A DNA stretch of 63,994 nucleotides, filler included. It is 6 parts of 6 records of this genome, joined end to end, with 100 filler letters (N's around TTAATTAATTAA, not from the genome) between each part and the next. Parts side by side here need not be neighbours in the genome. Positions count along the whole stretch, not along the records: positions 29,640 to 36,165 come from SRR2962707_1829; 5 more parts are not named here. One strand, given 5' to 3'. Below, in pieces: positions 1 to 63,994 of this stretch. The translations under genes and the position numbers were made by a program. Position 1 is the stretch's first letter. Every line of letters starts with the position of its first letter. The notes beneath the pieces are model-generated. The model saw nothing but the letters and a program-made list of their open reading frames with translations. It was not told where the DNA came from and searched no databases.

Positions 1-594
1 ACCGATCTTCATGCGGATCTGGTTGATGAATACCACCAGGGTGTTGGCGTTTTTCACGTTACCGGTGATCTTGCGCAGCGCCTGGCTCATCAGGCGGGCC
101 TGCAGGCCCACGTGGGCGTCGCCCATTTCGCCTTCGATTTCCGCTTTCGGCACCAGCGCCGCCACGGAATCGACGATCACCACATCCACCGCGCCGGAGC
201 GCACCAGCATGTCGGTGATTTCCAGTGCCTGCTCACCGGTGTCCGGCTGGGACACAATCAGGTCGTCCACATTGACGCCCAGTTTCTCGGCGTAATCCGG
301 GTCGAGCGCGTGCTCGGCGTCGACGAAAGCGCAGGTGGCGCCTTTGCGCTGGGCCTGGGCGATAACGCTCAGAGTCAGCGTGGTTTTACCGGAAGATTCA
401 GGACCGTAGATTTCCACGATCCGGCCCTTGGGCAGACCACCAATGCCCAGGGCGATATCCAGGCCCAGGGATCCGGTGGAGATGGAGGGCATGCGCTCGC
501 GTTTGCGGTCGCCCATGCGCATCACTGAACCTTTGCCGAACTGCCGCTCGATCTGCGACAGTGCCGCGGAAAGTGCTTTACCTTTATCGCTCAT
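1..594 (-). CDS. recA: Recombinase RecA (5' part; runs off the window edge)
   Basis: Manual translation from ATG at 594: [29 protein letters not shown]...[10 protein letters not shown] (Walker A)...IRMKIG. Confidence 0.98.
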
Positions 595-736
595 TGAATG
601 ACCCCTGTCCGTTTATTCCTGGATTCCGCTTATTCCTTAATGACGCCGTGGCTCGCCGCTGACCGGCATGTGCCCTGGCAAGAGCCTGCTGATCGTTGGC
701 CGGCGAGCGTCCTTCGGCCTGACCCTTTGATCAGCA

Positions 737-752
737 CTGTCTATAAGGACAG
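737..752. promoter_or_regulatory. LexA (SOS) box upstream of recA
   Basis: CTGT-ctataagg-ACAG matches the gammaproteobacterial CTGT-N8-ACAG consensus, 143 bp upstream of the recA start. Confidence 0.85.
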
Positions 753-789
753 CATTATGGACACTGTCCCGCGCCACTGCAACCCCCCC

Positions 790-1269
790 TTATTCGAGGC
801 GGGCCAGCAGCCCTTCCAGGGCGGCGGCGATGGTAGCATGCCGGACCTGCCCACGATCACCGTCGAAGTGGAATCGCTCGGCGCGGGCCCAGTCCGGCTG
901 CTGCGCCCAGGCGATCCACACCGTGCCCACCGGCTTATCGGCGCTGCCGCCGCCGGGCCCCGCCACGCCGCTCACCGCCACCGCCAAATCCGCCCGGGAA
1001 CGCCCCAACGCGCCCCGGGCCATGGCCAGGACGGTCTGTTCACTGACCGCGCCGGCGCTGGCCAGAATCGCTTCCGAGACACCCAGCATGCTCTGCTTGG
1101 CCTCGTTGGAGTAAGTGACGAAGCCGCATTCGAACCAGTCCGAGGATCCGGCCAGCTCCGTCATTTCGCGGGCGATGCCGCCGCCGGTGCAGGACTCGGC
1201 GGTGGCCACGCGCAGGCCCCGTTCGCGCAGGGTGTCGGCCAATGCAGTGACCTGCTCGGGTATGGTCAT
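790..1269 (-). CDS. cinA: CinA/PncC nicotinamide-nucleotide amidohydrolase
   Basis: TAESCTGG, GFVTYSNEAK and GAVSE motifs; canonical position upstream of recA. Confidence 0.95.
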   Translation of the reverse strand: MTIPEQVTALADTLRERGLRVATAESCTGGGIAREMTELAGSSDWFECGFVTYSNEAKQSMLGVSEAILASAGAVSEQTVLAMARGALGRSRADLAVAVSGVAGPGGGSADKPVGTVWIAWAQQPDWARAERFHFDGDRGQVRHATIAAALEGLLARLE

Positions 1270-1468
1270 GGTGACTCCTGATGTTCAGAGAAGATCAAAA
1301 AAATCGCCATCCATGATGGCGGACTTTACCGACGCTGCCCACCGGTGATCCAGCAAACCGGCCACCGGTTCACGGACTGGCGCCCCGAAACCGAAGGGAA
1401 ACACAGGGCATCCTTCCATCGGCTTTGTTACTCTGGGCCGTAAGTAGCCCCTGGCCTTCGGAGTCATC

Positions 1469-1705
1469 ATGAAAAAGCTCAAGAATGAGAAGGAATGGGT
1501 CAAGAAAGCCATCGCACTCGGCATGGAGTACGGCGAGAAGCGGGGCGTGGTCGAGTTCGAGCCCACCGATTCGGCGGCACTGAAGCTGGAGTACATTTAC
1601 CGCCTGCTGGTTCATGACAAGGTCATCCAGCCACTGCCGGAAGATCAGGTTTCCCAGCAGTCGATCCAGCATAAGCTGGCGATCTGGGCGTCGAAACAGC
1701 CGTAG
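1469..1705 (+). CDS. Small conserved hypothetical protein (DUF5062-like)
   Basis: 78 aa, MKKLKNE...IYRLLVHDKVIQPLP...HKLAIW; GGAG RBS upstream. Confidence 0.7.
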   Translation: MKKLKNEKEWVKKAIALGMEYGEKRGVVEFEPTDSAALKLEYIYRLLVHDKVIQPLPEDQVSQQSIQHKLAIWASKQP

Positions 1706-1736
1706 CCCCACTGCCCTCTCTACCGATACAGAGGCG

Positions 1737-3134
1737 TCACTGATACAGACGCATCATGACCCGGGCGTGTTCCCGTATCAGCGCCGCGGGTTCCGTGCCA
1801 AGCAGTTGGCCATCCCGAACCCGCATTCGGCCATTGACCATGACCTGACTGGCCAGAAAGGGCCCGCACATTACCAGCGCCGCCAGCGGGTCCCGCTGCG
1901 CGCCGGCGAAGGACAGGTGATTCATATCCACCGCCACCCAGTCCGCGCTCATCCCCGGTGCCAGATGACCGATGTCATCCCGGCCCAGCAAGCGGGCGCC
2001 GCCACGGGTGGCCAGGATCAGTGCTTCCCGGGCCGACAGCGCCCCAGGATCACCGCCGAATCCGCCCCGCCCGCCCGGCGCTTCCGAACGGTAACGGGCC
2101 GGCGCCACCCGCTGCAGCATCATCGCCATGCGCGCCTCCAGGAACAGATTACTGGAATCGTTGGAGGCGGAACCGTCCACCCCCAGCCCCACCGGCACCC
2201 CGGCGTCCAGCAACTGGCGCACCTTGGCGATGCCCTGCCCGCAGCGCATGTTGGCGCTGGGGCAGTGGGCGATACCGGTGCCGGTGCGGGCCAGCAGCGC
2301 GATCTCCTCGTCGTCGAGGAAGATACCGTGGGCGAACCATACATCCTCACCGAGCCATTCCACCGACGCCGCGAACGCCACCGAACGCATGCCGTACTGG
2401 GCCAGGCAGTAGTCCTCCTCATCCAGCTCCTCGGCCAGGTGGCAATGCAGACGCACGCCCTGGTGGCGCCGGGCCAGCCGGGCGGCGTCCCGCATCAGTT
2501 CCGGTGTCACCGAGAACGGCGAGCACGGCGCCAGTACCAGGCGCAGCATCGAGTGGCGGCCGGCATCGTGGTAACGGCGGATCAGACGTTCCGCGTCACA
2601 CAGAATGTGGTCTTCCTTCTCCACACAATTGTCCGGCGGCAAACCACCCTGGCTTTGCCCCCGCGACATGGCGCCCCGGGCGGCGTGGAAGCGGATGCCC
2701 ATCTCCCCGGCGGCCTGGATCTGACTGTCCAGGCGGGCGCCGTTGGGCAACATATAAAGATGGTCGGCGGCGGTGGTGCAGCCTGAGAGCAACAGTTCCG
2801 CCATGGCCACCTTGCTGCTGAGGTAGATCGCCTCGTCGTCCAGCCGCGCCCAGATCGGGTAAAGCGTATTGAGCCAGGGGAACAGCGGGTCGTCCTGGGC
2901 CATCACCCGGGTGAAATTCTGATACATGTGGTGGTGGGTGTTCACCATTCCGGGCATCACCACATGGCCACTCAGGTCCAGGGTCTCGTCCACCGGAAGG
3001 TCTGGTTTCTCCGTGCGCGGCCCGGCCCACAGAATCTGGTTGTCACGGATCAGCATGGCGGCGTCACGCCACTCGTGGTGCTGATCATCGAAGGTTGCCA
3101 GGTAGTCGATACGGTCGATCAATAAGGTTGTCAT
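1737..3134 (-). CDS. 8-oxoguanine deaminase family amidohydrolase
   Basis: NTHHHMYQ metal motif, PCSPFS and DGSASN motifs, HCPSANM. Confidence 0.85.
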   Translation of the reverse strand: MTTLLIDRIDYLATFDDQHHEWRDAAMLIRDNQILWAGPRTEKPDLPVDETLDLSGHVVMPGMVNTHHHMYQNFTRVMAQDDPLFPWLNTLYPIWARLDDEAIYLSSKVAMAELLLSGCTTAADHLYMLPNGARLDSQIQAAGEMGIRFHAARGAMSRGQSQGGLPPDNCVEKEDHILCDAERLIRRYHDAGRHSMLRLVLAPCSPFSVTPELMRDAARLARRHQGVRLHCHLAEELDEEDYCLAQYGMRSVAFAASVEWLGEDVWFAHGIFLDDEEIALLARTGTGIAHCPSANMRCGQGIAKVRQLLDAGVPVGLGVDGSASNDSSNLFLEARMAMMLQRVAPARYRSEAPGGRGGFGGDPGALSAREALILATRGGARLLGRDDIGHLAPGMSADWVAVDMNHLSFAGAQRDPLAALVMCGPFLASQVMVNGRMRVRDGQLLGTEPAALIREHARVMMRLYQ

Positions 3135-3320
3135 TGGTCACTCCGAAAACGCGGAAAAGGAAAAAGCAAAAGCGCGATTTCGGAGCGGATCAGAACAACT
3201 GGTGAGCAAAAGCGGTGCGTTGCCAGAACGGCCGGAACGGCAAAGCGCGTTGCCGGCGCACGCCGACCACGGGGTTTTTCCTCATACCCTGCCCTCCTGA
3301 TGTTCTATGACCATCTCGCC

Positions 3321-3378
3321 ATTCGCTGGCAAGCCAGCTTGCTGCGAGGCCGCTGTGGGAGCCGCCCTGGCGGCGAAT
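3321..3378. repeat. REP-like palindromic doublet
   Basis: GTGGGAGCCGCCCTGGCGGCGAAT (within 3349-3378) plus a degenerate inverted copy ATTCGCTGGCAAGCCAGCTT at 3321-3340. Confidence 0.65.
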
Positions 3379-3563
3379 ACGGACCACGCTAAGAGGCGAT
3401 GCAAATACAGCGCCAGCTTGGCCAGCTTAAATGGTGACGATGAAGCCAGCGCGGCAAAACACCGCAGTGAGTCCCATCCCCCTCGATGCTAGCCTCTGCG
3501 CCGACTTTACCGCCGTGCTTGGTGGTCGATGGAGCGCTGGGTACTGACTTCTTGGATGGGATC

Positions 3564-5642
3564 ATGACGACGCCTTTTCTCTCTTCTTTCTCTTCTTCTG
3601 TCTCTGCATTACGCCTGATTCAACGACGGAGCCTTTGGGGCCCGGCTCTGCTAGGCGGGCTGCTTCCTTTCTCCGCTCCGGCGCTGGCCGAGGACGAACA
3701 ACCCCCGGCCCTGCTGGCCCCGGTGGTGGTCACCGGCGTGGCGCCCAGTTCCGGACCGGTGATCGAGGCCAACCCCAAACAGCCGCGCCAGCCGGTGCCG
3801 GCCAGCGACGCCACCGACTATCTCAAGACCATCCCCGGTTTCTCCGCCATCCGCAGCGGCGGCAGCAATGGCGACCCGGTACTGCGCGGGCAGTTTGGTT
3901 CGCGCCTGAATCTGCTGGTGGACGGCGGCCAGATGATCGGCGCCTGCCCCAACCGCATGGACGCCCCCAGCTCCTACATCGCCCCGGAAAACTACGACAA
4001 ACTCACCGTGATCAAAGGGCCGCAGAGCGTGCAGTGGGGCCCCGGCGCCTCCGCCGGCACCGTGCTGTTCGAGCGTGACCCGCAATACTTCAGCGAAGCG
4101 GACGCCCTGGTGGACGCCCAATGGCTGCTGGGCTCCCACGGCCGCAACGACCAGCGCATCGACGCCACCCTCGGCAACCCGCTGGGCTACCTGCGCCTCT
4201 CCGGCAACAACGCCCGCGCCGACGACTATAAGGACGGCAACGGCGACCGCGTGCCCTCACGCTGGAAGAAATGGAACAGCGACGTGGTGCTCGGCTGGAC
4301 GCCCAACGCCGACAGCGTCATCGAACTGAGCGCCGGCAAGGGCGACGGCGAAGCCCGCTACGCCGGCCGTGGCATGGACGGCAGCCAGTTCAAACGGGAA
4401 AGCCTGGGGATGCGCTTTGAATTCCGTAATCTGGGTGGCGTGCTCGATCAAATCGACGGCCGCGTCTACTACAACTACGCCGACCACGTGATGGACAACT
4501 ACAGCCTGCGCACCCCGTCCGGCACCGGCATGATGGCCGGCCCCATGGCCTCCAACGTGGACCGACGCACCCTCGGCGGGCGCTTCAAACTCACCTGGCG
4601 CGGTCACGGCTGGGAAGCGCTGGCCGGCGTCGACGCCCAATCCAGCGAACACCGCAAACGCAGCGCCATGGGCGTGGACGCCTATCGAGGCAAAGCCTGG
4701 GACAAAGACGCGGACTTCCACCAGTACGGTGCCTTCACCGAAGTCACCCGTGCCGTCACCGACAACGGCCGCATCGTCGCCGGCGCCCGCCTGGACCGCA
4801 ACGAAGTACGCGACTTCCGCGACGCCGCCGACAGCGCCACCGCCGGCGACACCCGCAGCGACACCCTGCCCAGCGGCTTCCTGCGCTATGAAGCGGACCT
4901 CAGCCAGAACACCAACTACTACGTGGGCATCGGCCACGTGCAGCGCTTCCCCGACTACTGGGAACTGTTCTCCCCCGGTAGCGGCCCGGCCGGATCGCTT
5001 AACGCCTTCGACGCCATCGAACCGGAAAAAACCACCCAACTCGACATCGGCAGCCAATACCGCAACGGCAACCTGGAAGCCTGGACCTCCGCCTATGTGG
5101 GACAGATCAACGACTACATCCTGTTCACCTACCAAAGCGGCATGATGGGCTACAGCACCGACGCCGATAACATCGACGCCCACATCGCCGGCGCCGAACT
5201 CGGCGCCCGCTACCGCTTCACCGACAACCTCAGCGGCGACGCCACCCTCGCCTACGCCTGGGGCCGCAACCGCGACGACAGCGAACCGCTGCCGCAAATG
5301 CCGCCGCTGGAAGCCCGCTTCACCGCCACCTACGAACAAGGCAACTGGAGCGCCGGCGCCCTCTGGCGGCTGGTCGCCGCCCAACACCGCACCGCCAACA
5401 ACAAAGGCAACGTGGTCGGCCGCGACCTCGGCGACAGCAACGGCTTCGGCGTCTTCTCCCTCAACACCGCCTACCGCATCAACCACCAGTTCACCGTCAG
5501 CGCCGGCGTCGACAACCTGTTCGACAAAGCCTACGCCGAACACCTCAACCTGGCCGGCAACGCCGGCTTCGGCTTCCCCGCGGACACACGCATCAACGAA
5601 CCGGGACGGACGTTCTGGGGGAAAGTGGATTGGCGGTTCTGA
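3564..5642 (+). CDS. oprC: TonB-dependent copper receptor (OprC/NosA family)
   Basis: CxxxM motif (GACPNRMD), HxM motif (DHVMDN), Met-rich loops, C-terminal barrel strand ending in F; start at ATG 3564 inferred. Confidence 0.9.
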   Translation: MTTPFLSSFSSSVSALRLIQRRSLWGPALLGGLLPFSAPALAEDEQPPALLAPVVVTGVAPSSGPVIEANPKQPRQPVPASDATDYLKTIPGFSAIRSGGSNGDPVLRGQFGSRLNLLVDGGQMIGACPNRMDAPSSYIAPENYDKLTVIKGPQSVQWGPGASAGTVLFERDPQYFSEADALVDAQWLLGSHGRNDQRIDATLGNPLGYLRLSGNNARADDYKDGNGDRVPSRWKKWNSDVVLGWTPNADSVIELSAGKGDGEARYAGRGMDGSQFKRESLGMRFEFRNLGGVLDQIDGRVYYNYADHVMDNYSLRTPSGTGMMAGPMASNVDRRTLGGRFKLTWRGHGWEALAGVDAQSSEHRKRSAMGVDAYRGKAWDKDADFHQYGAFTEVTRAVTDNGRIVAGARLDRNEVRDFRDAADSATAGDTRSDTLPSGFLRYEADLSQNTNYYVGIGHVQRFPDYWELFSPGSGPAGSLNAFDAIEPEKTTQLDIGSQYRNGNLEAWTSAYVGQINDYILFTYQSGMMGYSTDADNIDAHIAGAELGARYRFTDNLSGDATLAYAWGRNRDDSEPLPQMPPLEARFTATYEQGNWSAGALWRLVAAQHRTANNKGNVVGRDLGDSNGFGVFSLNTAYRINHQFTVSAGVDNLFDKAYAEHLNLAGNAGFGFPADTRINEPGRTFWGKVDWRF

Positions 5643-5672
5643 GACACTACCGTTTACAACTTCCGATTCGAA

Positions 5673-5703
5673 GCCGCTGTGGGAGCCAGCCCTGCTGGCG
5701 AAT
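5673..5703 (+). repeat. REP-like palindrome
   Basis: GCCGCTGTGGGAGCCAGCCCTGCTGGCGAAT, a near-copy of 3349-3378 in the same orientation. Confidence 0.65.
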
Positions 5704-5766
5704 CTTCTGTTTTCTCCCTAACCACGGCGGCACCGTTGCCCACCGCAACGATGCCGCCAAGCAAAT

Positions 5767-6327
5767 TCATCTTTCCCCCAACACCCCCAACATCTCCTTG
5801 ATCGGCCAAACATACCCCCGCCCCTTGATCCCCATCGGCGTGTCCGCCAACCAAACGGACGTGCTGTAGGGCGCCAGATCCACCACCGAGCCCCCACCGT
5901 CCAACAACCCATACCGAATCATCTTTCCGTACTCAGTGGAAGAACCCTGCACAGACCGATCCGATTCGCTGTCACACACCAAAGGCCCCAGCAAATGCAC
6001 CGCCCGATCCAACTGCCATTCCGTCGCCCCCGCCTTGCCGAGCACACTGATCAAGGTATCGGCGAACAGCCCATCCAACCCAGCGAAATCCGCTTTCTTC
6101 ATCGCCGGGATAAACAAAGGGAAACGGGTAGCGTCATGCACGAATATCAAACACTGCCGCCCCTGGAACAGAACCAGATTCGCATGCCAATGATCCAACG
6201 GATTGGCTTCACTGACCTCGTGGAGAGCCGGCTGCTCAAGCTGTGGGTCCTTCAGCAGACCGTTCTGGTCCAACGGCAGCTTGGCGATCAACTTTTTGGT
6301 GCAGTGGAGGTGGATCACGAGGGGCAC
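5767..6327 (-). CDS. Hypothetical protein (DUF6933-like)
   Basis: HCTKKL...WHANL...CLIFVHDATRF...DRSVQG pattern. Confidence 0.55.
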   Translation of the reverse strand: MPLVIHLHCTKKLIAKLPLDQNGLLKDPQLEQPALHEVSEANPLDHWHANLVLFQGRQCLIFVHDATRFPLFIPAMKKADFAGLDGLFADTLISVLGKAGATEWQLDRAVHLLGPLVCDSESDRSVQGSSTEYGKMIRYGLLDGGGSVVDLAPYSTSVWLADTPMGIKGRGYVWPIKEMLGVLGER

Positions 6328-6417
6328 CTTGATGGTCTCGCGTTACTCGGATAGGCATTGAAGATCAAGGACAGGTAGCCGCAGCCACCAGACTATCGCC
6401 GTACTGTAGTACCGGAC

Positions 6418-7101
6418 TCAATCAAGCTCCAGCTTGGGATCAAAATCAAACCACAGCTGCTCAGGCTCTCGATAAAGACGGAAAGGCCGCCAAGGTGCGA
6501 CCTGGCGATAGGCTTCTCCTTCCATGCCCAGTCCAAGGACAGTTTGCACTCTGACCAGATTTTGTACCTTGTCATAACAACGATAAGCGTGTGATCGGGA
6601 TATTCTGAGAAAGCGGGCCACATGCACCATACGCCTGCCGCAACGATCCCATACCAGCAACCAGGCCGCCGCCACGGACATTCCTTGAGCGGCTAGAGCT
6701 TCTTGATCTCTCGCCTCCTGCTCCTTCCGCTGCAGTTGATCAACCGGATCAGTCTTCGCCTCACCGGCTATTCGATCCAGAGGCCCAAAGGTATCATCCT
6801 CATAGGCACTATGATCAAGACTGGAAGCGTAACGCAGACGCTTCTCTGTATACTCAACCAAGCGTTGGTAAGTGAAGGAGAGGATCAACTGCTGATGTTC
6901 CGGATCATTGAAGTTGACCTCAATGCCCTTTTTCGCCTGCAAATCATAGGCGGTTATCCAGATCTCACCCTGGATGTCTTCAGCAGTATGCTCACCTCGG
7001 GTTTGACGAGCGATCCGTGCAAGATCGCCCGAAAATCGCGCAATGAAATGCTGATACGATGCGTGATTGATGGTGTTCGCTCCGGTGGTCCCCAAAGGCA
7101 A
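6418..7101 (-). CDS. Hypothetical protein with sigma-70-like region 2 and C-terminal HTH
   Basis: LARIAR...AEDIQGEIW (region-2-like), MVHVARFLRISRSHAYRCY (HTH-like), tail QLWFDF; start uncertain (TTG). Confidence 0.55.
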   Translation of the reverse strand: MPLGTTGANTINHASYQHFIARFSGDLARIARQTRGEHTAEDIQGEIWITAYDLQAKKGIEVNFNDPEHQQLILSFTYQRLVEYTEKRLRYASSLDHSAYEDDTFGPLDRIAGEAKTDPVDQLQRKEQEARDQEALAAQGMSVAAAWLLVWDRCGRRMVHVARFLRISRSHAYRCYDKVQNLVRVQTVLGLGMEGEAYRQVAPWRPFRLYREPEQLWFDFDPKLELD

Positions 7102-7246
7102 ATATCCAACATCAAAATGACAAACTTATGGCGAGCGCCGCATCCTGTTCCCACTAGCTGACCGCTGCAAGTGCCTTTCCAAAGATGCGGCTTTGCCCAA
7201 TCAGCAATGGGCCGCTATCACCTGTAATGCTTCCATAGGTCCGGAC

Positions 7247-7408
7247 CTACAGCTTCAGGCCGGCGAAGAAAGGCACTTCTCCTTTGTCCACCACGTCAAA
7301 AACATGCTGGCGCCAGAAGGGCCAAACGTTGTGCACCGCATTGAACTCGGCGAATGCTTTCAGGGCTTCTTCCTGGAGGTCAGCTGACTCTGGATAGTGG
7401 AGGGTATA
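7247..7408 (-). pseudogene. C-terminal fragment of a SecB-like chaperone
   Basis: Start-less frame missing from the ORF track: YTLHYPESADLQEEALKAFAEFNAVHNVWPFWRQHVFDVVDKGEVPFFAGLKL*, resembling the SecB-fold F...N....WP.WR helix. Confidence 0.6.
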
Positions 7409-7608
7409 TCAACTGCGGCGCGACGCTCATTACGTGTGATCTGATCCTCGAGCACCGGATCGGCACCACATAGAGGACATTCGCAGTATTCCATGCCCTT
7501 CACGACCAATGGCTTATCGTTACAGTGAATCGTGATGGCATGAGTACGAAGCTCAAGCTGACCTTCGTCACACATCGGGCAGGTTCGAATAACGTCCGTT
7601 GATTTCAT
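7360..7608 (-). pseudogene. Truncated MqsA/YgiT-type antitoxin (zinc ribbon only)
   Basis: CPMC...CPLCGADP zinc ribbon followed by QITRNERR; no HTH domain. Confidence 0.7.
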
Positions 7609-7709
7609 TGCATATGCCCATAGTGAATTTATGGAAATATTTGCATTTAAAGCACACAGCTGCAACAGAATCGACAATACGCGCACAATCCTGCCGATCT
7701 GTTGCGCCC

Positions 7710-8696
7710 CTACCCCTGACTGAGCATGTTCATGATGAGGCGGATCAGGGTGTCTTTCTGCTTTGGATCAGATTCCGCCACCAGCAGAGCCAAAGCCGCC
7801 AGGCCGGTGTCGTTGATGACTGGGCCACCTTGGGAGTTGAACAGGCGCCGGTTGCGGTGCAGGAAGTCCACGAACAGGAAGGCGCCGCTGCGTTTGTTGC
7901 CGTCGGCGAACGGGTGGTTTTTGACGATGAAGTACAGCAGGTGCGCCGCTTTGCTTTCCACCGTTGGGTAGGCCGGGTCGCCGAAGACGGTTTGGTCCAG
8001 GTTCCCCAGGATGGCGCCCAGGCCATCGCCCCGGGGTCTGGCGAACAGTTCCGTGGCCTCGCCCCGTTCCATCAACTGGGCTTTGAGGCTGCCCAATGAG
8101 CGCATTGCTTCCGCTTCGTCCGGTAGCTGGCCGCCCCGTTCCCCGGACGGTTCTTCCAGCAGTCCCTCGTCGTAGCGTTGCAGCCAAAGGAAGGTCTGGG
8201 TGTAGCGGGAGACGATGTCCACCAGGCCACGGCCGGCCTCCCCGCTCAGTTCCGGGCTTTGCGCGGCCTTCTTTATCAGGGTCAGGGCCTGCTCCAGTTC
8301 GGAGGCGTTTTTGTCGAAGCGGGCGCGGTTAATGGTGTAGCCCTGCACCAGGTACTCTTTCAGGCGCTGGGTGGCCCAGATGCGGAACTGGGTGGCGCGG
8401 TGGGAATTCACCCGGTACCCCACTGAGATGATGGCGTCCAGGTTGTAATGCTTCCGCTGCCTTTTGACCCGCCGTTTCCCCTCGATTTGAACCTGTAAGA
8501 AATCCTTACAGGTTGGTCCCTCCGCAAGCTCTTGTTCCTTATAGATATTCCTGAGATGCATAGTGATGTTCTGGGGACTCACCTCGAACAGCTCCGCGAT
8601 TTGCGCCTGAGTCAACCAAACCGTGTCGCTCCCCACCCGCACCTCAATGCGGGTCTGCCCATTCCCGGTCTGATAAATCTCGATCTGCTTGTCCAT
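7710..8696 (-). CDS. RhuM-family virulence protein fused to a Fic/Doc domain
   Basis: TVWLTQAQIAELF and YNLDAIISVGYRVNS (RhuM); HPFADGNKRSG (Fic/Doc). Confidence 0.9.
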   Translation of the reverse strand: MDKQIEIYQTGNGQTRIEVRVGSDTVWLTQAQIAELFEVSPQNITMHLRNIYKEQELAEGPTCKDFLQVQIEGKRRVKRQRKHYNLDAIISVGYRVNSHRATQFRIWATQRLKEYLVQGYTINRARFDKNASELEQALTLIKKAAQSPELSGEAGRGLVDIVSRYTQTFLWLQRYDEGLLEEPSGERGGQLPDEAEAMRSLGSLKAQLMERGEATELFARPRGDGLGAILGNLDQTVFGDPAYPTVESKAAHLLYFIVKNHPFADGNKRSGAFLFVDFLHRNRRLFNSQGGPVINDTGLAALALLVAESDPKQKDTLIRLIMNMLSQG

Positions 8697-8852
8697 AGCC
8701 CCTATCCTGCCCCGTCAGCCCCGGTTTTCGCATCCGCCCGAAGATGCCAACATAGCTCTGAATATGCGGGCAGGCTAGCAGGCAACCGCCGTCGATTGCC
8801 GGTATCATCGGCCCTTATTCCAACGCATTATTTCAACCCTTTAGCTGACGCC

Positions 8853-10289
8853 ATGTTTTTCACGGAAGACCGCCACCAATTCTTCAAGCCGCTGACCGGC
8901 AAGTACCGCGAGCAGGTGGCCGAGTGTCTGCGGCTGTTGCACGAGCGTTTGTACAGCGCCCAGGCCGATTACGGCGAGTCGCTCAAGCGCGAGCAGGTGC
9001 TGGATGTGTTTAGCGAGGCGCTGGAGCGGGCGCCCTTGCTGGAGGGCGGCGATGAGGACGGCAGCCGCTTCCGCAACAACCGGGAGCAGGCCGCCTGGAT
9101 TCTCAATACGCTGGTGGAGCATGGCTGGCTGAAGCGGGACAAGGACGAGGCGTCGTTTCAGTCCACCTATCCGTTCAGCCGCACCGGGCGCCTGTTCACC
9201 CAGACTCTGGCGGAGGTGGACGGCCGCGGCATCCGCACCCGCCATCGCAATACCCGCAATACGCTCAATGCGCTGGCCGCGTTTCTGGATCGCGGCGAGG
9301 TCTATGATCTGCTCGACGCCCACGAGCATTCCGAACGCATCATCGCCGACTTCACCGACATCATCGCCGAGCTGGAAGAGCGCAAGCGGGAGTTGGTGAA
9401 GGAAGTGGAGGCCCAGCAACTGGTGCAGCAGGCCAGCGACCAGTTCTTCGAGTTCATGGAGAAGCGCTTCCAGCCGGACGTGGCGATCCGCATGTCCGCC
9501 GACAGCGTGGAGAAACACCGCGACCGCATCCAGAACACCATCGAGCGCATCCGCCGCAAGCCCAAGGCGTGGAAGCGTAACGCGGAACTGGAGCTGCGGC
9601 GGCTGGCGCCGGATCTGGTGATCAACCCGGAGGGCTCGGTGTTGTGGCAGTTGCTGGACAGCATCGAAACCCGCATGCGCAGCGCCGCCGAGATCATGCT
9701 GCCGGCCCTGCGCCGGACTCTGCAGGGTTTTACCCGGCGGGCGGACATTATCATCCGCCAGCTCAGCTATCTGCACAGCCAGCAGCACAGCGACATTGTC
9801 GGCCTGTGCCGGGAGCTGTCCGAGCTGGATGACGCCACCGCCGCCAAGCGTTTGGAAGCCGCCGGGCAAGCCATGGCCCATTTGCGCCTGGGGCTGGTGG
9901 ATCCGGCCCAGAACCGGCTGCGCGAGCAGCGGGAGAAACGGCAGGTGCAAAGCCGCATGGCTCAGTTGGACGCGCCGGACCCGGCCACACTGCGCGACCT
10001 GGCGATTCAACAGTTGCTGGAGAAGGCGTTCAGCATCCACGGCGAAGGCCTGCGCGACTATCTGCGCCAGGCTCTGGGCGCCAGCCGCCGCATCGACAAC
10101 CGCGACCTGCCGGTGAACAACGCCACCGATCTGCTGGCGCTCAGCCATGTGATCGAGCTGGGCAGCGCCGACCATCGGGCCAGCGGTTTCCGGCTGCGCA
10201 TCGAACCCACCGACCCCATCGTCGGCGAACGCTACTTCGCCCGCCGTGATGGTTTTCTGCTGGAACTGGAACACGATGACGATACGTGA
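8853..10289 (+). CDS. jetA: Wadjet JetA/MksF kleisin-like subunit
   Basis: First gene of a four-gene SMC operon; [10 protein letters not shown] and L..L...GWL winged-helix pattern; start ATG 8853. Confidence 0.75.
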
Positions 10290-10944
10290 CGCTTTGGCCG
10301 AGGCTCTGGAGGCCCGCGGCGTCAGCCCGGATCAGTTCTCCGAACTGATGATCCGGCTGCTGGACCGGGGCGTGCTATGCCGCGACGAAAGCAAAAAGGA
10401 AACGGAGCTCTACGATCGCTACCTGCAAGTGGCCGATCTGGTGGAGGATTATCTGAGCGTGCTGCGCATTCGCCTGCTGCACGAACGGCGCTTTCATTCG
10501 CTGCGGCTGTTTCCACCCGGCGCCGAGGTACCCGGCCTGGCCGACAGCGAGGACGGCTTCAACCAGGGCTTGCGTGAGCGCCTGAGCCAACAGGAAGTGG
10601 CCGCCATTCTGGTGTTGCGCGCGGAGTACGACAAAGCGTTGCGCGAAGGCCAGATCGACGAACACGGCCAGGTGATGCTGCCGCTGGAAGCGTTCAATCT
10701 GGCCAGCAAGAATCTGCTTGGCCGGCCGCTGCCGGAGGCGCTCACCGAACGGCGCGCCCTGTTCCGCCGGCTGCGTCAGTTACGGCTGATCCGCACCGCC
10801 AACGACGACGGTCTGGAAGACGCCGAGACCTGGCTGACCATCCGTCCGGACATCACCAGCCTGGTCACCGACGCGGTACTCAGCCAGCTCACCGGCGACG
10901 GGCCGGACACCGAAGCCCCCTCCCCGGAAGAGCTGCCATCATGA
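10276..10944 (+). CDS. jetB: Wadjet JetB/MksE (DUF4194-like KITE subunit)
   Basis: Overlaps the jetA stop; ILVLRAEYD and LRQLRLI...IRPDI motifs; size and position fit. Confidence 0.8.
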
Positions 10945-10984
10945 TCGGTTATTTCACGTTCGCCTCTGTTGATCCGAGCCGCCC

Positions 10985-13900
10985 ATGTTTTTGAAACGTT
11001 CCATCACCGTCAATTGGGGCAACCTGCCCGCCGAAGAGCTGGAATACGGGCCCATCAATCTGTTCTCCGGCGGTAACGGCTCCGGCAAGACCACCGCCGC
11101 CGACGCCCTGCAGACGCTGATGACCGCCGCCCACGACAATCTGTTCAATTACAACCCGGGCCAGGACGAAACCACCCAGCGCGGCCGGGGCGGCAAGCAG
11201 GTGCGTACTCTGGCCTCCTATATTCTCGGCTGCGACGACGGCGCCTTCGCCCGCCCCTATGACAGCGACGGTTACTTGGCCGGCGTGTTTCATCCCACCA
11301 AGGGCGAGACCGCCGAGCCGTTCACGGCGGTGATTGGCGTGCGCGCGCATCTGGACCGCGCCGGCGTTACCGCCCAGGCGCGGCAAAATGAACTGCTGTT
11401 GATGATCGTGCCTGGCGAGATGCTGAGCCTGTCGCACTTCGTGCACGGCGAGGGCGCCGAGCGTCAGGTGGTGGAAATCACCGAGCTGCCCAATGCGCTG
11501 CGCCGGACGTTCGGCAAAAAGAACGTGGAAACCTACGAGAAGAAAGGCGCTTATCTGGCCCGACTGTACGGCGCCCTGCGCGGCCGCCGCGACGCGGTGT
11601 CCCAGCAGGAAGCCAAGAACGCCGCCCGCACCTTCGCCCGTTTCATGGCGTACAAACCGGTGGACTCCATTGATCAGTTCGTCGCCGGCGAAGTGCTGGA
11701 AGCCCAGGACATGGGCGACACGCTACGCCGTATCCGCGACATGCTGCGCACCATCCATGGCATGGAGCAGGAGGCCCGGCAACTGCGCGCCAGCGTGGAC
11801 TATCTGGAGCAGGCCCGTGGCCTGGCCGGGCAGTATCAGGAGACCTGGCTGGAGCGCACCGCCCTCGCCTACGGCGCCGCCGCGCAACGTTACCGCCGCA
11901 ACCAGCGCCAGTATCTGGAGAAAAAAGAGGAACAATCCCAGCTCCGCCAGCAACAACAGGCGTTGCGCGAAGAAGCGGAACAGGTGGAACAGCGCCTGGA
12001 GCAGGCCCACGACGAACTGGTGGGGCTGGAAGCACGCATACAGGGCATCCCCGCGCTGCGTGATAAACAGCAACTGCAGGCACAGCTGGAAAGCCTGACC
12101 CAACAGTTGCAGCAAGGCGCCCGCCCCCTGCTGGAGCAGGATCAGCAGCGCAGCCGTAACTTCACCGCGTTACGCAATCTGCGCGATCTGCTCAACCGTC
12201 ACAGCATCGAGCTGGAACTGCCGCTGTTCGCCAGCAAGGGCTGGCGGGCCACCAGCAAGGAGCTGCTGGCCCTGGAGCAGCGCCCGATACCGGACCTGAA
12301 TCAGATGCTGGCACGGGACTGGATCGATCTGTCGCCGCTGGAAAGCGGTCTGGAGCAGGCCCGCGCCGAGCAACAGTTGCACAACTATCTGGCGGAGCAA
12401 TTGCACGGGCAAGTGGACAGCGCCTCCGACCGGGAAAATCTCTCCCTGGCGCAGCGGCTGGACCGCCTGGTGACGCAAAGAGCGCAGGCTCTGGAAAAAC
12501 TGGACGAACAGCAAAAGCAGATTCAGCACCGCATCAGCACACTGGAATCAAAACGGGTGAACTATCCCCGTGATGTGGAGGAGGCGCTACAGGCGATCCG
12601 CGCGCAGTGCCCCCAGGCCGACCCTCGCGTGCTCTGCGATCACGTGGAAGTGCAAGACCCGGAATGGCAAATGGCCATCGAGGGTTACCTGGGCGGCGCC
12701 CGCTTCGGCATTCTGGTGGAGCCGGATTACGAAGCCGAGGCGATCCGCGTGGTACGCCGGCTGGCCGGCCGGCAGCGCAACAAGGCCCGGGTGATCCAGG
12801 GTGAGCAGGCGCGGCGGGACGCGGAGAAAGCCGCGCTGCCGGCGGAGTCCATCTTCCATGTGCTGCGTTTTTCCCATCGCACGGCGGAGCATTATCTGAA
12901 GGCCTCCTATGGCAATGTGGTACGAGTCGGCGACGCCGAAACTCTGCGCCGCACCCGGCGTGGTATTACCAGCGATGGCCTGGGCTCCGGCAACTACGCG
13001 CTGTTCCGCTGCGATCTGGACGACAGCCAGTTGGTGTTCGGCGAGACCGCCCGCGAGCGCAACCTGTATGCGCAGCGCAACGCCCTGATGGACGTACAGG
13101 AAAGCTACCGCCACGCCAGCGATGACTATCAGGCGGTGCGGCAACTGCAACAGCAGGTGCTCGAGTTCAAGCCGCTGGACTGGGTGGCCACCGTCACTCA
13201 CCTGCTGCAATGCCAGCGCCAGCTGTCCGACACCGAACAGGCCCTGGCCAATCTCGACCTCAGTGACCATGAAGAGCTGGAACGGCAACAGCAGGACGCC
13301 CGTCAGCGGCACAAGCAGCTGAGCCAACGGCAGGGCGAATTGAAGGAGGAAAACGGCAAGCTCGGCGAGCAGCAACACGCCTGCGAACGTGCCATCAATG
13401 CCCTCGCCGACCAGAGTGAGCAACTGCAACAGGATCAGGAAGACGCCGAGGAACACCTGCACGCCTGCACCCGGTACTGGCCGGATCTGGATGTACTGTC
13501 CCGTATCGATGCCATGGACCAGCGTTTGCAAGCCGCCCAGGACGACATCGATTTCGACAGCGAGGAGCGGGCCCTGCTCAACACCCTGAACAGCAACGCC
13601 GTCACTCTGGAACGGCTTGTCGGTGACTACAATCAGCAGGCCCAGCCGGCGGATCAGATCCTTATCGAAACCGCCGAGGAGCTGCACAGCGCCCCGTTCT
13701 TTGGCCACGTGCACCACCTGCATCAGCAGCTGGACAACCTGCACAACCGGCTGCGCAACAATGTCCTGCTGAGCAAACTGGAACAACTGGGCGGCCTGCG
13801 TGACACCTTCAACACCACCTTCGTCAGCGATCTGTGCAACCAGATCCAGCAAGCCATCAAGGACGGCGAACGTACTCTCAAGAATCTGAACAAGGAGCTG

Positions 13901-14635
13901 GAACACCATTACTTCGGCGCCGACCGGGAACGGTTCTCCTTCGACTGGGAGTGGGTGCAAGAATACAAGGAATACTGGGACTTCTTCCGCGAAGTCACCG
14001 AGATTCCCAACCTGGGCGACGGCGCCAGCCTGTTCGAGAGCACCCTCTCCGACAAGGCCACGGCCGTGCGCGACCGGTTGCTCGCGTTGCTGCTGGACGG
14101 CGACGAACAACAGGCACTGCGCGAGCTGGAACGGATCAGCGACTACCGGCGCTATCGCCGCTACGACATCCTCAAACACCCGGAAGGCAAGGCGCCGATC
14201 CGTCTCAGCCAGTACGGCACCGGCTCCGGCGGCCAGTTGGAAACGCCCGCCTACATTATCCGCGCCGCCGCCATCACCAGCGCGTTCCGCTTCAACGAAG
14301 GCGACAGCCACCTGCGCATGGTGATCGTCGACGAGGCGTTCATGCACATGGACGAAACCCGCTCGCGCCAGGTGATCCGTTACCTCACCGAAACCCTGGG
14401 CCTGCAATTGATCTTCATCATGCCCACCAGCAAGGCCGGCCCCTTCCTGGACCTGGTCAGCAACCAGTTCGTGTTCAGCAAGGTGCCCAGTCCGGTGCCG
14501 GTGGGCGAACTCAATACCCGCGTGCTGGTGGACCGCCAGCAACTCAACCAGGAACGCATCGCCGAGTTGTGGGATCAACACCGGCGTGTGATCCGCCAGC
14601 AAGGCGCGCTGGACTTCATGGAAGGGATTTCGTGA
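10985..14635 (+). CDS. jetC: Wadjet JetC/MksB SMC-family ATPase
   Basis: N-terminal Walker A GGNGSGKT, long coiled coils with a central hinge, signature GSGGQ, Walker B VIVDEAF. Confidence 0.92.
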   Translation: MFLKRSITVNWGNLPAEELEYGPINLFSGGNGSGKTTAADALQTLMTAAHDNLFNYNPGQDETTQRGRGGKQVRTLASYILGCDDGAFARPYDSDGYLAGVFHPTKGETAEPFTAVIGVRAHLDRAGVTAQARQNELLLMIVPGEMLSLSHFVHGEGAERQVVEITELPNALRRTFGKKNVETYEKKGAYLARLYGALRGRRDAVSQQEAKNAARTFARFMAYKPVDSIDQFVAGEVLEAQDMGDTLRRIRDMLRTIHGMEQEARQLRASVDYLEQARGLAGQYQETWLERTALAYGAAAQRYRRNQRQYLEKKEEQSQLRQQQQALREEAEQVEQRLEQAHDELVGLEARIQGIPALRDKQQLQAQLESLTQQLQQGARPLLEQDQQRSRNFTALRNLRDLLNRHSIELELPLFASKGWRATSKELLALEQRPIPDLNQMLARDWIDLSPLESGLEQARAEQQLHNYLAEQLHGQVDSASDRENLSLAQRLDRLVTQRAQALEKLDEQQKQIQHRISTLESKRVNYPRDVEEALQAIRAQCPQADPRVLCDHVEVQDPEWQMAIEGYLGGARFGILVEPDYEAEAIRVVRRLAGRQRNKARVIQGEQARRDAEKAALPAESIFHVLRFSHRTAEHYLKASYGNVVRVGDAETLRRTRRGITSDGLGSGNYALFRCDLDDSQLVFGETARERNLYAQRNALMDVQESYRHASDDYQAVRQLQQQVLEFKPLDWVATVTHLLQCQRQLSDTEQALANLDLSDHEELERQQQDARQRHKQLSQRQGELKEENGKLGEQQHACERAINALADQSEQLQQDQEDAEEHLHACTRYWPDLDVLSRIDAMDQRLQAAQDDIDFDSEERALLNTLNSNAVTLERLVGDYNQQAQPADQILIETAEELHSAPFFGHVHHLHQQLDNLHNRLRNNVLLSKLEQLGGLRDTFNTTFVSDLCNQIQQAIKDGERTLKNLNKELEHHYFGADRERFSFDWEWVQEYKEYWDFFREVTEIPNLGDGASLFESTLSDKATAVRDRLLALLLDGDEQQALRELERISDYRRYRRYDILKHPEGKAPIRLSQYGTGSGGQLETPAYIIRAAAITSAFRFNEGDSHLRMVIVDEAFMHMDETRSRQVIRYLTETLGLQLIFIMPTSKAGPFLDLVSNQFVFSKVPSPVPVGELNTRVLVDRQQLNQERIAELWDQHRRVIRQQGALDFMEGIS

Positions 14636-14683
14636 TGAGAAGGACTCTCATGATAAAAGGGCTCTCGTGATGGAAGGGATGCC

Positions 14684-15811
14684 ATGAGCGCGCCGCCCTG
14701 GCTGGAGGAGGAGCCCTGGCTGCGGCGGTTACTGAGCTGGTTCCTGGACCGGCTGGAGCGCCCACGCACCCAGGCCATCACCCGGCGGGTCAAAAAAACC
14801 ACGGTGCCGGAATTGTTCCGCTTCAGTGAGGACACCCGCTATCGCTGGCAACTGGTGGAACGGCTGGCACGGGAATACCGGGTCTTCAGCATCCAATACG
14901 ACTCCCGCTTGGATCCTTTTCAGGAACGCTACGAGAACGCCCAACTGCGTCTTGATCCAAGCTGCGAAGCGCTTCTGCGCGACTGGCTCGATCGTCCCCG
15001 CGTGGATCCACGGAGACGAGCCTGGCAGAACGCTCTGAGCGGCCATGAAGCGCATTTCCAGGATGGCGGCGCGGCTCTGCTCGATGCCCAACCGGCACTG
15101 GCCGGTGAATCACCGGAAGACATGGTCGGCCACTTCGTCCTTGCCGCTAATTTGCTGGACAGCGACCTCACCTTGCGTGAACTCTCCGCCCGCTGCTTTC
15201 GCGGCGACTCCAAGTTTCTCGATGGCCGCCAGGACCTGCTCGCCCGCCTGTTCGGCGAGCGCGCCCAACGCCTCCGGCCACGTCCTTTGCTGCTCACCGC
15301 CTGGGCGCCAGCCGGTTTCGAGCGATTACTGATCGTGGAAAACCAGGACAGCTTCCTGCGTCTGGTGGAACAGGCGCCCGTCGGCCACGCCTTGCTCTAC
15401 AGCGGCGGTTTCCGCGCCAGCGCTCAGCGCCTCACCAGCCCCCACACCCGTTTCGCCTTTCTGCCCGGCAGCGACGGCGCTGATTTCCATGCGCGCTGGC
15501 TCAGTAACACCTTGCCCGCGTTCTTCTGGGGCGATCTGGATTTCGCCGGCCTGGGCATCCTCGCCGCGCTGCGACACAGCCTGCCGCAACTGACGGCCTG
15601 GCGCCTGGGCTATGAGCCCATGCTCCTGGCGCTGGAGGATGGCCAGGGCCATGGCGCCGAACAGGCGGGCAAGGGACGTCAGAACGATCCCGGCAACACC
15701 GGCTGCCCCTACGCGGACCAACAATTGCTGCCCGCCCTCCGCGACCACCAGCGTTTTCTGGATCAGGAAGGCTTCCTCCCGGTTCTGTCCTCCCCCCGGA
15801 CACCATTGTAA
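14684..15811 (+). CDS. jetD: Wadjet JetD/MksG TOPRIM nuclease
   Basis: F.GDSK, IVENQDSF, WGDLDFAGLGI (DxD) and LDQEG motifs; follows jetC. Confidence 0.88.
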   Translation: MSAPPWLEEEPWLRRLLSWFLDRLERPRTQAITRRVKKTTVPELFRFSEDTRYRWQLVERLAREYRVFSIQYDSRLDPFQERYENAQLRLDPSCEALLRDWLDRPRVDPRRRAWQNALSGHEAHFQDGGAALLDAQPALAGESPEDMVGHFVLAANLLDSDLTLRELSARCFRGDSKFLDGRQDLLARLFGERAQRLRPRPLLLTAWAPAGFERLLIVENQDSFLRLVEQAPVGHALLYSGGFRASAQRLTSPHTRFAFLPGSDGADFHARWLSNTLPAFFWGDLDFAGLGILAALRHSLPQLTAWRLGYEPMLLALEDGQGHGAEQAGKGRQNDPGNTGCPYADQQLLPALRDHQRFLDQEGFLPVLSSPRTPL

Positions 15812-15825
15812 TGATATCCATTCTC
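15807..15825. promoter_or_regulatory. Fur box upstream of the fecI-like gene
   Basis: TGTAATGATATCCATTCTC, 14/19 match to GATAATGATAATCATTATC. Confidence 0.75.
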
Positions 15826-15875
15826 ACATAGACTCGCCGTCATCCCTAACCTTATAAAAATGTCGGGGGCGGCAA

Positions 15876-16409
15876 ATGTCCGGCGCCACACGGGACCCCC
15901 TTACGGTCCACGCCTTGTACAGTGAATATCACGGCTGGTTGCACCGCGTGCTGCAGCGCCGCTTGGGCGATGCCGACGATGCCGCCGACCTGGCCCACGA
16001 TGCCTTCCTGCGTCTGCTGACGCGGCCGCGACCGCTGGATCATGGCAGCGCCCGCCCTTATCTGAGCCGCATGGCCCGGGGGCTGTGCGCGGATCTGTGG
16101 CGCCGCCGGGAAATCGAACGGGCCTGGCTGGAAACCCTGGCCCACCATCCGCAGGCCGAGGCGCCATCCGCCGAGCAAAGCGCCGCCGCCCTGGAAGCGC
16201 TGGTGGCGGTGGACGGCATGTTGAAACGGCTGCCGCCGATGGTGGCGCGCACTTTCGTGCTGTCCATGGTGCACGGCCTGAACGGCAAGCAAATCACCCA
16301 GCGTCTGGGGATAACCGACCGCACCGTGCGCAACCATCTGTCGCGGGCGATGCTCGCCTGTCTGCGTTTGCAGGCACGTTTGGATGGCGCCCCGGAGCCC
16401 CACTCGTGA
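15876..16409 (+). CDS. FecI-like ECF sigma factor
   Basis: HGWL...DAADLAHDAFLRL, RREIERAWL, C-terminal HTH. Confidence 0.92.
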   Translation: MSGATRDPLTVHALYSEYHGWLHRVLQRRLGDADDAADLAHDAFLRLLTRPRPLDHGSARPYLSRMARGLCADLWRRREIERAWLETLAHHPQAEAPSAEQSAAALEALVAVDGMLKRLPPMVARTFVLSMVHGLNGKQITQRLGITDRTVRNHLSRAMLACLRLQARLDGAPEPHS

Positions 16410-17401
16410 CACGATCCGCGCCGCTCGATCCCCGGATCCTCAGTGACGCCGCCGACTGGTTCGCGCTACTGCGTTCCGGCCAGGCCTCGGAGGCGGACAC
16501 CGAGCGCTGGCGGCAATGGCTGGCCCGGCACCCGGACCATCAACAGGGCTGGCGCCTGGTGGAACAGGTGGAGCAGCGCTTCGAAGCCGCTACTGGAGAC
16601 CATCCACATCACACCGAAGCCACTCTGGAGCGCGCACGCCATGATCGGCTGCGGCGCCGGGGCGTGATCAAGGGATTGGCGCTGCTGCTTGCCAGCGGCG
16701 GCCTCGGTTGGTCCGGCTGGCAGGTCACCGGCGCCGGCGAGCGGATCGCCGCCTGGCGGGCCAGCCACCGCACCGGCGTCGGCGAGATCCGCGCCCTGGA
16801 ACTGGCGGACGGCACCCGGGTGTGGTTGAACACGGACACCGCGCTGAACACCGACCTGACCGGACCCCAGCGCCACTTTCAATTACTGCGCGGCGAGATC
16901 CTGCTGGAAACCGGCCCCGACCCACGGCCATTGGAAGTGGCCACACCAGCAGGCGTCGCCCGCCCGTTGGGTACCCGCTTCACCGTCCGTCTGGAACAGG
17001 AGCGCACTTTCCTGGCGGTCTACGCAGGCGAGGTGGCAATCACCACCCGCGGCCACCAGCAGGCGCGGCTACCGGCCGGTTTTCAGACCCGCTTTTCCGC
17101 AACGGACATCGAGACACCCGCCCGGGCGGACCCGGCGCGCGAGGCCTGGCATCGGGGCATCCTGCTGGCCGACGACATCCGCCTCGACGAATTGGTGAAG
17201 GAGCTGGGGCACTACCAACACGGCTTCATCAACGTGGCGCCGGAAGTGGCCGGTCTGCGGGTCTTCGGCGGTTATCCGCTGGCGCAACCGGAACGGGCAC
17301 TGACCATGCTGGAGGCGGCCCTGCCGATCCGTATCCAACGCCCTCTGCCCTGGTGGACGGAGATCGGCCCTGGCCCCGGCTTCCGGGCAGAAGAAAAATA
17401 A
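16406..17401 (+). CDS. FecR-like anti-sigma/signal transducer
   Basis: GTG start overlapping the sigma stop; AADWF, LADGTRVWLNTDT and LGTRFTVR motifs. Confidence 0.92.
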   Translation: MTRSAPLDPRILSDAADWFALLRSGQASEADTERWRQWLARHPDHQQGWRLVEQVEQRFEAATGDHPHHTEATLERARHDRLRRRGVIKGLALLLASGGLGWSGWQVTGAGERIAAWRASHRTGVGEIRALELADGTRVWLNTDTALNTDLTGPQRHFQLLRGEILLETGPDPRPLEVATPAGVARPLGTRFTVRLEQERTFLAVYAGEVAITTRGHQQARLPAGFQTRFSATDIETPARADPAREAWHRGILLADDIRLDELVKELGHYQHGFINVAPEVAGLRVFGGYPLAQPERALTMLEAALPIRIQRPLPWWTEIGPGPGFRAEEK

Positions 17402-17477
17402 TTTTCCGCTTTCAACCTACCTGTTCGATGTATTGGTAAGCCCGCACTGTCGGGCACCGACGACAACAGGAGATACC

Positions 17478-19700
17478 GTGTCACATTCAGCACCGACGCG
17501 CCGCCGGCTGCGCGCCCTGGCCCTTGGCGTGGCCCTGGGTCTGGGCGGCGTACCGTTCACCGGCGCCACCGCCCAAACCACCCCGCCCGGCAGCGAGCAA
17601 CAGCAGTACGACATCCCTCCCGGGCCGCTGAACACGGTGCTGACGCGCTTCGCCGAACGCTCCGGCACCTTTATTGCCGGCGACCTCCGGCTGACGGCGG
17701 ACAAGCACAGCGACGGCCTGCGCGGCCGCTTCAGCCGCGAGGAGGCGCTCGACCGCATCCTGGCCGGCAGCGGACTGATGGCCGAACGTCAAGATGACGG
17801 CAGCTATACGCTCAAGGCCGCCAGCACCAGCACCCGGCTCGCCCCGGTGACGGTCACAGCGCCGACTCACCAGGGCGGGCGGCCGCGCACCCTCGACTAC
17901 GACCGCGCGACCATCGAGGCGCAGCGTCCGCAGGACATCAAGGATCTGTTCAAGAAGGAGGCGTCGGTGGCGGTGGGCGGCCCCATCGCCATGAACCAGA
18001 AAGTCTATGTGCGCGGTGTCGAGGAAACCGCCATGGTGGTCACCGTGGATGGCGCCCGGCAGAACAACAAGGTGTTCCACCACAACGCCACCAATCTGAT
18101 CGACCCGTCCCTGCTCAAAGCCGCGCGCGCCTCCGCCGGTGTAGCGGCGGCCGACGCCGGCCCCGGCGCACTGGGCGGCAGTCTCGCCTACGAGACCGTG
18201 GACGCGGCCGATCTGCTGGCGCCGGACGACAATGCGGGCGCTTTCCTGGACGGACGCTATGCCTCCAACGGCGATACCCGGTCCGTTGCCGGCGCCGCCT
18301 TTGGCCGGGCTGGCGGCTTCGAGGGGCTGGGTTACATCAAGCATACCGACGGCAATGACTACGAAGACGGCAACGGCGACACCGCCCGTTTCACCGCCCC
18401 CGGACTAATCAGCGGCCTGCTCAAGGTGGCCTACGAGGATGCCGGAGCGGGCCGCTTCGAGCTCAGTCACGAAGTGGTCAACGACGATGCCGCCCGCCCC
18501 TACCGGGCCAACTTCGCCGGTCTGGACGGCGGCCGGCCGGTGCCCGATTCCCGGGTCTACGATCTGACCCGCCGCAATACCGTCTTCAATTACCAGCGCG
18601 ACACCGGCCAGGGCTACTGGAACCCGGCGGCAACGCTGGCTCATAACGAAACCGAACTGGACACCCGCGAAGTGCCGCTGTCCGCGCCGGATACCCAGGT
18701 GGTCTACACCGGCATCACCGAAAGCGTCTCCGCCACCCTCAAGAACGTGGCGCACACCCGCTTCGCCAATATCACCTTTGGCCTCGATCATTACGATGAC
18801 AGTGCCATATTCCGCGAGGCCGGCAGCGCGGACCTGGAGGAAGCCGCCCGCAATACCGGGGTCTTCGTGCAGTTTCGCCAGGATCTGTGGGAACGGCTGG
18901 AACTCTCCTATGGCGCCCGCTACGACGACCAGACCTTCACCGGTACCGACGATTCCCACCACGACGACAAGGGCGTCAGCAGCAACGTGTTCGGCGAGTT
19001 CCACGTCAACGATCATCTGTCACTGAACGCTGGCTACACCGATGTCTGGGCGGGCACCGCCCTGGCCGAGAACTACATCCTCAACGGCGCCTGGGACTAC
19101 GCCAATCTGGAGCCGGTGCGCGCCCACAACCGTACCGCCGGATTGCACCTGCATCGTGGCGGCTTCTTCGCCGAGGCCAATCGCTTCCGCACCGCCATCG
19201 CCAACGCCCGGGTGCCGTCCTACGGCGGCGACCCGGCCGCGGTGGCGGATTTCGACATCGATGGCTACGACCTGGCGGTGGGCTACATGGGGCGCCTGGG
19301 CGAAGTGTCAGTGAAGTACGCCAACATCGATTCGGAGAAAGATGGCGACCCGGCCACCTCTTATGACGGCAACTATTTCACCGCGCCGCTGGGCGAGCTG
19401 ATCACCGTCAGCGGCGTGTTCGCGGTACCGCGTTGGCCCCTGGAACTGGGCGCCAGCGCGGAAATCGCCCTCGACAACGACGACGTGGAGAGCAACGGCG
19501 CCAAACAGGAGGGCTACACGGTGGTGGACATCTACGCGGAGTACCGGCCGGTGCCGCCGCTGACCCTGCGCCTGTCGGTGGACAACCTCAATGACGAGGA
19601 TTACGTGGACCGGGCCAGCTATGGGCAGGAGTTCCCCGATGTAAGTCCACTGCTGGAACCGGGCCGCTCCATTGCTTTGCAGGCGCGTTACGACTTCTGA
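17478..19700 (+). CDS. TonB-dependent receptor with N-terminal signalling (STN) domain, FrpB/VctA-like
   Basis: YDIPPGPL...AL..IL.GSGL STN domain; VYVRG...VDGARQ...FHH plug; terminal YDF; AGGAG RBS before GTG 17478. Confidence 0.88.
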   Translation: MSHSAPTRRRLRALALGVALGLGGVPFTGATAQTTPPGSEQQQYDIPPGPLNTVLTRFAERSGTFIAGDLRLTADKHSDGLRGRFSREEALDRILAGSGLMAERQDDGSYTLKAASTSTRLAPVTVTAPTHQGGRPRTLDYDRATIEAQRPQDIKDLFKKEASVAVGGPIAMNQKVYVRGVEETAMVVTVDGARQNNKVFHHNATNLIDPSLLKAARASAGVAAADAGPGALGGSLAYETVDAADLLAPDDNAGAFLDGRYASNGDTRSVAGAAFGRAGGFEGLGYIKHTDGNDYEDGNGDTARFTAPGLISGLLKVAYEDAGAGRFELSHEVVNDDAARPYRANFAGLDGGRPVPDSRVYDLTRRNTVFNYQRDTGQGYWNPAATLAHNETELDTREVPLSAPDTQVVYTGITESVSATLKNVAHTRFANITFGLDHYDDSAIFREAGSADLEEAARNTGVFVQFRQDLWERLELSYGARYDDQTFTGTDDSHHDDKGVSSNVFGEFHVNDHLSLNAGYTDVWAGTALAENYILNGAWDYANLEPVRAHNRTAGLHLHRGGFFAEANRFRTAIANARVPSYGGDPAAVADFDIDGYDLAVGYMGRLGEVSVKYANIDSEKDGDPATSYDGNYFTAPLGELITVSGVFAVPRWPLELGASAEIALDNDDVESNGAKQEGYTVVDIYAEYRPVPPLTLRLSVDNLNDEDYVDRASYGQEFPDVSPLLEPGRSIALQARYDF

Positions 19701-19850
19701 GCGAAACGCGGAGGCTCCGTTTTCAATATGGAGCCGGGTTGCGGTGGTTGATTTCCACGGCCATCGCAACTTTGCAAAGTTATACAACGTGTCCAACCTG
19801 AGGAATGCACCATGGGAGTCCGCTTATCCATCATGTGAGGAGAGACGATC

Positions 19851-20120
19851 ATGGCTGTTCGCAAAGCTCGTTCTACTCAAGCAAGGGGCAAGCAGATCAA
19901 GAACCCCGATCAGTATGAAGCACTGCGCGACCGGGGCATGAGTAAGTCCAAGGCCGCCCGCATCGCCAACACTCCGAACGCCGGACGCAAGGGCGGCAAA
20001 CAGCCCCCCTATGAGGACTGGACCCGCGAAGCGTTATATCAGCAGGCCAGGAAGGTCGGCATCGAGGGCCGCAGCGGCATGAAGAAGGCGCAGCTCATCG
20101 ACGCGCTGCGCCATCATTGA
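19851..20120 (+). CDS. Small basic protein with a Rho-N-like C-terminal domain
   Basis: YEALRDRGMSKSKAARIAN; WTREALYQQARKVGIEGRSGMKKAQLIDAL. Confidence 0.75.
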   Translation: MAVRKARSTQARGKQIKNPDQYEALRDRGMSKSKAARIANTPNAGRKGGKQPPYEDWTREALYQQARKVGIEGRSGMKKAQLIDALRHH

Positions 20121-20141
20121 CCTGGCGCCGGGGGCGCCGGA

Positions 20142-21092
20142 TCAGTCGATCAGGAGACCGGTGGTCTCGTCGATCCCCAGATGCACGTTCATGTTCTGCA
20201 CCGCGGCGCCGGCGGCGCCCTTGCCCAGGTTATCCAGCCGCGCGATCACGCACTGGCGCTCGCCGTTACCGAACAGGAACAGATCCACCCGGTTGGTGTC
20301 GTTACTGCCCTGAACGTCGAAGAAACCGCCGTTGAGGCCAGCGGGATCGTCCGGGGCGTGGACGCGGATGAACGGCTCGTCGGCGTACCGGTGCCGCAAG
20401 GCCTCATAGAGCTGGCCAACGTCGGTGCCCGGTTTCAGGTGGGACATTTGCAGCGGCACGGTCACCGCCAGCCCTTTGAGGAAAGGGCCCACGGTGGGGA
20501 CGAAGATCGGAGCCCGGGTCAGGCCGGTGTAGCGCTGCATTTCCGGCAGATGCTTGTGCTCCAGGCCGAGGGCGTAGGCGCGCGGCGCCCGCAGGCGGCC
20601 CTCGCTATCGGCTTCGTAGTCGGCGATCATGCTCTTGCCGCCGCCGCTGTAGCCGGTCAGGGAGGTGGCGCTGAGCGGGTAATCCGCGGGCAGCAGACCC
20701 GCATCCACCAGCGGCCGCACCGCCAGAATAAAGGCACTGGCGTGGCAGCCCACGTTGGCGATGCGCTTGCTGGCACGGATGCGGTCACGCTGCCCGGCTT
20801 CCAGTTCCGGCAGTCCATAGACCCAGTCGTCGGCTACCCGGAACGCGGTGCTGGCGTCGATCAGGCAGGTGTCCGGGTTATCCACCATGGCCGCCGCTTC
20901 CCGCGAGGCGGCATCCGGCAGGCACAGGAAGGCCACGTCGGCGGCGTTCAGCAGCCGGGCGCGCTCGGCCGGATCCTTGCGCAGCGCGCTGTCGATGCGC
21001 AGCAGCTCAATGTCCGCGCGCCCTTCCAGGTACTCGAACAGACGCAGACCGGTGGTGCCTTCCTGACCGTCCACATAAACCTTGAATGCCAT
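20142..21092 (-). CDS. argC: N-acetyl-gamma-glutamyl-phosphate reductase (type 2)
   Basis: [30 protein letters not shown] and DNLGKGA motifs. Confidence 0.95.
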
Positions 21093-21211
21093 TTTCGGAT
21101 CTCCCGGTGAAACAGACCGCCAAGCCTAAGTATCCGGCGGGGCGCTTGCAACGGACAGGTTTATTTTCCGCGCTTTCCGCCCCCGATCTCAACCGGCGGC
21201 CTTCGGGCTCG

Positions 21212-22435
21212 CTAAGCGGCAAGGTCCCCGGCGGGTCCGAAGAACTCGAAATGGATGTCGGCGTCCTCCACGGCGCGCTGCTTCAGCAGCCGCCAACCGT
21301 GCTTCAGCATTGGCGCCGGGCCGCATAGGTAGAATTCCGCGTCCTGGTCTCCGATCAGTTGATCCAGCAGAGCGGAATCCAGCAGGCCCTCACTGTCATG
21401 AAGCGCCCGGATACGGTCCTCATCAGTAGCCTCGCTGAAGCGTACATGGACGGTCAGATTGGGATACTCCCCACGCAGCGTGGCCAGTTCCCGCTCGAAC
21501 GGACGCACCGCTCCGTTAAGGGCGCACTGAATAAAGATCACTTCCCGGTCAGGCTGCTGCTCCAAAGCCGCATAGAGCATGGACAGGATCGGCGTGATAC
21601 CGACACCGCCGGCAATCAGGACCAGCGGCTTGCCGGCCTCCGCGACGGGGGTCAACACAAACTCACCGCAGGGCGGCGCCAGTTCCACCACATCGCCTTG
21701 CGCGATTCGGTCATGCAAATAGTTGGAGCAAACACCGTCCGGGGCCCCGGCGTCACAGGCCAGCTCCCGCTTCACGCTGATCCGGTAGTGCTCCGAGCCC
21801 GGCCGGTTGGACAAACTATAGTTGCGCATCACCGGCACACCGTTTTCAGGCGTGACACGCAACGTCACGTACTGACCGGGCTGATGGGGTTGTAAAGGTT
21901 GGCCGTCTTCAGGGACCAGATACAAGGAAACGATATTGTCGCTGGCAGCTTCCCGTTGCCGGACGACGAACCGCTTGAAGCCTTGCCAGCCATGGACCTC
22001 GGTCTGGTGGCGGTAAATCTCACCTTCGCGTTGAATAAAGAGATCCGCCAATGCCCCGTAAGCCGCCGCCCACGCATCAATGATCTCATCCGTGGCCGCT
22101 TCGCCCAACACTTCCCGGATCGACGCCAGCAGGTTCTCTCCCACGATCGGATAATGCTCGGCCTGGATGCCCAGAGAGACATGCTTCTGGGCGATCAGTT
22201 CCACCGCTCCCGCCAGCATGGCCGGGTTTTCGATGTTCCGTGCGTAGGCGCATATGGCGGCCGCCAGCGCGCGCTGTTGGGTTCCCGCATGCTGATGGGC
22301 CGGATTGAAGAACGCCAGCACCTCCGGGTTTTCCCGGAACATCCGTTGATAAAAGTGGCGCGTCAGCACCTCACCATGGTCCTCCAACACGGGAACGGTT
22401 TGTTTGATGATCTCCATCTGGGCCGCTGACAGCAT
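21212..22435 (-). CDS. hmp: Flavohemoglobin (NO dioxygenase)
   Basis: Globin domain (FYQRMF, IAQKH, HYPIVG), RNYSLS, GGVGITP, YLCGP, HFEFFGP. Confidence 0.96.
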   Translation of the reverse strand: MLSAAQMEIIKQTVPVLEDHGEVLTRHFYQRMFRENPEVLAFFNPAHQHAGTQQRALAAAICAYARNIENPAMLAGAVELIAQKHVSLGIQAEHYPIVGENLLASIREVLGEAATDEIIDAWAAAYGALADLFIQREGEIYRHQTEVHGWQGFKRFVVRQREAASDNIVSLYLVPEDGQPLQPHQPGQYVTLRVTPENGVPVMRNYSLSNRPGSEHYRISVKRELACDAGAPDGVCSNYLHDRIAQGDVVELAPPCGEFVLTPVAEAGKPLVLIAGGVGITPILSMLYAALEQQPDREVIFIQCALNGAVRPFERELATLRGEYPNLTVHVRFSEATDEDRIRALHDSEGLLDSALLDQLIGDQDAEFYLCGPAPMLKHGWRLLKQRAVEDADIHFEFFGPAGDLAA

Positions 22436-22446
22436 GGCACCTCCTT

Positions 22447-22495
22447 AAGGCACATTAAAAATACATCTTATAAAGAAGTATATTATGTACATCTT
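22447..22495. promoter_or_regulatory. Two tandem NsrR-like boxes upstream of hmp
   Basis: AAGGCACATTAAAAATACATCTT (22447-22469) and AAGAAGTATATTATGTACATCTT (22473-22495) resemble AAGATGYAT-N5-ATRCATCTT. Confidence 0.75.
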
Positions 22496-22611
22496 TAACA
22501 TAAATCAAGTTCGCCCCGCCGCAGCCAGGCGCTTGACTTTCCGTGGTTCCGCCGACACCGTATTTCCCGCTCACCTCAAGCAAACTCTTTCCACCCTCGG
22601 CAGTGACCGCC

Positions 22612-23757
22612 ATGCCCCAGTCCGGCCCTCTGACACTCTACCGCCAGGCCTTGAAGGATGGCTTCACCATGGACTCCGGCCAGGAACAGGCCGTGATCGC
22701 GCTGCAACAGTGTTTTGACGCTTTGAAACGGGGCGAACGCCCCGCCGGGCTCTATCTTTGGGGACCGGTGGGCCGTGGCAAAACCTGGCTCATGGACCAG
22801 TTTCATCACAGTCTTTCGGTCCCGGTCCGCCGCCAGCATTTCCACCATTTCATGCAATGGGTGCATCGACGCTTGTTCCAATTAACCGGCCACGGCGATC
22901 CGCTTCGCCACTTGGCGAGGGAGCTGGCCGGTGAACTGCGCGTGCTCTGCTTCGACGAGCTGTTCGTCAGCGATATCGGTGACGCCATGCTGCTGGGGCC
23001 GCTATTTGAAACGCTCATCGACGCCGGGCTGACGCTGATCATCACGTCCAACTGCGCACCGGAACATCTGTATCAGGATGGTTTTAACTATGACCGCTTC
23101 GCCCCCGCTGTCAGCGCACTACAGCAACATCTCAAGGTGCTCCGGGTGGACGGCGGGCAGGACCACCGGCTCCGTGCCGGCAACGCCTTTTCCCGATACT
23201 GGATCGCGGATCGCGAGCCGCTGGAGGGCGCCTTCCTGGACTATCTCGAAACGGGAGAATCGGCTACCGACACCCCCTGGACGTTGGAGCGGCGCCTCTT
23301 GCCGGTGGTCCGGCGTGGGAAACACGCTCTCTGGTCCACCTTCGCTCAACTCTGTGAAACACCCCGGTCCAGCTCTGACTACATGGCGCTTTGCAGCCAT
23401 TTCCAGGCGCTTTTTCTCAGCGATGTGCCGGCCCTGGGTGGCAAACCGAAGGCATCCGGCATCGCCCGTGGCACCGAGGACGCCGCCAGCCAGGTCGCCG
23501 CTGGTGACCGGGCGCTGCCGGCTCTGTCCAGACATGACGACGCCGTACGCCGGCTGATCGCCCTGGTGGACGAATGCTATGACCGCCTTTGCCCGCTCTA
23601 CGTGCACGCCGATGTATCGCTGGACAGGCTCTACACGGAAGGGCATCTGATCTTGCCCTTTCAGAGAACAGTGAGCCGGCTCCATGCCATGCAGACCTGG
23701 CCGCACCCTTCGTCGGACCCGGGAAGCGGCCAGACAGAGAGACTCACTCTCCCTTGA
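22612..23757 (+). CDS. zapE: ZapE/AFG1-family ATPase
   Basis: [28 protein letters not shown] and QRTVSRL motifs. Confidence 0.9.
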
Positions 23758-24658
23758 GTTCCTTCAACTTTTGTTCCAGCTCGGCAATCTTGCGGCGCGC
23801 TTCATCGCCTTCAGGAATGTCGCGGCCGCTGTCACGCCATTCGATGGCTGCCTTGAACCCTTCGGTCTGAGCATAACGACGGAACCAGAGACCTTCCGGA
23901 TTGTGTCGGGTGATGCCATCGAACACCGTGGCCAGCATCTGGGTCTGCTCCAGGCCCATGGTCAGCATGACCTGATTCACCACCAGTTTGTGCATGCTCA
24001 GATGGCTGCTTGGCACCCCGGCAATGCGCCCCGCCACTTCCATGGTCTTGGCGTCCAGTTCCTCCTCCGGCACCACATAGTTGGCCAGGCCCCATTCACC
24101 AGCCTGCTTGCCGGAAATCAGATCCCCGGTGAACATCATCTGCTTGGCCCGGACAGGCCCAAGCCGATAGGTCCACATGGCGGTCGTCGGGCATCCCCAG
24201 ACCCGGGTGGGCATGTAACCGATACGGGCATTCTCGGCCATGATCATCAGGTCACAGCACAGCGCGATATCACTTCCGCCGGCGGCGGCGGCGCCATGAA
24301 TCTTGGCGATGGTGGGTTTACGGGACCGCCACAGGCTCATGAAATCCTCGGTGTTCCGCTTCATATGGGCGTAGTCGACCATGGGATCCCAGGGCATGGC
24401 TTCCTGCTGACAGGGATTCTCTCTTTGTGATTCAGCGTAGTAGGTCAGATCATAACCGCCACAAAACCCTTTGCCGGCGCCTTCAACGACAATCACGTGG
24501 ACCTGGTCGTTCTCTTCCGCCCACCTTACCGCGCGCCGGATATCGTCACCGGTTTCATCGATGATGGCATTGAGTTTTTCCGGACGATTGAGGAGCAGCC
24601 GGGCGATTCTTGGGTTTTTCTCATCCTGGGAAATCCGGACGGTTGTCAATTCCAGCAT
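23744..24658 (-). CDS. Crotonase/enoyl-CoA hydratase superfamily protein
   Basis: [16 protein letters not shown] and KPTIAKIHG...GG...ALCCD motifs; start placed after the GGAGA RBS. Confidence 0.9.
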
Positions 24659-24693
24659 GATTCTCTCCAATAAGGGGGTTTTCGACTTCTTGA

Positions 24694-24713
24694 CAGTCAG
24701 TCATGACTGACTG
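24694..24713. promoter_or_regulatory. Perfect 20-bp palindrome, likely the TetR operator
   Basis: CAGTCAGTCATGACTGACTG between the divergent crotonase and tetR genes, overlapping TTGACA at 24690-24695. Confidence 0.8.
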
Positions 24714-24748
24714 CAAAGTATCACCCTGGATTTCGGAGTGCAAACTCA

Positions 24749-25345
24749 ATGAAGACCTCAACGTCCAAGGCACGGCCTTCCCCTTCCTTGAAGGACCGGA
24801 TTACCGACGCGGCGGTGGCATTGCTGATCGATGAAGGCGTGGCAAGAACCACAACGGTGGCGGTTCAGAAACGGGCGAACGTGAGTCGCGGAGCCCTGCT
24901 TTATCACTTCCCGAGCAGAGCGGAATTACTCGCCTCCACCATCGAGAGGCTGGTCCGGATGAACGAGCAACAGATCAATGAATCCTTTCTGAGCTGCTCG
25001 GACCCGGCCGAGGACGTGGAAAAAGCGCTGATCGCATTAAGCGACAACATGGCCCGCCCCTCGTATCTGGCTGAAATGGAACTGTGGGCGATCTCACGAA
25101 ACGATCAGGAATTACGCGACGCCCTCTACCAGGCGGAAAAAGCCGCCCGCTTTGATCTGGACCGGGTGGTCGGGAAGCTCCTTGAATGCTGGAAAAAGCA
25201 CGAAAATTATCAGCTTCTGGCGGATCTGAGCGTGGAGTTCCTCAGAGGCGTGGCCTTTTCCGACATCCTGAGAAAACGGCCCGAGTACCGATGGCGAATG
25301 ATTTCGTTGTGGGTTGAAGTGATCAAAAAATCACTGGAAACCTGA
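24749..25345 (+). CDS. TetR-family transcriptional regulator
   Basis: ITDAAVALL...TTTVAVQKRANVSRGALLYHFPSRAEL HTH. Confidence 0.93.
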   Translation: MKTSTSKARPSPSLKDRITDAAVALLIDEGVARTTTVAVQKRANVSRGALLYHFPSRAELLASTIERLVRMNEQQINESFLSCSDPAEDVEKALIALSDNMARPSYLAEMELWAISRNDQELRDALYQAEKAARFDLDRVVGKLLECWKKHENYQLLADLSVEFLRGVAFSDILRKRPEYRWRMISLWVEVIKKSLET

Positions 25346-25433
25346 GCACCGTCACCGAAAGCTCTTTTCGTCTCAGTTCGGGCGGGTTGGCAATCCATCC
25401 TCATTTGAAAACAAAGAAACAGGAGACGAATCG

Positions 25434-27212
25434 ATGAGCCAGGCTATTCCTCATGACGACACTGAGGCCGCCAAACTGCTTGAACAGGCTCCCAGCCCGC
25501 TGGCTTTGCTGCGCCGGACCGCAGCCCGGCGTCCGGATCATCCCGCGCTGATCTATCTGCGCGATGCCAGCGACCCACAACCCGCGACACTCACTTATGG
25601 TCAGCTACTCGAGGAAGTGGAAACCCTTTGCCGGGCACTGAAAGCACGAGGCGTCAGTCAGGGGGACGGTATCCCCATACTGCTGCCACTGGTTCCTCAA
25701 GCGGTCTCCAGCCTGATTGCCGCCCTCACCGTGGGCATCGCTTTCCCGGTGAATCTGTTGTTGTCTCCGGAAGCGTTGGCCGCCCAGTTCAAACTGGCCC
25801 GGGCCAGGGAGGTCATTGTCATGGGGCCTCACCCCGCCCTGGATGTCCGCGAGCGGGTCGGCGCCGCCATCGAATTACTGGCTCGCGAGATCAACCTGGT
25901 CGAGGTGGCGCTGGGAGAGCCGACTTCAGACTCGTTTTCCTGGGCACGGCTGCTTGCAGCCGGCAATACTGATTCACCTGTTGAGGATTTTCCCGAGGCA
26001 CCGGCGGCGCTGGTTCATACTGGCGGCACCACCGGCGCCCCCAAACTTGCCGAACTGACGCAGCGCAATCTGGCGGCCGGCGCTATCATGGCCGCCTCGG
26101 CGCTCGGATGGCGGGAGAACGATCGCATTCTTACCGGGCTGCCTCTGTTTCACGTCGGCGGCTCCGTCGACATGCTGCTTTCCGGCATCGCGGCCGGCGC
26201 CACGCTGATGTTTCCTACCGCCCTGGGCCTACGCAATCCAGAAGTCATCAGCCGCTTCTGGCCTTTGGTGGACGAGACCCGGGCGACCCTTGTCGGCGGA
26301 GTACCGACCATGCTCTCGGCGATGGTATCCAGCCCACGTGCCGGCTCGACACTGAGTACATTACGAGGGTTCGTAACCGGCGGCTCGCCACTGCCCGCCG
26401 AATTGAAGCGGAAGGTGGAAGAATTCAGCGGCAAACCGGTGTGCCAGCTCTATGGCCAGACCGAAACCGCCGGCATCACCACCGCGCAAAGCGCTGATGG
26501 AAGTTATCACCCGATCCGTGGCGGCAGGCCCATTCCCATGATGAAGGTGGCGATTGGCGGCCCGAACGGCAGCTTCCAACCCGGCGACACCGGTGAAGTG
26601 TTCGTGTCCGGTCCCAATGTCTTTCTCGGCTACCGCACCAACGACGGTATTCAGGGCGGCCCGGCCGATGGCTGGATCAGCACCGGAGATCTTGGCGAAG
26701 TCACCGAGGATGGCGATCTGCGGTTAGTCGGCCGCAGCAAGGAAATCATCATCCGTAGCGGGCACAATATCGACCCACTGCTGATCGAAGAAGTAGCCAT
26801 GGCGCACCCGGCCGTGGCACAAGCTGCCGCGGTCGCCATGCCCGATGCCTATGCGGGGGAACTCCCGGTTCTGTATGTCGCTCTGACACCAGGAGCGCAA
26901 GTCAGTCCCGAGGAGCTCATCGCGCATACGGGTGAACGCATCGCCGAACCGCCTGCCCGGCCAAAGCACGCCTTTATCCTTGAGGAAATGCCACTCACTC
27001 CCGTCGGGAAAATCGCCCGCTATAAACTCAAGCAAATGGCCACCGAGCATCAGGTTGGTCGCGCCCTCTCTTCCATCGATACCTTGGAGAAAGTGACCTG
27101 TCAGGACAATGGTGCCAGACAGGTGGGTTTGTACTGGAAGCAGAAACCGACAAGCGAGCAGCGGAAACTTGCGGCCACAGTACTGGCCGATCTGGGGCTT
27201 GATCAGGTGTAA
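25434..27212 (+). CDS. AMP-binding acyl-CoA synthetase
   Basis: HTGGTTGAPK, YGQTE, TGDLG, GRSKE and PLTPVGK motifs. Confidence 0.92.
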   Translation: MSQAIPHDDTEAAKLLEQAPSPLALLRRTAARRPDHPALIYLRDASDPQPATLTYGQLLEEVETLCRALKARGVSQGDGIPILLPLVPQAVSSLIAALTVGIAFPVNLLLSPEALAAQFKLARAREVIVMGPHPALDVRERVGAAIELLAREINLVEVALGEPTSDSFSWARLLAAGNTDSPVEDFPEAPAALVHTGGTTGAPKLAELTQRNLAAGAIMAASALGWRENDRILTGLPLFHVGGSVDMLLSGIAAGATLMFPTALGLRNPEVISRFWPLVDETRATLVGGVPTMLSAMVSSPRAGSTLSTLRGFVTGGSPLPAELKRKVEEFSGKPVCQLYGQTETAGITTAQSADGSYHPIRGGRPIPMMKVAIGGPNGSFQPGDTGEVFVSGPNVFLGYRTNDGIQGGPADGWISTGDLGEVTEDGDLRLVGRSKEIIIRSGHNIDPLLIEEVAMAHPAVAQAAAVAMPDAYAGELPVLYVALTPGAQVSPEELIAHTGERIAEPPARPKHAFILEEMPLTPVGKIARYKLKQMATEHQVGRALSSIDTLEKVTCQDNGARQVGLYWKQKPTSEQRKLAATVLADLGLDQV

Positions 27213-27482
27213 AAACGCCCCGTTGCTGGTCACCGCTAGGGAAGATGGCGATTTCGCATCTTCCCTCCCGCCCATGCTTTATCCGGCCTCCGCCTGATAG
27301 TATCGATTGCCGGCCAGCGCGCCCTCGTCGCCACATCGCCAATAGTGGCCCGGTGTTCCGTTTGTTATGCTTCATCGTTCGCTTCGCTCCGACACGAGCG
27401 CCCCTGTTTCAAGCAAGATCACGCAAGTCTTGAACGGCATGGCATGGCCCAAAACGCCAGAAATCGAGGATCAAACGCAGAT

Positions 27483-29539
27483 ATGGCAAAGGAAGATCTA
27501 TCCGGCCACACCCCGATGATGCGGCAGTATCTTGGCATCAAGGCCGAGCACCCGGACCAGTTGGTGTTCTACCGCATGGGGGATTTTTATGAGCTGTTCT
27601 TCGGCGATGCGCAGAAGGCGGCACGGTTGCTGGACATCACGCTGACCCAGCGCGGGCAAAGCGCGGGCAAGCCGATTCCGATGGCGGGGATTCCGTATCA
27701 CGCGGCGGAAGGCTATCTGGCACGGTTGGTGAAGCTCGGTGAGTCGGTGGTGATCTGCGAGCAGATCGGTGATCCGGCCACCAGCAAGGGGCCAGTGGAA
27801 CGCAAGGTGGTACGCATCGTCACCCCGGGGACCGTGAGTGACGAAGCCTTGATGGAAGAGCGCCGCGACAATCTGCTTTGCGCTTTGTGCGAGGACGGCC
27901 CCCGTGTGGGCGCGGCGGCGCTGGATGTGGCCGCCGGCCGTTTCGTGGTGACCCAGGTGGAAGGCCAGGAGCAGTTGCAGGCGTTACTCGAGCGCTGGCA
28001 GCCGGCGGAGTTGTTGCTGAGCGAAGCACACGGTTTTCCGACGGCCTTGACGGAGCGCCCCGGCAGCCGGGTCCGGCCGGTGTGGGAATTCGATGAGGAA
28101 GCAGCGCGGCGGCAGCTGTGCAAGCAGTTCCAGGTGCAGGACCTGTCCGGCTTCGGGCAGCCGGCGGGCGCCGCGGTGGCCGCCGCCGGCGCGCTGTTGC
28201 AGTACGCCCGCGATACGCAGCGTAGCGCCCTGCCCCATGTCACCGGTCTGGCGGTGGAGTCGTTCGACGACAGCGTGGCCATGGACGCCGCCACCCGCCG
28301 CAATCTGGAACTGACCGAAACGCTGGATGGCCGGGAGCAGCATTCCCTGGCCTGGGTATTGGACAACACCACCACCGCCATGGGCGCGCGCCTGCTGAAG
28401 CGCTGGGTGCACCAGCCATTACGTGACCGCGCCGTGCTCAATGGCCGCCAGGATCGTATCGATGCCTTGCGTGACGGCTGGCGTTTCGAGGCGCTGCGCC
28501 AGGTGCTGGATCAGATTGGCGATATGGAACGGATCCTCGGCCGGGTGGCGCTGCGCTCCGCCCGCCCCCGCGATCTGACCCGCCTGCGCGCCAGCCTGGA
28601 AGCGCTGCCGGCCTTGCACGCGGCCTTGCCGGAATCCAACGCCTTCGCCGAAGCCCATGAGCGCTTGGGCGAGTTCCCGGAACAGTGCGAATTGCTGGCC
28701 CGGGCCGTGATCGAGAATCCGCCCATGCTGATCCGCGACGGCGGTGTCATCGCTCCCGGTTACAGCGAGGATCTGGATGAGTTGCGCGCCATCAGTGAGA
28801 ACGCCGGCGCGGTGCTTGTGGATATTGAAAAGCGCGAGCGCGAGCGCACCGGCTTTGCCACTCTGCGGGTCAAGTACAACAAGGTCCACGGCTACTATAT
28901 TGAGCTGTCCCGCCGCGAGGCGGAGCAGGCGCCGGTGGACTATCAACGCCGGCAGACCCTGAAGAACGCCGAGCGCTTTATTACGCCGGAGCTGAAGACC
29001 TTCGAGGACAAGGCGCTGTCCGCGTCCAGCAAGGCGCTGACGCTGGAAAAACGGCTCTACGAGGAGTTGATCGAAACGGTGGCGGCGCATCTGGGTCCGT
29101 TGCAGGTTTGCGCCTCGGCGGTGGCCGAACTGGACGTGCTGGCGACCCTGGCCGAACGCGCCGAGGCGCTCGGCTGGGTACGGCCGCAATTACTGGAGAC
29201 ACCACTGCTGGAGATCGTCGACGGCCGTCACCCGGTGGTGGAACAGGTACAGGAAGAGGCGTTCGTGCCGAACAGCCTGCACCTGGATGATCGCCGCCGC
29301 ATGGTCGTCATCACCGGTCCGAACATGGGCGGTAAATCCACCTATATGCGTCAGACCGCGTTGATCGCGCTGCTCGCTCACATCGGCAGCGCGGTGCCCG
29401 CCGCCAGCGCCCGCATCGGGCCGCTGGACCGGATCTTCACCCGCATCGGCTCCTCCGACGATCTGGCCGGCGGCCGCTCCACCTTTATGGTGGAAATGTC
29501 GGAAACCGCCAACATCCTCAATAACGCCACGCCGGAAAG
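27483..29539 (+). CDS. mutS: DNA mismatch repair protein MutS (truncated at contig end)
   Basis: [29 protein letters not shown] and STFMVEM motifs. Confidence 0.98.
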
Positions 29540-29639
29540 NNNNNNNNNNNNNNNNNNNNNNNNNNNNNNNNNNNNNNNNNNNNTTAATTAATTAANNNNN
29601 NNNNNNNNNNNNNNNNNNNNNNNNNNNNNNNNNNNNNNN
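29540..29639. other. Artificial contig linker
   Basis: N44-TTAATTAATTAA-N44; stops in all six frames; composition changes across it. Confidence 0.98.
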
Positions 29640-29712
29640 GAGAGAGAGAGAGAGAGAGAGAGAGATCACTCACTCACTCGCACACACACTCGCACACACA
29701 CGCACACACTCC
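29640..29712. repeat. (GA)n followed by CACT/CA microsatellites at the contig end
   Basis: Seen directly. Confidence 0.9.
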
Positions 29713-29985
29713 TCCCTCCTCTCTCACGCCTTCCTTCCTCGCGCTTCACTCTCCGTGCCGTGGTTGCAGGGCGTGAAAGTGATTCCTGCTTTTTCGTGCC
29801 AGCAGCATTCTTCTCCCCGTTTATATTTGCCGGTATTTGCTGGTGATTTTAATAAGAGCGATAGCGAAATTAGAAATTAGCGTTGCGCTTTTGATATCTC
29901 TCCGGCACCGATCGTCATCAGCACTGTCCGTCTTTCTGAACGCCCTCGACCTGCTTTGGCGAACCTAAGCCCCCTGTCTGTGGAC

Positions 29986-31245
29986 ATGGCCACGAAGAGC
30001 ACGCGCGCTTCCAGCTGCGTACACCACGCCGACCGTCATTGGTTCAATGTTTTCGTGAAATCCCCGAGTCGCACGCTGACTGTGCGTGTCAACCCGCATG
30101 CGCCGCTGTCAGACGTTTACGACGCGGTGCGCAGAAAGCTTGGCTTGAGCAGCCAACGACAGCGGCGCCATTTCACATTGTACTATCAAGGGCACGCTCT
30201 GTCGCATGATCGCAGTGCTATCGTACACAACATCCAACGCGAGGCGACCCTTACCATGTCGCTGTGCTCGCACAGAGCAAAAGCGGACCTGACAAGGTGG
30301 GCAATGTCAGATTCGATATATCACGAGAGCCTCCAAAATATCATAGGAATGGGCGACTGTGATATGTTGTGTTCACTGCTTCAACAAATTTCTGATTTGA
30401 AGAATCCAGCAAATGATTTCATACGTACAACGTCCAACTACAAGTCAAAGCTCTTGCAGCATACAGATTTCGGCAGACACTGCATAGATGGTGCTACTCC
30501 CATTATGCTCGCTGCTGGCGGTGTTGGTCCAGGAAAAAGTCGTTCAAGAGTGATTCCGGTCCTGCAGACAATGCTCGCGTGGGAGAAAACAAGGGCGCAA
30601 AGTGGCATTGCTCTTTTCGTGCGGCATTGCAAAGCGAGACACTGGATTGACGAAAGAGTCTTGCAATACAGATTGGCGCCACTGTTGCAATCCAGAGGCT
30701 CCTTTGACAGCATTCCGTCTGTAAATGTGCGCCACGCAAGTTCCGACGAAACTGCTTTGATGGTGGCAGCTCGGTTGGGACACTTCGAGGCGGTAAAATT
30801 GCTCCTTGATGCAGGTGCTGCCCCTCTTATGCAGGACTCTGAGGGTCTGACGGCTTTTGACATGGCATCACTTCGTGGGAACCGGCGATGTGCAGAGCAA
30901 CTACATCTGGCATCATGCTCGCCGGTTTGCTCGTTGCGGTTTGCACCATGCCATTCGGCTGACATGTGCCTTTGCCGAAAAAAATTAGAGCAGAAAATTC
31001 AAAAGCAAAAACGGCAATCCAAGACTGCAGAAGAACCAATATCATTAACAAATTTGGACGACACTCGAATTTCCCACCACAGCAACGCTGCTTCAGTGCC
31101 GGCATCCACTCATCGTCACAATCTTAAACCCACATGTTCTGGTGCAGAAGCGGATTCTTTGCCATTCACATCTGCTCATGAGCGCTGCTTGAAGTGGCTT
31201 ATTAGAGCCAAGGCAAGCATTGATGGTCACCCGCAAGGCAAATGA
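29986..31245 (+). CDS. Eukaryotic protein with a ubiquitin-like domain and ankyrin repeats
   Basis: VFVKSPSRTLTVRV...LYYQGHAL...NIQREATL (Ubl); TPIMLAA and TALMVAARLGHFEAVKLLLDAGA...GLTAFDMA (ANK); in-frame introns not excluded. Confidence 0.75.
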   Translation: MATKSTRASSCVHHADRHWFNVFVKSPSRTLTVRVNPHAPLSDVYDAVRRKLGLSSQRQRRHFTLYYQGHALSHDRSAIVHNIQREATLTMSLCSHRAKADLTRWAMSDSIYHESLQNIIGMGDCDMLCSLLQQISDLKNPANDFIRTTSNYKSKLLQHTDFGRHCIDGATPIMLAAGGVGPGKSRSRVIPVLQTMLAWEKTRAQSGIALFVRHCKARHWIDERVLQYRLAPLLQSRGSFDSIPSVNVRHASSDETALMVAARLGHFEAVKLLLDAGAAPLMQDSEGLTAFDMASLRGNRRCAEQLHLASCSPVCSLRFAPCHSADMCLCRKKLEQKIQKQKRQSKTAEEPISLTNLDDTRISHHSNAASVPASTHRHNLKPTCSGAEADSLPFTSAHERCLKWLIRAKASIDGHPQGK

Positions 31246-31456
31246 TCGATGCAGCCCGATCCTGCCGGCTCAGGCTGGCAGAGAGGAGGCTGAGGATTGA
31301 CATGCCCGTTGCACCAGCAAACCTCGACTCCATTTCCAAAGTTATTAAATTATTTCATTATTTTTAAAAAACAGGACTCATTCATGAAGACTCGCATACC
31401 GGACACATGGATTCGTATGGATTCGTAGTCGTTTATGAACGCAGTGCATGGAAGGC

Positions 31457-34400
31457 TCATTCGGGAGCAGGCACGCTCCGTCGAAACAGACTGATGGCAC
31501 ACCGTGGGAGTGCTTTGCGAAGAACATCACCTTCTTCGGCAAGAGCTGCGCGAAGATTAGCAAAAAAACGTGGACAATTTTATACTCGAGCAGGTATTGT
31601 GCAGCGGAAGGTCCAACATAATTTCGTCACGCAACACGAACAGCCGTGTCAATGCACACAAAAAACGCACCTGAAAAATTGTTATCTTCCAGATACAACA
31701 TTTGCAGCGATGTCAATGAATTCAACTCGGATGGTAAGTTACCTACGTGTTATCAAGTCGCAATTTTGAACCTAATCACTGCGCCAGTGCAAAGATATCA
31801 TTCGATCATGCCCACTACGGGCACTTTCACTGAATGCTTACCAGTGAAGCAGTTGTCGTTCAAACCCAAAACCTCAATCTTTGGTAAGCGGCCCAACTCT
31901 GGCGGAAGGGGTCCTATTATCGAGCAATTTCACACCAATTTGTTTGAATCACATCACGGACACCACGACTTCTGCGCGCAATGTAATTGGTACAGAAACC
32001 CATGCAACAGACGTACCCGTGAGTTGGTTGCCAAAGAGCCAAAGGTCACGAAGTTTAGGAAGAGTACACAGTTCAGTAGGTATTTTGCCTGTTGGTCAAT
32101 AAAAAATACACAAGTCCTCACTTCCAAATTCGATTGAGACTGACAATAAAAGTGCCACGCATCGATGAGGTAAATCGATCAATAACTACCTCCTAAGCAG
32201 TTGTCGCGGAGAGACAACTTGGTCAGGTTACGCAAGTGCCCAAGCTCACTGGGAATAGGCCCTGTTAGTTGGTTGCTGTTCAAGCGAAGTTGCTGCAGCT
32301 CATGAAGCAATCCGAGCTCGGAAGGAAGACGACCTGCATGCACCGCCCACAAAAGTCACTGAAATACTTCAGGAACTTGCAACCCCAAAAACAGACCAAA
32401 TAGCGTGCACGCACGAGGCAAACAAACCTCGTAACCCGTTTCTGTTGAGCTCCAACTCGACAACGCAGAGCCGCTGGGACCGAGTACTCGCCAGCGACGT
32501 ACCAGGCGCAAGTAGCACTCCGCGCCACTGACTCAAAGGGGTGTCTGTACACCACCCAGTTCGGTCACGCCAGCCAGATGAAGAAGCATTTCGCGGAATC
32601 CGTGACCAGAGAACATCCGTGGCTGAACTGGTATTTGCGATATCGTGCCCGAAGCCACCCGTTGCACGAAACAACGCCGGCAAAGCATCCCAGGCAGAGT
32701 CAAATTGTGGATGTGCCTCGATAGCAGCTCGGGCCATCTTGGCCCTCGCAAGCTTCTCTCCGTCCCGATTCTGGATTAAAGTTGTGCACAAGGCGTGTGC
32801 AGAGTTACCGGCCACGTCCAAAGAGTTCACGGCATCGCCAATCACGAGCAGTATCCGGGAAAGAAGCCCATCAAATAACCCGTCTTCACGAAGCACTACG
32901 AAGTGGAGTGGGGTGTGTCCAGAGGTGGGGTCCCGACAGTGCCGCACCTGCGGCCCGATTATTTGAATGACTTTCTCAAGGTCCCTGTCATCGACTTCAA
33001 GCGAACGGGCGATGTTGACTGACAAATTGCCCGAGTCAGCACTTGTTGTCCATCGTGGAAAATTAACAAAGTACTGTACCACTTTCTGGTTGTCGTCGCG
33101 GAGCGCATCAAGTAGGAAACTGGTCTCCCGACGCACGCCAGCGTAACTGCATGCATTCGCACACACGCACAGTAATTCAGGAATTCAATCGTGACGTACA
33201 TTGTGATCAAAGTTGTCGCTCGGTATTGGTTCATGACTGCGCTACAAGCAACAATAAAGCAGTAATCTGGCACATTGACGGCACGTACGAGTAAAAATCA
33301 GCCACCAGGTCAGATGCCGATGGCGTCCGCATGATTTTGTACCACATATGACTTTCACGACGCATTAGCAAATACTCTGTCAGCAAAAATTGAACCTCTA
33401 CAATAAATACCACTGGAGTTGCTCTCAAACGTGCGTTGTTGAACAGCGAAAACTGCAGTCGTGTGACCAATTCTATCAGCCGGGGAAGATGTCTAAGCGA
33501 GTCTGGTACTTTCCAGTCCTGAAGTGCAGCAGTTCGAGCCGCAGCGTTGTATTCGACAAGCTCGGCTACGGGTAGTGACGGTGGTCCACGCTTGTCATCC
33601 GCGTGCCGGTCGTCAGCTAAGTGATCATACGAGAGCAGAACATTCTGTCCAGAAGCATCGAATCCACGCACTGTGCCTTTGCGACGGCCGAACCAAAGGT
33701 TTTCTTTGTCGACCACAACGAGCTCTCCGACTCCTAGAAAGCGAGGCAGGAATCCGGAGGCATCCGCATCGATGAGATCACCCCAGGTCAACGGAAGCTC
33801 TTGACGGAAGTTTGCCAAGAGTGACCGATACCTGGCAGAATATGGAACGCAGACAATTTGTTTCGGCTTAGGATAAAAAAACGAGGACAGCAATCAGCAC
33901 TCAAGACATTTCGTTCAAGTTGGCAATGAAGGCATACCCATAGCTTTCTGTGAGCGCGTTGAAGCTTCGCCGGAAGTTGTTCTTGGCTCGAACGCAGTGA
34001 AGGCCACGGCTTGAGCATGCATGGAAACATTCAACTAAGTTCTTAGGCTCCTCAAAAATGAGTGCTGCTCGGGCAGTGTCCAAGTTTGCAGCAGCCTTCG
34101 GTTCTGGCTCGTTTACGTGATCGCGGTGCAATTTGGCTGCCATTCTCACACAAGTCTTTGGTGGTGCTGCATGCCATTGCCCGTTGTGTGTCGCAGCAAG
34201 CTCTTTTGCGGCGCCTTGGAAGAAGGGATCAAACAACCGGGCTAAGTACCTGCAATATCAACAAAGTATGGCGTTGAATTTCGATCATCAAGCACTCGTC
34301 AACCCAGTATTTCAGGTGGCAAATGGACGACAAAGATTTCCGAAAGTGTTCGGAAGTCCACGGAAGCGGTCAGCTTGAGAGCGGCACCTCAGTGCACACG

Positions 34401-35950
34401 TACTCTAAAATCACGAGAAATTCGCTGTCGTGAGGTTGCATCCCGCCCAACGTCGCAGAAAGTGGTTTTTTCAAAGCATGCTTGAAAGGTATGATGCCTT
34501 TTCTGTCCATGCGCGGTTTTTTTGACCGCTTTGGCGGCAGTTTGACGTGCGAAAACTCGCCGCACACCCGCTTGTAAAGTGAGGATTCACCCCGTTTTGC
34601 GATTTCTTCTAACTTCACATGTGCCTGGCTTCGAAGGAACGCATACACATCACGATTGCAGCCGTGAATATTCCAGGTACGATTGCCAATCAACGCCTTC
34701 AAGGATCGTAGAATTAAATCTTCGTCGGCAGCGGACAAAAACGGGTGGGCTCTTCGGGACGGTGACACGATAGGACCATCCACGAGAGAAGTTCGGCAGT
34801 CCAAGACGGCTTCTATGCCCCCATCTACTTTCTCAGCACCATCTGATGCAACCGCACTATGGTCCAAGTCACTGGTGCCATGTGTCGCTGACTCGCGCCC
34901 CCGCCACGGGTTTCCGTCTGCGACACTACCGCCAGCATTCAGACTTCGGTTTTTAGGAGCTACAAAATTTGCTGGTTTCTCGCACAGTAAAATACACAGA
35001 CATGCTTGCACATATCGAGTGATACATGCACGACACTCCGACAGAGACATCCCGATTCGAGGAGACGCAAGCTCTGCGTCTGTGTAGCGGCGAACTTCCC
35101 CATTGGCAGCAGTCAGATTTCCGAGCTGAAGAAAAGCCACAACGACTTCTAAGTCAGCCGTGGTGAGCACACATGTATCGCCAGAAATTCGGGGCAGCGG
35201 CATCGACAAGTCGTCGTGCCGAACAGTGTGTTCAGCTCGTTTTGCGTTTGCAGAACCAACAGTCTTGCGGACAGCAGACATTTTAGGCAAAGAAGCAGAT
35301 GGGAGGAGTGACAGCTTCAAAACTGAGCTTGATTCTCTTGCAGTGGCTCCTTTGGTGCTGAATTCTTGAAAAAGACACTGCATGCGCAAGAGGCGTTCCC
35401 AAATGGCGGGGTCCTGAGCGTAGTGACATCGCGTGGCAACGTTGGCTTGTGGTAAGGAAGCCGCACACACGCGCTGCCAGCCTCCACCTCCATGGTCCAC
35501 TGTCGCGACACTTTGCATGGCAGCGGAGGTACTAGCGCTGCAGGGGAGTGACTCGCGCGAAGCCGTTGGAGAATTGGAACTTCGTCTCGAGTGTTGGCTC
35601 TCTTGAAAGGCGGACACAGGAATTTTAAGGCAGTCGTCACACACAGTGCAGGTGCACATCACTGCAGCATCTTGTTGCTGGACGCTGCGCGGCACAGCCA
35701 CCCAGTGCTCACCAAACTGCTCGTCTTGGACGTGGCATCCGCCAGGAACGTTCCTGTAGGAGCACTTCCAAGATTGCCGTCGCAGCAGATCGGCAGCGCA
35801 ACGGCGAAGTGGCATTCCATGTCGACACTTCCTTCGCTTCTGAGAACTCGACACTCTTGTTGAAGGTGCATGAGCGTGACCATCTGGTGCTGGGGCGTTT
35901 GTGCTCGACTTTGTCTCTGCCTCGCCTTGCTGGCCGTGAGAATTTCCCAT
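31457..35950 (-). CDS. Nine-exon RelA/SpoT-like nucleotidyltransferase-ankyrin-LRR protein (1189 aa)
   Basis: Exons 35950-34404, 34249-33938, 33831-33289, 33146-32428, 32333-32190, 32088-32017, 31913-31842, 31742-31671, 31545-31457. All eight introns are GT-AG and phase-compatible; total 3570 nt. Splicing restores GYRS and continuous LRR repeats. Confidence 0.8.
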
Positions 35951-36165
35951 TCGAAAAAAGATTCTTGACCGTGTGAAGGCAGGGAGCAACAACAACAACA
36001 ACACAAAGCAAGAAAACGCTTTGCTCTGCGGTAATCGCAAATGAACGCCCTCCCACGCGAGCTGAACACCGAAGAAACGAAGGATGGGACGTGGGAGTGG
36101 AAGTGGTGAGGCCACCGTCTTCTCCGCACCTCTCACCACTTCTCACCACAAGAAGAAAAACGACA

Positions 36166-36265
36166 NNNNNNNNNNNNNNNNNNNNNNNNNNNNNNNNNNN
36201 NNNNNNNNNTTAATTAATTAANNNNNNNNNNNNNNNNNNNNNNNNNNNNNNNNNNNNNNNNNNNN
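36166..36265. other. Artificial contig linker
   Basis: N44-TTAATTAATTAA-N44. Confidence 0.98.
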
Positions 36266-36300
36266 CGTTGGTACCCACACGGACGCTCACTCAGCCAGCC

Positions 36301-39300
36301 ATGAGCTCCCAGGCTGTGCGTCAAGGAGTGTGGCGGATGAAGTCTGGGGACATTGTGGACGGGTCAAAACCTTACTTTTACAACGTGGAGACAGGCGAGA
36401 CGGCGTGGGAGCTGCCGCCACCTGTGAAGCGGGCCCGCGAGCAGCTGCTGAACTACTTGCAGAAGATCGACTTGTTCAAGGTGCTCGACTGGACGCAGCT
36501 GAATGAGGTGGCAGATGCTCTGCGAATGGAATCGTTTGCCCCTGAATCCACGATCATTCGTGAGAACGAGGAGGGCGACACGTTTTATTTGATTCACAAA
36601 GGGAAGGTGGAGGTGTACAAGGGCGACTCGTTTGTCGTCACGTTGAAGCAGGGAGCTTTTTTTGGCGAGCAGGCATTGCTGACGAAGTCCCGCCGGAATG
36701 CCACCATCAAAGTATGATTGTCATTTGAATCGGAATTTTGCGAACGCATGTGTGAGGGTGCAAGCTTGGCTGGCACGCATGTTCGGTGTTGTTGCACAGT
36801 GATTGGCCGGCGGAGCTGTTTCCTTGGCATGGCGTGCTTGACGTGCTGTGTCGCTTGTTGTTTTCTCGCTTGCCGGCGGTGCAGACTCCGAAAAATGAAT
36901 CGACGTCCTGCCTGCTCATGGACCGATCACACTTTGAGCAACTTCTCGGCCCACTTGCTCAGCTCATGAATGCCGTGAATTCAAAGGTTTGGTGTGCTTC
37001 TTGGTATTGGTGATAGTTGACTGACCGTTCTGCAAATGCAGTGCCCGATGCCAGGAGCTGATTTTCTTTTTCAAACGTTTGCCTGGCGACAGCGTGAGGC
37101 ATTGCGCCGGCAACAAAACTCGTCGCGAAAGCTTCGAAAGCGAATGATGCACTTGGAACGCATGATGAACCCGAAGCTTGCTGCAGAGTTAGAGGTTCAG
37201 CGCCTGGCAGATGACCGTGGTATATCCACTGCGCAAGCAGAGGCAGTATTTCGAAAAAAAGAGGTGCAAAGGCGTCGATCGATACAAGAAGGGTTGTCAA
37301 AAGGCAATGTACGTTCATCCTCCGTGTCCCCGCTGCCGTATCGGCTGTTGATGTGGGTTATGTGACAGTTTACCCCCACGACTGTACATACTGCCGTAGA
37401 TCCGCCACGGCACATCTCAGTTTCATGATGAATTTGAAGATGCCGGGCCGCATGAGGAAAGCGGAGGCGCCAATTTCAACGAACCTTTGTTGAAATGGTC
37501 ACACTTGTGGCAGCCCAAGTGAGTCAAAATCAAGGCCGTTTGCATGTGCCGACGCATGGATATATGGCAAGCATGTCACGTACATGACGTTTGATGTGCG
37601 ATCGCTGGATTTTTGAAATTGGGGCAGGTGGGAAAATCGCGCAAAGTTGTTAGCAATGCGCCACATGCAATTTTCGAGGCTGGAAATTCAGGCAGTGCTT
37701 GGCAAGCATCGTGGCCACGCTGGCATGGCGAGTTGCTTGCTTGTTGCCCATTTTTTTCGTTTCGTTGTGATAGCACGTGTGTGTAAACAACCGAGTTTAT
37801 TGTGCCCAGGCAACATTGGAACTGGAGTCCCTCGCCGCGATCGAGGAGGTGCAGTGCTGATTGTTGCCTTGCCCCGCTATTTTGTTCCGTCGGTCATTCT
37901 CAAGTAGCCTAATGAATCTCGACTTGGTGCACTCACAGATCCGAGCGTCTGGGCGTGATTCGTTTTTTACGTTGGATCAAGAATCGGCTCGACGGCATCA
38001 AGCGCTTGCAGTCAAGCAGGTTGGTTGGTTGCTTGGGAAACGCATTGCCACGCGGTGATTTTTACAAGAACTTGCATGAGGACGTCGCTCATTTTCCGCA
38101 CACGTGATTTTTTCGTTCAGGGCTTGAAAAAGCGTAAGATGCGCAAACGTGGTCAAAATCAAGGCCAAGGGACGCCTGGTAGCAGTACGCGTAGCAGCCC
38201 TCGTCGAGGAAGACGAGGTAGCCGCAGTCGTAGTCACAGCCGTAGTCACAGTCGTAGTCACAGTCGTAGTCACAGTCGCAGAGCGTCCAGCGTCTCAGGA
38301 CTGGCAGGCAATAGTATGGCCAGCATTATCAATCAAAATCGTTTTTTAAGCACCATGATAAAGAGTGCCCACCGAGCGCGGGAGAGGGTAAGCATCGACA
38401 AGACACACACCCCAAGCACTTTGTGCACCGTTTTCGCTTTGATGGCATTGGAGTATATTCAGGCCGGATCGGTTTTGCGAACTTTGACCTTTTCAGGTTC
38501 GACGGGCTTCGCAGGAATACCCGGACCAGCTGCACATCCACAACGGGACAAAACTTGAACTACTGACCACCAGCAACGAAACGGATGCAAAAGATGGCAG
38601 AGGCGGTGGACTGCCCCCGACGCCTTCCCGACGCCTGGAACGGTCGTTAATGGGCATTGCAGCAATTCGGAGAGCAAGTGGAAAAACTCTAGTTGCGCCA
38701 CCGCCTCCGCTGGCAGACGACAATTCTAGGTCCGTGCACTCCTACGTTCACCGCTACATGCACACTGAAAATGTCAGGTTTGCTATCGCCTCTTTTTGTT
38801 GCTTATTGGTGTCTTGTATGCCATGAATTGTGGGGTTAGGGAACTGGCACAACCAGGGCTGTCGCCGCAAGGAAGTGCGCGGACACGCAGCCTGAGGAAT
38901 GTGCCTTCGTCGCTTAGAAAGGTATGTGGCTATGTGCGGCTTTGCTCGTTGATGCTGGGATGTCTGAAATAATTGATTTCACCAGACTGTGTTTCACGCA
39001 TTGTGGCTTACTGTAGGCAAGCATGTTTGGCAAGTTAAGTGGGGGTGCAAGACGGCAATTCCAAAAGTCGTATGATCAAGGTGCGCCCGCCCCGGCCTGA
39101 AGACCCGAGATCCCGGTTGCGTAACACGCGCGATGGCGATGCTCACTTAAACCTGTTGATTTCTGTATTGGTTCTTTTAGGGCTTAAAACAAATGCTGAG
39201 CGATCCGTGTCACTTCTGCCACCTCCGCGAATTGGTAAGTTTTAGTGAGTTGCTGGCTATTGGTGATTGTTTCTTGCTGCCAATTTAGCTGATTCATTGG

Positions 39301-41396
39301 TGCACACTCAGGGAGCCCAAGAGTTTCGTTCACAAGACAGCCGTCTGAAGGTTCGCGCACTGAAATTGCGTCGTCCGGTGCCATGACATGTTAACCAAGT
39401 GCCAAGCGTTTGCTGACTGGTTTTTTGTGTGTGCCGTGATGTAGCCAAAAGCATGGGCTTGAAGAAAGCCACTCCGCTAGACATGGCAGCTGCTGACCTC
39501 AAGGTGCGTTACGCCGTTGTACTCTGTTTTATGTGGCGGTTTAGTTCTGCTGGCTAACTGTGGGGCTGATGCCAATTTGCCCAGGCGTTTTTCGGCTCGG
39601 ATAATGTGCCCTCAGCCGATGAGGAGTGGGATAGCGATGAAGAAGATGACCATGTGATCACGGTGGGTTTGCAGTTGGAATTTTGTGAAGCGGTGTGCGT
39701 GGGCGCACTTTGAAATTGTTGCACCACTAATCCGAATTTTGAATTGCAGGTCACGGACGCCATGCTCGATGACCCCGAGGTGACGAGTCCCCGCCACAAA
39801 CCATTTCGCGTATCGTCAGAAAACGAGACGTTGGACGCGACAGGCTCTTCATTGCCAACGGATGCCGCAGGTGATCCGCCATCGCCCATGGTCGGGGCTC
39901 GAGGACGCGAAGCATCCCAGTCTGAACTGGAACAACGCAGCGAACAGGGAACAACTCAGGGCCAAAGCGCCGAAGTTGGTGAAGCAATTGACGTTCTTGT
40001 CGTTGGTGACTGGGTACGATAAAGCTGTTGATTCACACTGCTCCTTGGTCGTGCTTGATCCCCAACCGAATACCCCACTCCTTTGCGCTGGTGCACTTCG
40101 GTCTTTGCATTTCGTTTTGCTTTCAGGAAATGCACCACGATCCAAAAACGAACCTTGACTATTTTGTAAACACCGGTGAGCGAACGGTTGTGTGCCAGCA
40201 ATGGTTCATTGTGTCGGTGTTGTTTGATGGGGTGATATGGTGCAGGAGTTTCTTTTCACTTTGAAATTGTTTCTTGTCGCGATGTTGCAATGCTGATTCA
40301 GTGTCGCAAGTGACAACATGGCAAATGCCCGCGAAAGTTGAGGCGGCACTTGAAGCCCTGGAATCTGAATCTCAGGCTGATGACTGTCGGGTAGGAAGCT
40401 CAATTTTGCAGGCGCTTGCTCATATGAGAGGGCTTCCCGTGCTCACTTCAACGCGTGTTTCGTGTAGCATTCTACTGCTGATTTAGGACAGCAAGCAACG
40501 GAAAGCAGCTCAGGCATTGACGATTGGACAATTCACGTCGATGATCAAAGCGGCTTGGAGTATTTTGTCAACCGTCACACGGGTGAGACATCATGGGAGC
40601 TCCCAGATGCAGTCCTCAAGAGTTTGCAAGAATCGGCTGCAGGCTGTTTCGAGACCTCTTCAGCAAGGAAGAGCGACGAGGGCGCAGTTGAAGCAAAACA
40701 TTCTGAAGAGGATACAACGTCCGATGCATGGCTTGTATTCACGGATGATGCGTCAGGTGTGCCTTGCAATTTTTGTTTTCGTTCGAAATTTGGTATTGCA
40801 CTGAACACCACTTGACATTGACACTGACTGAATGCTGTTTCTCGTCGTTGGTGACAGGACGGCAGTATTTCGTTCACGCTGCCTCTGGTGTGACGAAGTG
40901 GCGGGTCCCTAAAGGTGCCCGTGTTATTGGTGGTGCAGAGCCGAACAAAGTACCGGCTGAGCGTGCAGGTGGAATGCACACTCCGCACGAACAACACCTC
41001 AATGACAGCGATGCGAGGGTGTCAGGGGCGACAGTAGCACCGGGGAAGGATCTGCCCGATGACTTGCAAGCGCACCAGGCATGGGTGCGTTTGAATGCTC
41101 CTGCAAACAAAAAAGGCAGAAAAGTGTACTTCTGCAATATGCGAACACGCAAGACAAAGTGGACGCTGGGGCCAGGTGATGTGTGCACGCTCCAGCAAAC
41201 GTAAGTGAAGCTGCATGTATCTTGGTGTTGCATCTGGTGGTTGCGTCCTTCGCTGTGCCAATGGCTATTGGCTGCCATCAGGATTTTGTTCGGAACAAGT
41301 TGCATCCTGCCCTATATTGTGTTTTTGCTCCGTTCACGCAGGGTCGACGGCACTGTTGTGGAGCTTCCAGAGTCGCAATGGGTGCATGGTAGTTGA
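36301..41396 (+). CDS. Multi-exon eukaryotic protein with a cNMP-binding domain and about five WW domains
   Basis: Exon 1 (36301-36711): WW (W...YFYNVETGETAWELP) and cNMP domain (IIRENEEGDTFYLI...FFGEQALL...RNATI). Four more WW motifs lie at about 40000-41180. Middle exons not fully resolved. Confidence 0.65.
38225..38278 (+). repeat. 12-bp tandem repeat (CAGTCGTAGTCA, about 4.5 copies) encoding SRSH repeats
   Basis: Seen directly. Confidence 0.85.
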
Positions 41397-41496
41397 CAGC
41401 CTTCGCAGTATAGGTGATAATAGAATAATACTCGAGCAGACATTGTATTGCCTGCGGATTAGCATAGACGTTCCAGTATTATTCCTAGTTCGTTCG

Positions 41497-42390
41497 TCAT
41501 TCCGCTTTGACCTTGGCAACACTTTTCGTGAGTGCTGTCCACGTGCTGCCAGGCTGCAAATCCAAAGAAAATGTGTTCACGCCACGCGAATCAGACCGAG
41601 ACCACACACCACGCACAAGCAGAAACACTGTCAACGTGAGCATACATCGACCTCAAATGGTTATCTGCAAAGCCCAGCAACGTCAAATGCTCACCTTTTG
41701 CTTTGTGAGCCGAACTACGCAGCGCTTCCCACTCTTGGTCGTAGTCGCTCGCACTGCCTCCACAGGAGCGAACAGTGGCCCGACACGCAACGCATACTTC
41801 GTGCCCCCGGAACTCAACAACACAAGCACAAGCGTTGTGGAAGCCGACGGAACTGGCTCGAGCTGCACGGAGTGGCTCCACGTTTCAGCTGTGCCCAAGT
41901 CCGCGCCTGTCGCAGATCCTGTCGGAAAGTCCACGTAGAGTTTGATCAATTTCCCGCTATCTTCCCAAGAGTAGTTCCGCAGCGGATACGCTCCCGCGTC
42001 GGCAGGCAGTCGACTTGACCTGGGCGGAGGTGCTCCTGCTCCCGCTCCTCCTCCCTCAGCTGACGGAGCTGAAAAAGGCGACGAGCCAGAAGCCGAAGTT
42101 TTCGAAATCAGGGGTGGTGCTCCAATCCCATACCCGCCGCGTTTGCCGATCTTCTCAATGTCTACGTCAGACGCTTTGTTGCCACGAGAGTGAGCGTAGT
42201 AGTACGACATGTCTTTCTTCTTCTTGAGACTCTCCTGCAAGCTGAGCCCGCTACCAGCGCCGCTGCGACTGCCCCTGGCTGACTGCAGAAGCTGCGCGTT
42301 AGCACTGTGCCTGGCAAACAAGATCCACACGCCCACACAAGCGGAAATAACGCCCACTATCAACACAGCCACGAAAAAATCCGTGCCCAT
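41497..42390 (-). CDS. CS (p23/SGT1-like) domain protein with an N-terminal transmembrane segment, two exons
   Basis: Hydrophobic N-terminus; YSWEDSGKLIKLYV...LFAPV...VVRLTK; intron 41694-41554 (GT-AG, phase 0); ends PGSTWTALTKSVAKVKAE*. Confidence 0.72.
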
Positions 42391-42620
42391 GTCTGGATGG
42401 CTGTCCGGATGGATGTCTGGAGGGATGGATGGATGCTGGGTGCTTGTTTATTTCTTTTCCTTTGTTTTTCTTTTTTCTTTTTCTTTTTTTTTGTGCTTTA
42501 TTCCCGCTTCCGCAAGCGAAGCGCAGAGCGAACGCTATCTGTGCTACGAGCTCTTCATCCCCGCGGGGAGTCCACTCTGCACAGCAAGACGAACGCAAAA
42601 AAAAAAAAAAAAAAAAAAAA

Positions 42621-42720
42621 NNNNNNNNNNNNNNNNNNNNNNNNNNNNNNNNNNNNNNNNNNNNTTAATTAATTAANNNNNNNNNNNNNNNNNNNNNNNN
42701 NNNNNNNNNNNNNNNNNNNN
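42621..42720. other. Artificial contig linker
   Basis: N44-TTAATTAATTAA-N44, preceded by a poly-A run at 42597-42620. Confidence 0.98.
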
Positions 42721-42806
42721 TCTCTCTCTCTCTCTCTCCCTCTTTCTCTCGCTCTCTCTGTCTCTCTCTCGAAACTCTCGAAACTCTGGAAACTCTCGAA
42801 ACTCTC
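42721..42806. repeat. (TC)n microsatellite followed by four copies of the 9-bp unit GAAACTCTS
   Basis: Seen directly; the 9-bp units span 42771-42806. Confidence 0.85.
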
Positions 42807-43112
42807 TCCGTCCTCTCTTTGAGTGTAAGGCCCCCCCCGCTCGCTTTTTGAAACTTGCCACGGCCAAGTCCTTCGAGTCCGGCACAGTCGAGTCTTCAAC
42901 TTTTTCGCCACTGCTGCCTTTTTTCTTTTTTTATACGTACGTACGTGTTTCTTTTTCTTTTCTTTCTTTTTTCCCCCCTTTTTTTTTCTTCCAGTTTCCG
43001 GTTCTGGGGCGTCGCCCAATCTTCCCGCACTTTTCGGGCAGCCTTCAGCATGGTGTTGCCGATGCCTAGGTACTGAGGTGCGCGTGGGCACACTGGCGCA
43101 CTCGCTTCAAAT

Positions 43113-46100
43113 ATGGAAGGTGGTGCACCCGCTTCGCCGATGGAATTCGACGCTGTTCTTTCGAAGATTTCCAAGTCTCTTGACCAACATGCGCGTAGCG
43201 CCATAAAGTCGTTTCTGCGCCGGACAACGCCTAGCAAAAACGGTGGCTCTGGCCCGCTGTCGGCTCAAGAGCTTGTGAACGTCTTTGTGAACATGGATGT
43301 GGAGCTGAGTGAACAAGAAATTCAGTTTGTGATGGACGAAATGGGTGTCGACACTATATCGTTCGAGCAGCTTCTGCAGGTTGCGGACGTCCTTTCGGAG
43401 GTGGACGCCGCCACAGCACCTGACGTCGAAGACTACGCTGACAACAACGACGATCGCAACAACGCCAGGCCTGAAGAAGCGGTTCAAACACCACAGAGAG
43501 AGAGGGAGGAGACTGATCCAGATTTCGATCAAAAAACCATTCGTGGAATTATTGATGGGTCCATTGCAAACCCTATCCGAGCTCACGACGAGTATGGCTC
43601 TGGAAGCATCGAAGAAACACGCACCCAGGATGTCAATACGGCTTCGAACACCAACGGAAACGAGCGCTTTCGCGAACTTTCTGACGAGGCAACATCTGAA
43701 GATGCGACGGAAGATTTAGACCCCGACGATGAAGAACAAATGCAGCGAAGGCTTACAAACGACATGAAACACATTGAATTTCCTTGGAACTACAATGATG
43801 TTGGTATCCAGTCTGATGACGACGACAACCACAATAACTACAACAACAATAGGGGACATCTTTCATCCGAGCCTTCGAGGAGTGACGGCGCCAGCACTGC
43901 GAGCGGACGATTTGAATCGCATCCCCCAAACACGAAATTTAAAACTGATCGTGAAATGGATGCCCGACCAAGGGAGTTTGATCCCCAACAACACCCTTCG
44001 CTGCATAGCAACGTAGCGCGTGAGCCGTCCGCGCACTCTGATGTGGATGAAGGCAACAGCGTGGGTGACATTTCACCCATCAATCCCGTCGTGTACGAAG
44101 GAGGTGGCGATGACGGCTCACCTGTATGGAGTCACGTTGCTCGCCGTGATGCCCAAGACGCGTATAAAGCAACTCGCTCGACAGTCGAAGAAAACGAAGA
44201 CATGCTACGTTCATTGTTAAAGGAAGTTGATGCAAAGACTTCTGAAGCTGCCCAAGCGAAGCTCTCGGAGAAAGAGGCCGCATTGTTGATTCAGCGAACG
44301 GCGAGGTAAGTGGCGTTTTTTTGTGTTCCTTTTGGTGCGCCCAGGGTGTGAACGGTTCCAGTACATTCATGGCAATGGCCTGCTGTTGCTCAAACGCTTT
44401 CTTGCCTGTCTTGAATTTCCAGGGCTCACAAGCAAGAACAGGAGTACAGAGCTGAGAAAGATCGCTGGGTGGGAGGACAGCAAGCCGTCCGCCAAAAGGC
44501 ATCTGATGCCGCGCGATTAGCAAACGGCAATGGGCAAGAATTTACGGGCCCACTCTCGACCGCTTTTTTCTCACGTTTCGCAGCAAACAAAGTCGAAACT
44601 TGCCGGACCATTCAGCGCTGGTGGCGACGCCATGCACAGAATAAGGTGTTTCGCCTCCTGAAAAGAGCTGCAACACGCGCCGATGCCCAACCAAAATCGT
44701 CCGTGTCGGGATTGAATAAAGTCGAAGACCCCGACCTAACAACAACATCTGCTGAAGCTGCTGCAGTTGCCCTTCCTTCAACCAACCTGTATGCCGCTGC
44801 ACGTGGGGCCTCTGCTGTTGTCTCACCAAACACAGCTGACAAGGTGTTTCATAAATATGGAACGCCCTCTCGACCGGGTGGCTATGTTGTTGATGCCGCT
44901 CTGAACCCTGTCGGGGTTCGCCCCTCGTTCGTGAGCCGCACCAGCACTGCGACGACTATGCCGTACGGTCAATCAAGTGCCGACACTAGTGGAGCGAGTG
45001 GAAGCCAGCCCCCCTCTGAACATCAAGACCAACAAAGCGGCTCGGAGCAGCGAATGTATCCTCAGCCACACTTCTCGATTGCTCATGATAGCGATGGGTT
45101 TCATGTATCCGTGGACGCATCGCCACCCCCAAGCTCGGCAGACGAGCAGCGATTGTTGCAGACAACGCAACAATTCGGGGCCCCGAAGGTAACCCCAGAA
45201 AACGACGAAGACGCTGAAACCGTAGTTTCTCCCAGGCGAAAGCCCCACCGCCAAACCCATGAGAGTGCCGATGATAGCAACAGCGTAGGCAGCCTTGGTA
45301 GTGATGCCAAAACAGTTACATCCCCACGCCGCGGTTGGCAGGCAAGAATGATGCAAGCATTGACAGCGAGTGTCGATGGGCCGGGTGACAATGCTACAGA
45401 CAACCGCAGGTCCCACGATGACGACAATAGTGATGCTGGGGCTCAAGAGGACGACGACTCAGGATTCACTGTCAACTCACAGCACAGCCCCGGCCCACGT
45501 GTTTCGCAGTGGGCGAGTCCGGACGTTATGGGTTTACGTGCAGCCCTCGAGCGCGCTGGCATCGAAAATTCTGAGCTGCGGGTGGCACTAGAGAAGGAAA
45601 AGAGATCTTATGAAGGGCTGCGGATGGAGATGCAGCAAGTTGTGCTTCGCCAACGGAAGGCAGCAAAGAAAGCCATTGCACAGCAGCAAGCTACAACGCA
45701 GGTGGCGTTAAAGAATGCGGACGAGGTCATCGAACAGTACGTCTGCAAGCAACGATGTGGTTGTCACCTTTCAAAGAAGCGTCTGCTTTGTTCCTGCTGA
45801 CTAGTATGCTCGGCTTCAATTAAAAAACAGGTATCACAAGCAAAGTCTTGATGCTGGTTTGGAAAACGAACGGCTTGGTCTTCGCGTTGAGTCCCTGCAA
45901 CAGGCATTAGAGGCACAAAGAGCTGCGTGTGACGAGTTACGAAAAGAATTGAAGGCCCAAGAAGAACAAACTCTGAATGCTAAATCTGACCACCGCATGT
46001 TGGAATTGCGCTTGAAAACTGCAAGTGAACAAGCTGCAGAAAAGATGGATCAGCAAGGTATTGCACGGCGAGCTCAACTTTTCAAGCGTGGATGAGCCGA

Positions 46101-49100
46101 ATAGAATACGTTGACATGCATGTGTGTTATTGCTCTTTCCTGTGTAGTTGGACTTGAACGTCGCATTAGCGAACTCGAAGCTAAGCTTCTGGCAGCGCAG
46201 GAGAAGCACGGAGCCATCGAACAAGAACTAGAGGATGCCCAGTACCGAAACAAGGTTACTACTCGGACAGTTGATCATCTCAACGAAGAACATGGGCACC
46301 AAAAAAACGAAATTCTGGATCTACGCGAAGAGAATGGACAATTACTTGCGTCACGTGATATCCTCGCATCAGAAAATGCCAAGCTGGATGAGCAGCTGCG
46401 TGCTTTGCAAGATTTCGCCCAGGAGCAGTCAGAGACACTGCAGACTATCGGTGCGCAAAAGGTGGAACTAGCTGCCAAATTAGCTAGTCTTCACAAAGAA
46501 TTTCAGGAGCAACGTGCTGCCGCGGACAGCAGTGCCGTCACACAGCATCATCTCGCCAAGAACGCCGAGGAGCTGGCAAACGGCAAACAAGAAGCCGAGG
46601 AGCTGGCAGCGAAGCGGAAAACTGAGCTTGAAGCTGCCCATCGAGAGTTGGAGGAGCTCCGCAAGTACGATTTGTTTGTCTTTCTCATATTGTTTGCCAT
46701 CATGCATCCATTTGCTTCTTAACCGGTGTTGTTTCACATTGTTTTAGATACAAGCAAAATGCCGAAGGTCATCTAACCGCCCAAGGTGTGGCGCTTCAAG
46801 ATGTGCGACAAAAACAACAGGTTCTTCAAGACAAAGTTACTGAAGCAGGCAAACGCTCGAAGGCTAGCTTTAAGCCGCTTCGCAGTACATTGGCGAAACT
46901 GCGCAGCGAAGTTCTTGAACAAAATGAGGCCTTTCGAAAAGAAGTTGGAATCTTGAACGGTGCGTTTTGAGTATGCGACCCCGAACGGTGGTTTTGTACA
47001 GATACCTACATAGCACAACACAGATCAAAATTGCTGTGCTTGTCTCGTTTCGTACAGGACAATTCCGTGAACCTTTGTGGCGACTTCTTGACACACACCG
47101 CGGACAAAAGAAGCAAACGCTGGCACTACAGAAGCGAGTTGTCTATGAATGCAACATGCGGCGTTCAGCAATGCGCCAGGCATGTTCTCCCCATGCCGTG
47201 ATCTGACACATGCGTTGAATAGTTTTATCAGGCCTTGGACCTCGCGCCTCCCACTATTTTCAATTTTGGCATTGTGATGCAACAATGATGACACAGGTTG
47301 CGGAATTGCGTGGACCAGTTCAATCAGTGTGCTGGGTTGCGACGTCGTCAGCGGCAACTCATGGGGGGCCGTCTGCTGGTGACCTTGGCGACGCCCCCTA
47401 CGAAGAATTTGACGATGGCACGGAAATGGGAAGAGCTGCGCGGCAAAGCCCCATTGAGATGCTGGTGCCCCAAATTGTAGACAAGAGCGTAGCTGCGCTA
47501 TCGAAAGACGGCAGTACTAAACGCTATCGATTCAGCTCCGTTTTTGGGCCCACTGTGCGTCGTGCACTCAATTGCTATGCGTCTGTACGCTTGTTTGCAT
47601 GCGAAGGACAGGCGCCCGATGGTGTTTTAGAGTCACCATGTTGTCTTTTTTGCTTGTGTTGATACACCTTCTTGCAGGCTGACGTTCAAGACGTTCTGGC
47701 GAGCCTCCCTTCAACGATCAGAATGGCCATGGGTGGATATACGGCTCTAGTTTTTATGTTTTTCGTTATGGATCGAGACGGCATTTCGCAAGCAGCAACG
47801 TGCACTTTTGACACAATGTTTGACGAAGTCTTAGCTCTGAAATCCAACGTTGTTGAGCATGTTCAGCAGTCTGCAAAATCGGCAGCCCAAGCAATTGTTA
47901 CGACGACGACCCCTGGTTTGTGTGGGATATATTTTTTTCCCCGACCCCAATTCACTGCTAGCGAGTTCGCTCATTGCTTTGCTTATGACAAAATTGATCT
48001 TCAGGCGTTCACGAGCAACAGTTGTTGAAGTTCAAAATTATGACATCATTTGTGGCGATCCAGGAAAATGTAGTATTTGATCTGACCCCAGCTTCTCATG
48101 ATTACGACCATCAAGCTTCGGCTTCTGGTCTTGAGTCCAACGAAGATGGTCCACTTGGATCAACTGCGCACGCCACCATAGTGCGATCCAAAGCTCAATG
48201 TCGTCGCCAATTTGAGAGTGGGCTTGAGCGGTACATGAATCTTGTCAAGTCACGTGGATGGGCGATGTATAGCGCGGACCTTTTGTTTGCTGTGCGAATC
48301 GAAGTCACTGATTCGGTCACGAAAAAGACAAGTATTGGTATGTGCTTTCGCTTCTCTGTTTGCCGGTTGTGTCACTCTGTGCGACAGCTGAAGAAAGGGC
48401 AAAGGCAGTATGCTCGGCTGGCGGGCCAATCTGCCAGCTTGACCATTGTTATGATGTTTTTTGGGTCAGGCAACGTTTATTTGTCGCAACCAGCTTGTGT
48501 TCGCAATGCACGAAACGACCGTCTTTTGGGCAGCGGGTAGGTACCAGAGTGGGAGAAGGTTGACGTCAGTGCTGCGTCGAATATTTGTGCATGGATCGGT
48601 GATGACTTGACGGTTCACTGAGCGAACTTTTTGTATGGCTTGCACTCAGGCCTGCAAACCTTATTGCGGCTCGTTCGATGCGGGCACTTCGCGTATTTTT
48701 ACACTGCCTGCGTGGCACACACGCCGATCGAAACTCGTACTCGCATCACCGAATTGAGATGGAAGAAGCCGTCGCCCAATCGAAGCTTTTGTCCGTCCTT
48801 CATCGTGCCCAGGCATTTCCTTTGGCGGCTGAGGCCTCGTCCACAGCAGGGACAAGACGGGGCGGAGTGGAGTCCAAATTGCTGGTTTCGGTTTGTATCA
48901 AGCTGGATGCTGCATCCTTGGAACGGTCGTCGATCGAATACGTGCTTCAACTAGGAGTCATTGTTCACGAAGACGCCGCTGCGTCCGCGGGAAGGACGCA
49001 TGCAGCAAGCGGTGCACCTCACAGTACTGGATACAGTCAGGCCTTGCTGACGGCGTCCAAGATTCCAGAGCACCAAAGATATCGGCCAATCCCATCGCCA

Positions 49101-50027
49101 TACAATGCGCGAACCGCCAACTACACGCCCAATGGACCGCGTGATGCAGTCGGAGCAACACCGTTGACAAAGTATCTTGGAATTGACGACGTTGATGACC
49201 CTTATGACTTCGACGCACGTGCAGAACGACCGCGTGATAATCGACCGATGAACGACAATCGGCCTTCGGTGCAGCAAGATCGGGTCCGTGAGAGACAGAA
49301 TGCTTCCCATACCCAACCTGCGGACGGTGATATGGTTCACCGAGGCAACGGAATTGTCATAAACAGCAGTCCACAGCACCATCACCACCATCATCATCAC
49401 CACGGGCGTGTCGGCAATGGGCAAAGTCGAACGCAGGAACCAGCACAAAAGCTGCCAGCAAAAAGTCCCAGTAGCAGCCGGCTGGCCCGCGCAGAGGCAG
49501 CTCTTGCAGCAATGGAGCGTAAGCAGCAGGTTGGTGGCGTGAGCCACAACGGGCGCTCAAGTCGTTCTCATAGCAATCCCCATGACGTGCTTCGCAGCAT
49601 TGACCGAGTAGCCTCTCGAGGTAGTCAAAATAGAAGACCTCCCAAGTCAAGAGAGTACGTTTCTGCATTTGACTCACCGTCAATGACCCATCGTGGCAGC
49701 GGTTCTCAACGGGACACAAGACAAACTCATTTGATGGGGTACAGCGACCGTCGAAGCAGTTCTCTCGAGAACAATCATCACCCCCCGCGGTACGGAGGCG
49801 GAGGAAGCTTCGCAGCCCCGCAACACCAACGCGAGAATCGCCATCAACGTATCCCACGCCAACAAACGTACAACTCGACACCACATCAACATTCTCGAAA
49901 ATCGCACCCTTCACAGCAACAATCACACTCACATCATCACAGTCGAGCAGGTTATGCTCAACAACAAGTTCCAGGGTCCAAAAAAAAATCCTTTAACGAG
50001 TGGCTTCAAAATCAGTCATTCCAATGA
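43113..50027 (+). CDS. Large multi-exon eukaryotic protein: EF-hand-like region, two IQ motifs, coiled coil, degenerate kinesin-14-like domain, disordered tail
   Basis: GSGPLSAQELVNVF...LSEQEIQFVM (EF-like); LIQRTAR and TIQRWWRRH (IQ); coiled coil at about 45530-47180; RR-x7-ELRG neck, YRFSSVFGP, SKLLSVL; poly-His at 49377-49403. Exon model only partly resolved. Confidence 0.6.
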
Positions 50028-50644
50028 GCTGTGCAACCCATTCGAAGGATGCTGGCTGACCCGTGCGGCTCACTAATCAATAAAAGATCAATGATTTTCG
50101 CTCCCTTATTCTTCGTTCTTCAACTTTGCGCTTCTGCATCGACAGGAGCTCGTTGAAACTTGACTTGCGAAGTTGGAACTTCGAAAGCAACCACCCTTAC
50201 GCTGCAACACCAACACCTCCAGGCAAGCCTGAGACGGGTACGAATAAACACTGACATGAGAGGCAGAGGTTTCCAACATGCATTGCAATCACACCTCAAG
50301 TGCAGTCCTTGCCCTTCCAACAAAGCAAGACTTTCAGACTTTGGTGGGGGAATAGGTGCGCTTTGCCAACGTACTGGCATTCATGACATGCACAGCCGTG
50401 GCGCATTCCGCAGGTCACGATACCAGAAAAGCACGCAGACTCGCTGTCGGAGACTTGCTTCAAAATTACCGTTATAAAACGGTAATTCAATTTAGATCCC
50501 GATTTTGAATTTTGTCAGACAATTTTTTCTCCACTATTTAACAGGTTTCTCAAAGTGTTGCTTCCGTTTATATGCATGTTCAAAGTTCAAAATGCGGTGT
50601 TTTAAACATGCATTTTACAGACATTCCAACCGCCCGCACCCCGC

Positions 50645-50735
50645 ACTCACAAACTCACGAGCTCCCGAGCTCACAAACTCTCACTCTCTCGCTCTCTCAC
50701 TCACTCAAGAACTCAAGAACTCACACTCACTCACG
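50645..50735. repeat. Degenerate ACTC-rich low-complexity repeat at the contig end
   Basis: Seen directly. Confidence 0.7.
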
Positions 50736-50740
50736 TACGT

Positions 50741-50840
50741 NNNNNNNNNNNNNNNNNNNNNNNNNNNNNNNNNNNNNNNNNNNNTTAATTAATTAANNNN
50801 NNNNNNNNNNNNNNNNNNNNNNNNNNNNNNNNNNNNNNNN
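50741..50840. other. Artificial contig linker
   Basis: N44-TTAATTAATTAA-N44. Confidence 0.98.
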
Positions 50841-50933
50841 ATCATAAATATCACTGGATGGGTAGATAAACCCGTATTCTTTGCAGTGAGAAACAATGTT
50901 TTTTAATGATCCTCCGTCAGGTGTATTGCTCAT
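50841..50933 (-). CDS. glyQS: Glycine--tRNA ligase, N-terminal fragment
   Basis: Manual translation: MSNTPDGGSLKNIVSHCKEYGFIYPSSDIYD. Confidence 0.85.
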
Positions 50934-50939
50934 AGGCCG

Positions 50940-50947
50940 CAAAGATA
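50940..50947 (-). promoter_or_regulatory. Bacteroidota -7 promoter element
   Basis: TATCTTTG matches TAnnTTTG. Confidence 0.7.
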
Positions 50948-50993
50948 TATTTTGGAGCGGGCTTTTAGCTTTTCACTTTTGGCTTTTTAAAGG

Positions 50994-52937
50994 CTATCGA
51001 TCAAATTTTAACTGCATCTCGTCCAGACTCTTGATCGAGCCAACGGCAGTAAGCGTGTCCTTAATGCGTAATCGGGTATAACCATGCGTGATAATCGTTT
51101 GGCCACCTCGAACCACAGAAAGTATAATAATATCCGCAGGAAGTCGTAAGTCGCGAAGGGTAATCCCATGCAAATCTGGATTGAGCAACTCGATATCGCG
51201 GGTATCCTGACCTTTCTCCATTCCAAGAAGCAGTGAAGCTGCTTGAGGTGATCGAACAAAATGATCCAATAAACTCACAATGGCTGTAGACGGGTCGACA
51301 ATAAGAGCGCCAAGATCAAGGAATTTCTGAGAATTATATCGCTGATTCAATCGAACAATCACATCCTTGGTGCCTATTTTATGATAAATCATTTCTCCGA
51401 TCTTCAAATTTTCATCGTCAGAAAGCATCAACACGATAGCCTCGGATTTGTCTGCATCTATGCTAATGAATTCATCATAAGAGAAGTCCTTGAAGTAGGC
51501 AATATTCAAGTCTTCCGGTGCATCGAAACTCCCCTTTTCTTTCTTGGTAGCAATCTGGACTTCCCATCCATTCTCTTTTAATTGATGGGCCAATGCCACG
51601 GACTGACTTTCATATCCGACGATTATGGCATCTCGAATTCCATCAAACTCAGGCACTGGTGCCCTGCTCCGATCTTCGCCAACCTGGTAAATGGCCCACT
51701 TAAATAGTGGAGGCCCGATGAATTGATTAATAACAATAAGTGCAATAATGACTGTAGCGAATTGCTCCCCCCACCCAGGGAATTCGTTAGCAACTACGGT
51801 AGCAAGACCCAGAGCCACGCCAGCCTGGGTAATGTATGGCATCCACCCAAGGTGATTAAACTTCATGGGGTCTTTGGCAAGCATGCCCCCCGTGTATCCA
51901 CCAATAATCATGGTGATGATTCGAATGAGGAAGAGTATCAGGGCAACTCCTATGACTTCCCCAATAACGTTTAGGGCAAAAGAAGCTCCGGTCAGGGTAA
52001 AGAAGGCTACATAGACAGGTATGCTTACATCTTCGAGGATTTTTAAAAATTCTGGTCTGGCTTTACTGTAATTGGTAACATTGAAACTAGCTAGAATACA
52101 CATTAGAAGAGGCTCAAGAAATATTTTATGATCAAATTGAGCTTGAGTAAAATCAGCAACTTTATGAGATAAAAGGTAAGCCGAATAACCAATGAGAAGA
52201 ACTAATAAGGTTTTTGAAATCCTCCGAATTCGCCATTTAAGGGTTGTTTTCAGTAAATAACCGTAGACATAGAAACCAAGAACAAAGGAGAGACCTAATT
52301 CAAAGATTAGAATAAGAATTTCGATGTAGTTAAAGGCTTGTCCTGAAATAAGTACCTGAGAAAGAGAGATACAGATGGAAAACAAAATGATCACTAGAAA
52401 GTCTTTGACCACTGTTACTCCCATTACCGTTTGAACATAAGGTCCTTTGGCCCTCAATTCATTGATCACTGCAATAGCAGATGCAGGTGATCGAGCAACG
52501 AAGACTGCCCCGGTAATCATCGCAATGGACAATTTTGCGGCATTGTTCAACCCACTCATATAGGGAATGTGGTCGGCAACAAAGTAGACCATCAATGTGC
52601 CCAATACAAAAGTGATGACTAGTTGTCCGAAAGTGTTCCATTTGATGGAGTTGATCCTGCTTCTTAATTCACGTACATACAGCTCAGCTCCGGCTGCAAA
52701 AGCAATAAAGGCAAGTGCAATTTCATTAATGAAGTTTAGCCCGGATTTAGCAGAAACAGGAACAAGACCAATGATATAAGGTCCGGCGATGATGCCCGTG
52801 AAGATAAGCCCGGTGATAAGAGGTAATCTGATCTTCTGGAATGTCTTTGCAATCTGGTTGGCAGCAATGGAAATAATCACAAATCCTGCGATCAGCAAAA
52901 GGAGTTCCCGGTCAATTGTGAGTGATGATAATTCCAA
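50994..52937 (-). CDS. Cation:proton antiporter with TrkA-N and TrkA-C (RCK) domains
   Basis: Many hydrophobic segments, ARSPAS and TQAGVALGL motifs; C-terminal IIVGY and GITLRDL...ILSVVRG. Confidence 0.88.
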   Translation of the reverse strand: MELSSLTIDRELLLLIAGFVIISIAANQIAKTFQKIRLPLITGLIFTGIIAGPYIIGLVPVSAKSGLNFINEIALAFIAFAAGAELYVRELRSRINSIKWNTFGQLVITFVLGTLMVYFVADHIPYMSGLNNAAKLSIAMITGAVFVARSPASAIAVINELRAKGPYVQTVMGVTVVKDFLVIILFSICISLSQVLISGQAFNYIEILILIFELGLSFVLGFYVYGYLLKTTLKWRIRRISKTLLVLLIGYSAYLLSHKVADFTQAQFDHKIFLEPLLMCILASFNVTNYSKARPEFLKILEDVSIPVYVAFFTLTGASFALNVIGEVIGVALILFLIRIITMIIGGYTGGMLAKDPMKFNHLGWMPYITQAGVALGLATVVANEFPGWGEQFATVIIALIVINQFIGPPLFKWAIYQVGEDRSRAPVPEFDGIRDAIIVGYESQSVALAHQLKENGWEVQIATKKEKGSFDAPEDLNIAYFKDFSYDEFISIDADKSEAIVLMLSDDENLKIGEMIYHKIGTKDVIVRLNQRYNSQKFLDLGALIVDPSTAIVSLLDHFVRSPQAASLLLGMEKGQDTRDIELLNPDLHGITLRDLRLPADIIILSVVRGGQTIITHGYTRLRIKDTLTAVGSIKSLDEMQLKFDR

Positions 52938-53052
52938 GCTAGTGTCTTTTGGCGTACCTTTTGCAAAGATTAAATTCTATAAATAGACAGAACCGAAACC
53001 AATTGGTCTTACTGGCTCGTTAGTTCTATGTTTAATTTGTCAAGATAAAAAT

Positions 53053-53796
53053 ATGATTCGAAATACCCTCATTATTCTTTTATCACTTTGCATTTTCGCC
53101 ACATTTGGACAAGGTGGAGTTTCACATCAGTCATATGATGACCTTCTTCAAAAATACGTGGATGATAATGGCTTAGTCAATTATAAAGGATTACAAAGTG
53201 AACGTGCTAAGCTTAATTCATACCTTACTCTGCTTGGTCAAAACCCTCCAAAAGAGAGCTGGACGGATGATCAACAACTTGCCTATTGGATCAATGCCTA
53301 CAATGCATTTACACTAGAACTCATTTTGAGACATTATCCTGTTGAGAGTATCAAAGACATAGGTTCAACCATTAAGATCCCATTTGTTAGTACAGCCTGG
53401 GACATCAAATTCATAAGAATAGGGGATGAGGAGTATGACTTGAATAATATTGAGCATGGAATTATCAGAAAGGAATTTGATGAGCCACGGATTCATTTTG
53501 CATTGGTTTGTGCCGCCGTTTCATGCCCTAAGCTTCAGAATAGAGCTTACATTCCTGAAAAACTGGATGAACAATTGACCAAAGCAGCTAAAGAGTTCTT
53601 ATCCACCTCAACTAAGAACAACATCAAGAATAACCAACGAGTGATGTTGTCTAAGCTATTTGATTGGTACGGAGGTGATTTTAAGAACGAAGGAACATTA
53701 ATTGAATACATCAATAAGTATTCACCGGTACAGCTCAATAAGAACACCGGAATTGAATGGATGGATTACAATTGGGCGCTGAATGAGCAGAAATAA
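53053..53796 (+). CDS. Secreted DUF547-domain protein
   Basis: Signal peptide; LAYWINAYNA, LNNIEH, PRIHFALVCAAVSCP and YNWALN motifs. Confidence 0.9.
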   Translation: MIRNTLIILLSLCIFATFGQGGVSHQSYDDLLQKYVDDNGLVNYKGLQSERAKLNSYLTLLGQNPPKESWTDDQQLAYWINAYNAFTLELILRHYPVESIKDIGSTIKIPFVSTAWDIKFIRIGDEEYDLNNIEHGIIRKEFDEPRIHFALVCAAVSCPKLQNRAYIPEKLDEQLTKAAKEFLSTSTKNNIKNNQRVMLSKLFDWYGGDFKNEGTLIEYINKYSPVQLNKNTGIEWMDYNWALNEQK

Positions 53797-53818
53797 AAAA
53801 CCCGGCTTAGCCGGGTTT
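53795..53818. terminator. Intrinsic terminator between convergent genes
   Basis: AAAAAACCCGGC-TTA-GCCGGGTTT hairpin. Confidence 0.75.
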
Positions 53819-53825
53819 CAAAGTT

Positions 53826-55139
53826 TTATGCTTTAATAGCTCTTCGTCCAATGCTGTAATATTCAAACCCAAGTTCTTCCATTTGGTCAAGGGAATAGAG
53901 ATTCCTGCCGTCGAATATTACTTTATTCTTTAGTGATGCTTCCATCTTCTCAAATTCCGGAGTTCTGAAGATTGGCCATTCTGTCATGATCATTAGTGCA
54001 TCAGCTCCTGCAAGTGCGTCGTACTCATCATTTGCGAAATAGATTTCATCACCAAAAACTTCCTTTACATTGTCCATTGCTTCGGGATCATATGCCTTCA
54101 CACTAGCTCCAAGTGAAAGTAAAGTTCTGATATTCTCTAATGCAGGTGCCTCTCGTATGTCATCCGTATAAGGCTTGAATGCGAGACCCCAAACGCAAAT
54201 GGTTTTGCCTTTTACATCGCCACCGAAGTAATTCTTCAGGGGAGATATTAATTTCTGCTTTTGATCATGGTTGATATCCATAACTGAATTCAGGATCTTG
54301 AAATCATAATCGACCTCAGTGGCAGATTTGGCCAGAGCCTGCACATCTTTCGGAAAACAGCTACCTCCATATCCTATTCCGGCAAACAGAAATCTGTTTC
54401 CAATTCGAGTATCAGTTCCAATTCCCTTTCGTACTTTATCTACATCTGCACCCATTAATTCACATAGATTGGCAATTTCATTCATGAAAGTGATCTTGGT
54501 TGCAAGAAACGAGTTGGCTGCATATTTAGTCAGCTCAGCAGATCTGACATCCATAAATATGATTGGATTGCCTTGCCTCACGAAAGGAGCGTACAGCTGT
54601 GACATCAATTTTATTGATTTCTCAGATTCAGCCCCAATAACTACTCGATCTGGTTTCATGAAATCATCAACCGCAACTCCTTCACGAAGAAATTCCGGAT
54701 TGGACACCACTTCAAACTCGACTTTAGCACCTTCAGAGACCTTTGCAGTTACTTTTTCCGCTGTTCCTACCGGAACAGTCGATTTATCAACTATAACAGT
54801 GAAATCCTCAAGGAGTGGTCCTAAATCCTCTGCAACTTTCAAAACATACTGCAAATCCGCAGAGCCATCCTCACCCGGAGGAGTTGGCAGGGCTAGAAAA
54901 ATGATTTTGGCATCTTTAATTCCTTCTTCAAGGCTAGTTGTAAATTCTAACCTTCCCTGTCTAACATTTCGTTCAAACAGCACTTCAAGGCCAGGCTCAT
55001 AAATGGTGATCTGCTTATTTTTTAGCTTGGCTACTTTCTTTTCATCAATGTCGATACAAGTAACATGATTGCCTGTTTCAGCAAAACAAGTTCCAGTTAC
55101 CAATCCTACATATCCTGTTCCAACAACTGCTATTTTCAT
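53826..55139 (-). CDS. ugd: UDP-glucose 6-dehydrogenase
   Basis: GTGYVG, KSTVPVGT, NPEFLREG and GYGGSCFPKD motifs. Confidence 0.95.
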   Translation of the reverse strand: MKIAVVGTGYVGLVTGTCFAETGNHVTCIDIDEKKVAKLKNKQITIYEPGLEVLFERNVRQGRLEFTTSLEEGIKDAKIIFLALPTPPGEDGSADLQYVLKVAEDLGPLLEDFTVIVDKSTVPVGTAEKVTAKVSEGAKVEFEVVSNPEFLREGVAVDDFMKPDRVVIGAESEKSIKLMSQLYAPFVRQGNPIIFMDVRSAELTKYAANSFLATKITFMNEIANLCELMGADVDKVRKGIGTDTRIGNRFLFAGIGYGGSCFPKDVQALAKSATEVDYDFKILNSVMDINHDQKQKLISPLKNYFGGDVKGKTICVWGLAFKPYTDDIREAPALENIRTLLSLGASVKAYDPEAMDNVKEVFGDEIYFANDEYDALAGADALMIMTEWPIFRTPEFEKMEASLKNKVIFDGRNLYSLDQMEELGFEYYSIGRRAIKA

Positions 55140-55161
55140 ATGTTTTTCATCTAATGCGCCG

Positions 55162-55233
55162 CAAAAGTAAGGGATACTTTTAACCTAAGGGTATTGGAAC
55201 ATTATTTTTAGATGAACAAGATTTGTAGTTTTG
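55162..55233. promoter_or_regulatory. Divergent Bacteroidota -7 elements
   Basis: TACTTTTG (minus strand, 55162-55169, for ugd) and TAGTTTTG (plus strand, 55226-55233, for the acyl-CoA dehydrogenase). Confidence 0.65.
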
Positions 55234-55270
55234 CGTTCCCATTTTAATAACCCGAAATTGTCAACCCCAT

Positions 55271-56434
55271 ATGTCAACAGCAACGTTAACACCTGAGGCT
55301 AAAGTCACAGCTGAAAATAAGGAAATGATCGCCAAAATGGTGCGTGATTTTTGTGCCAAAGAAATTGAACCCAACAAGATGGAGTGGGATGAATCTCAGC
55401 ACTTCCCCATTGATGCATTTAGAAAAATGGGTGAACTGGGGCTAATGGGTGTTTTAGTACCTCATGAGTACGGCGGATCTGGTTTCGGATATCATGAGTA
55501 CGTCACTGCAATTATTGAATTGTCAAAAGTGGATGGATCCATCGGCCTTTCAATGGCTGCCCACAATTCACTTTGCACTGGACACATACTTCAGCATGCC
55601 AATGAGGATCAGAAGAAAAAATATCTACCCAAGTTAGCGTCCGGAGAATGGATTGGAGCATGGGGTCTCACAGAACCTAATACAGGCTCAGATGCAGGTA
55701 ACATGAAAACTACAGCCGTGAAAGATGGTGACGAATGGGTGCTCAATGGAGCCAAGAACTTCATCACGCACGGTAATTCCGGTGATGTCGCCGTAGTAAT
55801 TACCAGAACAGGTGAGCCAAATACTTCAAGAAATTCTAGTGCATTTATCGTTGAGAGAGGTACTCCAGGATTTAATCAGGGAAGGAAAGAAGACAAATTA
55901 GGCATGCGAGCTTCAGAAACATCGGAGATGATTTTTGAAGATTGCAGAGTGCCAGCAGAAAATTTGATTGGTGAAGTGGGAGATGGCTTTGTGCAAGCAC
56001 TAAAGGTGCTGGATGGAGGAAGAATTTCCATAGCAGCTTTGGGTTGTGGGATAGCAGAAGGAGCGCTCAATGCAGCTATCCAATATTCAAAAGAAAGAGA
56101 GCAGTTTGGAAAGCCGATTGCTACTTTTCAAGGAATCTCCTTCAAGATAGCCGACATGGCCACTAAGGTTGAAGCAGCCAAGTTATTAACCTATCAGGCT
56201 GCTGAGCTCAAAAACCAAGGTAAGAATGTAAATAAAGAATCAGCTATGGCTAAGCTTTACTCATCAGAAATTGCCGTGAGAGTAGCTGATGATGCAGTTC
56301 AAATTTTTGGTGGCTATGGATACATCAAGGATTATCCTGCTGAGAAATATTACAGAGATGCCAAACTTTGTACGATCGGTGAGGGAACATCTGAAATTCA
56401 GAAGGTTGTGATTTCACGAACCTTATTAACTTAA
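55271..56434 (+). CDS. Acyl-CoA dehydrogenase
   Basis: [25 protein letters not shown] and QIFGGYGY...IGEGTSEIQ motifs. Confidence 0.95.
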
Positions 56435-56460
56435 ACCTTGTATTGCAGCAAAATAGCTTC

Positions 56461-56468
56461 TATCTTTG
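56461..56468 (+). promoter_or_regulatory. Bacteroidota -7 promoter element of rpsU
   Basis: TATCTTTG. Confidence 0.7.
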
Positions 56469-56489
56469 CGGCCCATTAAAAATTCTGAA

Positions 56490-56684
56490 ATGTTAATAAT
56501 AAACGTTAAAGAGAACGAATCAATAGACAGAGCACTGAAGAGATTCAAGAAGAAATTCGAGAAAACTGGTGTACTTAGAGAGCTAAGATCCAGAACTCAT
56601 TACAAAAAACCTTCAGTTGCAAGAAGAGAGGAAATCATTAAGGCAAGATATATTCAAGGCCTTCGTGACGCTGAAAATAAATAA
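56490..56684 (+). CDS. rpsU: 30S ribosomal protein S21
   Basis: [27 protein letters not shown]...YKKPS. Confidence 0.95.
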
Positions 56685-56758
56685 GCGTTCCCCCTTTCTC
56701 TTCACCTAAGATTTTTATAAGTTAGTAATTACCCTGAATCTTCGGGGTAATGCTGCTT

Positions 56759-57634
56759 ATGATCGAACCTTTCCTTAAATACCTTTCATTCGAAAAGCGA
56801 TACAGTAAGCATACTACTGAAGCTTACGGAAAGGATCTTGATCAATTTTCTTCCTTCCTAAATACAGAATTCGAAATTAGTGACCTTGCTGATGTGAAGC
56901 ATATTCACATTCGTGCCTGGGTAGTAGATTTGATGGATAAGGATATTTCCCCGAAATCTGTCAATAGAAAAATTGCTACGCTCAAATCTTTTTATAAGTT
57001 CTTATTGGCCAGGGAATACGTCGAGGTAAATCCGGCCACACAAATCAAGCCTCTTAAATCAGAGAAAGAACTACCTTCCTTTGTGAAGGAAGAAGAAATC
57101 ATTAATCTCTTAGATCGAGTCGAATATTCAGAAGATTTTGTCGGACAAAGAGATAAGCTTTTGCTTGAACTTTTTTATGCAACGGGTATTCGTTTGGCAG
57201 AACTTCAGGGTTTGAAAGAGACAGATGTTAATTTTTTCGAAAAAACCATTCGTGTGCTGGGAAAAAGGAACAAAGAACGTATCATCCCGGTTGGAAATCC
57301 GTTAATATTATTAATCAAGAAGATCATTGAACTTAAAAGGAACGAGGGTATGAATAGCGAATTTCTTCTACTGACCGATGCTGGAAAACCCGTTTACCCA
57401 ATGTTCATTTATCGCAAAGTAAAAAGCCATCTTTCGGCTGTCACTACACTAAGCAAGAAAAGCCCACATGTACTTAGACACACTTTTGCAACACACTTAT
57501 TAAATAAAGGGGCAGACCTTAATGCTGTTAAAGATTTATTGGGTCACACCAGTTTGGCAGCCACACAGGTTTATACCCACAATTCTATAGAGAAGCTTAA
57601 GGCAGCCTTTGATCAGGCTCACCCCAAAGCTTAA
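56759..57634 (+). CDS. xerC: Tyrosine recombinase XerC family
   Basis: YATGIRLAEL, VLGKRNKER, HVLRH and LLGH...TQVY; conserved rpsU-xerC-hpf order; start is 56759 or 56750. Confidence 0.88.
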   Translation: MIEPFLKYLSFEKRYSKHTTEAYGKDLDQFSSFLNTEFEISDLADVKHIHIRAWVVDLMDKDISPKSVNRKIATLKSFYKFLLAREYVEVNPATQIKPLKSEKELPSFVKEEEIINLLDRVEYSEDFVGQRDKLLLELFYATGIRLAELQGLKETDVNFFEKTIRVLGKRNKERIIPVGNPLILLIKKIIELKRNEGMNSEFLLLTDAGKPVYPMFIYRKVKSHLSAVTTLSKKSPHVLRHTFATHLLNKGADLNAVKDLLGHTSLAATQVYTHNSIEKLKAAFDQAHPKA

Positions 57635-57660
57635 TGTTTAACCATTTAAAAGTAACAATC

Positions 57661-57960
57661 ATGAAGTTACAAATGCATTCAATCCACTTCGACGCAGATA
57701 TCAAGCTGCTTGATTTCATTCAGAAAAAAGTTGACAAACTAGAAACTTACTATGATCGAATTATTGATGGAGAAGTTTTCCTACGAGTTGAAAATGACGA
57801 TTCCAAGGAAAATAAAATTGTAGAAATCAAACTGAACGGACCAAAGAACCAATTCTTTTCAAAAGAAAAGGCTAAGTCATTCGAAGCTGCCGCTGATGCT
57901 GCAGTAGAAGGATTGAGGCGTCAACTAAAGAAGCACAAAGAAAAAGTGCTGACCCATTAG
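57661..57960 (+). CDS. hpf: Ribosome hibernation promoting factor (HPF/RaiA)
   Basis: SIHFDAD.KL.DFIQKK...SFEAA.D...RRQL.K.K. Confidence 0.9.
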   Translation: MKLQMHSIHFDADIKLLDFIQKKVDKLETYYDRIIDGEVFLRVENDDSKENKIVEIKLNGPKNQFFSKEKAKSFEAAADAAVEGLRRQLKKHKEKVLTH

Positions 57961-57977
57961 AATAAATAGCCGATAAA

Positions 57978-58008
57978 TAAAAAAGCCCATCCAATTTGGA
58001 TGGGCTTC
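57978..58008. terminator. Bidirectional intrinsic terminator
   Basis: AAGCCCATCCAA-T-TTGGATGGGCTT inverted repeat with A- and T-rich flanks. Confidence 0.8.
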
Positions 58009-58025
58009 ATTTTTTAATGCTTTTA

Positions 58026-58649
58026 TCAGCTCTTCCATTTGATAGTACAGCCAATTGCTCTTTTCTCAGTGACAGAAGGTTTCTTGCCGGATAGCACCGC
58101 ATCAATGGCATCTTCTACATAAGTCTCAGAGACATCTGAAGCGCTGTTCGGACTGTCATCGATGGCTCCAATAAATTCTACCTTATATTTTCCAGCTGAT
58201 TCTTTACTTAGCACATAGACATGTGGGGTTTTAGTGGCGCCGAAAGCTTTTGCAACTTCCTGGCTGTCATCCCTTAGATATGGGAAGCTATACCCTTTTT
58301 CATTGGATCTTTTCTTCATCGCATCCATAGAGTCATCCGGTTGCTGCACTATATCATTAGGATTAATGGCAATGAGTGGAAATCCTTTCCCATTGTACTT
58401 ATTGGCCAAATCCATAATTCTTGATTCATAGGCCTGCGCATAAGGGCACGTATTGCATGTAAATACCACAATAAATCCTTTGGCATCCTTGTAGTCAGCC
58501 ATAGAAACATTCTTGCCGTCTACATTGGGAAGTTTAAAGTCTGAGGCGTAATCACCAACACCATATCCGGCTGCCGGCTCCAGCGCATTCATAAATAATA
58601 CGGCAACAACTGCCAATACGCCAACTAATAATATAAAGGTTCTTTTCAT
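58026..58649 (-). CDS. Exported thioredoxin-like (AhpC/TSA) protein
   Basis: FTCNTCPY (CxxC), GATKTPH and GCTIKW motifs. Confidence 0.88.
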   Translation of the reverse strand: MKRTFILLVGVLAVVAVLFMNALEPAAGYGVGDYASDFKLPNVDGKNVSMADYKDAKGFIVVFTCNTCPYAQAYESRIMDLANKYNGKGFPLIAINPNDIVQQPDDSMDAMKKRSNEKGYSFPYLRDDSQEVAKAFGATKTPHVYVLSKESAGKYKVEFIGAIDDSPNSASDVSETYVEDAIDAVLSGKKPSVTEKRAIGCTIKWKS

Positions 58650-58664
58650 GGGTCAATAAGTTAG

Positions 58665-58734
58665 TTAGTTCAGATACTTATTTACGGTTTTCTCAAGTTC
58701 TTCCTTAGTAAACGCTTTTTCATGGAAATACGTT
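58665..58734 (-). CDS. C-terminal fragment of an upstream gene (probably a TlpA-like redoxin)
   Basis: ...RYFHEKAFTKEELEKTVNKYLN*. Confidence 0.45.
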
Positions 58735-58834
58735 NNNNNNNNNNNNNNNNNNNNNNNNNNNNNNNNNNNNNNNNNNNNTTAATTAATTAANNNNNNNNNN
58801 NNNNNNNNNNNNNNNNNNNNNNNNNNNNNNNNNN
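58735..58834. other. Artificial contig linker
   Basis: N44-TTAATTAATTAA-N44. Confidence 0.98.
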
Positions 58835-59470
58835 GTGTTTGCCTCGCGCTGGCTGATCTGGCGGGTCAACAAGTTTTCCGCGCTTTATCCGGGTCTGGAA
58901 GTGCGGCTGACAGTGACCGGGGCGATGCTGGATCTGAGCCGGCCCGACATCGATTGCGGCGTCCGCTATGGCGACGGAACCTGGCCGGGCGTCGATGTAA
59001 GCCTGATTGGCGGACAGGAATACCAGCCGGTCTGCTCGCCCTTGATCCGCGACCGGGTGAAAAGCCCGGCTGATCTGGCAGATGTGCCGGTGATCGCCGA
59101 CCAGACCAGCATGCTGGACTGGCCGGCCTGGCTGACAAAAGCGGGACTGGACCCGGCCATACCGCTCAATGGCCCGGTCTATTCAGATGCTTCGCTGGCC
59201 TTTGATGCCGCCATTTCCGGGCAAGGCATCTTGCTGGCCGCCGACATGATGACCGCCGACGCGGTGAGCGACGGACGGCTGATCCGCCCGTTCGATCTGC
59301 CGGTGACGGGCAAGCGCGGCTATTTCCTGGCGACGGCCAAGGGGCGGCGGGAACCCAAGAAGCTGGGCTTTTTTCGTGACTGGCTGGCCGCGGAAGTGCC
59401 CGCAAGCGTGTTGGGCTATGTGCACCAGAATGTACCGAACACAGCGACACTAGCGCCATTCCCCAAATAG
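58835..59470 (+). CDS. LysR-family regulator (GcvA-like), substrate-binding domain; 5' part missing
   Basis: FASRWL...F...YP, D.GVRYG.G.WPG, PVCSP and AA.SGQG motifs. Confidence 0.88.
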   Translation: MFASRWLIWRVNKFSALYPGLEVRLTVTGAMLDLSRPDIDCGVRYGDGTWPGVDVSLIGGQEYQPVCSPLIRDRVKSPADLADVPVIADQTSMLDWPAWLTKAGLDPAIPLNGPVYSDASLAFDAAISGQGILLAADMMTADAVSDGRLIRPFDLPVTGKRGYFLATAKGRREPKKLGFFRDWLAAEVPASVLGYVHQNVPNTATLAPFPK

Positions 59471-59598
59471 AATTGTGCAGATCGCGCATTTTATCGGATG
59501 ATTTTGCGCAGAATTGCCATGCGCCGGCCGATATGGACGCTTTGTTGCGCAGGTGTTCTGATAGGCTGATCCGATAGTAACTGGATCGGGGGATCGGC

Positions 59599-60852
59599 AT
59601 GGACGACGTACTCATTCTTGGCGCCGGCATTGTCGGCATTGCCACAGGCATTCACCTGCTGCGGCGCGGGCGAAGCGTAACCCTGGTCGACAGAAGTGAG
59701 CCGGGGCACGAGACCAGCTTTGGCAATGCGGGGATCATCCAGCGTGAGGGGGTGCGGCCGCATCCGTTTCCGCGCGACCTGCAAACCCTGCTGCAGGTGG
59801 GGCTGCATCTTTCGACGGCGGCCCGCTATGAACCCCTGGCCCTGCCCCGGCTGGCGCCGCCGCTGTTGCGCTATTGGTGGGAATCCTCGCCCGAGCATTA
59901 TCGCAAGGTGGTGCAAAGCTATGCGCCGCTGATCGGGCGCTCGATCATCACCCATGCTGGCTTCATCGAGGCGTGCGGCCCGGAGGCCGAGAGCCTGATT
60001 TCGCGCTATGGCTGGCATCTGGCCTTCCGCAGCCCGGAAAAGCTGGAAAAGGAAGCACGCAAGGCGCAGGGCGACCATGACCAGTTCGGGATCGGCTTTG
60101 AGGTGCTGGACTGGCCGGCGCTGCAAAAGGCAGAGCCCAGCCTGACCGGCGGCCTTGCCGGTGCCATTCACTGGACCGATCCCTGGACGGTGCGCGATCC
60201 GGGGGCCTTGGTGACGGCCTATTTCAACCTGTTCGAAAAACTGGGGGGCACGTTTGTCCGCGGTGCAGCAAAGGGGCTGAACCAGGTTTCAGAGGGCTGG
60301 CAGGCCGAGATTGCAGGCCGACAGCTATCTGCCAAGCAGGCGGTGATTGCCCTGGGCCCCTGGGCGCCCGATGTGCTGGACAGGCTGGGCTATCGGCTGC
60401 CGCTGTTCGTCAAGCGCGGCTATCACATGCACTATGGCAGCGCCGAAGGCGCAGCGCTCAACCATTTGCTGCTCGACCCGGAAGTCGGCTATGCCATGGC
60501 GCCGATGGCCAAGGGCATCCGCATTACCACGGGGGCGGAATTTGCCGAGCGCGACGCCGCGCCAACCCCGATCCAGCTTGGCAAGGCGGAGACGGCGGCG
60601 CGGGAATTGTTCCCGCTGGGCGAACGGCTCGACCCGCAGCCCTGGAAGGGGGCCCGCCCCTGCACGCCGGACATGATGCCGATCATTTCGAAGGCCCCAA
60701 AGCATCAGGGGCTGTTCGTGGGTATCGGTCACGCCCATCACGGTTTTACGCTGGGACCGGCCACCGGCGAATTGCTGGCGCAGGCGATGACCGGGGAAGA
60801 GACCGTGATCGATATTCACCCCTTCCGCATGGCGCGGTTCATGGGGGGCTGA
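59599..60852 (+). CDS. FAD-dependent oxidoreductase, DadA/DAO family
   Basis: LGAGIVG, ETSFGNAG, KRGYH, GARPCTPDM and GHAHHGFTLGP motifs. Confidence 0.9.
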   Translation: MDDVLILGAGIVGIATGIHLLRRGRSVTLVDRSEPGHETSFGNAGIIQREGVRPHPFPRDLQTLLQVGLHLSTAARYEPLALPRLAPPLLRYWWESSPEHYRKVVQSYAPLIGRSIITHAGFIEACGPEAESLISRYGWHLAFRSPEKLEKEARKAQGDHDQFGIGFEVLDWPALQKAEPSLTGGLAGAIHWTDPWTVRDPGALVTAYFNLFEKLGGTFVRGAAKGLNQVSEGWQAEIAGRQLSAKQAVIALGPWAPDVLDRLGYRLPLFVKRGYHMHYGSAEGAALNHLLLDPEVGYAMAPMAKGIRITTGAEFAERDAAPTPIQLGKAETAARELFPLGERLDPQPWKGARPCTPDMMPIISKAPKHQGLFVGIGHAHHGFTLGPATGELLAQAMTGEETVIDIHPFRMARFMGG

Positions 60853-60910
60853 TCCGCCTGAGCGTTCTCGACCGGGCAGACCGGCGCGATGCCGATCTGC
60901 CCCGCGTGGT

Positions 60911-61501
60911 TCAGCCTTCGAGCAGGCGCCGGAGCTTGGCGAGCGCGGTGTCGCTGTTTTCGCGATAGGCGATGGTGCCCTCGAACTCTCCCTCTGCATT
61001 GACCAGGAACACCGAGGCGGTGTGGTCCATGGTATAGTCGCCGCCTTCGAGCGGCACTTTTTCATAATAGACGCCCCAGGAACGGGCCGCCTTGGCGACT
61101 TCGTCCGGGGAGCCGGTGACGCCGGTGACATGGCCGGTCCAGCTCACATAGTCGCCAATGACCCCTGCCGTGTCCCGCTCGGGATCGACCGAAACGAAAA
61201 AGGCGTTGAGATCGTCTGCCTCGTCGCCCAATGCCTCATACCAGACGGTCATTTCGGCCAGTGAGGTCGGGCAGACCTCGGGACAATGGGTGAAGCCGAA
61301 AAACAGCATGGATGGGCTGCCCTTGAGGCTGTCGCGATTGAACGCCGCGCCGGTCGCGGTCACCAGCTCATAGTCGCCCTGCCCGAGGGCAACTGCCTGG
61401 GCCGGACGCGTCATGGTGGTGTAAACATAGAGACCGGTGGCCCCCAGGGCAGCGACGGCCACCAGGGTCCAGAGCACGGTGCGGATATGGGACAGGGCCA
61501 T
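60911..61501 (-). CDS. SCO1/SenC copper chaperone
   Basis: FGFTHCPEVCP (CxxxC), SVDPERDT and YTMDH motifs. Confidence 0.95.
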   Translation of the reverse strand: MALSHIRTVLWTLVAVAALGATGLYVYTTMTRPAQAVALGQGDYELVTATGAAFNRDSLKGSPSMLFFGFTHCPEVCPTSLAEMTVWYEALGDEADDLNAFFVSVDPERDTAGVIGDYVSWTGHVTGVTGSPDEVAKAARSWGVYYEKVPLEGGDYTMDHTASVFLVNAEGEFEGTIAYRENSDTALAKLRRLLEG

Positions 61502-61504
61502 GGG

Positions 61505-62473
61505 TCAGTGCCCCATATGGGCAGAATGGTCTTCTGCCGGGGCGTCGGCGGCGGAGCCGGCTGCAATCAGGTCCAGCGTGATGGTGCCGGCCCTTTCAAA
61601 GGTCAGCGTGACCGGCACGGCATCGCCCTCGGCGATCGGGCCGGTGAGCCCCATGAACATCATGTGATAGCCACCGGGTTCGAGCACCACGGTCTCACCA
61701 GCGGGAATGACCAGACCGTCGGGGAGCTGACGCATCTTCATCACATCGCCGTCCATGGCCATTTCATGAATCTGCCCTTCCTTGGCCACCGGGGTGTCCA
61801 CCGCGATCAAAGTATCGTCCTGGGCGCCGGTATTGGTCAGGGTCAGAAAGCCACCGGCGACCGGGGCATTGGGCAGGGTCGCGCGGGTAAAGGCGCCCGA
61901 AATGGTCAGATCGCCAATGCTCGTTTCGGCAGGTGCGGCCATGGCCCCATGATGGGCGTGTTCGTCCATGCCGCCGGCGACCAGGGTGAGGCTGGGCGCG
62001 GGCATGTCGCCGCTTCCGCTCACATCGGTCCAGGCCTCCTCGCCATTGGCGCATTCCTGGATGGCCGGGAAGTAGAAGGGGCCTTCTTCGAGCGTATCGG
62101 CAAAGGTGCCGCGGAAGACAAATTCGTCATAGAATTCGTTGGGCAGATTGCCCTCTGACCAGACGATCTCGGTGACGCCTTCGGACACTTCGGTGCCGTG
62201 GTTCACATAGGTGTTCTGATAGGGCCCGATAACGGTCTCAAGAGTCCAGCCCGCCTTGGGCATGGGCTTGACGTTGAAAAAGCCCTCAGGGATCTGCACG
62301 CGGACCGTGTGGGTGGCTTCGGTGCCGCATCCATGGGGAATGCGGAGCACGGCCTTGTAGCTGGCGCCAAGATTGGCCTGCTGAACCTCGAGGGTCGAGT
62401 GGGCAACAGCCGGGGCGGCCAGGGCGATGAGGGTGGCGGCGGCTAGGCTGGCGCGCGCGAAAGAACCGATCAT
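61505..62473 (-). CDS. YcnI (DUF1775)-PCu(A)C fusion copper chaperone
   Basis: Signal peptide then H; IPHGC...KPMPKAGW (YcnI); HEM...MKMR...LEPGGYHMM (PCuAC). Confidence 0.9.
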   Translation of the reverse strand: MIGSFARASLAAATLIALAAPAVAHSTLEVQQANLGASYKAVLRIPHGCGTEATHTVRVQIPEGFFNVKPMPKAGWTLETVIGPYQNTYVNHGTEVSEGVTEIVWSEGNLPNEFYDEFVFRGTFADTLEEGPFYFPAIQECANGEEAWTDVSGSGDMPAPSLTLVAGGMDEHAHHGAMAAPAETSIGDLTISGAFTRATLPNAPVAGGFLTLTNTGAQDDTLIAVDTPVAKEGQIHEMAMDGDVMKMRQLPDGLVIPAGETVVLEPGGYHMMFMGLTGPIAEGDAVPVTLTFERAGTITLDLIAAGSAADAPAEDHSAHMGH

Positions 62474-62536
62474 GGGTTCGTCTCCAGTCAAAGAAATGGT
62501 CTGATACCGGCAGGAGACCTGCCGGGAGGCTTGGAA

Positions 62537-62944
62537 TCAGACCGCGACAGGAGGCGCGCGGGATTGCCCGACATGATCGGGCAGCAGGGACCGGTGTGGA
62601 CTGGAGGCCTGGGCGAAGCGGATGATCTCGGCCCCGACAGGGGGCACAAGGGCCGGTGCCGGCGGGGGCAAAGTGGCGAGCTGGTGCTTGGCGACACCGG
62701 TGGCCGGGCAATTGAGCGCGGCGGCCTCATGCGGGTCGCCATTGTCGTCCTGCGCCAATGGCTGACAGACCGACCAGGAATCCAGGGTCGAAAAACCGAT
62801 GGCGTTGAGATCGCGCTGCAGGCCGGCGGCCTGATGCAGCGGCAGCAGCAGCGTGAGCACATAGATGGCCAGTACCGCGACGGCGATGCCGGTTTCGCGG
62901 AGCATGATCTGCGCTGTGCTGTGTTTGTTGCTGTTCACGTCCAT
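62537..62944 (-). CDS. DUF2946-like putative copper-responsive leader/arrest peptide (CruR/CutF-like)
   Basis: N-terminal hydrophobic segment, two Cys, Pro-rich linker, C-terminal RAPP; lies directly upstream of the copper-chaperone genes. Confidence 0.72.
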   Translation of the reverse strand: MDVNSNKHSTAQIMLRETGIAVAVLAIYVLTLLLPLHQAAGLQRDLNAIGFSTLDSWSVCQPLAQDDNGDPHEAAALNCPATGVAKHQLATLPPPAPALVPPVGAEIIRFAQASSPHRSLLPDHVGQSRAPPVAV

Positions 62945-63035
62945 CTCGATAGCCCGAGGCTCTGCCCCGCTCAAGAGCAATGGCAGGACCAGGGGCTTTG
63001 CACATTGTCGCAGATCAAATGGCAGTTGCCTCTAG

Positions 63036-63074
63036 TTTAGAAACATTCTAAACATTGTCTGGAATGGCTCTAAA
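63036..63074. promoter_or_regulatory. Tandem Irr-binding ICE boxes
   Basis: Perfect TTTAGAA-ACA-TTCTAAA (63036-63052) and degenerate TCTGGAA-TGG-CTCTAAA (63058-63074). Confidence 0.85.
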
Positions 63075-63088
63075 CTATGGAGGACGCC

Positions 63089-63994
63089 ATGCTGCGTCTC
63101 TGGCCCGATAACCGCCGTGACTTCGCCTCGCTGTCGGAGCGCGAAATCCTCTCCCTGGCCGTTGCGGCCGAGGAGGAGGATGGGCGCATCTATTCGGAGT
63201 ATGCCACGCGGCTGGGCGAGACCTATCCAGGCAGCGCGGCACTGTTCGAGGGCATGGCGGCCGAAGAGGACGAGCATCGGCGGCGCCTGCTTGATCTTTA
63301 TGTCGAGCGCTTCGGCAAGCGGCTGGTGCCGATCCGGCGCGAACATGTGCGCGGGTTTCTCAACCGCAAGCCGGTGTGGCTGCAAAAGACACTGACCCTG
63401 GAGCAGGCACGTCAGCAGGTGTGGGAAATGGAGGAAGGGGCCTATCGCTTCTACCTGGCCGCCGCCGACCAAGTGACCGATGCGGGGATCCGCAAGCTAT
63501 TGGGCGATCTGGCGGCGGCCGAAAAGGGCCATGCCAAACGGGCCGACCAGATCGATGACAGCGTGCTGGGGGCACAAGGGCGCGAGAGCGAAAGCCACGA
63601 ACAGCATCGGCAGTTCCTTTTGACCTATGTGCAGCCCGGGCTGGCCGGGCTGATGGATGGTTCGGTGTCGACGCTGGCGCCGGTGTTCGCGGCGGCCTTT
63701 GCCACCGGGGACACGCACCAGACGTTTCTGGTGGGTCTGGCTGCTGCCGTAGGCGCGGGCATTTCCATGGGCTTTACCGAGGCCGCCTCGGATGACGGCA
63801 AGCTGACCGGGCGCGGCTCGCCGATCAAGCGCGGTTTTGCGGCCGGCATCATGACGGCGGTAGGCGGGCTGGGGCACGCCCTGCCCTATCTGATTGCCGA
63901 TTTCTTCACCGCCACAGCCGTTGCCATTGCCGTGGTGCTGATCGAGCTCTGGGCTATCGCCTATATCCAGAACCGCTATATGCAGACCCCGTTC
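63089..63994 (+). CDS. mbfA: Iron exporter MbfA (ferritin-like plus VIT1/CCC1 domains); runs off the window edge
   Basis: Manual translation: MLRLWPDNRRDFASLSEREILSLAVAAEEEDGRIY...EEDEHRR...VQPGLAGLMDGSVSTLAP. Confidence 0.93.
   Translation, partial: MLRLWPDNRRDFASLSEREILSLAVAAEEEDGRIYSEYATRLGETYPGSAALFEGMAAEEDEHRRRLLDLYVERFGKRLVPIRREHVRGFLNRKPVWLQKTLTLEQARQQVWEMEEGAYRFYLAAADQVTDAGIRKLLGDLAAAEKGHAKRADQIDDSVLGAQGRESESHEQHRQFLLTYVQPGLAGLMDGSVSTLAPVFAAAFATGDTHQTFLVGLAAAVGAGISMGFTEAASDDGKLTGRGSPIKRGFAAGIMTAVGGLGHALPYLIADFFTATAVAIAVVLIELWAIAYIQNRYMQTPF

Follow-up and report, generated by a model that had tools for sequence, protein, structure and literature searches.

The DNA analysed here (the window, 63,994 nucleotides in all) carries on its minus strand, at 31457-35950, a protist nuclear gene that has nine exons, is transcribed, and encodes a soluble protein of 1189 aa. 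Residues 481-805 of this protein belong to a previously unnamed eukaryotic family with the RelA/SpoT-homologue (RSH) fold, whose nearest characterised relatives are Apk1/Tas1 and SaEAS. Our best explanation of the whole protein, to which we give a probability of about 0.55, is a membrane-tethered RSH-fold pyrophosphokinase, probably of the (p)ppApp type, under the control of ankyrin-like and leucine-rich repeats (LRRs). Such a protein suggests that some eukaryotes may make alarmone-type nucleotides under receptor-like control.

The gene model spans 3570 nt (1189 aa and a stop codon), the same length as in an earlier sequence-only reading, and draws on four large minus-strand ORF pieces (34370-36142, 33901-34257, 33231-33893, and 32369-33184) and five small LRR pieces. 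Its exons are as follows.

34404-35950, minus strand: exon 1, ATG at 35950-35948, aa 1-515 and 2 nt more, then a GTACGT donor; sequence and splice context, X1 contig piece 34400-36100 joined to exon 2, and P0002 aligned over 35764-34394
33938-34249, minus strand: exon 2, with Syn1-, Syn2-, and Syn3a-like motifs; P0001 threading and flanking X1 skips of 154 and 106 nt
33289-33831, minus strand: exon 3, end of GYRS, insertion module, Syn4, and Syn5; P0001 and X1
32428-33146, minus strand: exon 4, end of the enzyme-like domain, ankyrin-like helical repeats, and LRR N-cap; P0001 and X1
32190-32333, minus strand: exon 5, LRR units 1 and 2; P0001, X1, and L031 alignment
32017-32088, minus strand: exon 6, LRR unit 3; P0001, X1, and L031 alignment
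31842-31913, minus strand: exon 7, LRR unit 4; P0001, X1, and L031 alignment
31671-31742, minus strand: exon 8, LRR unit 5, with a GTGCGT donor from 31670; model and X1
31457-31545, minus strand: exon 9, 28-residue C-terminal tail and stop (31457-31459); model, X1 skip of 125 nt (31545 to 31671), and L031

A single contig (3893 nt) from the public run X1, which is RNA by our guess and not by its record, aligned to 31400-36100 and united the nine exons with eight skips (154, 106, 142, 94, 101, 103, 99, and 125 nt) and zero other mismatches. Each skip is bounded by CT..AC on the plus strand, which is GT..AG on the gene strand. The EukProt protein INCI3251.6.p1 (P0001, 694 aa) matched at 100% identity, letter for letter, through seven GT-AG introns, with exon ends and following starts at 34404/34249, 33938/33831, 33289/33146, 32428/32333, 32190/32088, 32017/31913, and 31842/31742. 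Intron 8 (31546-31670) is spliced out in the X1 contig; P0001 reads through the donor at 31670, and this intron is therefore retained in the P0001 ORF. Because P0001 is a TransDecoder ORF whose first Met is internal (window position 34510), it is the X1 contig that joins the first 480 residues to the rest, together with the single open frame of L031. The latter is an independent contig encoding a 69%-identical relative in which the domains come in the same order, five exons carry LRRs, and the terminal exon is conserved (12/22 residues identical to exon 9). All sequence elements named in the sequence-only reading were found in place. Its eight GT-AG introns yielding one 1189-aa protein are borne out by X1 (all eight), P0001 (seven), and the model length, and P0001 threading confirmed that GYRS is formed only when exon 2 is spliced to exon 3. 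The transcript check of junctions that it had proposed placed the N-terminal, nucleotidyltransferase-like, and LRR exons on one spliced X1 molecule and not on separate ones.

The central domain and its motifs are laid out as follows.

33134-34510, minus strand: RSH-fold pyrophosphokinase-like domain, aa 481-805, across introns 1-3
34132-34164, minus strand: Syn1-like motif
34069-34086, minus strand: Syn2-like motif
33973-33990 and 33822-33939, minus strand: Syn3-like motif, split by intron 2
33417-33770, minus strand: inserted stretch of about 118 residues separating Syn3 from Syn4, a predicted small beta-rich module with helices, subfamily-specific
33390-33401, minus strand: Syn4 motif
33336-33353, minus strand: Syn5 motif

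Membership in RelA_SpoT (PF04607), as earlier proposed, did not hold at the level of sequence. None of 65 family members matched this Pfam profile at E <= 0.01, the four exon translations gave no Pfam match at E <= 1, and spliced P0001 and P0002 gave none on the enzyme-like domain at E <= 10. NCBIfam left the domain unmatched in 6/6 proteins and PADLOC matched 0/6. Alignment by hhalign to 23 RelA/SpoT sequences reached a probability of 0.8-1.1% (P 0.05-0.07); with the insertion removed, the five motifs were co-linear with proteobacterial RelA/SpoT. When family profiles were searched against 177,635 PDB sequences, Tas1 came top (E 0.017 and E 0.0049) over 36-37 residues only, at the first motif.

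The fold search used as query not the window's own domain but P0024, a compact family member 35% identical to P0001, with an AlphaFold pLDDT of 96.6 and a pTM of 0.92. The P0001 model (pLDDT 84.9 overall, >90 over residues 10-320) has its elements in the same order; a Foldseek search with it was dominated by LRR matches. Against 350,542 PDB chains, 23 of the 24 rows listed for P0024 were Rel, SpoT, RelA, SAS, RelP, CapRel, exported alarmone synthetase, or Tas1, and the remaining row bears a locus name only. Tas1 ranked first (E 2.2e-3, probability 0.99), zero matches reached E <= 1e-3, and TM-scores ran from 0.13 to 0.61 with many rmsd values >10 Å among the matches listed. In BFVD, five matches had E <= 1e-3, two of them named RelA/SpoT, and a phage 'Tas1' came next at 1e-2. 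These models support an RSH synthetase fold for the central domain. The earlier claim of this fold, with five motifs in the named order and a conserved presumed catalytic Asp and Glu, gains support from AlphaFold/Foldseek, the Tas1 profile match, hhalign, and the 65-member alignment.

The same search bears on the idea that the substrate is a macromolecule, for example the tRNA 3' CCA end as in CapRel-type toxSAS, in which case the protein would slow translation in a regulated way. CapRel (PDB 7ZTB), a fused toxin-antitoxin tRNA pyrophosphokinase, shares the RSH fold and the control of an enzyme by a C-terminal sensor in one polypeptide; the structures 7ztb and 9erv are in the Foldseek top ten, and the big insertion between motifs 3 and 4 could offer a surface for a large substrate. 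However, at E 3.3e-2 and 5.4e-2 and a TM by target of 0.26-0.28 (0.26 for 7ZTB), both CapRel matches are weaker than those of Tas1 and SaEAS, and the sole sequence-level match is to Tas1. Moreover, CapRel comes from bacteria and senses through a small antitoxin domain, not ANK/LRR, and PADLOC gave no match for the window protein. We consider a macromolecular substrate very unlikely.

Across the family, Lys493, Pro512, Asp519, Arg522 (Asp+3), and Asn552 are invariant in 65/65 members, and Glu711, Gln713, and Asn573 are kept in 59, 56, and 59 of the 65, respectively; in P0003 the motif-4 Gln is replaced by Glu. The guanosine-type signature is absent, with Arg at Asp+5 in 0/65 and His at Tyr+4 in 0/65; the conserved Asn is at Tyr+6, whereas the RSH His is at Tyr+4. 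Equivalences to residues of known RSH enzymes were read from motif alignments. In SaEAS, according to excerpts of its description, D121, whose mutation inactivates the enzyme, binds ATP together with R124, K154, N169, E182, and Q184, and these residues are common to Apk1 (PMC12691689). A nucleotide-binding pseudoenzyme or scaffold, or an enzyme of some other nucleotidyl transfer, could have kept the fold while its chemistry changed or was lost: at the sequence level the resemblance to active RSH enzymes does not reach statistical significance, the Asp+5 and post-Gln positions are unlike RSH, P0003 has its Glu, and the family carries long insertions of its own. Yet the Lys, Asp, Arg, Asn, and Glu set is near-invariant in 65 diverse members, as expected of an active site, and matches the ATP-binding residues reported in those SaEAS/Apk1 excerpts. 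This makes altered chemistry quite unlikely.

As read from these alignments, the family appears to follow the adenosine-pyrophosphokinase (Apk) pattern, with D-x-x-R and an Asn in place of His. Excerpts of one study give the Apk signature as 'RYT' with 'GxN' and that of guanosine-type RSH as 'AVR' with 'SxH', and report that swapping signatures left specificity unaltered (PMC12226406); on that account, signatures do not predict the acceptor. Since the nearest relatives are Apk1/Tas1 and the exported-synthetase branch, the product is more plausibly (p)ppApp than (p)ppGpp. Of the earlier proposal of a (p)ppGpp or (p)ppApp synthetase, the fold stands and (p)ppGpp is the less favoured product. Apk1/Tas1 (Pseudomonas aeruginosa, PDB 6OX6) and Apk2 (MuF polymorphic toxins) are adenosine 3'-pyrophosphokinases that make (p)ppApp. 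Apk1/Tas1 has the RSH fold, was the top match in two independent searches (PDB sequence profile and Foldseek), and, as compared with excerpts of PMC12691689 and PMC12226406, shares the motif-2 Asp-x-x-Arg and the motif-3 Asn for His. These known enzymes are secreted toxins from bacteria or phages, some 200 residues long, that carry a delivery domain and have a cognate immunity protein; the window protein, by contrast, is eukaryotic, intron-bearing, multidomain, and 1189 aa long, with a motif 3-4 insertion of 60-140 residues, an identity of about 12%, and no immunity gene seen alongside. SaEAS (Streptomyces albidoflavus, PDB 8VX3) had the top TM-score among the PDB matches listed (0.60-0.61 by target), and its catalytic D121/R124 spacing equals the family's invariant Asp-x-x-Arg; it is described in excerpts of PMC12691689 as a single-domain enzyme that is exported by Sec and promiscuously uses A and G acceptors, whereas the window protein has ANK and LRR modules and no signal peptide.

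The domain defines a family of 497 representatives. Partner domains found by Pfam among 65 members are Ank (12), EF-hand (6), cNMP_binding (1), SH2 (1), and LRR (1); relatives carry an EF-hand pair at the N-terminus, and Pkinase occurs together with EF-hand in one record. Every family member has a motif 3-motif 4 insertion of 60-140 residues, compared with 13 in SaEAS, and this long insertion could remodel the acceptor site. The form in the window protein is shared by P0001-P0005, is far shorter in compact members, and is modelled in P0001 with strands at 177-179, 191-197, 203-207, and 225-227 plus helices. Compared with L031, it is 68% identical (89/130 residues), and the enzyme core is 65-76% identical.

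Two features mark the N-terminal region.

35930-35950, minus strand: Met-Gly motif, candidate N-myristoylation signal, aa 1-7
35630-35827, minus strand: Cys/His cluster, candidate zinc-binding module, aa 42-107

N-acylation calls for a Met-Gly start and a small residue at position 6. The earlier observation of a Met-Gly N-terminus was upheld, and the start and the small residue recur in four relatives (the L031 ORF, P0004, P0158, and P0153), with Met-Gly starts seen in four lineages, which keeps membrane tethering via N-terminal acylation plausible. The Cys/His cluster positions are kept in L031 and missing from P0003 and P0153, and the cluster had no family match. The 1189-aa model has no hydrophobic segment (top Kyte-Doolittle 19-residue mean 1.54), TM segment, signal peptide, or targeting leader; a hydrophilic N-terminus starting Met-Gly likewise argues against a leader. 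With Pfam finding no HD, TGS, or ACT domain in P0001, P0002, or the 65 family members, the sequence-only reading was right that an HD hydrolase domain and a leader are missing.

These results weigh on the view that the gene encodes a conventional plant-like RSH or CRSH that makes (p)ppGpp in an organelle. Plant and algal RSH are the best-known eukaryotic members, and Ca2+-activated CRSH/Rsh4 likewise joins a synthetase to EF-hands, paralleling the EF-hand members of the window family; they and the 'divRel' small synthetases of Dictyostelium, Aspergillus, and diatoms are, in excerpts of PMC3153485, eukaryotic proteins with an RSH synthetase domain. However, the RelA_SpoT profile picks up those proteins, and the plant ones are plastid enzymes that make (p)ppGpp. 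The window family lacks PF04607, HD, TGS, ACT, a leader, and the guanosine-type signature (0/65), and an organellar synthetase is thus extremely improbable.

The C-terminal part carries the repeats.

32663-32989, minus strand: helical repeats resembling ankyrin, some two of them with caps, paired helices in the P0001 model
32332-32572, minus strand: LRR N-terminal cap, across intron 4
31544-32331, minus strand: five plant-type 24-residue LRR units, aa 1042-1161, across introns 5-8

The ankyrin call is weak. Paired helices and a match of a designed ankyrin protein to the equivalent part of P0002 (E 0.0055), the best evidence, favour the repeats proposed earlier; Pfam Ank had no match in P0001 or P0002, with strong matches in 12/65 family members. 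The five LRRs are solid: Pfam matches all passed the cut-offs (LRR_1 1.4e-13, LRR_4 3.7e-12, LRR_8 1.2e-8), Foldseek gave E about 1e-10, and the units align to L031 with 19/24, 16/24, 18/24, and 16/22 identical residues (67-79%). These data, together with the N-cap, agree with the five repeats and cap first read from the DNA. Exposed strand positions are mostly unchanged from L031, as judged by eye from the alignment.

The protein could instead be an innate-immune or abortive-infection effector, in which the LRR and ANK modules, on sensing a molecule from a virus or bacterium, unleash a toxic enzyme of the RSH type. This enzyme would use up ATP by turning it into (p)ppApp, as Tas1 does, and the infected cell would die or be arrested. 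The nearest solved relatives, Tas1, CapRel, and SaEAS (toxic in the cytoplasm), are toxins or defence proteins, and in CapRel sensor and toxin are fused and a phage protein triggers activity, as given in excerpts of PMC12691689; LRRs and ankyrin repeats often serve as sensors. Earlier-reported fungal NLRs that begin with a RelA_SpoT domain also join a eukaryotic RSH-type domain to repeat modules (mentioned in 10.1101/2022.03.16.484565), but those have a central NACHT/NB-ARC and a Pfam-recognisable RelA_SpoT, whereas the window protein has its enzyme mid-protein and no NOD module. Because NACHT, NB-ARC, and any other NTPase module are absent from P0001, P0002, and exon 1, the label of an NLR-like receptor fails. 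Moreover, the LRR units are conserved between orthologues like the enzyme core, while the N-terminal regions (first 400 residues) are only 27-29% identical, the opposite of diversifying recognition surfaces; no paralogue lies elsewhere in the window, and family partners are classical signalling modules (Ca2+, cNMP, pTyr, kinase). An immune effector is therefore unlikely, and the conservation of the LRRs in the orthologue favours a regulated signalling enzyme.

In such a regulated enzyme, the domain would bind ATP-Mg through the invariant motif-1 Lys/Arg/Lys, the motif-2 Asp-x-x-Arg, and the motif-4 Glu-x-Gln, and move the beta-gamma pyrophosphate onto a purine nucleotide at its 3'-OH, with adenine nucleotides, giving (p)ppApp, as likelier acceptors than guanine nucleotides. 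The ankyrin-like and LRR modules would let a conserved protein or ligand, once bound to them, turn the enzyme on or off, a role that may fall to the N-terminal EF-hand pair, cNMP-binding domain, SH2 domain, or kinase in paralogous members. With the protein probably anchored to membranes by N-terminal acylation, it would there give out a nucleotide signal, or drain ATP, in a regulated manner.

The LRR fold itself is closest to plant LRR ectodomains (SERK, SOBIR1, ERL2, and FLS2), with 24-residue units, an N-cap, 30-35% identity, and TM by target up to 0.80. The cap region aligned over 157-178 columns with whole SERK and SOBIR1 ectodomains (TM by target 0.7-0.8), at a model confidence in P0001 of only 64-77 for the N-cap. 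Plant LRR caps have paired cysteines, whereas the window protein has a single cap Cys and no signal peptide, TM helix, or kinase, which points to a cytosolic use of the fold. The N-cap motif also recurs in many giant repeat proteins.

The gene under study (31457-35950, minus strand) lies in the window as nine open pieces, four of them large and five small, with canonical splice-site contexts at its exon borders. A word-indexed search with exon 3, in which 7990 candidates were scored, matched two proteins: P0001, a transcript-derived ORF of 694 aa with 100% identity (source name EukProt INCI3251.6.p1), and P0002, a 953-aa protein with 69% identity from a metagenome contig. P0001 matches the window exactly across seven GT-AG introns. 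Moreover, a 3893-nt contig from the public sequencing run X1, the one run found to carry the gene and only guessed to be RNA, aligned to 31400-36100 without a mismatch; its eight skips coincide with the predicted borders, 31545/31671 among them. Because this contig has all eight skips, the nine exons occur on one spliced molecule, and translation of the nine-exon model gives 1189 residues. The eight-intron, nine-exon, 1189-aa protein predicted by the sequence-only reading is thus borne out by P0001 through seven introns and by the X1 contig through all eight. We conclude that the gene is real and expressed. At intron 8 (31546-31670, minus strand), P0001 runs into the intron and terminates there, while the X1 contig has it removed; this difference reflects either two isoforms with distinct C-termini or incomplete splicing.

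Six contigs make up the window of 63,994 bases. Each spacer between them is TTAATTAATTAA flanked on either side by 44 N, and the spacers lie at the following positions:

29540-29639, spacer
36166-36265, spacer
42621-42720, spacer
50741-50840, spacer
58735-58834, spacer

GC content, taken in 2-kb steps, varies strongly among the contigs (0.38-0.69). Over 12 kb sampled from the first contig (window 2000-14000), identity to a bacterial genome of 4.7 Mb (G001) was 94-97%, and the gene-bearing contig (29640-36165, 6526 bp, GC about 0.50) had zero matches in that genome. Because GC and G001 matches differ by contig, the assembly comprises a eukaryote and at least one bacterium, with the gene on a small eukaryotic contig. 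No paralogue of the gene was found elsewhere within the 64-kb window.

An independent orthologue is provided by the 6541-bp contig L031, which encodes P0002. It has a Met-Gly start and an uninterrupted frame through the enzyme-like and ankyrin-like parts up to the LRR N-cap, beyond which lie five LRR exons and one final exon that is identical to the last exon of the window gene at 12/22 residues. L031 (691-4600) lacks introns at the positions of introns 1-3 of the window gene and has an additional intron between LRR units 1 and 2; these differences in position show intron turnover within a single orthologous gene. Counts of identical residues for each region are given below.

Identical residues between the window protein and L031, by region. 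LRR unit 4 is left out (one-residue length difference).
First 120 residues: 32/120
Residues 121-400: 81/280
Residues 401-495: 47/95
Enzyme N-half: 94/145
Insertion: 89/130
Enzyme C-half: 34/45
Ankyrin-like part: 73/185
LRR N-cap: 16/40
LRR unit 1: 19/24
LRR unit 2: 16/24
LRR unit 3: 18/24
LRR unit 5: 16/22

A third lineage (P0003/P0153, 38% identity) retains the enzyme, the insertion, the ankyrin-like part and the N-cap motif, and the Cys/His cluster is absent from it.

The central domain (residues 481-805) had been read as a RelA/SpoT-like nucleotidyltransferase. The Pfam profile PF04607 (RelA_SpoT) matched none of the four unspliced exon translations (E <= 1), neither P0001 nor P0002 in spliced form (E <= 10), and 0 of 65 family members (E <= 0.01); as a control, the same profile gave matches in 21/21 bacterial genomes. 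PADLOC had no match on the spliced relatives, and NCBIfam had none on the enzyme-like domain. Alignment of the family with RelA/SpoT domains by hhalign gave a probability of 0.8% (P 0.07) and nothing in global mode; this is a weak test, since just 23 proteobacterial long RSH (RelA/SpoT homologue) sequences (Neff 2.9) went into the comparison alignment. With the insertion between the Syn3 and Syn4 motifs removed, the result was still non-significant (probability 1.1%, P 0.047), with a register co-linear across all five motifs. Judged by these profile searches, the family is outside the sequence reach of PF04607. When family profiles were compared with 177,635 PDB sequences, the top match was Tas1 (6OX6), a bacterial (p)ppApp-making toxin also called Apk1, with E 0.017 and 0.0049 over the first motif.

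Since a Foldseek search with whole P0001 returned LRR ectodomains only, we modelled the compact family member P0024 (E 2.9e-25 to P0002) for the fold search, and obtained an AlphaFold model with pLDDT 96.6 and pTM 0.92. Against the PDB, 23 of the 24 rows listed for P0024, a relative rather than the domain of the window protein itself, carried the names Rel, RelA, SpoT, small alarmone synthetase, RelP, CapRel, SaEAS or Tas1. Tas1 ranked first at a modest E of 2.2e-3, with none at or below 1e-3 and probabilities up to 1.00, and the best TM-score by target (0.61) was to SaEAS, the exported alarmone synthetase of Streptomyces albidoflavus. Among viral models (BFVD), five matches reached E <= 1e-3, including proteins named RelA/SpoT, and a phage 'Tas1' was found at 1e-2. 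The model of P0001, the window's own protein, has the same order of elements as P0024, with pLDDT above 90. Searches of the ESM Atlas gave leads only: residues 28-325 of P0001 had a top score of 0.86 and a cluster at rank 26 with RelA_SpoT on 17% of its members, and for P0024, among named clusters only, the RelA_SpoT set made up 14/30 matches, the best scoring 0.90 with a 34% share. The proposed nucleotidyltransferase therefore stands as regards fold (Foldseek, BFVD and the Tas1 profile match) and the five motifs in order, but not as regards PF04607 membership or hhalign significance, and the central domain very probably has an RSH-type fold. Long RSH proteins (Rel, RelA, SpoT and plant RSH1-3) carry an HD hydrolase domain at the N-terminus and TGS and ACT domains at the C-terminus; Pfam found none of the three in P0001, P0002 or exon 1.

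We counted motif residues in the alignment of the domain from 65 sequences. The Lys of the first motif, one Pro, the Asp of motif 2, the Arg at Asp+3 and the Asn after the motif-3 Lys were invariant (65/65), and motif 4 kept its Glu in 59/65 and its Gln in 56/65. The forms found in the RelA/SpoT sequences compared, Arg at Asp+5 and His at Tyr+4, each occurred in 0/65. The conserved Asn of motif 3 (59/65) sits at Tyr+6 and is a candidate equivalent, read from sequence, of the Asn in GxN. In SaEAS, D121 is described as an inactivating site, and R124, K154, N169, E182 and Q184 as ATP-binding residues common to Apk1 (PMC12691689); in Apk1/Tas1, as in SaEAS (D121/R124), the motif-2 Arg lies at Asp+3, as it does throughout our family. 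Adenosine 3'-pyrophosphokinases have been distinguished by 'RYT' and 'GxN' from guanosine-type enzymes with 'AVR' and 'SxH', and exchanging these signatures left specificity unconverted (PMC12226406). On sequence grounds, the family appears to carry the Apk-type signature, which is no proof of the acceptor.

A phmmer search with P0002 against 1.84 billion representatives returned 497 proteins with E <= 1e-3, of which 118 also reached 1e-10 and 15 reached 1e-30. Most of these matches fall on the enzyme N-half, and a separate set of giant repeat proteins matches the LRR N-cap motif only. Profile search of a 5.8-billion set found 29 proteins, including MMETSP and EukProt transcripts and one NCBI record from the dinoflagellate Effrenium voratum; an EF-hand pair is N-terminal in proteins from this search. 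Partner domains among the 65 members were as follows.

Pfam partner domains in 65 family members.
Ank: 12/65
EF-hand: 6/65
cNMP_binding: 1/65
SH2: 1/65
LRR: 1/65 (P0001)

The Effrenium voratum protein (P0182, 1151 aa) has a kinase at 60-288 and an EF-hand pair at 505-564 in addition to the enzyme-like domain, and could be a true fusion or a merged gene model. The sole name among cluster members of ten representatives was 'hypothetical protein'. The family profile gave 0 matches in 401 bacterial genomes of one phylum, an uninformative result as the search had no positive control. A full-text search of a limited literature collection found no description of the family or the architecture. The gene represents a eukaryotic branch of the RSH fold that is both new and unnamed, in a new architecture, and whose function we infer.

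Regarding the flanking modules, the five predicted LRRs were upheld by Pfam, with LRR_1, LRR_4 and LRR_8 at 48.6, 46.5 and 35 bits (cut-offs 20.6, 27 and 27), and by Foldseek, which aligned this part to plant receptor ectodomains at E 8.8e-11; the LRR assignment is solid. The ankyrin-like repeats fared less well: the P0001 model has paired helices there, and a phmmer search of PDB sequences weakly matched about 60 residues of P0002 to a designed ankyrin protein (E 0.0055, the best ankyrin evidence), but Pfam Ank had zero matches in P0001 or P0002, so the assignment is weak. Hydropathy over 19-residue windows reached a maximum of 1.54, below that of a typical membrane helix, and the N-terminus is hydrophilic; a transmembrane receptor and plastid targeting were both rejected on the hydropathy and Pfam results. 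The rule for N-myristoylation asks for Met-Gly at the start and for a small or hydroxyl residue as the sixth. The window protein, L031, P0004/P0158 and P0153 all have this pattern, which fits the window protein being a candidate for N-myristoylation. The Cys/His cluster (residues 42-107) is conserved in L031 and matches no known Pfam family. The LRR N-cap motif (32332-32572, minus strand; P0002 residues 894-944) alone matches dozens of proteins of 1,000-2,900 aa, in as many as 20 places per protein (P0014, P0018 and P0023 are examples), which suggests that a cap-like unit is re-used across a large class of repeat proteins.

We judge it slightly better than an even chance (roughly 0.55) that the protein is a regulated RSH-type pyrophosphokinase with an ATP donor and a purine-nucleotide acceptor, under control of the ANK-LRR module and a membrane anchor. 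In such a mechanism, ATP would donate the pyrophosphate to a purine nucleotide, with adenine favoured, and both the C-terminal ANK-LRR module and membrane anchoring would regulate the enzyme. The sequence-only reading had proposed an NLR-like receptor. Its C-terminal repeat sensor, a feature of NLR/STAND receptors, is present as the five LRRs and ankyrin-like repeats, but Pfam matched neither NACHT nor NB-ARC in any part (P0001, P0002 or exon 1), and NLR identity was rejected. The same absence of a NOD module, together with well-conserved LRR units and the signalling-type partners of other family members, speaks against the protein being an immune toxin, which we consider quite unlikely even though its nearest relatives are toxins and its repeats are sensor-like. 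Returning to a regulated pyrophosphokinase, we tentatively raise a wider possibility, with the odds against it: SAR protists, at least a stramenopile-like heterotroph and dinoflagellates, might have a cytosolic alarmone-type second messenger of their own. A dedicated family of RSH-fold synthetases resembling Apk/Tas1 would produce (p)ppApp or a related nucleotide pyrophosphorylated at the 3' position, with members wired to Ca2+ (EF-hand), cyclic nucleotides, phosphotyrosine (SH2) and kinases, and with the window gene wired to an acylated ANK-LRR module. If so, 'bacterial' toxin chemistry would be a regular currency of eukaryotic signalling.

The RSH proteins known from eukaryotes are (p)ppGpp synthetases of plastids, the hydrolase MESH1 and a few small synthetases left unplaced, these last from Dictyostelium, Aspergillus, Gibberella and two diatoms (PMC3153485). 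A 2022 review gives (p)ppApp as unreported from plants or algae (PMC10107265), and a fungal NLR preprint mentions that RelA_SpoT had already been reported at the N-terminus of NLRs (10.1101/2022.03.16.484565). The text searched of the SaEAS paper contains no word starting 'eukaryot' (PMC12691689); its supplement names 2,959 homologues of Apk1/Tas1, among which there may or may not be eukaryotic ones. The gene is a transcript-verified entry to a sizeable eukaryotic family, the 497 cluster representatives, that is blank in standard annotation. Both its fold and its invariant residues suggest the adenosine-pyrophosphokinase branch, whose known members to date are only bacterial and phage toxins. 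Fusions with EF-hand, cNMP-binding, SH2, kinase, ankyrin and LRR domains pose a testable question, namely whether alarmone-type nucleotides are regulated signals or a suicide switch in the eukaryotic cytosol; if the enzyme is active, this would be a natural case of a toxin fold tamed through fused regulatory domains.

One neighbouring gene shares the contig:

29881-31245, plus strand, neighbour gene, a single 454-codon open frame, convergent with the gene under study

This frame ends about 210 bp from the stop codon of the RSH-like gene. It encodes ankyrin repeats (Ank, 1.2e-10) behind a weakly ubiquitin-like N-terminal part (TUG-UBL1 2.4e-4 and ubiquitin 2.7e-3, both under their cut-offs). 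Apk1/Tas1 toxins carry a delivery domain and are encoded beside an immunity gene, whereas the window gene is a eukaryotic multidomain gene whose convergent neighbour is of this ubiquitin-like and ankyrin type. On the next contig, a frame at 36214-36717 (plus strand) resembles, by eye from its translation, a WW-type motif followed by a cyclic-nucleotide-binding domain.
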